Assembly: GCA_000146465.1 (NCBI GenBank)
Contig: CP001952.1
Direction: 5' to 3' (one strand)
DNA: 64,000 bases
In this document: piece after piece, positions 1 to 64,000 of the stretch
How positions within the stretch are numbered: position 1 is the first letter of the stretch
How the letters are laid out: each line of letters opens with the position of its first letter
The notes under the pieces: model-generated
The model's database searches: none
Seen by the model: the letters and a program-made list of their open reading frames with translations, nothing else
What the model was told of the DNA's origin: nothing
Translations under genes and position numbers: made by a program

Positions 1-294
1 TCCCCATCGACTATGGACATAGAACTTGCCATACATCTGCTCAATCTGGTCTGGGCAAACATTCTTGACCCCAGCTTGGCGGTACAACAATCCTTTGACG
101 GATGTATGGAATCTTTTGTTACAATCCTATCCTCGCAGGCTGTATATGGATATGTGCTTCAGGGTCTTTTCCACCCCTCGAGTGCTGTAAGAAGGAGATA
201 CCATACTGTCTTGGAAGCGATGGAGCATTTCGACAGCACCTCGCTCGCACAGTGTTTCCTTGTGGAGGAAGACCTCCTTGGTCTTGAAAAGTAA
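1..294 (+). CDS. 3' fragment of an unidentified protein gene; the gene begins upstream of the window
   Basis: The frame of track ORF 13..294 stays open back to nt 1 (tcc cca tcg act atg ...). The C-terminus looks helical (...VLEAMEHFDSTSLAQCFLVEEDLLGLEK*). No family recognised. Confidence 0.3.
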   Translation, partial: SPSTMDIELAIHLLNLVWANILDPSLAVQQSFDGCMESFVTILSSQAVYGYVLQGLFHPSSAVRRRYHTVLEAMEHFDSTSLAQCFLVEEDLLGLEK

Positions 295-315
295 ATCATT
301 AATTTTTTATTGTCC

Positions 316-1689
316 TCATTCAAGGTTGTAGTGGAACGGTTCGATTACTTCTCCGTTTCTATATCCTGTTTTTGTTCGGACAAGCTTTCTAAAAATTCGA
401 AGTGTATTTCTCTCTCTGGATATGGAAGCATCGATCTTTTCGTTGTACTCGCCCTCGGTATATCCAAAGGGTAGCTCTGCTAGGAATTTCTTGTCTACAG
501 AAGATATGTTTTCATTGATTATAACGTGTGATCTATTGAAGTCTTTTCTGTTGGAATACTTTATTCCTTCCACGACATTTCTTATGGTATTACTCTTTGT
601 TTTGACAATCTCCAACCCTGGACCTGCCCATTCTCCCCATCCAGGAAGGACAGTCTCCTCTATTCTTGGCGCTTCCTTCTCCACAGTCTCTGCCTTTTCC
701 TTTATAAAGGCTTTTTCGTTCTCCTCCATATCATCCTTAAATGCAAGCCTTACAAGTTTCTCCTGGCCGTCTTCCTCTTCCTCATCTCCCCCAAAGCTGA
801 GTATGGGTGTCTTCTCATCCTCAGGTTCTTCTATCTCCTTGAGGAGTATGTCTGGAATGCGTTTTTGTCTTTCGTCCTCATGAACATCCTCCCCTTCTTT
901 TTCTTCTCCTGCCTCCTTGCTCTTAAGTTTGCTCTGTCTTCGGATACGCCTATATGTCTTGCTTTTTATTCTTTTGATCCTTCTCATCTTCTTATCAAAC
1001 TCATACTTGAGGTTCTTTTCAAAGACTATTGCCCTTGATTCCTTCTTTCTTTCTCCATGAAGAATCCTGTCCATAGACTTCTCCAAATTCGTCGACGGAA
1101 TAATCTCATAGAAATCCTCGTCTTTCTTCTTCGCCATCTTCCTTCGGCCTTGCTCAATTGCATCAAAGGCTTCTTCTCTTACCGCTGCATACACAGATTC
1201 CTTGTTCTCCTCAAGCTCTCCAATATCAATCCTATCTCCCTCCTCAAACTTAACAAGATCTGCAACTGAAATTTTATTAACCACCATGGGCTCTGGAGAT
1301 GGCCCATAGATCAATTTTTCCAAGGATCCAATCCCAGACAGCCCATGGAATACTACGACCCCGACGATATCCTTCTGAACGAAACAAGAATACAGGTTGT
1401 ATTCAAGCACAAGGTGCAGAACTTCGGATTTCTTGGACAGAGATCCAGGATCCTTCCAGAAAACAAGAAGGTGGAGGTCCCATACTTCCTTGTAGCCTTT
1501 CTTCTGAAAAACGACCATTGTAAGCTGGCCGAGGGCTTCCCAGATAAGTCCCTGCTGGAGGATATAAGCGCCAAGCCTGGAGTAATTGACCTGAGGTCGG
1601 TGTGTCCTTACTTCTTCTACTTGCACTCCATTCTTCTCAAAGAGGAAGTGTCTCTGCCGGAGTTCTTCTATGAAAGAATAGGAGACCAT
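316..1689 (-). CDS. UTP14: U3 snoRNP / SSU processome protein Utp14
   Basis: C-terminal signature LPGWGEWAGPGL, then HVIINEN and LPFGYT, matching the Utp14 family motifs (LPGWGSWGGPGL ... NVIINEK ... LPYPFT). Lys/Glu-rich central region. ATG confirmed at 1687-1689 (revcomp). Confidence 0.75.
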   Translation of the reverse strand: MVSYSFIEELRQRHFLFEKNGVQVEEVRTHRPQVNYSRLGAYILQQGLIWEALGQLTMVVFQKKGYKEVWDLHLLVFWKDPGSLSKKSEVLHLVLEYNLYSCFVQKDIVGVVVFHGLSGIGSLEKLIYGPSPEPMVVNKISVADLVKFEEGDRIDIGELEENKESVYAAVREEAFDAIEQGRRKMAKKKDEDFYEIIPSTNLEKSMDRILHGERKKESRAIVFEKNLKYEFDKKMRRIKRIKSKTYRRIRRQSKLKSKEAGEEKEGEDVHEDERQKRIPDILLKEIEEPEDEKTPILSFGGDEEEEDGQEKLVRLAFKDDMEENEKAFIKEKAETVEKEAPRIEETVLPGWGEWAGPGLEIVKTKSNTIRNVVEGIKYSNRKDFNRSHVIINENISSVDKKFLAELPFGYTEGEYNEKIDASISRERNTLRIFRKLVRTKTGYRNGEVIEPFHYNLE

Positions 1690-1857
1690 TCTTCTCTAGT
1701 TCTCAAGAAGGCGTTTTCCGAAGATGATGTATGGAGGTTGGACGTGATTGAAAGAGGTCTTATTGTACGCAGCAGGAGAACTTTCCAGAGATTTCATAAC
1801 TTCCTTATCTTGGGTCATAACTAGAGGCTGGCCCAAGCAGTACGCCGGTGCCACCCA

Positions 1858-2739
1858 ATGATAAAATATTTCGAAAATTATTTGGCCATGATAAAATACG
1901 AATGTAGGCTCCACTCCAGGAAGTATCCCCGAGAGGGAGAAATAGTCATGGGAAGGGTTGTGTCCATAGGGGGAGAAGGCTTGACCTTGAATCTCCTAGA
2001 GTATGGAGATCTAGAAGGACTAGTTCTTCTGGGAGAGTTGTCGAAAAGAAGGGTGAAGAGCATACAGCATGTGACCAAGATTGGGAACATCGAGATATGC
2101 AATGTCCTGAAGGTGGATGAGCAAAAGGGATACATAGACCTGAGCATGTCGAAGGTCACAGAAAGCGAGAAGTCCGAATGCAAGGAGACGAGTGCAAAGA
2201 ATAAGCTTGCATACCATATCATGCTCAAGGCTGCAAAGAAGTTAGGGATGGAAGTATCAGAGCTGTATGAAAAGATGGGATATGACAAAGAGGAAGAGTT
2301 TGGGTCATTGTACTACTTCTTTGCAAGGGTTAAGGATAACGGAGACATCATAGAAGATGATGAGGTAGGGCTAACAATTAAGAGCTTGATTCGAGAGCAG
2401 TTCCAGGCTTCTACATATAAAGTGCGTGCGGATATAGATGTTGTGTGTTCGTCTCGAGGAGGGATAATCTCGATAAAGAAGGTCTTCGATGATGCTTTGA
2501 AGCTGGATCCAAGGCTTGAGTTTTGTCTGATCAAGACACCTACATATTCAGTGACACGTGTATCCAGCAATAAGGACAAGGCCTATGAAGTGGTGAGAGA
2601 GGCATGCGACATTCTAATTTCAAACATCAAGAAGGAGGGGGGAACTGCCTCTGTGGTAAGCCAACCAAAGCTGTATGGAGAGAAGTCAAGATACAACCTG
2701 TTGAACTTTGAGGAAAATGAGATTTCTTCTTCCGAGTAA
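1858..2739 (+). CDS. SUI2: Translation initiation factor eIF2 alpha subunit
   Basis: N-terminal S1 domain: YPREGEIVMGRVVSIG...LLEYGDLEGLVLLGELSKRRVKSIQHVTKIGN, then KVDEQKGYIDLSMSKV. This is the classic eIF2-alpha signature (ELSRRRIRSI, DKEKGYIDLSKRRV). Confidence 0.85.
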   Translation: MIKYFENYLAMIKYECRLHSRKYPREGEIVMGRVVSIGGEGLTLNLLEYGDLEGLVLLGELSKRRVKSIQHVTKIGNIEICNVLKVDEQKGYIDLSMSKVTESEKSECKETSAKNKLAYHIMLKAAKKLGMEVSELYEKMGYDKEEEFGSLYYFFARVKDNGDIIEDDEVGLTIKSLIREQFQASTYKVRADIDVVCSSRGGIISIKKVFDDALKLDPRLEFCLIKTPTYSVTRVSSNKDKAYEVVREACDILISNIKKEGGTASVVSQPKLYGEKSRYNLLNFEENEISSSE

Positions 2740-2790
2740 AATCTTGTCTTTTTGCAACCAGACTACAAAGAATCTCTTTATTGCCCTTCT

Positions 2791-3000
2791 ATGAACAAGA
2801 AGTTTATGTCCAGTGGGGTATTCCAGTTTCTGGACGAGGTTTACGAGCAGGATGGGCCTTTGGTAAGATATGGTGTCCTTGTGGGGAAGGGAGAGCTGAT
2901 CTTTGATGAGACATTGATTACAAACAGGACAACCTTATACAATGTCCTCAAGAAGACGGAAAAGGGAAGATATTCCTCGGATGGGCTGATGGATTGGTAA
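2791..3000 (+). CDS. Small hypothetical protein of about 69 aa
   Basis: The track ORF starts at a TTG (2752). The first in-frame ATG is at 2791 (MNKKFMSSGVFQFLDEV...). Compact ORF between eIF2-alpha and a convergent L7Ae gene; no family recognised. Confidence 0.3.
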   Translation: MNKKFMSSGVFQFLDEVYEQDGPLVRYGVLVGKGELIFDETLITNRTTLYNVLKKTEKGRYSSDGLMDW

Positions 3001-3036
3001 GGAGTGATTTATTAGAAATATGATCTATTCCAGCAA

Positions 3037-3366
3037 TCAAGCAAGTGTCTCGAGCACTTTGGCGAGCATGTCGCTTCCATCCATCTCGAGAAAGACACAG
3101 GTGAATCCGTTTGGAAGGGAAACCTTCCGCCTTACAAAGACATACTTAATGCCTCTGTCTTCACAGACTGCAGGAAGGTGTGTGATGAGGTCCATGGGTG
3201 TTGTGTCTGCCGTTAGGACCAGCAAGCCTCTTGACCCCTCTAAAATGCGTTTTTGGCACTTCTTGATTCCTGTGGACAGAACTCCTCTTTCTGCCTGGTC
3301 TCTTACAAGGCTGGCTATCATCTCTGTGGTGGACTCTGATGCTATTGGGCTTGCTATTGGAATCAT
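3037..3366 (-). CDS. SNU13: L7Ae-family RNA-binding protein, Snu13/Nhp2-like (15.5K)
   Basis: GIKKCQKRILEGSRGLLVLTADTTPMDLITHLPAVCEDRGIKYVFV matches the L7Ae/Snu13 core (KKGANEATKTLNRG...LAAD..P.EI..HLP.LCEDK.VPYVFV). About 109 aa. ATG at 3364-3366 (revcomp). Confidence 0.7.
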   Translation of the reverse strand: MIPIASPIASESTTEMIASLVRDQAERGVLSTGIKKCQKRILEGSRGLLVLTADTTPMDLITHLPAVCEDRGIKYVFVRRKVSLPNGFTCVFLEMDGSDMLAKVLETLA

Positions 3367-3435
3367 CTCTGGGCAAATTTTTGCGGCAAAATATGAATGC
3401 AGGACATGATATATGTAAGGAGAAGGAGCCCCTGA

Positions 3436-4344
3436 ATGGGGGGAAAGAACTTCATGACGTCCAAAGAAAAGGACTACGTTGCCGAGTGCCTCAAAAGAAA
3501 TATGAGATACTTTCGATCCGACATCGACTATGCAGTGCTTTTTCGAGAGGGGGAAGAGAAGATTGAGGTGAAGTGTGATGATGGAGAGCCAAAGAGAAGT
3601 GTTAACCTGATATTTGGAAAGGAGAATAAGAAGTCTTCAAGGAGGCCAAGGCCGTTCTGTGGGGTGGAAGTGGAGAACATCAGGGAGCCGATGCGGGATA
3701 TGTTTCTGCTTGAGGAGCTGATTGATTTGTACACAGCCAGGAGATATTGCAAACTCTCCCCAGAGGATCTCCGGGAGAATATCGAAATGTTCCGGGAGAA
3801 ACTTCTTTGTAAGTTTGACGTGTTTATCTCTATCGCAAAGTTTGTTAGTTTTCTCGGGGAGTATTTTCCTTTTGCAGAGGAAGAGGAGAAGAAGGAGGTT
3901 GTAGTTTTGCTTCTAAGAACATTCCATCTAGTCAAGGATGTTCCTTCGTTCTATAATTCTATTGGGTCTTTAGCCGGGTGTATGCCCCAGGTTTCCGAGG
4001 CTGAGTTGGAGGAGGGATTTGTTTCTACATTCCTTTTCTTTCCAAGCGGGTTGATCCTGGCCACTCTACTGCTTATCCAAAACGAGGCCTTGTGTGGTGT
4101 ATTTTATGAGGCTATTATCAAGGAGTCTGGTTGGTCCTTTACAAAGAGCAAGCATGGATGGCAGTTTCTTTCTGTTATGATTTCGATTGCAGATGAAGAA
4201 AAACAAAAGTCTATTGTGAGAAAAGCAAGACCTTACCTATCGGAGGTATCCAAGGAACCCGAGAGTGATGAGGCAAAGGGTGCAAGATTGTTTTTAGAAG
4301 CGATAGGCATCGACATGGAAGACCTTAGATGTTGGGGCGAATGA
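3436..4344 (+). CDS. Hypothetical protein, 302 aa
   Basis: Intact ATG-initiated ORF preceded by a CCCC motif (gagcccctgaATG). No recognisable family motif. Confidence 0.4.
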   Translation: MGGKNFMTSKEKDYVAECLKRNMRYFRSDIDYAVLFREGEEKIEVKCDDGEPKRSVNLIFGKENKKSSRRPRPFCGVEVENIREPMRDMFLLEELIDLYTARRYCKLSPEDLRENIEMFREKLLCKFDVFISIAKFVSFLGEYFPFAEEEEKKEVVVLLLRTFHLVKDVPSFYNSIGSLAGCMPQVSEAELEEGFVSTFLFFPSGLILATLLLIQNEALCGVFYEAIIKESGWSFTKSKHGWQFLSVMISIADEEKQKSIVRKARPYLSEVSKEPESDEAKGARLFLEAIGIDMEDLRCWGE

Positions 4345-4397
4345 TGGGATGGGTTTGGAACATGATGTTTAGAGATAAATTCCTACAGGTGACTTAT

Positions 4398-5387
4398 TTA
4401 ATCGTCGTTTTTCCTTTTACAGAGGCTAGATTCGTCTTCTTTGGGATTGAAGTTGCGAAGCGGTGCATTCGAGGCATCCTTGCAGGATCTGTCTTTAAGA
4501 TATTCATCCTTAACAATTTGGTCTATAGTTATTCTGTTTGAAGGGTCAAGACAGAGCATCCTACTGATTATCTGAACTGCCGACTCGTCGTGGCTTTCAA
4601 TGATTTTTTCAATCCTTCGGGGAGATTGGGGAAGCCTGAAGTTGCGGAAGCCGGGAAGATTCTGCACGCCTGGATAGCTATTCTCGTTAATGGATCCACA
4701 GGCATGTATGATCATCTCCAGCTGTGAAATCTCTGTATTTCCCTGGAATATCATGTATCCCAGATACATTTCCGTCAATATACAGCCCAATGACCAGATA
4801 TCCACAGCATAGGTGTAGTTATAAGATCCTAGAAGGATCTCTGGAGGTCTATACCATAAGGTCACTGTTCCCGGGGTATGCATGCCTGCCTTTGCCACAT
4901 ATCTTGCCATTCCAAAGTCTGCAATGGCGGCATTCAGCTTATGGTCTAAAAGAATATTCGCACTCTTTAGGTCTCTGTGCATAATCCCCTTGTTGTGAAT
5001 GTACCACACACCTTTGGCAATCTGATGGAATATATGCTTGACCTCTTCGGGTGCTAGTCTGTTGTTTCTTATGAATCTATTTAAATCATATGGAAAGTAC
5101 GGAAACACCATGTAGACATCTCCTCCAGGCTCAACCACCATCTCCATGAGTCTTATTATGCTTGGATGGCTCATTGCTCGAAGGACTTGAATTTCCCGGA
5201 TTGTTGTCACTGGTATTCCTTCTTTCTCTTTGGTTACCTTCTTCAGTGCATATCTAGCCCTTCCCTTCCTTGCAAGAATGACTTGGCCAAAGGTCCCCTC
5301 TCCTATGACCCTTATCTTCTCATAGCTCATTTCTGTTACAGTGAACCTCTTGTGTGCTAAGATTTCCCCCTCTTCTGGTAACTCCAT
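4398..5387 (-). CDS. Cyclin-dependent kinase, transcriptional CDK9/Bur1/Ctk1-like
   Basis: Kinase subdomains IGEGTFGQV...ALKK; PVTTIREIQVL (PITALREIKIL-type cyclin-binding helix); HRDLKSANILL; DFGMAR; TLWYRPPEILLG, which is diagnostic of the CDK9/CDK12/Bur1 clade. The track start is a TTG at 5456. I moved it to the first ATG at 5385-5387 (MELPEEGE...). Confidence 0.75.
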   Translation of the reverse strand: MELPEEGEILAHKRFTVTEMSYEKIRVIGEGTFGQVILARKGRARYALKKVTKEKEGIPVTTIREIQVLRAMSHPSIIRLMEMVVEPGGDVYMVFPYFPYDLNRFIRNNRLAPEEVKHIFHQIAKGVWYIHNKGIMHRDLKSANILLDHKLNAAIADFGMARYVAKAGMHTPGTVTLWYRPPEILLGSYNYTYAVDIWSLGCILTEMYLGYMIFQGNTEISQLEMIIHACGSINENSYPGVQNLPGFRNFRLPQSPRRIEKIIESHDESAVQIISRMLCLDPSNRITIDQIVKDEYLKDRSCKDASNAPLRNFNPKEDESSLCKRKNDD

Positions 5388-5433
5388 CGCTTGGGTGGAG
5401 GAGCAATAAGTTTTATTGTTAGAAGCGCCCCAA

Positions 5434-5805
5434 ATGCTAGGGGAGAAAGAGGGCAAAATCTTAATGAGGGAGGTTAGGAAGACAGATCAATCTCTCAGGG
5501 ACCTTTTATATGTGTCTAACTTTGTCTCTGTGTACTACTATACTGATGGGAATTGGGATAAGGCAGGAATTGAAGGGACGTTTGTGATGTATAGCAGGGA
5601 ATGCTACCCTCTGGTTGGAATACATGTTTTTAATAGGAAAGATCTGAAAGACTTTTCCCTTTACTTATCAAAGGAGCTATCCTTCGGGATAAAAGGAAAT
5701 CTTATGACAATAACCGAACAAGAGGAAAACAGAATCCATGGCCTTTGGTTCCACAACGATGTCCATCCCAAGGCGATTCTGGAGTGTCTAGAAAGTTCTC
5801 TGTAA
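5434..5805 (+). CDS. DCP1: mRNA-decapping enzyme subunit Dcp1 (EVH1-fold)
   Basis: VSVYYYTDGNWDKAGIEGTFVMYSRECYPLVGIHVFNRKDLKDFSLYLSKELSF...GLWFHNDVHPKAILECL parallels the Dcp1 EVH1 core (VAVYQF...WEKTDIEGTLFVYRR...GFTIVNRLN...EFQL..PFLLY...IYSIWFYDKNDCHRI). The track start TTG at 5416 was replaced by the ATG at 5434. Confidence 0.6.
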   Translation: MLGEKEGKILMREVRKTDQSLRDLLYVSNFVSVYYYTDGNWDKAGIEGTFVMYSRECYPLVGIHVFNRKDLKDFSLYLSKELSFGIKGNLMTITEQEENRIHGLWFHNDVHPKAILECLESSL

Positions 5806-5875
5806 TTACTGTCCATGCCGGCTTTTACCCCATGAGCCCCTACCCAATAATTAAAGCTGAATACCATAGCCCTGA

Positions 5876-6511
5876 ATGGCAATTCTTTATACGCAGATAA
5901 TAAAGCTTCCAGACTATAGGATTCTTTCAGGAGAGTATTCGCCTCAGAGCAACTCCCTTAGACCGGGAAACGACATAGTCAAAGAGTTGAGAAACACCAT
6001 TAAGTCGATCCCAGGTAGTGGGACTTCGTCTTTTTACACATTCAACTCTTTGGACACAAGATTTGTCTTCTACTTCAAGGTCCATACTGGGATTGTTTTT
6101 GCAGTGATAAGCGACAGGTACACCTCTTCAAAACTGGCATCCGAGTATATGGATCTGGTTGTGGAAGGCTTTGCGAAGATATATGTGGATAACCCAAAGA
6201 CAACATACTACACTTTTGACCCCACAATCAAAGCCATGTCTGACAGGTTCAACAGAGACTCAAACTATGCCCAGGGAATGGCAGTTGTTGAGGAAACTAA
6301 GGGACTTCTGGCGGAATCTCTCAACATGATAATTAAGAGAGACGAGAACATAAACAACTTGAAAGGTCTTGCAAGCAGGATGACTGTCGAGGCACAGATG
6401 ATGCAGAAGAACATTCAGAGGATGCATCTAAAGAGTATGTTGAACGACTACTGGATCTATGTAGTGTTTGCAGTTCTGATTATTCTCTTTGTGTACTATA
6501 TAGCCCATTAA
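5876..6511 (+). CDS. Longin-domain R-SNARE with C-terminal TM anchor (Sec22/VAMP7-like)
   Basis: N-terminal longin-like segment (FVFYFKVHTGIVFAVISD), a central SNARE heptad region (LNMIIKRDENINNLKGLASRMTVEAQMMQKN) and a C-terminal hydrophobic anchor (YWIYVVFAVLIILFVYYIAH). Confidence 0.6.
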   Translation: MAILYTQIIKLPDYRILSGEYSPQSNSLRPGNDIVKELRNTIKSIPGSGTSSFYTFNSLDTRFVFYFKVHTGIVFAVISDRYTSSKLASEYMDLVVEGFAKIYVDNPKTTYYTFDPTIKAMSDRFNRDSNYAQGMAVVEETKGLLAESLNMIIKRDENINNLKGLASRMTVEAQMMQKNIQRMHLKSMLNDYWIYVVFAVLIILFVYYIAH

Positions 6512-6578
6512 ATTAGTCTTGTCTAAGCTATGGTTTCTGATTTCAATGAGAAATCTTGTCTGATCTTTCCCTTGAACA

Positions 6579-7073
6579 ATGGAGATCGGAAGTCCGAGGA
6601 AGGAGGAACAAGCTACGGCCGGAGAGAATTTGAATGGAGAATCTGGGGCAAGGGAAAGAGAGGGCCAGTCAATGCGAAAGGCCAGGGGTTCGGATGTTCC
6701 CCAGGTGCTGGAGTCTCAGTCGTGTGCAGCAAGAGAATGTGCAAGAGATGAGATAAGAAAGTTTGTTAGGGTTCCTGTAGAGGTGGACACGGTCGGAGGA
6801 AAGCCATTGATGTTTACAATGTGGGCATCGGAAGAGAAGCCTATCCACAAAAAGAAGCATGCCACAGAGGCGTACCGGGATGTTTTTGGATGCGAGTCTT
6901 GTGAAGGGGTGTTTGACTCCTTCAAGAAGCTGGAGCTTCACAGGGCTCTTCACAAGGGTTCCTCTGATGTGCCCAATCCCCTTTTCTGTCCTGTTTGCAA
7001 GAAAACATTTGACGAAAAGCGTAAGCTGATGCTCCACTCCAGGTATCACAAGATAAACAAGGACGGAGAATAA
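6579..7073 (+). CDS. C2H2 zinc-finger protein
   Basis: Two C-terminal C2H2 units: CESCEGVFDSFKKLELHRALH and CPVCKKTFDEKRKLMLHSRYH. ATG at 6579. Confidence 0.5.
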   Translation: MEIGSPRKEEQATAGENLNGESGAREREGQSMRKARGSDVPQVLESQSCAARECARDEIRKFVRVPVEVDTVGGKPLMFTMWASEEKPIHKKKHATEAYRDVFGCESCEGVFDSFKKLELHRALHKGSSDVPNPLFCPVCKKTFDEKRKLMLHSRYHKINKDGE

Positions 7074-7128
7074 ACTGTGAAATGTCTTGAATGCTTATAT
7101 TGGCTTATGGTGGGGTTTATGCCACGCT

Positions 7129-7407
7129 ATGGGAAACGACTTTGAGGAAGGAGTTGAGGACATTGTTAGAGAGCTCTTCTTCATAGAAGAGCGTATGGAT
7201 CCAGAACTCCCACTCATATTTCAAGAAAAGACCAAGGAGCTGGAAGAAGAACCGGAAGAAATATGCTGCATATGTCTCGAGTACATTAAAGGGTCGCAAG
7301 CATTGCTTGTATGTAGACATTCCTTTCACCTGACGTGCATTTATTCATGGTTGGACACAAAGAGAGTATGTCCAAGCTGTAGAATGGCAATAAAATGGGA
7401 AGAGTAA
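7129..7407 (+). CDS. RING-H2 finger protein (putative E3 ubiquitin ligase)
   Basis: CCICLEYIKGSQALLVCRHSFHLTCIYSWLDTKRVCPSCR is a C3H2C3 RING-H2 pattern. The track start at 7087 is a TTG; the first ATG is at 7129. Confidence 0.55.
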   Translation: MGNDFEEGVEDIVRELFFIEERMDPELPLIFQEKTKELEEEPEEICCICLEYIKGSQALLVCRHSFHLTCIYSWLDTKRVCPSCRMAIKWEE

Positions 7408-7437
7408 GGTCTCTCTTCCCCTAAACAAGCCCTTTAA

Positions 7438-7836
7438 ATGCCAAAGAATAAATATAACATCTTGGCAGAAAAGCCTCAGGATCCAAAGGATTCTCCAGCG
7501 AATGAGGAGAACTTGAGTCTTGCATTTGAGTCGTCCTTGATTCTTTCTGGAACAAAATATCCCGAACCTAGAACGAGAATTGCATTCAACTTCATATCTA
7601 CATGCGAGCATGGTGTGGTCAAGCTTTTCTTTGTCACAGTAACCCACGCCAAGTCAGATCAGGAGTACTATGGATTGGATGCATCGGATAACTGTGTGAT
7701 TGTCTCGTCGGACAAATTAGAGACCGGAAAGAGATATGAAATTTATGGGAGGCTTGAGGGCGGAACACCTAAAACCCTCCACTGTGTAGAGATCAGGGAG
7801 ATATGTTATAGAAGACTGTGCTACGAAATATTCTGA
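7438..7836 (+). CDS. Hypothetical protein, 132 aa
   Basis: ATG ORF preceded by a CCC motif. No family recognised. Confidence 0.35.
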   Translation: MPKNKYNILAEKPQDPKDSPANEENLSLAFESSLILSGTKYPEPRTRIAFNFISTCEHGVVKLFFVTVTHAKSDQEYYGLDASDNCVIVSSDKLETGKRYEIYGRLEGGTPKTLHCVEIREICYRRLCYEIF

Positions 7837-7881
7837 GTCACTTAATTTACTTTCTTCAATAAATATATATGCAGAGGATGA

Positions 7882-8970
7882 CTATTTAGAGACAGGGCTT
7901 TTTTTAACCGTCCTTCTTGCTGTCGGCGGCGTCCTACCTCCCTTTTGGGTTTTTTTGATTATATTTCTTCCGGCCACTTCCCAGTTGGGGCCTGTTCCCC
8001 ATTTCGCCTCTCCCCCGTTGGTGTCCAAAATCCCCTTAAACTTGGATTTTATCATTCTAAGGAGATTTTTCGAGGAATCAAACTTGGTGTGCATCCATCC
8101 ATACCTTACACTCTTTTTAGGCTTTGAGTCCTTCTTCTCTTCTTGGCTATTTGACGATTCTTCATTTTTGTTACTCTCACCCTTGCTTGCACATTCCTCC
8201 TTGATCTTTGGAGTGGATAGGCCCTCGATTTCTATCACCATCTTCCTTCGGGTACCCTCGTCTTCAGACTGTTTGCTCTTTTCGTCGTCAAAGCTTTCTT
8301 CCTCATGGCCCTTTGCGGAGCACTTCCCCGAATCCTTTTTGTGTTCCTTCCCAACCACACTTGAGTAGGCGTCCTCGTTCTCCTCCGACATCCCAAGACC
8401 TCGTTCCTCAAGCCTGTGGGGATCCGTAGTCGTGGATAGCATTATTTCCTTCTCAATCTTCTTTGCCATCGAGAGCTTTCTCTTGTACGATTCTGAGTTC
8501 TTGTCAAGGACCTCCATGTACTCCGACTCGTCAAACTTATTGTCTATGTTGAAGAGCTTTGAGTTTGCTTCAAATTGGTTCCAGTCCTTGCTTCCTTCCT
8601 CTGAAAATCTTTCAAGAGTTGCAGATTCGTTTGGGGGAGTTGGAGGAGGAGCAGTTACCTCGACCGCTCTGGATATCTGAGAATCTGTTTTGAACGAATC
8701 CCAAGATGAAGTCTCCTTTCCTTTGCTGGCCTTCTCCGTCGTCTCCAAGGGAATGCTCTTGTCTTCACTCTTCTCTCTTACACCCTCATTTGTCTTCTTC
8801 ACCGTGATTATGTCACTTTCGGAAATAGAGATTGTAGGAAACACAATCCCAGGGTTCATCTCGAAAAATGCATTCTCCAGCTTCACCATTCCATCTTCGT
8901 TCGAAAGAAATGTACCTATCATTCTGCTTGGGTTGTTCTTGAAGCATATAGCAATCGTGTAATTATCCAT
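7882..8970 (-). CDS. Hypothetical charged/Ser-rich protein, 362 aa
   Basis: ATG at 8968-8970 (revcomp). Acidic Ser/Glu/Lys-rich middle and a basic C-terminal tail (KKSPVSK), which suggests a nuclear protein. No family assigned. Confidence 0.4.
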   Translation of the reverse strand: MDNYTIAICFKNNPSRMIGTFLSNEDGMVKLENAFFEMNPGIVFPTISISESDIITVKKTNEGVREKSEDKSIPLETTEKASKGKETSSWDSFKTDSQISRAVEVTAPPPTPPNESATLERFSEEGSKDWNQFEANSKLFNIDNKFDESEYMEVLDKNSESYKRKLSMAKKIEKEIMLSTTTDPHRLEERGLGMSEENEDAYSSVVGKEHKKDSGKCSAKGHEEESFDDEKSKQSEDEGTRRKMVIEIEGLSTPKIKEECASKGESNKNEESSNSQEEKKDSKPKKSVRYGWMHTKFDSSKNLLRMIKSKFKGILDTNGGEAKWGTGPNWEVAGRNIIKKTQKGGRTPPTARRTVKKSPVSK

Positions 8971-9010
8971 CTGCTCCTAAGGGCTTTTGCACTAGAGTTT
9001 ATTTCTTTTC

Positions 9011-10327
9011 ATGAAGAGACCGATAATAAACATCTTCTCCCCATACTCCATGGATGCAAGCTTCTATAGTCTACAAAAGGCCCTTGGAAAAAAAGGGATT
9101 CCAGAGTTTCCATCTCTTCTACCACACCAGCTCAGAGATCTCGAAACAACTTGCTGCTTAGGGGATTTTTACGAAAAGGTCATCTGTGAGGTTTCTCGAG
9201 ATAACAATTTGATTCCAATCCTTTCGTTTGTGACTGGACTCCCTATTGAGATCGATATAAAGGAAGTCGAAAAGCTCTTGGCAGAATACAAGCCTGTAAA
9301 GGGCGAGTTTTTCCGGGCCGGCCAGCACCTCCACCCTCTCCTTCCGGAAAAGGACGGATATCCGGACTTTGTAACAGGAAGTGGTAAGAAGATTGCCAAG
9401 AAAGAGCAGAGAGATAAGAACGAAGTGGATGGAGAGTGTAACGTAGAAAGCTACATAGTGGATAGGATTCGGAACGAAATTCTCGAAAAGGTGATGGACA
9501 TTGGATGGGATGATATCATCGGACTAAAGGATGTTAAGAAAACCATCAACGAGATTGTTCTTTGGCCCATGCAGCGTCCAGATCTGTTTACTGGCCTTCG
9601 GGGCCCCCCAAAGGGGCTTCTTCTTTTCGGACCTCCTGGAACAGGAAAGACTATGATAGGAAAATGCATTGCAAGCCAGTGCAAGGCAACTTTCTTTTCG
9701 ATAAGTGCTTCATCTTTGACCTCGAAGTGGGTTGGAGAGGGAGAAAAGATGGTCCGGGCGCTGTTCTATCTAGCAAGGTCAATGCAGCCATCGGTTGTTT
9801 TTATCGACGAGATTGACTCACTCCTTTCTCAGAGAAGCGACAACGAGAACGAAGGAAGCAGGAGAATCAAGACAGAGTTTCTGGTCCAGTTTGATGGAGC
9901 ATCAACTTCCAATTCCGACCGAATACTAGTGATCGGCGCAACAAACAGGCCCCACGAGATAGACGAAGCTGCAAGACGCAGGTTGGTGAAGAGAATTTAT
10001 GTTCCTCTGCCCGAGCATCTGGGCAGGAGGCAAATGATAGAGCATCTGATCAGAGATTACAGAAACATCCTCGGGCCCCAAGAATTCGATGAAGTTGCAG
10101 GAATGACAGAGGGATACTCTGGATCTGATATCTTTAATCTATGCAGAGAGGCTTCCCTAGAACCTTTGAGGGAAATCGATGACATCAAAGACTTCAAGAA
10201 TGAAGACACAAGGCCTATTTCCCTCGAAGACTTTAAGAAGGCTACAAGGCAGATAAAGAAAAGTGTTTCCGAAAGAGATCTTGAGATCTATTCCGACTGG
10301 AATTCTAAGTTCGGGTCTGTTTCATAG
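9011..10327 (+). CDS. Meiotic-clade AAA ATPase, fidgetin-like-1/katanin-p60 family
   Basis: [68 protein letters not shown]...[14 protein letters not shown]...[14 protein letters not shown]...[25 protein letters not shown] is nearly identical in the AAA core to FIGNL1 ([68 protein letters not shown]...). Walker A and B and the C-terminal helix are present. Confidence 0.8.
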
Positions 10328-10747
10328 ACCAACTGGTGAGTCGAACAAGTCGAGATCGAGCTTTACAGTCTGATAGCTTTGGCCCTCTATCGTGTGGTCT
10401 TTTTGTGCACCTGAAAACAAGAAGATAGACTTCCTGTTGGCTATGCAAGCCTGCCTTAGGAATTCGTGCTCAAAGTCATTAAATTCAAAATCCAGCAATA
10501 TAAACATGTTGAAGTTTCCCAGATGGTCAACAATCACCTGAAATGGCTCTTCTGTCACAACGATTTTTACTCGGCCTCTGCACATCCTCAACAGCTTAAA
10601 TGGAGGCACAGTCCCAGGCTTTCTATGCACAACCAGTGTAGAATCAAAATATGGAAGGAAAGAGTATATTCTGTCAAAACTCTTTTCAATCGGAGTATAT
10701 TGGAATCTTACGTATCCGTGGGAAATCTGTTTTAGAAAATCCTCCAT
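10322..10747 (-). CDS. Hypothetical protein, about 141 aa
   Basis: The track ORF 10322..10984 would overlap the PTR2 gene start by 156 nt. Its upstream 79 codons are antisense to PTR2 and Cys-rich, so I used the internal ATG at 10745-10747 ([16 protein letters not shown]...). No family recognised. Confidence 0.35.
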
Positions 10748-10828
10748 CTGGCCTATATAAGCTCGAGGCCTCAACCTAAAGATGATATAGAAAACAAAAC
10801 TTGTTTCAAGACAGAGATAAAATACTTT

Positions 10829-12268
10829 ATGAACACCACAACAATGAATAGAACAACCCTGTTCCTCATAATATGCAATGAATTCTGCGAGCGGTTCTGC
10901 TTCTACGGTCTGAAGTCCCTTCTCTTTTCTTTTGCAAAAACAGAGTACAACTTCTCCATAAAGGCCTCGACCATGATCCTCCATTTCTTCATTTCCATGA
11001 GCTATCTGTTCACTCTTCTTGGAGCACTTCTTGCAGACAGGTTCTTGGGACGATACAACACTATCCTGGTGCTTAGTCCTCTATACCTTACAGGAACTTC
11101 CATCCTCACTTACTGCTCCGTTGTCTCGGGGTCCCCTTGGGTCCTGATGGCAAGCCTGGCCATGGTGGCTGTTGGCACAGGGGGGATCAAACCCTGTATT
11201 GCTACATTTGGTGGAGACCAGTTTGGTCCCAACGAAGCGGAAGGCCTGAGAAAGTTCTTTGACATCTTTTACTTTGTTATAAACATTGGCAGCATGGTCT
11301 CCATGATGCTCGTCCCTGCCATGTCAAACGTCGCTTGCCTTGGGAAGCTGTCTTGCTATCCTCTGGCATTTGGAATGTCGAGTGCATTGCTTGGAGCCTC
11401 CATATTTTTATTTGTTGCTGGAGAAAAGCTTTACGTCATCAAGCCAGCAAGAAAAGAACAATTTTCAAATGAGTTTCGTTTCTTGGTGGAGAACTTGAAG
11501 AGCTTATTCCAAAAAAGGCCTGAAAGCTGCGAGGAGCAAACTCAGGAAAGTGGGAAGACAGCTGCAGAGGCCGTCTCCGCATCACATTCGCAAGATACAA
11601 AAAAAAGGATTTGGAAGATACTCAAGATCTTGGGGCCGGCAATGTTCTTCTGGACACTTAGCGATCAGCAGTCCTCCTCATGGGTGGAACAGGGCCAGAA
11701 GATGGGTATACGCCAAAGCATATTTGGCTATGGAGTAGATATCCTTCCCTCCCAGATGCAGGCCCTCAATCCTATATTTATTCTTTTCTTCATACCTATA
11801 TTTTCAGGATTTGTCTATCCGCTGCTTGGATGGCTTGGAGTCTTCTCCTCTCGAGAAGACAAGATGGGGCTTGGGATTGTATTTGGATCTCTTGCCTTCT
11901 TCTATTCTGGATATCTGGAGCATCGGATAGTTCAGCTTGTATCTTCGGAAGAGAAGCTGTCGATCCTATGGCAAGTACCTCAATATGCCATAATGACGGT
12001 TGGAGAAATAATGTTGAATGTGACTGGAATGGAGTACATGTATGTCGAGGCTCCAGAGACAATGAAGTCTCTAGCCCTATCCATGTGGCTCTTGGCTGTG
12101 GCTGTAGGAAACCTCCTAATTATGGCACTGACATTTCTAGACCCAATCTCTCTGCTTTCCTCTCATCGCCATGACATGTGGAGCTTTGCAATGTACGGAG
12201 CCCTAGGACTTGTAGCGTCCAGTTATATGTTCAAGACTTCAAGATCAAACCGCAACTCCAAAGGATAG
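10829..12268 (+). CDS. PTR2: Proton-dependent oligopeptide transporter, POT/PTR2 family
   Basis: PTR2 signature motifs FCERFCFYGLKSLL (ERFSYYG) and GTGGIKPCIATFGGDQF (GGIKPNVS.FGADQF). Multiple TM helices. ATG at 10829. Confidence 0.75.
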   Translation: MNTTTMNRTTLFLIICNEFCERFCFYGLKSLLFSFAKTEYNFSIKASTMILHFFISMSYLFTLLGALLADRFLGRYNTILVLSPLYLTGTSILTYCSVVSGSPWVLMASLAMVAVGTGGIKPCIATFGGDQFGPNEAEGLRKFFDIFYFVINIGSMVSMMLVPAMSNVACLGKLSCYPLAFGMSSALLGASIFLFVAGEKLYVIKPARKEQFSNEFRFLVENLKSLFQKRPESCEEQTQESGKTAAEAVSASHSQDTKKRIWKILKILGPAMFFWTLSDQQSSSWVEQGQKMGIRQSIFGYGVDILPSQMQALNPIFILFFIPIFSGFVYPLLGWLGVFSSREDKMGLGIVFGSLAFFYSGYLEHRIVQLVSSEEKLSILWQVPQYAIMTVGEIMLNVTGMEYMYVEAPETMKSLALSMWLLAVAVGNLLIMALTFLDPISLLSSHRHDMWSFAMYGALGLVASSYMFKTSRSNRNSKG

Positions 12269-12395
12269 TTCCAAATAGACTCAAGAGTCTGGCTGGTGCA
12301 AGATAGACTATTGCCATCCGAAAAAGGTTATTGGCTTTTAGGAGAAGAAAGGGCCTGGGCCCTAAGGAGATCTAAAAATTAAGCCAACCCATAAA

Positions 12396-12937
12396 ATGAT
12401 GAGAACAACATTCAAGACTCTATGCCTTCTTCTCACCAACATCTTGTTGCTACTATCCAGCTGTGTTCTCGGAGCACTAATATCCTCAATCCCAAACTCC
12501 AAAAGCATATACAAGAATGCAAATATACAGATCACTTACATGCTCCTTCTTGCAAATGCAGGCCTTTCTCTTTTTACTTTTGTGATAGTTCAGAACCTCA
12601 ACGATGTATTTCTTCACAGGGCAAGGTCTCCAAGAGGTGTTGAGACGAAGATGAAGATCCAATGGATAATTCTCTCGATAGTGACGTTTTTTTTCGGGGT
12701 CTTCCACTTGCCACTAATTACATCCAACACAGAGAAGTTTCTCAAAATGGACATCATGGCCTTAATGACTGCCACGATCTTAGCTCTACAAGTAAGTGAA
12801 AAAGTTAATTTTAGATTGTTATGCTCTTCATTGTATACTCCATGCATCCAGACTTGTTTGGAATCAAGTATAACCGAGAGATTCGGAACTATGTGGAAAG
12901 ACTTGAAGCAGAGTCTAGTAGGGAAAACAGGATGTGA
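12396..12937 (+). CDS. Small 4-TM membrane protein, proposed two-exon gene: join(12396..12791,12815..12937)
   Basis: The unspliced ORF 12396..13007 ends in a Cys-rich junk-like tail. Removing the 23-nt GTAAGT...TTTTAG element gives MALMTATILALQ|IVMLFIVYSM, a continuous 4th TM helix, followed by a short charged tail and a stop at 12935-12937. Confidence 0.4.
12792..12814 (+). other. Candidate 23-nt spliceosomal intron (gtaagtgaaaaagttaattttag)
   Basis: 5' GTAAGT at 12792-12797, a possible branch region ttaatttt, and a 3' AG at 12813-12814. The 23 nt is not a multiple of 3, and splicing restores a plausible membrane-protein reading frame. Confidence 0.4.
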
Positions 12938-13046
12938 CAGCAGGCTTTTACAAACAATATCCTTTAAGAATAAACTTCGTTTTACTCCTATTTACAGGAA
13001 CTTTTAGAAAGAGAAGATCCGAGGCTTTATTGGATAAACACATACT

Positions 13047-13295
13047 TTAGGTACTATGCTTCTCATCCATTTTCCTCTTTATCTTTGATAGGAAGTCACG
13101 ACACTTGAGAAGATCGCTCACCGGTAACCTGAAGGAGTTCCGGTCCATCTCTCTCATCACAGTACGTATCTTCTTTCCAATGTTCATTCTGTACTTTTCC
13201 TCTCTTACTCCAAAGTCCTCCCCACAGGTCCCTATCAATGCCATTTGGGAATTCAGTGTCATGAAGTTGTTGTGGCTCATCATGTTAAACTGCAA
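13047..13295 (-). CDS. Small hypothetical protein, 82 aa
   Basis: Compact ORF divergent from the reductase gene across a 250-bp AT-rich spacer. No family recognised. Confidence 0.3.
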   Translation of the reverse strand: MQFNMMSHNNFMTLNSQMALIGTCGEDFGVREEKYRMNIGKKIRTVMREMDRNSFRLPVSDLLKCRDFLSKIKRKMDEKHST

Positions 13296-13546
13296 ATAAA
13301 ACTTTTTATTTATATTTTCGTCGCAGAGATTACTGCCGTTTCCAACAAATGAAGAATATTTGTTTTAGACCAAATTAAATATTGTTTTTGGCCTTAAAAA
13401 ATTTCCAAATTAAATCTACAATCTCCCGCCATCGCAAACGTGCTATACCTGTTAATTAAACGAACTCCCACATTCCCCTCTCTAAGCAATTGGTTCTCTA
13501 TTTTTACGCATTAGAGAAAATATAATTCTCTCCATCAAAACAAAAG

Positions 13547-14407
13547 ATGTTTGCTATTTCTTTGATATTTGTGGCTCTTGCCATTGCTTACTTTGCTGTA
13601 AGACTCGGCACCACACATGAAATAAAGAATAAAAAAATTCTAGTAATCGGAGGTAGCAGCGGACTTGGCCTGGCCTTTGCTCGTGTGTTGAAAAAGGAAG
13701 GAAACAACGTCACAATAACATCAAGATCAATGGAAAGACTCGTGCCACTTGGAAAGAAATGGGGCTTTGAAACCAAGGTACTGGATATAAATGTTGTAGG
13801 CGGGCAGGAATCCACAGACTTCGACTACATATTCTGCTGTCCAGGTGTCTCATATCCTGCATACTTTGTCGACCAACCGCTTGAAACTTTTCAGGATACG
13901 ATGAGTACAAACTACCTAGGGACTGTTGCCATGCTGAAGCACTACGCAGAAGTTAACAAAAAGCCTTTTAAGTTTGTCATGATAGGATCGACACTTGTTC
14001 TACTTACATTTCCTGGGTTTTCTTCATACTCCCCAACAAAGACTGCTCTCCTTTCGCTCTTCTGTACTGTTCGTGATGAAATGGAGAGGCAAGGAGTGGA
14101 GCTCTATCTTTACAATACGGCATCCATCCTGACTCCGGGCTTTGAGAGAGAAAACAAGACAAAGCCTTCATACACAAAGGCCATTGAAGAGATGGTCCCT
14201 CCATCCTCGGCTGAGGAGAGGGCTGTAGCATTTCTGATTGGGATGAAAAAGAGAAGAATGGTGGCATCGGATGTCTTCACATACTTGTGCCAAATAAGAT
14301 TTGAATGTGAATGTCTTATCGACTACATCCTATTCCCTGTTTCTGTTGCCGTTGTATTTATTGTGCGGGCTTATGTGAAATGGAGGTTCATGGCCGAGAA
14401 AATGTAG
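13547..14407 (+). CDS. TSC10: 3-ketodihydrosphingosine reductase (KDSR/Tsc10), SDR family
   Basis: N-terminal membrane anchor, then the Rossmann motif KKILVIGGSSGLGLAFA, the NYLGTV segment and the catalytic Y-x3-K (YSPTKTAL). The stretch LTPGFERENKTKP matches KDSR (DTPGFAEENRTKP). Confidence 0.8.
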   Translation: MFAISLIFVALAIAYFAVRLGTTHEIKNKKILVIGGSSGLGLAFARVLKKEGNNVTITSRSMERLVPLGKKWGFETKVLDINVVGGQESTDFDYIFCCPGVSYPAYFVDQPLETFQDTMSTNYLGTVAMLKHYAEVNKKPFKFVMIGSTLVLLTFPGFSSYSPTKTALLSLFCTVRDEMERQGVELYLYNTASILTPGFERENKTKPSYTKAIEEMVPPSSAEERAVAFLIGMKKRRMVASDVFTYLCQIRFECECLIDYILFPVSVAVVFIVRAYVKWRFMAEKM

Positions 14408-14444
14408 ACTGTGAAAAATGTTTGCCGAAAAGTAAATGGTAGCT

Positions 14445-15125
14445 TCAATTGAATTTAATCGATCCGTCAGACATAACACATAGTTTTTTGTTTCCAAGAG
14501 CAATCTCCTCAAATAGCTTGTTGACTGTTCCCCAGTTCACAACATTCCACCACTTTTCTACATATTCGGCCCTTGCACTCTTATACTTCAGGTAGTATGC
14601 ATGCTCCCATACATCCAAGCCAAGTATCGGAATTGTGTTTGAGGTTTTCATACATATCGAGTCCTGGTTATGTGTCTTTCTGATAACAAGAATACCCTCG
14701 CTCTGTCTGTAGCATATCCACACCCATCCCGAGCCAAATAAAGACACTGCAGCACTATTGAATTCCTCAACCATCTTCTCATAGGATCCAAAGGACTTAT
14801 TAATATACTCCTGGAGAGTCGGACTTATGGGATCGCTAGTTCCAGGAGGACACATCATCTTCCAGAACAGGCTATGGTTGTAGTGTCCTCCAGAGAAGTT
14901 TGATATGTCTCTTCTTACACTACTTCGAACTCCCACAATTCCCCGGCTCTTTGTAACACAGTAGTTGAGGCTTCTCCCCTTAATGTTGTTACTCTGGAGT
15001 GTCTTTTCGAGATTGTTGATGTATCCCTGGTGGTGCTTTGTATGGTGAATCTTCATTGTTTCTGCATCGATAAAGGGCTCAAGTGCATCATATGGATAGT
15101 CGAGTTCCGGAAGTTTAAATTCCAT
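14445..15125 (-). CDS. SOD2: Mn/Fe superoxide dismutase
   Basis: LPELDYPYDALEPFIDAETMKIHHTKHHQGYINNL ... DVWEHAYYLKY is the canonical Fe/Mn-SOD signature. CCC lies immediately upstream of the ATG at 15123-15125. Confidence 0.9.
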   Translation of the reverse strand: MEFKLPELDYPYDALEPFIDAETMKIHHTKHHQGYINNLEKTLQSNNIKGRSLNYCVTKSRGIVGVRSSVRRDISNFSGGHYNHSLFWKMMCPPGTSDPISPTLQEYINKSFGSYEKMVEEFNSAAVSLFGSGWVWICYRQSEGILVIRKTHNQDSICMKTSNTIPILGLDVWEHAYYLKYKSARAEYVEKWWNVVNWGTVNKLFEEIALGNKKLCVMSDGSIKFN

Positions 15126-15202
15126 GGGTATCTCATCTGGAACAATTTAGAAGTCCTCCTCTCTAAATATTGCATGCCAGAGGCCTTCACCATAAAAGGA
15201 AT

Positions 15203-15556
15203 ATGAGAAGGAACTCCATGTATATACAAATACCCAGGGACCCGAGAACAGACAGAACCTCGTTTATAGTATCGATGCCTGAGCAGATGAAAGGGAAGAT
15301 CGAAAGCCAGAAGTGGGAGGAGATAGTATCTGGGCTGAACAATATATTCTACGAACTTGAGTCTCCATCCTTGATGTCTTTTATCAAAACCGTGTTTATT
15401 ATTCCATTTCTGGTAGGGAGTCCAAAAAATGTCTTCGTAAGGGTTGAGGAATATCTATCGGATGCAAACAAGCTTTTGGGGAAGCACGGACTCCGCATAG
15501 TCCATCCGGGGAATCACCAGTATGTTGAGCTTGAGGTGGAGATCTATCAAGATTGA
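15203..15556 (+). CDS. Erf4 / GOLGA7-family protein (palmitoyltransferase accessory subunit)
   Basis: IQIPRDPRTDRTSF...KIESQKWEEIVSGLNNIFYELE...RVEEYLSDANKLLGKHGLRIVHP...ELEVEIYQD parallels GOLGA7/Erf4 (IQRDYS...QFEETVRTLNNLYAEAE...[21 protein letters not shown]...IEITIYEDR). The track TTG start at 15170 was replaced by the ATG at 15203. Confidence 0.6.
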   Translation: MRRNSMYIQIPRDPRTDRTSFIVSMPEQMKGKIESQKWEEIVSGLNNIFYELESPSLMSFIKTVFIIPFLVGSPKNVFVRVEEYLSDANKLLGKHGLRIVHPGNHQYVELEVEIYQD

Positions 15557-15638
15557 TGGCTGGACTCTGGATGGGCTGGAGATGGAATATCTTTAATGTG
15601 CCTTGATCTATAATTATAATTTTTTCTGATCCTCAGGA

Positions 15639-18600
15639 ATGTACAAGAAGAATGCCAACTTTGTTGAGTGCGAAGAAGAGGTACTTGAATATTGGAAAAG
15701 TAGAAGGTGCTTTGAAAGGGCATGTGAGATGAGTAAGGGCAGGAAGAAGTTCACCTTCTACGATGGTCCTCCGTTTGCAACAGGACTGCCACACTACGGC
15801 CACATCCTTAGCGGGACAATCAAGGATACTGTTACAAGATTCTTCTACCAACAGGGGTATGATGTGGACAGGAGGTTTGGATGGGATTGCCACGGTCTTC
15901 CTGTTGAGTATGAGATTGACAAGAAGTTGGGTATAAGTAGTAGAGATGAGGTTTTGAAGATGGGAATCGACAAGTACAACAAGGAGTGCAGAGGAATTGT
16001 GATGAAGTATAGCAGTGAATGGGAGAAGGTTGTGGAGAGGCTGGGACGATGGATAAGTTTTGAGAATGGGTATAAGACTATGGACAAGACGTTTATGGAA
16101 AGTGTGTGGAACATCTTCAAGGAGCTTTTTAACAGGGGGCTAGTGTACAGAGGGTTCCGAGTGATGCCTTTTTCTACGGCATGCTCGACGCCTCTGAGTA
16201 ACTTCGAGTCCAACCAAAACTACAAGGACGTCAGCGACCCATCTGTTCTTATTGCCTTTCCTCTTCTCAAGCCTTTTGAGGGTTACAAGCTATCTCTGGT
16301 TGCATGGACAACCACTCCCTGGACACTGCCGTCGAACTGTGCACTTGTGGTGAACCCCGAGTTTTCGTACGGAATCTTCGAAGAGAAGCAGAAGTTCTAC
16401 CTGATGCATGTTAATAGAGTTGAAGAATATTTCAAGGATGCCAAGATTCTGAAGAGGATTTCAGGAAGCGAGCTTGAAGGTCTTGAGTATGAACAACCGT
16501 TTCCTTATTTTGAGGAGTATAGGAAGAAGGGGTTTTTCCGAGTCTATGGATCTGGATTTGTCACGGATACAGATGGAACAGGGATTGTTCACTCTGCACC
16601 TGGATTTGGGGAGAGCGACTACAACGTGTTTGTCGAGAAAGGACTAATACGTGAGAACGACCTTGTTCCCTGTCCTGTTGATGAGAACGGGAGATACACA
16701 AGTGAGGTAAAGGACTATGCAGGGAAGTATGTCAAAGACTGCGATAAGGCCATTCTTTTGGACATCAAGGACAAGGTCCTCTTGAACCAAAGGATAGTGC
16801 ACAAGTATCCGTTCTGCTGGAGATCTGACACACCTCTTTTATACAAGCTTGTTCCAAACTGGTTTGTCAGGGTTAAGGACCACGTGGATTCTCTTTTGAG
16901 AAACAACGAGGAAATAAATTGGGTACCTCCGGACATAAAATACAAGAGATTCCACAACTGGCTGGAGAATGCAAGAGACTGGTCGGTCTCAAGAAACAGG
17001 TTTTGGGGAACACCTATTCCCTTGTGGACCACTCTCGACTACAAGGATGTAATATGTGTGGGGTCTGTGGAAGAGCTTGAAAGACTGAGTGGAAGGAAGA
17101 TTGATGACATCCACAGGGAGTTTATTGATGACATTGTCATACACAAGGATGGGAAGGAGTACAGAAGAGTTGAGGAGGTTCTTGACTGCTGGTTTGAAAG
17201 CGGAAGCATGCCTTATGCACAAGACCACTGGCCATTCAAGGAGAGGCTAGAAGCAGGCCTTAAGAACCTCTCTGTGGAAGAAGGAAAGGAAGGAAAACTT
17301 GTGAAGGAGAACTTTCCGGCCGACTTTATTGGAGAAGGAGTCGACCAAACAAGAGGATGGTTCTATACTCTTCATGTGGTGTCTTCGCTTCTATTTGGGC
17401 AACCGGCATTCCTCAATGTGATTGTCAACGGAATAGTGCTTGCAGAGGATGGGCGAAAGATGAGCAAAAGGCTGAAGAACTACCCAGATCCTTCTGTTAT
17501 ATTCAACACCTATGGTGCAGACTCTCTCAGAATGTATCTGATATCAAGTCCTGTTGTTGAGGCGGAAAATCTAAAGTTCAATGAGAACGGGGTCAAGGAG
17601 GTTTTGAAGACATTGATTATTCCATGGTACAATTCTTTAGGATTCTACCTTGAAAACAGGCATTTGGAGCCCCGGGGAGAACGTCTACTTATGGACGACT
17701 GGATAAGAACAACATTTGACAATTTCACTGTGTCTTTGACCGACAAAATGAAGAGATATGAGCTTTCTTCGGTGCTTTCTTTGGCACTAAGATTTGTCGA
17801 TGACCTATCCAACTGGTACATCAGGATGCACAGAAAAGAAATAAGGGCAGGCCATCATACTGTTCTTGGAGATACACTCCGGAAGTTCTCCATAGTGATG
17901 GCCCCATTTACTCCTTTTTTCAGTGAGTACTCCTATCAATCGATTAATCCTGGAGAGAGTGTCCATTTCCAGCAGTATCCGGTATGCAAAAGTGGAATCC
18001 ATCCCTTTGAGACGGCCAAGAGCATTATAACTGCAGTGAGACGTCTTAGGGAAATGAACTCGATATCTCTGAAGACTCCGCTCAAAAGCGCCACGTTGAT
18101 AAGTAGTACCGAATTATATCAGAAAATCAGGGATTATATGGATTTAATCAAGTCGGAGTGCAATGTCCTGGAGCTGCTCCATAAGGAAGAAGGAAAGTCT
18201 ATGTTCGACATTACGGTGAAGCCCAACTTCCAGAATCTGAAAAAGAACAAAGATACCATGAAGAGAAAAATGGAGCTTATCCGAAAGTTAACAAGTGATG
18301 AGGCATATGTCCTTTTAAGCTCGTCTCTGAATATGGAAGGCCTTGAGATCCTTCAAGACGACGTATTGATTGTGAAGAAAATCAAACATGCAGAGGGTAT
18401 CTCCCAGGAGTTTGGAGACTTCAGTATAGCCATTGATAACACTCTGAACGAGGACATAGTTGAAATGAAGGTTGCAAGGGAATTCCACAGCTATGTTCAA
18501 AAGCTAAGAAAGAGCATGGGCCTAAGCATCAGTGACGATGTGGTGGTGGATGTTGAGTGCTCTGATCTAAAGAGTATTGTGGGAAAGCACTTCGATATCT

Positions 18601-18689
18601 CCTTTGGAAATCTGGGAGTCCTGTGCGGAAAGGGAGAATATGAGTTTGATGGCACTTTGTACTCTGTCTCCCTCTACAAAAAGGCCTAA
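15639..18689 (+). CDS. ILS1: Isoleucyl-tRNA synthetase, cytoplasmic type
   Basis: PPFATGLPHYGHILSGTIKDTVTRFFYQQGYDVDRRFGWDCHGLPVEYEIDKKLGI (HIGH region) and KMSKRLKNYPDP (KMSKS) match class-I IleRS. 1016 aa. Confidence 0.9.
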   Translation: MYKKNANFVECEEEVLEYWKSRRCFERACEMSKGRKKFTFYDGPPFATGLPHYGHILSGTIKDTVTRFFYQQGYDVDRRFGWDCHGLPVEYEIDKKLGISSRDEVLKMGIDKYNKECRGIVMKYSSEWEKVVERLGRWISFENGYKTMDKTFMESVWNIFKELFNRGLVYRGFRVMPFSTACSTPLSNFESNQNYKDVSDPSVLIAFPLLKPFEGYKLSLVAWTTTPWTLPSNCALVVNPEFSYGIFEEKQKFYLMHVNRVEEYFKDAKILKRISGSELEGLEYEQPFPYFEEYRKKGFFRVYGSGFVTDTDGTGIVHSAPGFGESDYNVFVEKGLIRENDLVPCPVDENGRYTSEVKDYAGKYVKDCDKAILLDIKDKVLLNQRIVHKYPFCWRSDTPLLYKLVPNWFVRVKDHVDSLLRNNEEINWVPPDIKYKRFHNWLENARDWSVSRNRFWGTPIPLWTTLDYKDVICVGSVEELERLSGRKIDDIHREFIDDIVIHKDGKEYRRVEEVLDCWFESGSMPYAQDHWPFKERLEAGLKNLSVEEGKEGKLVKENFPADFIGEGVDQTRGWFYTLHVVSSLLFGQPAFLNVIVNGIVLAEDGRKMSKRLKNYPDPSVIFNTYGADSLRMYLISSPVVEAENLKFNENGVKEVLKTLIIPWYNSLGFYLENRHLEPRGERLLMDDWIRTTFDNFTVSLTDKMKRYELSSVLSLALRFVDDLSNWYIRMHRKEIRAGHHTVLGDTLRKFSIVMAPFTPFFSEYSYQSINPGESVHFQQYPVCKSGIHPFETAKSIITAVRRLREMNSISLKTPLKSATLISSTELYQKIRDYMDLIKSECNVLELLHKEEGKSMFDITVKPNFQNLKKNKDTMKRKMELIRKLTSDEAYVLLSSSLNMEGLEILQDDVLIVKKIKHAEGISQEFGDFSIAIDNTLNEDIVEMKVAREFHSYVQKLRKSMGLSISDDVVVDVECSDLKSIVGKHFDISFGNLGVLCGKGEYEFDGTLYSVSLYKKA

Positions 18690-18728
18690 CCACAAACACC
18701 ATTAAACACCCAACTTACTCGAGTCTGT

Positions 18729-37088: not shown

Positions 37089-37160
37089 GCATTGATAGTA
37101 TAGTGGTTATTATGTGAGCTTCCCAAGCTCATGGCCCGGGTTCGATTCCCGGTCAATGCA
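37089..37160 (+). tRNA. tRNA-Gly (anticodon CCC)
   Basis: GCATTGATAGTATAGTGGTTATTATGTGAGCTTCCCAAGCTCATGGCCCGGGTTCGATTCCCGGTCAATGCA. The 7-bp acceptor stem GCATTGA/TCAATGC pairs. The anticodon stem TGAGC/GCTCA closes loop TTCCCAA, giving anticodon CCC with U33 and A37. T-arm GGTTCGATTCC. 72 nt, no intron. Confidence 0.85.
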
Positions 37161-37234
37161 TTTTGTCGGTGTCATTGGCGGGAAGATTTCCCTCCATACC
37201 TGGAATATATGCCAAAGAAGACAGGGAGAGGCTG

Positions 37235-39142
37235 ATGATAAAGAGGCTCCCTGAGGATATAGGGAGAAGAATAAAAGCCCAGCGATCCATTCCAAACACT
37301 TACATTGTTGTGAAAGAACTGGTGGAAAACTCGATTGACTCTGAATGCACATGGATAAGGATACAAGTCGATGACTCTATAGTGGTTGAGGACAATGGAT
37401 GTGGAATAAGCGATCTGCGTGATGTTGGAGTTGAGGGAAGTACTTCGAAGGAGTCGATGGCATACTATGTGCTAGGATGTGTCGACAGAGTCGAGAAGCC
37501 TTCTTATGGGTTCCGGGGACAAGCCCTTAGTTCTCTTTCGGAGGTGTGTGATTTGGAAATTATTTCCCGATCAGAACATCCGTTTGGACTCAAAAAAGAC
37601 TTTTCAACAGGCATCGTTTCAAGATGTGCGAGGGAGAAAGGCACAACTGTCCGTGTTCGAAATCTATTCAAGAATTGCCCTTTAAGAAGGTCGGCAAGCG
37701 AAAGCAGGCTAAAGAAGGACCTGGGAAGGATCTGTGCTTTGATTGAATCATACCGCTGTACCAACAAGATAAATTTCACCCTGTTCCACAAGAGAAAGGT
37801 TCTTCTAAGTTGTGGAGGGTACGAGACGCCGAGAGAGTATTTCGAATCCAACTATCCTTCCTTTGTCGGGAAGTATATGGAGCTGTGCAATGGGCAGGTG
37901 GAATTCTTTATGCTTCCGGCATCTGTCCGAGAGCCCAAGCAGCTGATGTTTCTGGAAAGAAGGCCGATTTCGAACAAAAGGATATCGGCTGCAATAAAGA
38001 ATGAATTCAATCTGTATAGCGAAGGAATCCCGACGTTTGTCCTGGTGATCAAGGGGTATGGGGATGTAAATGTATCCACGGACAAGAGCGAGGTTATATT
38101 TTCTGACGAGGGTGGGATTCTGAGTCTTCTGAAGTCTGAGATTGGCAGGTTCTTCTCTTCCGAGGTGCATATGCATTCTCGGAGCATTCCCAAGACTCTG
38201 GGAAGTTATTCTCCAGCCCGAAACGAAACAGAAGACAATAGCGGAGAAGGATTTATGGGAAGTAACTTCTCTGGAACAGCTGTGCACCATCCGGCTGTGA
38301 GACTATCACGAGTAGCTCCCTCCCTGGGAAAGAGGGAGAGAAAGCAGAATGAAATGACAGAAGAAAATGAAGAAAGGAGCAAGGATTCATCGTCGGTGGA
38401 AGAACCCTCATCAGGAATTGGGTCGCTGGACAACACCGAAGTGAAGCCTTCTTCATCAAACCTCTCTGAAGAGTTGGAGCCACCTCTCGAGGAGAAACAA
38501 CAAGAAGAAATATACGAAAACGAAGGCCATCTGGCAACAGGAGCATATTCATTCTTCAAATACGACGAGCTTGTCCATCCGAAGATTTCGTTTTCAAAGA
38601 GCGACTTCAACAGACTTGAAATCATAGGCCAGTTTAACAACGGATTTATCATTGCAAAACTGGAGAAAAACGAAAAGACCTATCTTATAGCTGTAGACCA
38701 ACATGCAGCAGATGAAATCAGGAACTTTGAGAATATCAAGAAAACATTTTACCTAAAGAAACAGAGTGTGATAGTCCCTGTGAAATTGGACCTCACACCC
38801 ATTGAGGAGATGATTGTCAACGAGAATTCAGAGGTGTTTGAAAAAAATGGATTTGTTGTGAAGAATGGCATGCTGGAGACGATTCCTGTTTACAGAAACC
38901 AGGTGTTTGGAATCAAGGAGTTCAGGGAACTTCTCGAGGATGTGAAGAACGAAGAATATGAATTCAAGAAAATTCGGAGCATAATTGCTTCAAAGGCATG
39001 TAGAACAAGCGTAATGATAGGCGACGCTCTTTCTGCAGCGGACATGAAGAGGATAGTAAGGAGCTTGGGCGTCTTGGACAGGCCTTGGAAGTGTCCTCAC
39101 GGAAGGCCTACGTTCATGATATTGAATGAGGCAGAGATATAG
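37235..39142 (+). CDS. PMS1: DNA mismatch repair protein, MutL homolog PMS1/PMS2 type
   Basis: N-terminal GHKL ATPase: IKRLPEDIGRRIKAQRSIPNTYIVVKELVENSIDS...VEDNGCGI (MutL motifs I and II). C-terminal endonuclease motif DQHAADEIRNFE (DQHA(x)2E(x)4E), which is specific to the PMS2/Pms1 subfamily. The track start 37163 is a TTG 2 nt after the tRNA; the ATG at 37235 is used. Confidence 0.8.
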   Translation: MIKRLPEDIGRRIKAQRSIPNTYIVVKELVENSIDSECTWIRIQVDDSIVVEDNGCGISDLRDVGVEGSTSKESMAYYVLGCVDRVEKPSYGFRGQALSSLSEVCDLEIISRSEHPFGLKKDFSTGIVSRCAREKGTTVRVRNLFKNCPLRRSASESRLKKDLGRICALIESYRCTNKINFTLFHKRKVLLSCGGYETPREYFESNYPSFVGKYMELCNGQVEFFMLPASVREPKQLMFLERRPISNKRISAAIKNEFNLYSEGIPTFVLVIKGYGDVNVSTDKSEVIFSDEGGILSLLKSEIGRFFSSEVHMHSRSIPKTLGSYSPARNETEDNSGEGFMGSNFSGTAVHHPAVRLSRVAPSLGKRERKQNEMTEENEERSKDSSSVEEPSSGIGSLDNTEVKPSSSNLSEELEPPLEEKQQEEIYENEGHLATGAYSFFKYDELVHPKISFSKSDFNRLEIIGQFNNGFIIAKLEKNEKTYLIAVDQHAADEIRNFENIKKTFYLKKQSVIVPVKLDLTPIEEMIVNENSEVFEKNGFVVKNGMLETIPVYRNQVFGIKEFRELLEDVKNEEYEFKKIRSIIASKACRTSVMIGDALSAADMKRIVRSLGVLDRPWKCPHGRPTFMILNEAEI

Positions 39143-40420
39143 CCAATGGAGGACATAAGATTTATTTAACCATGAAGCCTTCGATCCCGCGGGCCTCATC
39201 AGGAATAACTCCGAAACTCTTTTGATGTCCTCAAGAACCACCTTTCCCCCCCTTTTGCTTGCCCTCAGGCTAGATATTGTCAGCAAGTTCATAGAGTATC
39301 TCAGCCCAGATTCCTCGGAGATCGAAACAAGGGCATCCACAGCACTGCCGTCGATGAGAACATCCTCCTCGAGTATTCTGTGTCTGATGATTGCTTCGAG
39401 ATCTTCTCGGTTGTATTTCTCCATAGAAATGATCAAGGCACGGTCAATAAAGTCTTTTGGCATTCCATAGGGACTTGTCTCGTCGGTTCCCTTTATCACA
39501 CACTCCTTCTTGTTGGTTGAAACGAGGATCACTGGGCAGAAGTCCTCCTCGATCGCCTTGTTTAGAAAGGCAAAGCTTTCGATGTCAAGCATGTGAACCT
39601 CGTCTATAAACAAAACTCCTCGGACCACCTCAGCCTTTCCCTCATTGATCCAGTTCCATACCTTCTTGTTCACTTCATCCCTTGTCTCTGTTCGAATTTC
39701 CCCCGTTTCTCCACTGAAAAGAGCAAGGTATCCTTCAGCCTTGTTGTTTATAACATCGATGTCATGAAGAGATATCTCTTGAATCTCCTCTCGGATCTTT
39801 ATCAATTCCCCCTCAGGACAAGGAACAAACCGTGCATCCATCCCTACCATCTCATTCTTCTTCACCATGCTCGTTCCAATCTTATACACTCTTCCTCTCT
39901 CCTTGATAATCCTTATAACATCCCCGGCGCTTACCTTCTCCTTATCAAGCTCATTCCTCATCTTTTCTCCTATGTCAAACGAAGACTCCATATCAACAGT
40001 CTTGAGAACAATTCTCCTTCCACTCAAGCTCACAACTTCTCCTTCAATCGTCCGCACAGACTCCTTAATCCTTAGCCCAACAGACTTCCGAAGAGCCTGG
40101 GTAATAGCCTCGGACTTACTCATCTCCAGACTATATATCTCTGTCCCGCTGATCGAGTTAAAATGCACTCCCCCTAGGCTTTTCGATAGTCCTATTGCCA
40201 ATGCGGTCTTTCCACTTCCTCGGTCTCCCTTAATCAGAACTATCTTTCCCCCTTTGTTGCTCTCCACCATCTTTCTTATAAGCACCATCGCCTTCCTAGC
40301 CTTAACCTGTCCAACCAGTCCATCCTTGTTGTACTCAACCTCATCCTCATTGCATCCAAGCCCCACAATGTGTGAGTGGAGACTGATTCTATTCACTGTC
40401 CCAACATCTCGGACCTCCAT
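38990..40420 (-). CDS. RVB2: RuvB-like helicase 2 (Rvb2/reptin)
   Basis: EVRDVGTVNRISLHSHIVGLG; Walker A GDRGSGKTALAIGLSKSLG; SGTEIYSLEMSKSEAITQALRKSVGLRIKE...IEGEVV matches Rvb2 ([39 protein letters not shown]). Walker B LFIDEVHMLD. The track GTG start at 40456 was replaced by the ATG at 40420. The C-terminal tail overlaps the PMS1 3' end. Confidence 0.85.
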   Translation of the reverse strand: MEVRDVGTVNRISLHSHIVGLGCNEDEVEYNKDGLVGQVKARKAMVLIRKMVESNKGGKIVLIKGDRGSGKTALAIGLSKSLGGVHFNSISGTEIYSLEMSKSEAITQALRKSVGLRIKESVRTIEGEVVSLSGRRIVLKTVDMESSFDIGEKMRNELDKEKVSAGDVIRIIKERGRVYKIGTSMVKKNEMVGMDARFVPCPEGELIKIREEIQEISLHDIDVINNKAEGYLALFSGETGEIRTETRDEVNKKVWNWINEGKAEVVRGVLFIDEVHMLDIESFAFLNKAIEEDFCPVILVSTNKKECVIKGTDETSPYGMPKDFIDRALIISMEKYNREDLEAIIRHRILEEDVLIDGSAVDALVSISEESGLRYSMNLLTISSLRASKRGGKVVLEDIKRVSELFLMRPAGSKASWLNKSYVLHWLYLCLIQYHERRPSVRTLPRPVQDAQAPYYPLHVRCRKSVAYHYACSTCL

Positions 40421-40482
40421 CAGGGCAAAGCCCTTAAGAAAAATTTCTTCAAGCACACAATCTTCTTGGGAAGTGATTTATT

Positions 40483-42309
40483 TCATCCTAACATCCTCTG
40501 GAACACCTCGTCTATCTCCCTCTTTAGCTTGTCCAGCTTAGACTCCATCTCTTTCCCCGGAATCACAAACTTCATCTTCATCAGGCCATAGAACACATCC
40601 TCGGTTTCCTTCCGGACAGTGGACCAGCTGAACCTATAGTTCATTATGGCATTCTTGCAGTTGTCAAAATACAGAATGATATTCCGAAGCATCATCCTTG
40701 TCTTTGTAAACGGGCAATAGTTGTCGTACTTCGAGTATCCGTTCTGCTGCAAAAAGTCCTCTTTTATCAGCTTGGATATGTCCAGAATAAGCTTCTCGGT
40801 CTCTGAAAGAGCGTTTTTCCCTACCAATTGGACAATCTCCGAAAGATCGTCATCCAGCTGTAGAATCTCCCTGCACTTTGTCCTGTTCACAATAAAGTCT
40901 GGATCTACTTTGTTGTAGTACGGCTCCAGGTTTGAGAAGTACTTCGAGTAGCTCAGGTTCCAGTTTATCGATGGAAAATGTTTTCTTTGTGCAAGTTTCT
41001 TGTCAAGCCCCCAAAACACCTGTACAATCCCAAGAGTTGCCGATGTCACCGGGTCCGAAAAGTCCCCTCCAGGAGGAGAGACTGCTCCAACTATTGTCAC
41101 CGATCCGGTTCTCTTGGGAGATCCAAGACATACAACAGATCCCCCTCTTTCGTAGAAAAATGCAAGCTTTGCTCCAAGGTACGCCGGATATCCACTGTCT
41201 GCAGGCATCTCTGCAAGCCTTCCGCTTATTTCCCTCAGTGCCTCTGCCCATCTTGATGTCGAATCTGCCATCATCGACACATTCATCCCCTGGTCCCGGA
41301 GGTACTCCGAAATTGTTATCCCCGTGTAGATCGACGCCTCTCTTGCTGCAACAGGCATATTAGATGTGTTTGCTACCAGCACAGTTCTCTTCATAATACT
41401 ATCCTCTTTTCCTCCTACTGTCAGCTTCGGAAACTCCATCAGAACCTCACTCATCTCGTTTCCTCGCTCTCCACACCCAACATATACAATTGCATCGGAG
41501 TTTGAGTATTTCGATAAAGATTGGGAAATCACCGTCTTCCCACATCCAAATGCACCTGGAATCGCCGTAGTCCCTCCTTGAACACAAGGAAACAAAGAGT
41601 CTAGAATCCTCTGCCCAGTAAACAATGGATGTGTGGCATTCCTTTTCTCTTCAATAGGCCGGGGAACCCGAACAGGCCATGTATGATACATAAACATCTC
41701 CACTCTTCCCTTGCTGGTCTCAAGCTCCATCACAACATCCTTCAAGGTATAGTTTCCACGGGCTGCTATGAAAACAACCTTTCCGCTCTCCTTTGGAGGA
41801 ACAAGAATCTTTGTTTCAATAAGACTGTTTTCGTAGACCTTCCCAAAAATGTCTCCCCCAACAACATAGTCTCCAACACTGACTTCGGGGACAAACTCGT
41901 ATTCTCGCTCTCTGTCCAATGAAGGAATGTTTACACCCTTGGGTATGAAGATCCCCTCAGACCTTTCTTGGATTTCTTTTAGAGGTCTCTGAATCCCATC
42001 GTAGATGCTTTCAAAGAGTCCTGGCCCCAGCTCTGCACACAACGGCCTTCCTGTCCGAACAATCACATCTCCAACACACAGCCCGCTGGTGTCTTCATAC
42101 ACCTGGATGGTAGCTCTGTCCTTGTCGATCTTGATGATCTCCCCTGCTAGTCCCTCATTTCCAACCTTCACAAGCTCGTACATTGCACATCCAACCATGT
42201 CACATCCGACAACAACAGGACCGCTGACAGAATAAACCTTTCCTTCCATCCCCTTTACTGGCTCTTCTATGCTTAGCTTTGCAAATGTTTGCTGTACAAC
42301 ATTCATCAT
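40483..42309 (-). CDS. VMA1: V-type proton ATPase catalytic subunit A
   Basis: Non-homologous region, then P-loop [36 protein letters not shown], then the C-terminal helical domain. 608 aa with no intein insertion. GGG lies immediately upstream of the ATG. Confidence 0.9.
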
Positions 42310-42380
42310 CCCCCTTGCCCAACCTAACTTTTTATTTCTCTAATTGTTTCGATTTCTCTCGATCCTTGCAAGCAGGATGT

Positions 42381-43343
42381 TCAAGTATTAGGAGTTCTGA
42401 TGCACAAGTCCATCATGTCTTTGATGAGTTCTCTTGGGCAATCTCTTCCATTTGCTACGAACAAGCTACTGAGACTTTGAGAGGCCGAATGTCTCTTTCT
42501 AGGATCAAAAGACAAAAGATTTCCGACAAAGTCGACTACCTCCTGCCCATAACATCCAAAGTCTTGCCCAAAGCTTGCCTCAAAGCTACCAGGTCTTCTG
42601 ATGTTCTTGAGATGGGGAAGACATAGCCCTGCAAAGTCTTCGTCTGCAGGATATCCTAGAAGTTTGAATATCCTATCAAGCTGGTCTATCTCTCCTTCCC
42701 CAGGTAGAATTGGCCCTCCCTTCAGCATCTCTCCAACAATGCACCCGACAGACCACATGTCAATCGACTCGTTGTAGGTTTCTGACCCAAGTAATACTTC
42801 AATGGCTCTATACCACAGGGTAACAACAAGATTGGTCATTGTGCTTCCAACAGCCCTTGCAAGCCCGAAGTCTGCTATCTTCAGATCTCCGCTCCTCATA
42901 AGAAGAATATTCGACGGTTTCAGGTCTCTATGGACTACTCCGATTCCGTGCAGAAACTCAAGTCCTTGAAGAATCTGGTATGTAAAGAACTTGGCCACTT
43001 CCATACCAATCCCCCCTGTCTTCAGAACAATGGACTTCAGGTCTATGTCACAGCACTCCATCACGATGAAAAAATCATTGATCTCGCATCCTTCCACCAC
43101 CTCCTCGATCCCCATCACATTCTTGTTTCTTGCATGCTTTAGAATCATCACCTCTCTCATGTATAGGATCGAAAACCCGTTGGTGTCGTGACACATCGAC
43201 GGATTCATCCTCTTTAGAGCAAACTCCTTCTTGTCTGTCTTCCGCCTCACCCTGTACACATTTCCAAAGCTACCCGAGGATATTCTGCAAAGTTTCTCGT
43301 ATTTCTCTATACTGTCACATTTACGTCCCCCCTTGAGTAGCAT
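42381..43343 (-). CDS. Cyclin-dependent kinase (CDK10/CDK11-like)
   Basis: SGSFGNVYRV...ALKR; cyclin-binding-helix region ILYMREVMIL; HRDLKPSNILL; DFGLAR; VVTLWYRAIEVLLG; MWSVGCIVGEML; CMGC insert. Confidence 0.7.
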   Translation of the reverse strand: MLLKGGRKCDSIEKYEKLCRISSGSFGNVYRVRRKTDKKEFALKRMNPSMCHDTNGFSILYMREVMILKHARNKNVMGIEEVVEGCEINDFFIVMECCDIDLKSIVLKTGGIGMEVAKFFTYQILQGLEFLHGIGVVHRDLKPSNILLMRSGDLKIADFGLARAVGSTMTNLVVTLWYRAIEVLLGSETYNESIDMWSVGCIVGEMLKGGPILPGEGEIDQLDRIFKLLGYPADEDFAGLCLPHLKNIRRPGSFEASFGQDFGCYGQEVVDFVGNLLSFDPRKRHSASQSLSSLFVANGRDCPRELIKDMMDLCIRTPNT

Positions 43344-43426
43344 TCCTGGGATTGTCTCTCTCGTTTTATCATTATCAGAACAAAGAAAATAACCATGGCG
43401 ATTTAATACTTATTTTTAGACCATCT

Positions 43427-44530
43427 TCATAGTTTGATGACCGAGATTCGTGGCCTAGGCCCCCTATTTCTCAGGTCTGTGGCTCCTTCATCATCACCTC
43501 CACTACTCGAGACATCTTCATAGCTTGCTTCGCTCTCCGACGGATATACCAGAGTGGCTCTCTCCCTTGTGCTTCCATCTGAAAGATGAAGAGTGGTGGT
43601 ATGACTAAGCCCTTTTTCATTCCCTCCCTGAAGCCCACTGCTTAAGGCCTTTGCTTCTGGCTTGAGAGGTTTTGAAGTCCTCTCGGTTGATACGCTAGCT
43701 TCCCTACTGATGGGACCTTCCAGCTTTCTATCAACAATCGGACTTGATGATGTCTTGGTCTCCTCCCCATCTTTTTTTGCATATACTATGTCTTCTTTCT
43801 TCTCCTTACTGCTCAAAGGGGATCGAGACACGGAGCCTTGGCTGCTCCCAAGATCAAGCTGCCCATTGCCATTCTTCATCGAGTTACTCTCCTTCAAGGC
43901 TTTACTTTTGTCCTGTGCTTGCTTACCATCTTCAATCAGTACCTCTGAAGTCGATGGCTTGAGAACGGTGCTAAAGCTTTCGTTAAGGAATTCTCCAATG
44001 AGTTTCTCAAGGCTCTCTCCACTCGAAACAACATTTTCAACTGTATTGCTTGAGCTGCTACTTGCAGGAAGCCCAGATACTCCAAAGCCTCTAGAAGAGG
44101 GTGTGCTGGAAGATTCAGGCTTCCTTTCGATCTCAGCGGACGAGCTGGGTTTGCCGGAAATAGAAATCCCGTGAATCTCTACCCCAGTTGCCTTTCCATG
44201 AAGATCAAGATCCCCCGAATACTTTGAGCCCTGGGAATTTATGACGCTGCTTACTCCCAAGCTCTTTTCAGGCAATTCCACATCACTAATGTCCCCAATC
44301 TGGGTCTTTTCTCCAAGATAGTATGGCTTGTTAAATAGAGACTTGGAACTTAGTGGGGTCCTTTCGGAATAACGATATGAGTACTTGGGGACATGGTATG
44401 TGCTTTCGCTCTTATTAAACTCATCTTTTTCCAAGCTAGACCTGTTGGAGGACTTGAGCTCCCCAACAATCTCAATCACTCTGTCCAGCTTCTTGTTTAC
44501 CATATCTATCTTTTGTTTCAGGACATCCAT
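43427..44530 (-). CDS. Hypothetical Ser-rich low-complexity protein, 367 aa
   Basis: ATG at 44528-44530 (revcomp). N-terminal coiled segment MDVLKQKIDMVNKKLDRVIEIVGELK, then long Ser/Thr/Gly-rich low-complexity sequence. Confidence 0.4.
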   Translation of the reverse strand: MDVLKQKIDMVNKKLDRVIEIVGELKSSNRSSLEKDEFNKSESTYHVPKYSYRYSERTPLSSKSLFNKPYYLGEKTQIGDISDVELPEKSLGVSSVINSQGSKYSGDLDLHGKATGVEIHGISISGKPSSSAEIERKPESSSTPSSRGFGVSGLPASSSSSNTVENVVSSGESLEKLIGEFLNESFSTVLKPSTSEVLIEDGKQAQDKSKALKESNSMKNGNGQLDLGSSQGSVSRSPLSSKEKKEDIVYAKKDGEETKTSSSPIVDRKLEGPISREASVSTERTSKPLKPEAKALSSGLQGGNEKGLSHTTTLHLSDGSTRERATLVYPSESEASYEDVSSSGGDDEGATDLRNRGPRPRISVIKL

Positions 44531-44832
44531 CCTGTCGACGGTCTTCCTTTCGGCGAACTTCCCGCCGTTGTCTTCTTCCCAAACAGAGGCATTCTTCCCC
44601 TTTCGACAAGACCCATAGACTTAAGAGAGTTTCTCTTTGGTCCCATGAGATCTATCGCGAGTAGGACCATAACTATTCCGGTTGTGATGCATCCCATCAG
44701 AAAAACTGTTCTTTGGCCTTTCATCAGATGTTGTAAATAACTCAGCTCGTTTTATACCTGACTTCGAGACACTGTTTCATATCTCCCTTTCCCGCCATCC
44801 CAAGCTTGTTTCAGACTGGATCGAAAGAGTAG

Positions 44833-45876
44833 ATGAAAGCACTCCCCATGAAGGTATGTGTAATTGGTGGAGGACCTGCAGGACTGTACACTGCAGCTTC
44901 CTTACTATCGAGAGACGTCAATGTAACACTATACGAGAAGGAACCAGAGCTAGGGGGGCTGTACAGATACTCCTTGCTCCCTGAGTCGAGAATGTCTCCA
45001 TTTACGAAACTACTGGAGCACAAGAACTTTTCTTTGAAATTGAATTCCAAAATTGATCTTGAGAAGCTAAGTGGTATGGAAAAGGAATTTGATGCTTTCG
45101 TTATTGCTACAGGACCTGGAGGGCCAAGAAAGCTGGCAATTCCTGGAGCAGACCATTGCATCGGCAGTCTTGACATAGCAAAATCGTGGGCAGGAGAAGA
45201 GCCAAAATACACAGTAGGAAGCAAGGTTCTGATTGTTGGGATGGGAGACGTCTCTATGGACATTACAAAATATCTTTTTGGATGGGCCGGGCCTCAGTTC
45301 AAGTTTCCGAAAAATGCTCTTGAAAGAGTAAAAGAAGTTAGAGATGTAACCATCACATCTAGAAGAAATGTCTTGGAAAGTTCATTCTCCAACCATGGGC
45401 TGAGAAGCGTACTTGAAATTCCAAGGCTAGGATTCAGCTGGTCCTCGCCAAAAGACATATCTTGCCCGGACAAAGACAAGACCAAAGACCTTGAGCAGAA
45501 ATTCACTTATCTGCAGAAAGATGATGGGAAAAAAGACAATATTAATAAGTGGAAGGAGAGAAGACTAAGGCTGTTCCAAGGAGTCAGAGAGGGGGCCAAA
45601 AGACTCAGGCTGATGTTCAACACTAACATAAAGTCAATAGAAAGAGTTGGAAGGCAATACAAGGTGAAGATGGAGCAGGGTGGAATTCCCATCGAGGAAT
45701 ACTTCGACACAGTGATATCTAGTGTGGGCTTCAGCAGGGCAGATCCCAGAAGTTTAGGATTTACAAAGCCTGTGTATTATGTTGGATGGGCAAAGCATCC
45801 AAAGGGGAATGCCGAAAGAGCAAAAGAGGATGCCCAAGATGTTGTAAACAAAATAGTTGAAATGAAGAAAATGTAG
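44833..45876 (+). CDS. NADPH:adrenodoxin/ferredoxin oxidoreductase-like flavoprotein (Arh1/FDXR family), short
   Basis: FAD dinucleotide-binding motif VCVIGGGPAGLYTAASLL; second NAD(P) Rossmann KVLIVGMGDVSMD; the C-terminal TVISSVGF...VYYVGWAKHPKGNAERAKEDAQDVVNKI parallels FDXR (LVLSSIGY...[27 protein letters not shown]). Only 347 aa, against about 490 for FDXR. Confidence 0.5.
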   Translation: MKALPMKVCVIGGGPAGLYTAASLLSRDVNVTLYEKEPELGGLYRYSLLPESRMSPFTKLLEHKNFSLKLNSKIDLEKLSGMEKEFDAFVIATGPGGPRKLAIPGADHCIGSLDIAKSWAGEEPKYTVGSKVLIVGMGDVSMDITKYLFGWAGPQFKFPKNALERVKEVRDVTITSRRNVLESSFSNHGLRSVLEIPRLGFSWSSPKDISCPDKDKTKDLEQKFTYLQKDDGKKDNINKWKERRLRLFQGVREGAKRLRLMFNTNIKSIERVGRQYKVKMEQGGIPIEEYFDTVISSVGFSRADPRSLGFTKPVYYVGWAKHPKGNAERAKEDAQDVVNKIVEMKKM

Positions 45877-45894
45877 ATAGGCCTTCAAGGCATT

Positions 45895-46362
45895 ATGAAA
45901 AGAGAAGTTCCTGTGTCTACTATGTCATATCTGATCTGCGGCATTGTTGAATACCTACTGGAGCAAAAAAAAGATGTAGAAGCAAGTCTCAAGACCATAG
46001 GATACGAAATCGGCATAAAGCTTCTTGAGGTATGTAACTTTGAAAGAGAAGTACATATTCCAACACTTCTTTACAGAATTGCATTTGACTTTCTCTCCTT
46101 GGTTGGAGACAGTGACAAGAGGATTGACAAGTCTGAAGACTCCGACAAGACCTACTTCCTCACAGATGCCGATGGAGTCCTCTCAAGGTTCATGTCTGTG
46201 CCTACCGAATGGGATGGGTTTTCCGCAGATTCGGTTGTGTGTGGAATGATAGAGGCCGTTCTGATGGCATCTGGATACCGCTCCGAGGTCACGGCATTTC
46301 CAAAACCTTCGGAAAGTCTCTCCAACAGAGTTATCTTCCAGATCAACATTCTCGATCCATAG
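45895..46362 (+). CDS. TRAPP complex subunit, Bet3 family (Bet3/Trs31/Trs33-like)
   Basis: SYLICGIVEYLL...SLKTIGYEIGIKLLEVCNF...LLYRIAFDFLSL...VVCGMIEAVLMASGY follows the Bet3-fold pattern (LTYGALVTQL...LDRMGYNIGVRLIEDF...IAKVAFKMYLG...LLCGVLRGALEMV). Confidence 0.55.
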   Translation: MKREVPVSTMSYLICGIVEYLLEQKKDVEASLKTIGYEIGIKLLEVCNFEREVHIPTLLYRIAFDFLSLVGDSDKRIDKSEDSDKTYFLTDADGVLSRFMSVPTEWDGFSADSVVCGMIEAVLMASGYRSEVTAFPKPSESLSNRVIFQINILDP

Positions 46363-46411
46363 CATCCCCATGCTTCCTTCAACTAAATCTAGATTATATC
46401 TTATATTTTAT

Positions 46412-47176
46412 TTACATTTTACTTGGATTGACCTCGGAAACCACAAACCTTTTCATCTGACTCACCAAACTCGTAGATACATCAACATCACAAGATTCAA
46501 AGTCCCTTTCGTCGTTGGAGCAATCTCCAGACGACTCGGATCTGTCAAGAATCTTTGTGCTGTATTGCCTCACTCTCCTTCGTCTCTTAAACTCCTCTTT
46601 GGACAGGAATTCGTGGTCAAGCATCCATTTTCCTCCCTTTCCCCGTGTCCCTGGATCCCGAGGAACCTTCTTGAAACACTTGTTTAGAGACAGGTTGTGC
46701 CGTATGGAGTTCTTCCACACCGGATTTGCATATCGATAGTATTCAAACGAATCCTCAATCCACTTGTAAATCTCGCTAAGCGTGAGCTTTCCAGTCTTGC
46801 TCGTCCTTATGGCTCTCGTTATTATCTGTGCATACGAGAGAGAGGGCTTTGCTCTTAGGACATCGCAACCACCGAATTCTCTTGTCTTTTCTTCTTCCAC
46901 ATTCTCGTCCATCTCCTTCATTTCCAGGAAGTTACCGTAAAGACTTCGAGGATTTATCCTTGCATCGGGGCTTGAAGGCCTCATTCTATTCTCCATAAAT
47001 CTCATGTAGAACCTGTGGATAGCACTTTCTCCCTCAACCTCCTGTTCCAGGAACTCCCATAGAGAGGACTCTGCTTTTCCTCCTTCTTCCATACACAAGT
47101 CTTTTACATCCTGGTCCATATCCGACTCCAGAAGCTCTGTGTCCAAAAGATCCTGGAAGGTCGTGCTCCAGCTCAT
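46412..47176 (-). CDS. Forkhead-box (FOX) transcription factor
   Basis: [78 protein letters not shown] is a canonical winged-helix forkhead domain (KPPYSY..LI..AI......LTL..IY.FI...FPYYR.....[18 protein letters not shown]....PGKG.YW.LD). Confidence 0.8.
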
Positions 47177-47382
47177 ATCTTAGGATCAACTAGCAAATAT
47201 ATAAGCCATTTTGTACTTATTAAAATTGGCATAATAGTCCATATTTGGTACAACATCTATCTTTTTGATAAATTTTTAAGGCTTTCATTAATATCAATTG
47301 TGTTGATTGGCCTGAGAAAAAGTTTAATGGTTATTAATAACTAATCGAGGCTATTTACCATTGAAGGCCATGATCTCGAAGA

Positions 47383-49368
47383 TCATCCGGCACAGGGTTT
47401 CTTTTCCTCCATTCTTGAAAATCCAAAGAGATATTTCCAAAGAATAAGCCATACAACTGTTATTCCCAGAACCATAGCCAAAGACACCAGGAATCGTTTG
47501 AGCCAAGGGCCCCTGAAGAGAGATTGGAACTTTTTCTTAAGGCTTTTTTCTTCCTTAGTCTTATCATCGGACAACTGAAGCCTCACAGAGGGAGTAAGCC
47601 TTCTGTCCAGAAGAAGAATACTTATAATACTAATAATGAGAAAAGAAATAAATAACATTACGAGCATGGGGAAGATAGATCCGATATTCTCCTTCTCCTT
47701 CTTCTCCTTTACACTTTCTACTAGTAAATTACAAAATTTATCTATTCGAGACCTAAAGGGCTTCTGAACATAAAAGATAGTTTCATAAAAAAGTTCAAGG
47801 AAAGAAGAAATCGATTGGGGTAAAAAACCCAAAATTTCCTTTGGTAGTAGCAGGTTTTTTATGACCTTGGGAATTCCTAGAGTTACGAGTATTGGGACAA
47901 CCAAATTAGCTACAAAAGATAAAATCTTTCCAAGACCTGTAGAGGGTTCAGCCACAGAGACAATCATCATGCGAGGAAGACAGGAAGAGAAAAACATTAA
48001 TATTAGGTTGGTGAAAAAGAAAGGAAGGTTTCTTGTTTCTATAGTCCCGAAGCAATAGAGAGTTCCTAATCCTAAAGTGCATCTAATGACAATCATCAAA
48101 AACTCAAAAATTACCGACGAAAGCCAGAAGGTTGCAGTATTGTACAATCCTTTACTGATTTCTTCTCTGGTATAATGAAGACTTTTCTCTAGTATTGCAT
48201 TTGAAAAAGGTATCAAGCTAAGGAGAAAAACTAGGTCACGGATGCAAGCTACTTGACGCCCTGTCTTAGTATTAACTTCTGCAAAGAAGATTGCGATAGA
48301 TAATCCTAGGACTATGGCCAAGCTAAGTAAAATCTCCCGTGATCGAACCCCGCTTAAAATCAACTGTCTCTTGATCAAGAGGATGGCCGATGAAAGGCTG
48401 GGGACAAGGGAAATTCTAGTATCTTCTTCCACCTTGAGTTTTATCTCCTTAACTTTTCTTCTTTTTTCCTTTTCTTCCTTCATCTCCCTCAACATATTAT
48501 TGATCTGAGTCTCGTACTGTTGTGACTCTTTACTTCCTTTTGTGAAGAGGCTGAACAGAAATTCCATGTTAGTTTTTGATAAACCTGAATTGTAGATTCC
48601 CTTGGTATTCAGAAAATCAATGAACTTATCGGGCGGACCAGCATATACCTTTGCCCCTCTGTTCAAAAACAGGAGACTATCAAAAAGATTGAAGAGCTCG
48701 GGCCCTGGCTGATGAACCGTCAATATCACTATTGCGCCACTCCTTCGAGCATATTCCTTGACAAACCTTACCACCTTTACTGCCAGCCCTGAGTCAAGCT
48801 CACTTGTGGGCTCATCAAGAAGCACTACTCTCAATTTCCCCTCCAGTAAAAGCATCTTAATCAAAGCAGTAGCTATGTTTGTTCTCTTACGCTCTCCTCC
48901 AGACAACATATTCATCTTGTGATGGCGTACATCATTCAAATTGAGAACATCCTTAAGAACTATATCTATGACCTCGTTAATGCGTTCCTTGTCTTCGTTA
49001 GGGAAAGAAAACAGAACTGTATAGTAAATGAACTCGTCAAGAGTTAGATCTTCAATTGAGTATCCAGACTGCCTCCCACATGAATGCTCGCTGTGCCATT
49101 TGTAGTAGTCTCTTTCCTCGTTGTCTATTAGTATCTGCCCGCTTGTCATGGATTCTTCTGGAAATAGACCTGATATACCTTCCATTATTGTTGTCTTTCC
49201 ACTTCCACTAGTTCCCATAAAAGCATATATCTCTTCAGATCTAAACTCCACATCGACATCTTTAATCATTATATCAAACCTTTCATTATAGGACATGTCT
49301 TGGCCAGGAGCCACGAGAACAACATCCTTGAGTTGAAGATGATGATTTTTCATTGTAGGGCTTCTCAT
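47383..49368 (-). CDS. ABC half-transporter, ABCG/White type (NBD-TMD)
   Basis: N-terminal NBD: Walker A GTSGSGKTT; signature LSGGERKR; Walker B VVLLDEPTSELD; then a C-terminal 6-helix TMD. This reverse topology is typical of ABCG. The track TTG start at 49395 was replaced by the ATG at 49368. Confidence 0.75.
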   Translation of the reverse strand: MRSPTMKNHHLQLKDVVLVAPGQDMSYNERFDIMIKDVDVEFRSEEIYAFMGTSGSGKTTIMEGISGLFPEESMTSGQILIDNEERDYYKWHSEHSCGRQSGYSIEDLTLDEFIYYTVLFSFPNEDKERINEVIDIVLKDVLNLNDVRHHKMNMLSGGERKRTNIATALIKMLLLEGKLRVVLLDEPTSELDSGLAVKVVRFVKEYARRSGAIVILTVHQPGPELFNLFDSLLFLNRGAKVYAGPPDKFIDFLNTKGIYNSGLSKTNMEFLFSLFTKGSKESQQYETQINNMLREMKEEKEKRRKVKEIKLKVEEDTRISLVPSLSSAILLIKRQLILSGVRSREILLSLAIVLGLSIAIFFAEVNTKTGRQVACIRDLVFLLSLIPFSNAILEKSLHYTREEISKGLYNTATFWLSSVIFEFLMIVIRCTLGLGTLYCFGTIETRNLPFFFTNLILMFFSSCLPRMMIVSVAEPSTGLGKILSFVANLVVPILVTLGIPKVIKNLLLPKEILGFLPQSISSFLELFYETIFYVQKPFRSRIDKFCNLLVESVKEKKEKENIGSIFPMLVMLFISFLIISIISILLLDRRLTPSVRLQLSDDKTKEEKSLKKKFQSLFRGPWLKRFLVSLAMVLGITVVWLILWKYLFGFSRMEEKKPCAG

Positions 49369-49408
49369 ACACTGCTTTATAAACGGAATTATCAAAATTT
49401 TACTAAAT

Positions 49409-50047
49409 ATGGGTAATAGAAGATTATCAAAAATTTTTCTTCTAAAATCTATGTATTATAGTATTGCGGACCCCAAGCAAATACGAATTAAAATCCCAAG
49501 ACAAGAAGAACCCATGAATAAGCTTCCATCAAGGTTCCATGTTACCCTCAAAGTCCTTGAGAATTCCGGCAACGAAATTTCCAAAGACACCTATGAGAAG
49601 GACTTGAAGAGTATATGCACCCTGGAGTCCCAAGAACATGTTTCCTATCTGTTGCATCACTTGAAAGACTTCGATAAAATAGACAAGCAATTTTATATCA
49701 ACGTATTTAAAGAGGGAATCAGCCCTGTTTGGGAAGACGAGAACAATATGAATGGATGTGACTGGAGTCTTATGCTTAAGAAAGAGGTGTGCCAGAGATA
49801 CTTTGAGAGACTTCTTGTAAATCTATGTACAGGCTACTTCAAGACGTTTGAGCCCACCGGAATTGTAGGGATACACAAGGACAACAGATTCAAGCTTAGC
49901 ATATGGTCGAAGAACATTCCATCGACAGCAGATTGCGGGGCAATAATCAACGAGCTGAAGGCTGCACTGGAGATAGATTTTGTAATTACATTCCACTACA
50001 AAAACCATTCGAAGATACTGGCATATCACAAATCTCTTGATGCATGA
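49409..50047 (+). CDS. eIF4E-family cap-binding protein, divergent
   Basis: FKEGISPVWEDENNMNGCDWSL matches the eIF4E core (FKDGIEPMWEDEKNKRGGRW). The C-terminal half aligns as well. Several canonical cap-stacking Trp positions appear substituted in the N-terminal half. An alternative ATG lies at 49514. Confidence 0.6.
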   Translation: MGNRRLSKIFLLKSMYYSIADPKQIRIKIPRQEEPMNKLPSRFHVTLKVLENSGNEISKDTYEKDLKSICTLESQEHVSYLLHHLKDFDKIDKQFYINVFKEGISPVWEDENNMNGCDWSLMLKKEVCQRYFERLLVNLCTGYFKTFEPTGIVGIHKDNRFKLSIWSKNIPSTADCGAIINELKAALEIDFVITFHYKNHSKILAYHKSLDA

Positions 50048-50172
50048 TAGGAATTTCCTGGAAAAGACCGGCAGCAGTATCGGGTGATCAAATAAAGAAT
50101 ATATCCTCCCAAGATTTTGAGCCTCTGAGAAAGCAATAGAGGGTAATTCAACCCAAAGAACACGGTTTATTG

Positions 50173-50427
50173 CTATATGTCGTCCAACTCAAAGAAGTTA
50201 CCTCTTCTCCTGAAATTAACACTAGGCTTGGAGTTTTTTTCTTCGATCTTTTTTGCAATCTCGATGTACTCGCTGTAGGAGATAGGCCTTCTTACGGAAT
50301 AGAAGTGCTGTGCAAGTGCACTTTGCAGCATCTCTCCCTTTTCCTTATTTATGTGCTTCAGCGTAGAAAGGGCCTCCAGTGACCTCTCGTCCAACACCCT
50401 ACGTATCAACTCGTCCGACTGGTCCAT
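50173..50427 (-). CDS. Small hypothetical protein, 84 aa
   Basis: ATG ORF in a short spacer. Helical and charged. No family recognised. Confidence 0.3.
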   Translation of the reverse strand: MDQSDELIRRVLDERSLEALSTLKHINKEKGEMLQSALAQHFYSVRRPISYSEYIEIAKKIEEKNSKPSVNFRRRGNFFELDDI

Positions 50428-50467
50428 GGGTCCCGTGTGGAATTCATTAAACTACATCTGGTTTACT

Positions 50468-53400
50468 CTACAGTTTATTATAACCATGATTTTCAAGAGA
50501 CTTTAGAAACACACGGCAAAAATCAAAAGAGGAGATCTCATCATAACAAGCTGCAAGGGCCTTTGGTGCACCTGGTGCTTTCATCCTGATCCAGAGAATC
50601 GTCAGGATCTCCTCAAGATGCATTTTTCTTTCTATCATAAACTTGATACTTTCAATCACTGTAGACGAAATGGCATCCATCTCGTTAAGGTTGTCTATTA
50701 GATATACCCAGAGATTCTTTCCTATTCCAAGATCCGTCACCTTTACGGACGTCCTGTTTTGAAGAGCAGTTCGTAATCTGAAAAACGGATTCTGGCCCTC
50801 TACAGGCACAATCCGGTCTCGGAATTGATTGATGAAGTTCTTTACGTGGGGGTATTCCTGGGGACAGCAGTAGGCCAAATATGAGGAATACATCTTGACA
50901 TATCCAGAACTTCTCTTGAAGAACTGCATGATCTGTGTTATAGGATACATGAGCTTTGAGCTGTAAGATCCACACTTTAGGGCTTCCATTGCAAGAATAA
51001 CTCCTTCTTCAGAATCAAAGCATCTCAAGACAAATCTATGTCCTAGGATTTCTAGGAAGCAGGATGTAAATCCCGGAACCTGGGACGGAGATAGAACCTC
51101 TAGCACAGAGTAGACCAAAGACCTGTTTGTGGGCGTGTCCTCCATGATATCCAGCGTCTTGACAATGAATCTTGTGTAAAGCTTGAAAAATAGATAATTC
51201 CTCTTTCTATATGCCTCCAGAAACACAAACAAGCTTTCCTTGATCGACTCATAGAGCTTCTCCTTGATGAGTCCTGGAAGAGGATCTATTTTCAAATAAC
51301 AATATGAAGTAGGGATTCTGTGGTATCTTATAAAGTGGTCCCAAGACACCTTGAATGCAGATCGTATGTCCACAGATCCAGGATAGTTGGCCCTTTCCAT
51401 AAATTCAGGAAGAAACATCTCGGGAACAGTTGTAAACTTGCAGCTACGGACATACTCGTCGTAATCAGATGCCCCCTTTGCTTCGATGTGCATCATTAAA
51501 TTGCTAATCTTCTGGAAAAAATCAAAGACCCGAGGGTTGTCGCCATGTCCTGCAAGCATCTCAAGTGTGCAGATAAAGTCGTAGACCGTACAGATCTGCA
51601 CTTCTGCAGTTATAAGAGATGTCAGGAGCGAGATCACAAAGTCAAGATTCCCATCTGCAAGCGGAGTCTTCGAAAGGGCCTGGTCGTATTCCACAACATT
51701 GATTAGATTGTGCTCTATAAACTTACTCACAAGACTGACACTGAACTTCCGTGGGTCGTTGGAATAAATAAGCCAGCCCAGAACTTCCTTCTGAGTCTTG
51801 AATGATATCTTAAATATCTTCTCCATACATTCAAACAGGAAGTCCTCCTTGCTCCCGCTCTTGATAAGATGTCCTGTGATGTACCTGCACAACCGGATAC
51901 ATTCCTCGTCCTTATCCTCACTGCTCTCCACGCTCTCCAGTATTCTCCTAAATACTTCTTCTCTCCCCTCGTTCAAAAGCCCATGCCATTCGTCGGCTAT
52001 GATGTTCTTCTTCGAATATGGAATCTTCTTGCTTAGTTGTACAAGATGCGCCTTTATCTCCTGATACTCTCCGTTGTCAATTGCCTTGATTACTATCTTT
52101 TCAATGTGTCCAGGATCTTCAAGAAGAGAAAGGTGCATTCCCTTCGGCTCTCCATTGGAATACTCTAGATTGTTGTAGCAAGTACTGATCAACTCACTAA
52201 CCTTCGAAGCCCCCGACTTCTGGATAAGATCGCAGCACACCTCTTGATTCTCCTGGGCTATTTTAAACACTCTTTCGGTGGAAAAGTCTAGAGAGCAAAG
52301 CTTCATGAAGTATGAGACGTTTCCAGAAATGCATGCCCTGATCGGCTCCTGTGCAGAAACTAGACATAGGAACTTCGTAAGATTCACTACCATATTTCTA
52401 AACAGGATATATTCCATCCCCTTCTCAACCGCCATCGTCCTGAAAAGTTCCATTCCCGTTTGGATTGCAACAGAACATGCCTTCTCCACAATTGGCCCAC
52501 ATATTTCACGAACACTTAGATCCAGGGCAAGTGATATCACATGTCTAACCACAAGGTCTCTATCCTCAATAACATACTCTGCCAGATACTTCTTAGACTT
52601 CAGCCCTAAGTTCTTGAACTCTCTGGGGACAAGGTCAACAGAAAAGTGGTTGAACAACCCTTGGATCTCATCCCTTACAGGCTTTGGAGTACAGCTATAT
52701 ATCTCCGACAGAAGATTCAAGATGCTCATCATCCACGGGTTATTTGGAATAAATATGATTCCACTCTTTCCCTGCTTTAGAAAGCTCGTTATGAAGCTCA
52801 CTCCAAACCGAATCCTCCTGCACTCCACAGACTTCACAACAAACTTCTTGAAGTCAAACTGCTCAGAAGTTACAATTCGGTTCTTGGCAAGCATCACTCC
52901 TCCAAGGACATATCCCAAGCCCTTGGCAATTCCTATCTCATTTTCACTCCGGTAGTCCAAGAACATTTTAAGAAACTCAAAAGACCTTCGAACAAACCGC
53001 AAATAGAACTCCTTTCCCAACCCTTCTACAATAGCTACAAGCCTTCTTCCATTCTCCACCTCAATGTTCTGAATAATGTACAGTACCACCTCTTCCCTAT
53101 CTAGAATCCCTTTTTCAAGAAATTCTCCAAGCCTTTCAATTCCTCCTTCAGCCTCAATCTCAAGAGACTTGATCATCTCCTCAGTCCTTTCGTTCTTGGA
53201 GCCACACTTAAATATTAATTTCACTATATCCTCTTCATCAAGCAATGGATGGGAGGTGGAATCTACTAGAATCAGCTCTTTCTTGACAAGGATGCTATTA
53301 ACACTTTCTATTTCTTCTATCTCTGCAAGAATGGTTGGGCACGATGGGAGGAATACCTCGAGGCATCGGAATCCAAACGAGTACTCTCTGTCATTCTCGG

Positions 53401-54850
53401 GATATTTCAAGGATCCCTTTATATATTCAATAGCCATTCTGCGGTATGGCTTTGGAAACACTCCTTCCTTGATCAACCCTCCATACAGCAGTGCAATAAG
53501 GTCTGAGTTTGGGAGCTTGTAAAGAGATCCATAGTTCTCAAGTAGTGCCGAAAATATCCGAGATGCCAGCACCTTGCTCAATGCATTCCCTTTTAGAAAC
53601 TCCTTGATTTGATTAATGCTGCTTTCGATTCCTCTCTGCGAATTGATTATCTGCGAAATGAAATTGCTTGCTTCCTCCTCAATTCTGACCTCCTTGCTCC
53701 TTTGTGTACGGAGTCCATGGGGAATTCTAGATTTGAATTCATTATACATCCCAACAGTCTCAGGCTTCAGTATCCTTACATACTGCTCTACAGCCTTTGT
53801 AAAAACCCCCATAATCTCAACATTCAGAGGAAACATCTTCTCGGGCTCATTGGATTTCGAAATCTTAGAATCCAAATACAGCACTAATGACCTGACAAAT
53901 TCATCCTTTCGTGTCGTCAGGTTGTTTGACAGCCATATCCCAAGGTTCAAGTGGTCCCTGATCGAACTCAGCACAATAATGTCGAAACAGAGCTCCGGCG
54001 GATTCAGGAGTTCGGAAACAAGAGGAAGCATCTTGTGCTCTAGGAACATGTCAAGAATTCGAGACACAGGTATCCCCTCTCGGATAAGAACCAACGACTT
54101 CTGGAGCATCATCTCGGGATGGTTCTTAAATAATACATGCAAAATAAAGCTGTTTGGTGCTCCACGGGCAAAGCCGCTTAGAAGATCCTCGAAAATCCGT
54201 CCAAACTTCGGCTGTACAAAGCCAAGTCCTGCTGCACACCACTCAGGAGACTTCCGGGCAATCAGCTCAACTAATGGAATGGACCCAAGCATCCCAATGC
54301 ATTGGAAAAGTTCCACACAGTTGAAGTTGCTTTCATATCCCATCACATTCTTGAACCGATGGCTTCGTGAATCTTCAATACTGATGATCCTGCTGAAAAA
54401 TACATTTGAATACAGCTGGGTCCTCTTCTCGTCGCTCTCAATAATCAGCCTCAGAAAGTACATCTGTGCTCGTTCATTTTTCCATCTCTTGAAAAATATC
54501 TCATATGGAACAGTGATGATTCCACTGATGTGAACCCAGCAATCGACAATCACATACAGAGACTCTAGAGTCCATATGCTGAAGTTCACGTCCAGAAAAC
54601 ATGAATACACATCTCTCCAGTTGATCTCCTCAAGATTGCTTTTCATCGACCCAACGATCGCAGGGAGATTCCATTCCCTATCTGGAAAGTCTGCCATAAA
54701 TAGAATTGCTCTTGCCACCTCTTGCGGCGTAACCTCACGTCTTCTCTTTATCTTCTCTAGCACATCGTCCATAAAACCCCGGTCCACCTCCTTTGGATCA
54801 CTCTTCTCAAGTATATCTTTTATCTCATGCTTGTATCCTTTCTCGTCCAT
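50468..54850 (-). CDS. Large alpha-helical hypothetical protein, 1460 aa; family unassigned
   Basis: Uninterrupted 4.4-kb ATG-initiated ORF (ATG at 54848-54850 revcomp). Uniformly helical, Leu-rich, HEAT/ARM-like composition. I checked for Not1-, separase- and HECT-type hallmark motifs and found none. Confidence 0.5.
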   Translation of the reverse strand: MDEKGYKHEIKDILEKSDPKEVDRGFMDDVLEKIKRRREVTPQEVARAILFMADFPDREWNLPAIVGSMKSNLEEINWRDVYSCFLDVNFSIWTLESLYVIVDCWVHISGIITVPYEIFFKRWKNERAQMYFLRLIIESDEKRTQLYSNVFFSRIISIEDSRSHRFKNVMGYESNFNCVELFQCIGMLGSIPLVELIARKSPEWCAAGLGFVQPKFGRIFEDLLSGFARGAPNSFILHVLFKNHPEMMLQKSLVLIREGIPVSRILDMFLEHKMLPLVSELLNPPELCFDIIVLSSIRDHLNLGIWLSNNLTTRKDEFVRSLVLYLDSKISKSNEPEKMFPLNVEIMGVFTKAVEQYVRILKPETVGMYNEFKSRIPHGLRTQRSKEVRIEEEASNFISQIINSQRGIESSINQIKEFLKGNALSKVLASRIFSALLENYGSLYKLPNSDLIALLYGGLIKEGVFPKPYRRMAIEYIKGSLKYPENDREYSFGFRCLEVFLPSCPTILAEIEEIESVNSILVKKELILVDSTSHPLLDEEDIVKLIFKCGSKNERTEEMIKSLEIEAEGGIERLGEFLEKGILDREEVVLYIIQNIEVENGRRLVAIVEGLGKEFYLRFVRRSFEFLKMFLDYRSENEIGIAKGLGYVLGGVMLAKNRIVTSEQFDFKKFVVKSVECRRIRFGVSFITSFLKQGKSGIIFIPNNPWMMSILNLLSEIYSCTPKPVRDEIQGLFNHFSVDLVPREFKNLGLKSKKYLAEYVIEDRDLVVRHVISLALDLSVREICGPIVEKACSVAIQTGMELFRTMAVEKGMEYILFRNMVVNLTKFLCLVSAQEPIRACISGNVSYFMKLCSLDFSTERVFKIAQENQEVCCDLIQKSGASKVSELISTCYNNLEYSNGEPKGMHLSLLEDPGHIEKIVIKAIDNGEYQEIKAHLVQLSKKIPYSKKNIIADEWHGLLNEGREEVFRRILESVESSEDKDEECIRLCRYITGHLIKSGSKEDFLFECMEKIFKISFKTQKEVLGWLIYSNDPRKFSVSLVSKFIEHNLINVVEYDQALSKTPLADGNLDFVISLLTSLITAEVQICTVYDFICTLEMLAGHGDNPRVFDFFQKISNLMMHIEAKGASDYDEYVRSCKFTTVPEMFLPEFMERANYPGSVDIRSAFKVSWDHFIRYHRIPTSYCYLKIDPLPGLIKEKLYESIKESLFVFLEAYRKRNYLFFKLYTRFIVKTLDIMEDTPTNRSLVYSVLEVLSPSQVPGFTSCFLEILGHRFVLRCFDSEEGVILAMEALKCGSYSSKLMYPITQIMQFFKRSSGYVKMYSSYLAYCCPQEYPHVKNFINQFRDRIVPVEGQNPFFRLRTALQNRTSVKVTDLGIGKNLWVYLIDNLNEMDAISSTVIESIKFMIERKMHLEEILTILWIRMKAPGAPKALAACYDEISSFDFCRVFLKSLENHGYNKL

Positions 54851-55039
54851 CTACAGTGATCCCTTTATTTTCAAGGTGTAAAATTTGTCTTTTTATTCGC
54901 CGCCCAAATCAAACAACATACAGGAACAAAGAGGCTATTGTTTACATCTTTTCCCCTAACCAAAACTTACAAATCCAAGTGGATCCCAAGGCGGGACACA
55001 AGAAATACATAAAACTCTTGAAATAATCACGTTTTAATC

Positions 55040-55654
55040 TCAGCGGTACTTCTGAAGAACCAACGTATTTCTTCTTCTCCAGCAGGATCGGATGGACCCT
55101 CCCTTCGACTTGTTGAATCGGATTCCCTTTCCAAGTCCTCTGCTCTTCCGAGACGCAGACGTAAGGCCCCTGCACTCTCTGTGCTTCATCGTGTTCTTGC
55201 ATATCCAGTTTATCTTAATGTCATTTCTTATGGCCTGGTGATGTCGGTCGACCATTATCACCTCATAGTACTTGTAGGCTGCATCCTGCCCCACCCAGTA
55301 GGAGTTCAGCACCCCAAGGTTCGAGCACTTCTTCCCTGCTACCATCTCTGCTGTCGCCTGCTTCCGAAGCGATGGCTTGATCTGGTTGATTCCTGCATTC
55401 ACGCATTTTCCTCGTGTGTTACCGTTATGGTAATTCCTCTTCATATTCCCTTTCTTCACCCGTGCAATGTACAGCACATATCCTTGCTTTGCTTTGTATC
55501 CAAGGGTTCTGGCCCTTTCCAAAAATGTCGGCTTCTCAACCCGGAAGCACTCTCCTCTCTGCCTATACTCACACACTCGAATCCTTAGCAGATATCTCAT
55601 CACGTCAGACTGCTTGCGCCTGTGGATCTCCCTGAGGTAGTTGATAGCTCCCAT
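55040..55654 (-). CDS. RPL15: 60S ribosomal protein eL15 (RPL15)
   Basis: [32 protein letters not shown]... matches eL15 ([32 protein letters not shown]). 204 aa and no intron. CCCC upstream of the ATG. Confidence 0.9.
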
Positions 55655-55755
55655 TCTGGGGTTGCAAATTTTTCATTATTTCCATTTACATAAGAATCCC
55701 ATCGCCTGCTTCCCACCAACCTCGGAGATATATTCTTTCCCTTACCAAAAAACCC

Positions 55756-56334
55756 TCATTGCCTCTTTCCCCCGTCTCGGTATCCTTGCCTCCTTCCCTC
55801 TCCCCGCTCTTCATATCTTCCTTGGCTTCTCTCCTCTCTATCTCCTCGCCGTCTTCCTCCATCCTTCCTCCCGTTCCATCCTTCCCATCGTCCTTCTCCA
55901 GTTCCTCTCCTTCCTCCTTCTCGCTCTCCTCTGCTACCTCGTCTTCCTCTTCCTCCATCCCCTTCTCCTTCCTTCTTAATCTCACTGAACCCTCTTCTCA
56001 CTCCTCCATACTTCTCATCCGTCCATTCTGTTCCTCCCCGTGCAAACTCACTTTTCCTTCTCTGCATATTACAGTATTCCCTCCAAGTCGTCTCATTGAA
56101 CCCATAATTGAAGTAGTCCGTGATATCTGCCCCAGGTTTATTCCAAGGCTTATCTGTAAAGCTTTCTATGTCGTAGTCCAAGATGTTTTGCCCCTCGGCC
56201 TCTTCCTTCTGTTCTTCCTTTCCAGAAGCCTTGTCCACAATCAGCTCCAAGTCAGACGATGTATTCTCGTCTTCCTGGTCCCCAACAAAGAACTCTTCAT
56301 CGTTCTGCATCCAAAGGGCTCCGAAAACATTCAT
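55756..56334 (-). CDS. FIP1: Pre-mRNA 3'-end processing factor Fip1 with Arg/Gly/Glu-rich tail
   Basis: The Fip1 signature [31 protein letters not shown] matches the family motif ([26 protein letters not shown]). The C-terminal tail is an RG/RE/GE low-complexity region. The track start 56499 is a GTG inside the Rpb9 upstream region; I used the ATG at 56332-56334 (alternative 56308-56310). Confidence 0.7.
55760..56045 (+). repeat. Polypyrimidine low-complexity tract of about 290 nt (plus strand nearly pure C/T)
   Basis: ctcattgcctctttcccccgtctcggtatccttgcctccttccctctcc...ttcctccccgtgc. It encodes the R/G/E-rich Fip1 tail on the minus strand and creates several spurious long antisense ORFs in the track. 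Confidence 0.5.
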
Positions 56335-56406
56335 TTGAGCTACCCTCCAGATCAATCCTTCAACCGCAGATCCAAACTCTTTATCCACATCTTCCTCACA
56401 ACCCCA

Positions 56407-56733
56407 ATGAGCGATCGCTTCTGCAAAGAGTGCAACAACCTTCTCTATCCAAAGGAAGACGACAACACTCTGTTTCTTGCATGTAAGAACTGTGAACACG
56501 TCCAGGAGGCAAAATCACATCGCCTTTATGTGAGAAGCTTTAGGCCTAAGTATGCTTCAATAGAGCTGTACGCAAGGGATCTTGCTCAGGACCCAACACT
56601 TCCTTCCGTGAAAATCAACTGTAGAAGTTGTGGATTCAACAGAGGGCTGTACTTCCAGACAAGAGGCAGCGAAGACGACGTTGCATTGAATATTTATTAT
56701 CTGTGCTGTAGATGCCACCATTTATGGTCATGA
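56407..56733 (+). CDS. RPB9: RNA polymerase II subunit Rpb9 (two zinc ribbons)
   Basis: N-ribbon [31 protein letters not shown] matches Rpb9 ([33 protein letters not shown]). C-terminal TFIIS-type ribbon [39 protein letters not shown] at 56407 is preceded by CCCC. The upstream portion of track ORF 55759..56733 is an antisense artefact of the Fip1 tail. Confidence 0.75.
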
Positions 56734-56757
56734 TGCTTCTCTGTTAAAAGTACTCCA

Positions 56758-57573
56758 TCACAATAAATCTTTATGCTCTTCTCCTTCGCTGTCCGAACAT
56801 AAATCTAGATATCTATTCTTTGGCCCCGATACATCTCTTTCATCAGCTTTTTTCTCAACATACACGCCATCTGAGAGATATATTTTTTTCATCTCTTTTC
56901 TTCTTGCTTCTATATCCATATCTTCTTCAGGCCTCTCCATAAACGGATTGTATCTTCTAGCCTTCTGTTTTTGAGGCCGATAAGATTCCTGCGAATCCCC
57001 TTTCTTGAGGCCTGAACATAGACGGCACTCATCTCCGCAAATATCATTGTTTTGCCTCAATACCTCCATCAAGTAGGCTCCCTCCTTGCCTTCGCACATA
57101 TCTTCGATACTAGCCCTGTGTATCACTAGCTCTTCGCATACAGGCCTCATGTACAAGGGGGAATTAGACAAGGTCTTTAGAAAGTGCACTTCGTTAATGT
57201 CTGCCGGATCTCCGTATGTGTCGCATTCTCCTCCGCAATATGTAAACTTCTCTATTCGCAGAAAAAACTTCTTGCTTTCAAAGCTATATTCGTAATGAAA
57301 CCTGTCAACTGTGATGTAGCATCCCTGGATATCTTCAATTCCACAAGCTATCTCTCTTCGGAACATCTCTATCGATTCCTTTGCCAGGACTCCACCGATA
57401 AAATGCCTGGAGTCCGACACACACACCTCAAACGACCCGTCCTTAAGTTCCCGCCCAATCCTTGTCAACTGTCCATGGAACGACATTTGTTGCTCTTCCT
57501 TCCAATGCTCGGTGTTGTAAACCTGTTTGTAAATAGTTTTTTCGATCCAGAAGTCCCTGAGAAACAAAAGCAT
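56758..57573 (-). CDS. Hypothetical protein, 271 aa
   Basis: ATG at 57571-57573 (revcomp). Cys-containing N-terminal domain and a charged C-terminal tail. No family assigned. Confidence 0.4.
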   Translation of the reverse strand: MLLFLRDFWIEKTIYKQVYNTEHWKEEQQMSFHGQLTRIGRELKDGSFEVCVSDSRHFIGGVLAKESIEMFRREIACGIEDIQGCYITVDRFHYEYSFESKKFFLRIEKFTYCGGECDTYGDPADINEVHFLKTLSNSPLYMRPVCEELVIHRASIEDMCEGKEGAYLMEVLRQNNDICGDECRLCSGLKKGDSQESYRPQKQKARRYNPFMERPEEDMDIEARRKEMKKIYLSDGVYVEKKADERDVSGPKNRYLDLCSDSEGEEHKDLL

Positions 57574-57646
57574 CCCTAGGATATCTTTTAATTATCCCAA
57601 TTACTCGGAATGCACTAAAAACATTTTCATAAACAATTTATTCGAG

Positions 57647-60184
57647 TCATTGGGGCCTTACAGAATAGACATAGTCGGAAATTCGGACTCCTTCCCCCTC
57701 CTCGGAGACATGGCTGCATCTTACCCTGATGGGGTCCTCGGTCTCCCTCATCAGAAGAATCTTTGTTAATGCATGCACAAAGTTCGACTGAATAAATCGT
57801 TTCAACAGCCGAGCCCCGTATGTCGAGGAATATGCCTTTTCAATCACATCGTCCTTCACTCTATCCGAGATCTCAAACGATATCCCCTTCTCGTCCAGCT
57901 TCTTCCTCAGCTGACCCATCTGATACTCAAGAATCTTGTACATGCTTTCTCTATCAAGATTATTGAAGTATATCACATTGTCAATGCGATTGACAAGAGG
58001 TGGCCCAAACCGGTTCAGCACCAATCTTTCAATTTCTTTTCTGTCTTCATCTCTAAGCTCTGGAGACCTCATCATTATTTCTTGGCCTAGGTTGGAGGTC
58101 ATAATCAGTACACAGTTCCTGAAGTCCACAACCGTCCCTTTTCCATCCGTAACACGTCCCTCGTCCAAGAGCTGGTATAGCACATTCAGAACTGTTTGGT
58201 GTGCCAAGTCCACCTCGTCCAATAAAATCACGTTGTAGGGCTTGTTCTTGATGGGCTCTGTGAGAGCTCCTCCTTCATTGTATCCTACATATCCTGCAGA
58301 TGCTCCAATTAGCTTGGTTATACTCATTTCATTTCCATAGTCGCTCATATCAAGCACAAGCATGTTCTTCTCGTCGTCAAACAACTCCATTGCAACTGCC
58401 TTGGCAAGCTCTGTCTTTCCAACCCCTGTAGGCCCAAGAAGAAGGAAAGCTCCAATCGGCTTATCCTCTCTGCTCAGTCCCACTCTGGATTGCAAGATAG
58501 AATCTACAATCGAATCCACTGCATGCCCCTGCCCAAATATCCGTCTCTTTATTCGAGAGCTCATCTCCATAAGCCTCTCATTCTCTTTAATGGTTAACCT
58601 CTTCACAGGAATTCCTGTCCATCTGCTTATGACCTCGGCAATGTTCACAGGAAGAATTACTTCTACACTCTCGAGTCTCTTGAGCTCACTCTCAATCACA
58701 GGAATCACATTCATCTTAAGGTCATATGCAACATATGTGTCTCTCTCAGCTTGGGCTAACCTCAGCTTAGTATCCTCCAACCTCTTCTTTAGCTTCTTGG
58801 CCTCGATCACATGTCTTTTCTCCTTCAGATATGCCTCTTCCATCGGCTCTATACTTCTCTTTACCTCTTCTATCTTTTCAACCACGTTCTCCAGCCTCTT
58901 CATTGTATGCTCGTCCTTTTCCCTTGCAAGATCAATTTCTAAGCTTGCCTTTTCAAGCTCCAAAGACCATGCCTTCGACCTTGCATTCAGAATCTCTTGC
59001 GGCTCGCTTTCTAGTGCTATCACTGCACTGGCACATGCCGTGTCCACCAAGTCAATTGCTACATCGGGAAGTCTTCTGTTCGAAATGTATTTCTTCGATG
59101 AGTTTGCTGCATACACAAGAGCATTGTCAGCTATCTTAACTCCATGATATGCCTCCAATCTTTCTCTAAGCCCCCGCAGCATCGTAATCGAGTCCTCGAT
59201 CGATGGCTCATTCACAACAACCTGCACAAATCTTCTCTCAAATGCAGGATCCTTTTCAACATACTTTCTGTACTCATCATGTGTTGTTGCCCCAATGCAT
59301 TTGATCGTCCCGGCTGCAAGCCCAGGCTTGAGCATGTTTGCTGCATCCATTGCCCCATCAGTCTTCCCGGCTCCCAACACAATGTGGATCTCGTCAATAA
59401 ACAGAATCACCCCTGGCGTTGTTTCAGCCTCCTTGACTAGACTCTTCAATCTCTCCTCAAAATCTCCTCTGTGTGCTGTTCCTGCAACCATCGACCCAAC
59501 ATCCACATTGTAGATCCTTGCATTCTGGAGAGTGGGTGCCTCGCCGTTCGCTATCAGCTGTGCGATCCCATTCACTATGGCTGTCTTTCCAACCCCCGGC
59601 TTTCCAACCAGTATTGCATTGCTCTTTGTCTTTTTCGACAGGATCTCAATGACCTGTCTTATCTCCTCATCTCTTCCAATCACAGGATCAAAAACATTCT
59701 GCCGTGCTTGCTCAACCATATCAACAGCAAATTTCGACATTGCATTTGTCGCATCGTCGGAATTTCGGGAATCAAATCTTTTGTTCTTCGTCTGCTCCTC
59801 AACTCTCTTCTTTATGTCTTCGGAATTGATGAGCAGCTCCTTGATACTTTTGACTGAAAGAAGCTGAAGCACCAATGCATTTACAGAGACATATCCATCT
59901 CCCCCCTTCTCGGCTGCCGCTAGAACCCTTGCAAGTGCTTCCCCAACCCGTGGCTCCGTACAGTTGTACTGCTTTGCAAAGCCTCCTATCTTTTTTATAA
60001 GTGCATTTTTAATGTCGTTCCTCTCAGTAGGGTTCAACACACTGTACAACACAGATGTCTGATCGTTCAGTATTACCTTCAGGAGATGCTCGGGCTCAAC
60101 AACATTGTTGCTATTTGCAATTGCCTCCTCCAGACACCCCCTTAAAGCGTTCTGTGCTCGCTCCGTATACCTCTTTGCATTCAT
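57647..60184 (-). CDS. HSP104: Hsp104/ClpB-type disaggregase (two AAA+ modules)
   Basis: The N-domain starts MNAKRYTERAQNAL (Hsp104 has MNDQTQFTERA). DDATNAMSKFAVDMVEQARQNVFDPVIGRDEEIRQVIEIL matches Hsp104 ([31 protein letters not shown]). NBD1 Walker A GKPGVGKTAI; NBD2 GPTGVGKTELAKA. No mitochondrial presequence. Confidence 0.9.
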   Translation of the reverse strand: MNAKRYTERAQNALRGCLEEAIANSNNVVEPEHLLKVILNDQTSVLYSVLNPTERNDIKNALIKKIGGFAKQYNCTEPRVGEALARVLAAAEKGGDGYVSVNALVLQLLSVKSIKELLINSEDIKKRVEEQTKNKRFDSRNSDDATNAMSKFAVDMVEQARQNVFDPVIGRDEEIRQVIEILSKKTKSNAILVGKPGVGKTAIVNGIAQLIANGEAPTLQNARIYNVDVGSMVAGTAHRGDFEERLKSLVKEAETTPGVILFIDEIHIVLGAGKTDGAMDAANMLKPGLAAGTIKCIGATTHDEYRKYVEKDPAFERRFVQVVVNEPSIEDSITMLRGLRERLEAYHGVKIADNALVYAANSSKKYISNRRLPDVAIDLVDTACASAVIALESEPQEILNARSKAWSLELEKASLEIDLAREKDEHTMKRLENVVEKIEEVKRSIEPMEEAYLKEKRHVIEAKKLKKRLEDTKLRLAQAERDTYVAYDLKMNVIPVIESELKRLESVEVILPVNIAEVISRWTGIPVKRLTIKENERLMEMSSRIKRRIFGQGHAVDSIVDSILQSRVGLSREDKPIGAFLLLGPTGVGKTELAKAVAMELFDDEKNMLVLDMSDYGNEMSITKLIGASAGYVGYNEGGALTEPIKNKPYNVILLDEVDLAHQTVLNVLYQLLDEGRVTDGKGTVVDFRNCVLIMTSNLGQEIMMRSPELRDEDRKEIERLVLNRFGPPLVNRIDNVIYFNNLDRESMYKILEYQMGQLRKKLDEKGISFEISDRVKDDVIEKAYSSTYGARLLKRFIQSNFVHALTKILLMRETEDPIRVRCSHVSEEGEGVRISDYVYSVRPQ

Positions 60185-60250
60185 ACTTCAAATCTCCTTC
60201 GTCCTTAAATACTTTTAGATGTCCAAAGTCATGAGGTTTTTCCCTCACTT

Positions 60251-60263
60251 TTCTGGAAAATTC
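60251..60263. promoter_or_regulatory. Heat-shock element (TTCtgGAAaaTTC) upstream of the Hsp104 start
   Basis: A perfect three-unit inverted nGAAn array, TTC-nn-GAA-nn-TTC, lying 67 nt upstream of the Hsp104 ATG (60184, minus strand) in the 158-bp spacer. Confidence 0.45.
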
Positions 60264-60342
60264 TTGGTGGGTAGCTTCCAGTTCCAAAACTACAGGGTAA
60301 AGAAAAGAGAGTATCTACAACTCCAAGACTTTATTTTCTCAT

Positions 60343-60636
60343 TTACTGCTTCCTTAAGAGAGTAGGTGTCATAAATCCCATCATACACCCCAGAATGGAC
60401 AGAAGCACACGGTCCTGATTCTGGGACCTAGTGGCCATAGCCATAAACATAGGGATGAAGCTGTATATGAACAACGAGGGTATTGAGAAGATAGAGAGAA
60501 CAACCATTACCAGGGCCAAGGATGTATAGGCCACAAGAGGTGTTTCGTCCACATATTTCTCATAGTCCTCCTTCCGTATTTTACAACAGGAATCACTCAT
60601 TCTAGGGTAATAAATCTCTTGCCCCAAATTCTGCAT
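60343..60636 (-). CDS. Small 2-TM membrane protein, 97 aa
   Basis: ATG at 60634-60636 (revcomp); alternative start at MSDSCC. Two hydrophobic helices (LVAYTSLALVMVVLSIFSI, LLSILGCMMGFMTPTLL). No family assigned. Confidence 0.35.
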   Translation of the reverse strand: MQNLGQEIYYPRMSDSCCKIRKEDYEKYVDETPLVAYTSLALVMVVLSIFSIPSLFIYSFIPMFMAMATRSQNQDRVLLSILGCMMGFMTPTLLRKQ

Positions 60637-61390
60637 GCTCTATCTAGTTGGATTCGGATTGCATTCGTACAAGGATATAACTCTCAGAGGATTGGAGGCT
60701 GCCAAGAGCAGCACAAGAGTGTATCTGGAGAACTACACATCAATCCATGGAGAACCGTTGGATGAGTTTGAAGAGCTTATAGGGAAGAAGGTATTCCTGG
60801 CAGACAGAGAGATGATGGAGCAAACCGACAAAATAGTTGATGAGTCCCTTGAAGAGGATGTCACCTTGCTTGTAGTGGGATCACCATTGTTCGCAACAAC
60901 TCACACAGACATAATCATAAGGGCGAAGGAAAAGGGAATAAGAGTCGAAGTTATTCACAATGCCTCCATAATAAACGTGTTGGGGTGCTGTGGGCTTTAT
61001 TCCTATACCTTTGGAAAGGTGGTGTCCATCCCGTACTTTGCAGGAAAATGGAGGCCGACAAGCTTCTACGACAATATAGTAAAGAACTATCAGAACAATC
61101 TTCACACACTATGTCTTCTGGACATTAAAGCTGACGAGCATAGGTTCATGAGCGTTAATGAGGCAATTGACCAGATCTTAGAAGCAGCCACCCTCACCGG
61201 CTCCTCGCTTATCAACGAAGACACAAGAATATTTGCAATCTGCAGGTTCGGATCTCCTACAGAAGAAGTTGCTTATGAAAGAATCGCCGACTTAAAACTG
61301 AGGTCTTTTGGAGACCCACTTCACTCCCTGATCATTCCTGCCAAGTTGGACAGAGTCGAGGAAGAACTGGTTGGTTCTCTGTTTGAATAA
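60635..61390 (+). CDS. DPH5: Diphthine synthase (Dph5)
   Basis: MLYLVGFGLHSYKDITLRGLEAAKSSTRVYLENYTSI...LLVVGSPLFATTHTDIIIRAKEKGIRVEVIHNASIINVLGCCGL...HTLCLLDIK matches Dph5 ([34 protein letters not shown]...[21 protein letters not shown]...IHNASVMNAVGACGL...HTLVLLDIKV). Confidence 0.85.
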   Translation: MLYLVGFGLHSYKDITLRGLEAAKSSTRVYLENYTSIHGEPLDEFEELIGKKVFLADREMMEQTDKIVDESLEEDVTLLVVGSPLFATTHTDIIIRAKEKGIRVEVIHNASIINVLGCCGLYSYTFGKVVSIPYFAGKWRPTSFYDNIVKNYQNNLHTLCLLDIKADEHRFMSVNEAIDQILEAATLTGSSLINEDTRIFAICRFGSPTEEVAYERIADLKLRSFGDPLHSLIIPAKLDRVEEELVGSLFE

Positions 61391-61457
61391 ATCTGTCTGA
61401 ATAGAAGCAAAAGTACAACGATTTATTAGAAAAATCATTATTATTACTTGTCTTGGC

Positions 61458-64000
61458 TTAATGAGCTATTTGTCCTGTGAATCCTGTGGCTGGAAGCTGT
61501 GGGGTTCCTGTGGTTGGTACGTTAGCGCCTGGGAACGAATAGGAAAGCCCATTCATTGTATGGTCGGGTTGCCCGGGCTGAACTTGTCTTGTAAATGTAT
61601 TGCTTGTGGCCGGAGATGCCTTAACTTCAGGCTTCAACGGGTTTTGTTGGCTGCTTGGTACCCCGGACCCCGGAATCTGGCCAGCCCCTGTGTTACTTGC
61701 CGTTCCCGTCCTCCCTGGAGTGGAAGATGCTCCTGCTTGGACTCCAGTTGAATTCTTTGTTGGGGTTGGAGTTACGGTTGGGTTTCCTTTGAACTTGACC
61801 TCCCCAAGAACTTGTGTCTTTCTAGGGTCGTTTGGTACAGATACAGAAATCTCAGTTGTTCCTGTAGGTGTCTTCTTGGTTTCAATCTGCTCAACGCTCT
61901 TCAGATTGGGAACAATCATCTGCTCTAGTATCTCTCCGCCAACTGTGTTAGGCTGGTGGGTCACCGTCGATATGTTGTTGAATATCATCTCGGTGATCGA
62001 CCCGACGTTGGTCTTGCTGTCAGGTAAAATGTTAGTTATCTGGCTATAGAAGTTTGTTCCTGTGATGTCTTTACGAGCTTCTGGAGATGCTTCGTTGTAG
62101 CTTATCATTTCCTTAATTGTAGAGTCTGGAAGCTGAGAAATCATGTTGAGGAACGTTTCTGTAGAAATGTTCATCCCTTTGGCATAGCTCTCAGCCTTAC
62201 TTATGATGTTGTTCCTGACCTGAGACTCAGTGCTGGTCGAGGTTGAAATGTGTTCGCTGATCAACTCCTTGTTGTACTCGTCGACTATTGCTGCCTTCTC
62301 TCCATCAATCTTTCCGTTGAATACATTCTTCTTGGCCACCTCATTTCCGTTCCCTGACTTTTGAATCTCGGAAAGCACATTACTTATGAAAGTCTCCTCA
62401 GATCCTTTCACCGAGTCGGTTACTGCCATGTCCAATGGAACGTCCGGGGATTTCTTCTTAAGCTCCTCGCTGACTGCTCCAACAGTCGAAGACCCAACAC
62501 TATTAAGACTCTCGATTGCCTGGTCCATCGTCATTATCTCGGGAACTCCATATGGAGAGGAAATCTCAACAAACTTGCTTCCATCAGGGTTTGTATAAAC
62601 CTCTGTTGTGATCCCTTCTAGGTTCTTTGCTTTCTTCTCTTCCTCAACTCTGGCCTTCATCTCAGAAGCTGCTGCAACCTCGCTTTCGTGAGCCAGCCTT
62701 CCATTAATCATCGGCCTCATTTCCTTTACAAATTCGTTCCATGGCGTCTGTATAAGCTCTCCATCCTCAATATCCAGCTCAGATGCCGATCCAATGTTTA
62801 AGCTCTTCTTTCCATCAGTCATCGTAGATGGAGGAACGGGATCAAGAGGAGATGGAAGAGGTAGGACAAATCCATCCACATTTGCCTCGTAGTATCCAAC
62901 ACCCTTATCGAGCTCGGGTCTCTCTCCTGTGTTGTACTGGTGTTCAAGTAGCGAGGTGTCCAGTTTCTGGTTCTCCATCAATTCCTTTGTTCCTTCAGGG
63001 AAGATAACCTTCCCTTTGTTCACCTTCAATGCCTTTGCTGCCTCAGAGATATGCACTGCTCCATTCTCCATCTCAATGACATTCAATCCACTCTCAACAG
63101 CTGTCCCAACAACCTTGTTTCTCACTTGATTCCTTCTGTTCTTCTGTCTGCTCTGTACAATCACTTCCTCTTCAGACTTTGGCTCTTCATTACTGAATCC
63201 CTTCAGAGGAAGTTTTACTTTTCCATCGGAAATCCCAATTCTGCTGGTGGTTGGAGGAATAATTTCCTTAACATTGAGGTTCGATGTAGAAGTCTCTTTC
63301 CTTAGTGCCTCAATGTTTGATTGGTGTGCCATCTCCTCCTCATACTTCTTGTTCAGCTCCTCAAGGTTCGATCCAACAACATTAAGTCCGGCATGTGCTG
63401 TAGCCATGTGATCGACAGCCTCTTGGATCGAGTCGTTCATTCCCATCGGCCCCAGCATCTTCATCACCTCCTCCTTTCTAACCTCTCTTTCATGGTTCAA
63501 TGTCTCCTCTGTTATCTTCTCTGCCTCTTCCCGTGCCTTTTCGGCCTGCATTATGTCTCCAGTGCTCTCGAAAACCTTTGTAAATGCACTCTTTCCCTCA
63601 TTGTTGATGATCTCCTGTTCTGCTGCTTTTGCAAGATGCTCCTCTGCCTCCTTTACTGCATTGTTCTCGTTGGCTTCCTTCTGCACTCTTATAGCCTCGT
63701 TTTGCATCTCTTCGTTCCTACGATTCATCTCCTCAATTGCCTTTTCGGTGGAAACCTTCGAAAGGAAGTTCAGAGCATTTGTCTTTCGCCCTCTCGGCTT
63801 GAGCTGTGCCTTGGCATTCTCCAGGTTCTCATGTGCCTTTGCAAGATCTTCTGCACTCGAAATCGCCACATCTGTCAGAATCTTCTCCTGAACAACAGGG
63901 TTCGACAACCCCTCAACACTTGCTGCTTCCTTCAATGCCGCCGCCTGGCTGAGCTTCTGAAGCGCCCTGTTAATAGGCTCGGTTATATGGACCTTAGAGA
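61458..64000 (-). CDS. Large hypothetical protein with Thr/Pro/Gly/Ser-rich C-terminal tail; 5' end lies beyond the window
   Basis: The track start at 63935 is a TTG, and the reading frame stays open to nt 64000 (..[30 protein letters not shown]..). Coiled/charged N-terminal two-thirds, then a low-complexity tail ([43 protein letters not shown]...). Confidence 0.5.

Follow-up and report, generated by a model that had tools for sequence, protein, structure and literature searches.

The 23-nt element at positions 12792..12814 (+) of the window, by which we mean the whole 64-kb stretch of DNA that was analysed, is very probably a genuine U2-type mini-intron in the Encephalitozoon intestinalis orthologue of E. 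cuniculi ECU11_1060. This reading is built on sequence comparison: on the splice signals and their conservation, on the coding constraint in the spliced frame, on the loss of the element in one relative (locus L001) and on the spliced gene models of sister species. The window belongs to chromosome 11 of E. intestinalis, and the proteins flanking the gene, a dipeptide/tripeptide permease (ADM12592) and a superoxide dismutase (ADM12596), are exact matches of E. intestinalis ATCC 50506, in agreement with Pfam. The intron is already known, in that its orthologues are annotated in three sister species (E. cuniculi GB-M1, E. hellem and E. romaleae), and our result is a gene-model correction, not a discovery.

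The first-pass annotation, made from the letters of the window, had described a 23-nt element at these positions with a GTAAGT 5' site, a 3' AG and a frame-shifting length, and this description is exact (GTAAGTGAAAAAGTTAATTTTAG). The spliceosomal intron is in phase 0. Its 5' splice site GTAAGT lies at 12792..12797, its branch-point motif TAATTT (TAAYTT) at 12806..12811 and its 3' splice site AG at 12813..12814, all on the plus strand. The branch adenosine is presumably A12808, 7 nt upstream of exon 2, by analogy with CTAAY. Exon 1 (12396..12791, +) comprises 132 codons, from ATG to ...ILALQ, and codes for TM1-TM3, the invariant IVQNLNDVFL.R..S.RGVE.K.K loop and the first half of TM4. Exon 2 (12815..12937, +) comprises 40 codons and a TGA stop (12935..12937); the remaining half of TM4 is encoded here, together with the invariant HPDLFG motif and an amphipathic tail that is charged. 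Excision joins 12396-12791 with 12815-12937 into the reading frame of a 172-aa protein. At the junction, the spliced product reads ...TATILALQ followed by IVMLFIVYSMHPDLFGIK..., passing from CAA (Q132) to ATT (I133), and the nucleotide junction is ...GCTCTACAA/ATTGTTATG... (also written GCTCTACAA/ATTGTTATGC; here and below the slash marks a junction). The intron interrupts the coding sequence 77% of the way through, within TM4, and its retention shifts the frame (23 mod 3 = 2).

When the element is left in place, the open reading frame runs from 12396 to 13007 and encodes 203 aa. The Kyte-Doolittle profile of this product shows three TM segments and, after them, a hydrophilic, Cys-rich tail (VSEKVNFRLLCSSLYTPCIQTC...), in line with the earlier description. 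A fourth hydrophobic segment, MDIMALMTATILALQ/IVMLFIVYSMHP, with a Kyte-Doolittle maximum of 2.44, is found in the spliced product only, so that the fourth TM helix and the charged tail ending at 12937, both of which had been proposed to follow from removal of the element, are confirmed. The gene starts with ATGATG. The first of these two codons (12396) is the one that matches the initial M of the conserved MIRTTF start in all orthologues, and the public 202-aa model begins one codon later, at the second ATG (12399).

The combination of signals is rare by chance. Over both strands of the 64-kb window, the pattern GTAAGT-N5-30-TAATTTYAG has a single occurrence, against an expectation of 0.01 from 100 dinucleotide shuffles of the window. 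Looser scans, with and without a flanking-ORF requirement, yielded no second credible intron in the window, in line with what had been noted at first reading. The remaining loose-scan matches were rejected because they were antisense to or inside well-supported ORFs, or lacked the motifs. One loose match of 83 nt, GTGAGT...TAATCTAGATTTAG, is located at 46383..46465 (-), 17 codons before the stop of a 254-aa ORF (46412..47176, -), and its splicing would add 76 codons to the frame. It is probably a chance match, as it has no TAAYTT and exceeds every known E. cuniculi intron in length.

The homology search recovered 11 relatives. Ten of them align to no more than 77% of the spliced query, i.e. 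up to the junction, where they read LQVS(G/E)..NFR, which is GTA-AGT...AAT-TTT-AGx translated straight through. We compared the DNA of 10 loci from Encephalitozoon, Ordospora and relatives derived from SRA data (L001, L007, L008 and L009, from SRR21023573, ERR13636775, SRR12358676 and SRR29713750, respectively). The gene directly follows the PTR2 permease in all 10 loci; in those Encephalitozoon/Ordospora loci whose sequence reaches far enough, it precedes a short-chain dehydrogenase (SDR) and then, where in range, the Mn/Fe-SOD. The element is present at the same phase-0 site in nine orthologous loci, with lengths of 23, 25 or 26 nt. The 23-nt copies are those of E. cuniculi (L002, GTAAGTGGAAGTATTAATTTTAG), E. 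hellem (L010, GTAAGTGGAAAAACTAATTTTAG), L005 (also GTAAGTGGAAAAACTAATTTTAG), L006 (GTAAGTGGAAAAGCTAATTTTAG), L009 (GTAAGTGGATGCCGTAATTTCAG) and Ordospora colligata (L003 and L004, GTAAGTGAAAGTATTAATTTTAG), while L007 carries a copy of 25 nt (GTAAGTGAAGAGGTAATAATTTTAG) and L008 one of 26 nt (GTAAGTGAAGAAAAAAATAATTTTAG). GTAAGT, TAAYTT and AG are invariant in all nine, the 5' site being identical throughout, and the spacer differs in both sequence and length. In three of the nine introns the branch-point motif occurs as CTAATTT. The extra bases of the longer copies (L007:962-986 and L008:1897-1922) are confined to the spacer between GTAAGTGA and the TAATTTTAG block of branch point and 3' site. 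This pattern indicates that the spacing of branch point and AG would be fixed, and that at least 3 extra nt would be tolerated between the 5' site and the branch point. Spliced in silico, the orthologues encode proteins of 164-181 aa with full-length identities of 48-79% and a common exon 2, ...(I/V)YSMHPDLFG.K......Y.ER.EA....

The interval between the four-TM gene and the dehydrogenase holds a small conserved minus-strand ORF of about 76 aa, at 13047..13295 (-) of the window, with ATG 13280 as its probable start. It has an invariant DFGVREE.YR.N..KIR block and is called at the corresponding position of E. cuniculi, E. hellem, L005, L006 and L008; a Pfam search gave no match. This ORF is probably what the inserted locus tag ECU11_1065 denotes. 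The assignment of ECU11_1065 to the four-TM gene was considered and rejected, since the tag better fits this small downstream ORF.

The two readings of the region after the element were compared in 10 sequences, using the 96 nt after the AG, with the last 96 nt of exon 1 as a control. In the spliced frame, none of the 10 sequences contains a stop and the mean pairwise amino-acid identity is 56%; in the other two frames, stops occur in 6 of 10. Differences in the spliced frame fall on the three codon positions in the proportion 461:330:686, a third-position excess whose pattern equals that of the exon 1 end (605:436:852). The HPDxFG motif of exon 2 is invariant in the Encephalitozoon/Ordospora group, F147 included, and H143, P144, D145 and G148 are invariant across the whole family, Vairimorpha and Pancytospora among them; H, P, D and G make up 4 of the family's 11 invariant columns. 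Judged from these comparisons, coding constraint is confined to the spliced frame.

These results bear most directly on the possibility that no splicing takes place and that the gene encodes a co-linear protein of 202/203 aa whose three TM helices are followed by a soluble tail rich in Cys. In E. intestinalis the frame does stay open for 71 further codons, to 13007, and the co-linear form is used by three independent annotations of the species. The tail, however, is clearly not conserved among the orthologues: the read-through tails measure 8, 8, 25, 34, 35, 48, 71, 80 and 181 aa, the two shortest being those of E. hellem and L005 and the longest that of Ordospora, with other relatives at 25-80 aa. 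Because the intron is 23, 25 or 26 nt long, the read-through frame cannot be conserved, and read-through of the 25-nt copy in L007 indeed enters a different frame from that of the other loci. The likeness YTxCIQTC seen among the tails is simply the constrained YSMHPDLFG exon read out of frame. As for the annotations, the E. intestinalis models we found are all unspliced, namely Eint_110930 (118 aa) of the ATCC 50506 reference, which starts at an internal Met, and the 202-aa GPK93_11g20600 / P7C65_11s1g18890, which is matched in three newer E. intestinalis isolates. The pipelines used for the T2T and draft-isolate genomes relied on Prodigal calls, to which "introns were manually added" (PMC10158259, PMC12697097), and the unspliced models are probably due to this procedure; the same group spliced the E. 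hellem gene. We therefore consider a co-linear protein very unlikely.

A different kind of evidence comes from a relative in which the element is missing. In L001 (Logan assembly SRR21023573) the DNA at the junction reads cttcag/tctgcc, and the protein is residue-for-residue co-linear with the spliced products of the other loci, which confirms the 3' splice junction assigned above. Distant homologues were recovered by an exhaustive HMMER search with L001 as query in Vairimorpha necatrix, V. apis, Pancytospora philotis and further assemblies. They are 150-177 aa long and 27-31% identical, and all are single uninterrupted ORFs that are co-linear across the junction without a gap. Removal of the 23-nt element thus restores a conserved frame that is common to the intron-free homologues of L001, Vairimorpha and Pancytospora.

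Two other ways of joining the frames can be weighed against these sequences. Programmed ribosomal frameshifting or bypassing might be suspected from the G-AAA-AAG run in the E. intestinalis element, which resembles a slippery site, but the run is not conserved (E. cuniculi has GTGGAAGTATT and L009 has GTGGATGCCGT), the shift needed would differ between the 23/26-nt and the 25-nt copies, L001, Vairimorpha and Pancytospora, which are gapless at the junction, lack the residues that such a shift would insert, and the conserved positions are exactly the splice signals; we find this explanation scarcely credible. Equally little credence can be given to an intron that begins at the second GT (GTAA/GTGA...) and removes 19 nt, as is implied by the E. 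hellem model KMI_09g14370 (P0009, 115 aa, gene span 367 nt). The exon 2 frame so obtained has stops in 6 of 10 orthologues and does not contain HPDLFG, the 5' site would be GTGAAA or GTGGAA instead of the GTAAGT consensus, and the loss in L001 matches the full 23-nt unit. In KMI_09g14370 itself (GCA_018342045.1), the splice is placed at L010:1757-1775, again from the second GT (GTAA/GTGG...), and the model starts at an internal Met; its C-terminus (LQVNSHALYHILNAS...) is non-conserved, which shows that the splice site was mis-called. Finally, a frameshifted pseudogene or an assembly error with a coincidental GT...AG, an idea that a change of frame in a small gene of unknown function might invite, is effectively refuted by the comparative data and would be a most extraordinary coincidence, given that the 23-26-nt element has intact GTAAGT, TAAYTT and AG in nine independent assemblies of different species, that the third-position excess points to purifying selection on both exons, that invariant family residues lie downstream of the shift, and that the chance expectation of the motif is 0.01 per window. 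The reading as an Encephalitozoon-type spliceosomal mini-intron, which the first-pass annotation had proposed, is the one supported by the nine orthologous loci, the constraint on the spliced frame and L001.

The history of the intron can be considered from the same loci. In a PTR2 protein tree, all 200 NJ bootstrap replicates (100%) place L001 together with L008 and L009, both of which carry the intron, and the intron is also found on the other side of the PTR2 split (Encephalitozoon and Ordospora). Since L001 falls within an intron-bearing group, its state is that of a secondary loss, most parsimoniously explained by the precise removal of just the unit predicted here. Such a precise loss fits recombination with reverse-transcribed spliced mRNA (the model is summarised in PMC6349667). 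The L001 locus (L001:3001-3609, on a 111-kb contig) has an acetyltransferase, an ORMDL gene and an HRDC-domain gene downstream, in place of the dehydrogenase and SOD; its called ORF has a 31-aa N-terminal extension, which is probably spurious. It is conceivable, though rather unlikely in our estimate, that the intron was gained in the ancestor shared by Encephalitozoon and Ordospora, to be lost again, precisely, in the L001 lineage. In favor of a gain, V. necatrix, V. apis and P. philotis are uninterrupted at the site, and the far-3' position is unlike that of the 5'-biased relics. Alternatively, the intron may be ancestral and have been lost in Vairimorpha, Pancytospora and L001.

The spliced product is a microsporidia-specific four-TM protein. 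It gives a match to Pfam DUF5090 (PF17009) over residues 45-166, across the junction, with 19.3 bits (E = 0.0012), which is below the gathering threshold of 27 bits; the unspliced product gives no DUF5090 match. Sub-threshold matches were obtained for 7 of 10 orthologues (best E = 2.9e-4) and none for the distant homologues, and we take membership in DUF5090 as a hint only. AlphaFold was run with a naturally intron-free orthologue (P0006) as query. With read-through sequences in the alignment, the model had a pLDDT of 58.8 and a pTM of 0.35, with 41-44 in the TM4 region; with the spliced/co-linear alignment these values were 79.5 and 0.68, with 92-94 in the TM4 blocks. The confident model consists of four long helices and a C-terminal helix. 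A Foldseek search of this model against the PDB returned only generic helical bundles (best E = 0.26), and a profile search of PDB sequences returned nothing at E <= 1.

The annotation of this gene varies among the public records. The E. hellem protein PFJ87_11g01110 (UTX44373.1 / WEL39874.1), of 172 aa, is identical to our in-silico splice. For E. cuniculi GB-M1, ECU11_1060 is a spliced model in a revised record (CAD26016.2 / NP_001402251.1) of 181 aa, and CAD26016.2 differs by one residue from the in-silico splice of E. cuniculi ATCC 50602. Models spliced at the same junction are also found for E. cuniculi EcunIII-L (M970_111050), E. hellem (EHEL_110940) and E. romaleae (EROM_110930). On the other hand, an exact look-up in a collection of 15 billion proteins did not find the spliced E. 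intestinalis protein, as either 172 aa or 171 aa, and the intron is unmodelled in E. cuniculi ATCC 50602 J0A71_01g01280 (166 aa). It is also unmodelled in Ordospora colligata CWI42_120950 (L003:3001-3804, 267 aa), which starts at an internal Met and reads 181 codons past the intron, across the region that holds the small minus-strand ORF in other loci. The likely true start of this gene is at L003:2863, and its spliced model would be 170 aa. Neither ECU11_1060 nor ECU11_1065 is named in the accessible full-text literature, and ECU11_1060 does not appear as an intron-bearing gene in the supplements of PMC3629993, PMC6349667 and PMC8476143.

When compared with the microsporidian introns described so far, the closest counterparts are those of E. 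cuniculi ECU11_1060, E. hellem EHEL_110940/PFJ87_11g01110 and E. romaleae EROM_110930. These belong to the same gene, in synteny after PTR2, and occupy the same phase-0 site after the LQ codons; they are 23 nt long, with GTAAGT...(C/T)TAATTTTAG, and the spliced proteins are 72-79% identical to that of E. intestinalis. The differences are a few bases of the internal spacer and the fact that the E. intestinalis copy is unmodelled in the annotations found. E. cuniculi introns as a whole measure 22-76 nt, mostly about 25 nt, and are of GT-AG type with strict 5' and branch-point motifs (PMC3629993). Their consensus is (GT)AAGT and TAAYTT/CTAAYTT, with TAAYTT in all 13 bona fide introns analysed (PMC2483917), and retention adds a stop codon or a frameshift for every one of the E. 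cuniculi introns (PMC3629993). The element agrees with this description in every sequence character, having GT-AG ends, GTAAGT at six of six positions, TAAYTT 2 nt before the AG, a length within 22-76 nt and a frameshift on retention. The short E. cuniculi class (Katinka 2001; Lee et al. 2010; Grisdale et al. 2013) is likewise about 23-25 nt long and of GT-AG type, with GTAAGT and with TAAYTT beside the AG. The original members of that class lie just after the ATG, whereas the present element is unusually far 3' (77% of the CDS). It resembles the 20 introns added in 2010 in belonging to a non-ribosomal gene and in showing no 5' bias (PMC6349667). The long introns of the Poly-A-binding and S23 genes (Whelan et al. 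2019) are also spliceosomal and also retained in a highly reduced microsporidian genome, but they are about 76 nt long, have a conserved internal stem-loop and are about 80% spliced (PMC6349667), while the 23-nt element leaves no room for an internal structure and its spacer is unconserved.

By the proposed mechanism, U1 would pair with GTAAGT and U2 with the TAATTT branch motif, 7 nt from the 3' AG. The mature mRNA (12396..12791 joined to 12815..12937) would then encode the 172-aa four-TM protein with a short charged C-terminal helix, and transcripts that retain the intron would shift frame and give a three-TM protein with a non-conserved tail. For E. intestinalis itself we infer splicing from the comparative data; a scan of metagenome contigs returned no match to the exact spliced junction. 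On average, splicing removes short E. cuniculi introns from less than 20% of transcripts (PMC6349667), and for 30 of 37 introns the spliced fraction is below 50% of transcripts (PMC3629993), so that reads co-linear across 12792..12814 are to be expected and are not counter-evidence. By analogy with E. cuniculi, unspliced transcripts probably make up the majority of the RNA and would be non-productive.

The models for E. intestinalis, J0A71_01g01280, CWI42_120950 and KMI_09g14370 are faulty at the C-terminus, where half of TM4 is missing along with the invariant HPDLFG motif, and their correction would give the right sequence of a membrane protein that is conserved in microsporidia and specific to them. 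The way in which microsporidian splicing is currently understood is unchanged. The corrected models would lead to better intron counts for comparative work on intron retention in reduced genomes, and the precise loss in L001 adds one small, clean case to the study of intron loss. If the gain should prove true, the gene would hold a rare, datable pair of gain and subsequent loss in a genome otherwise dominated by intron loss.
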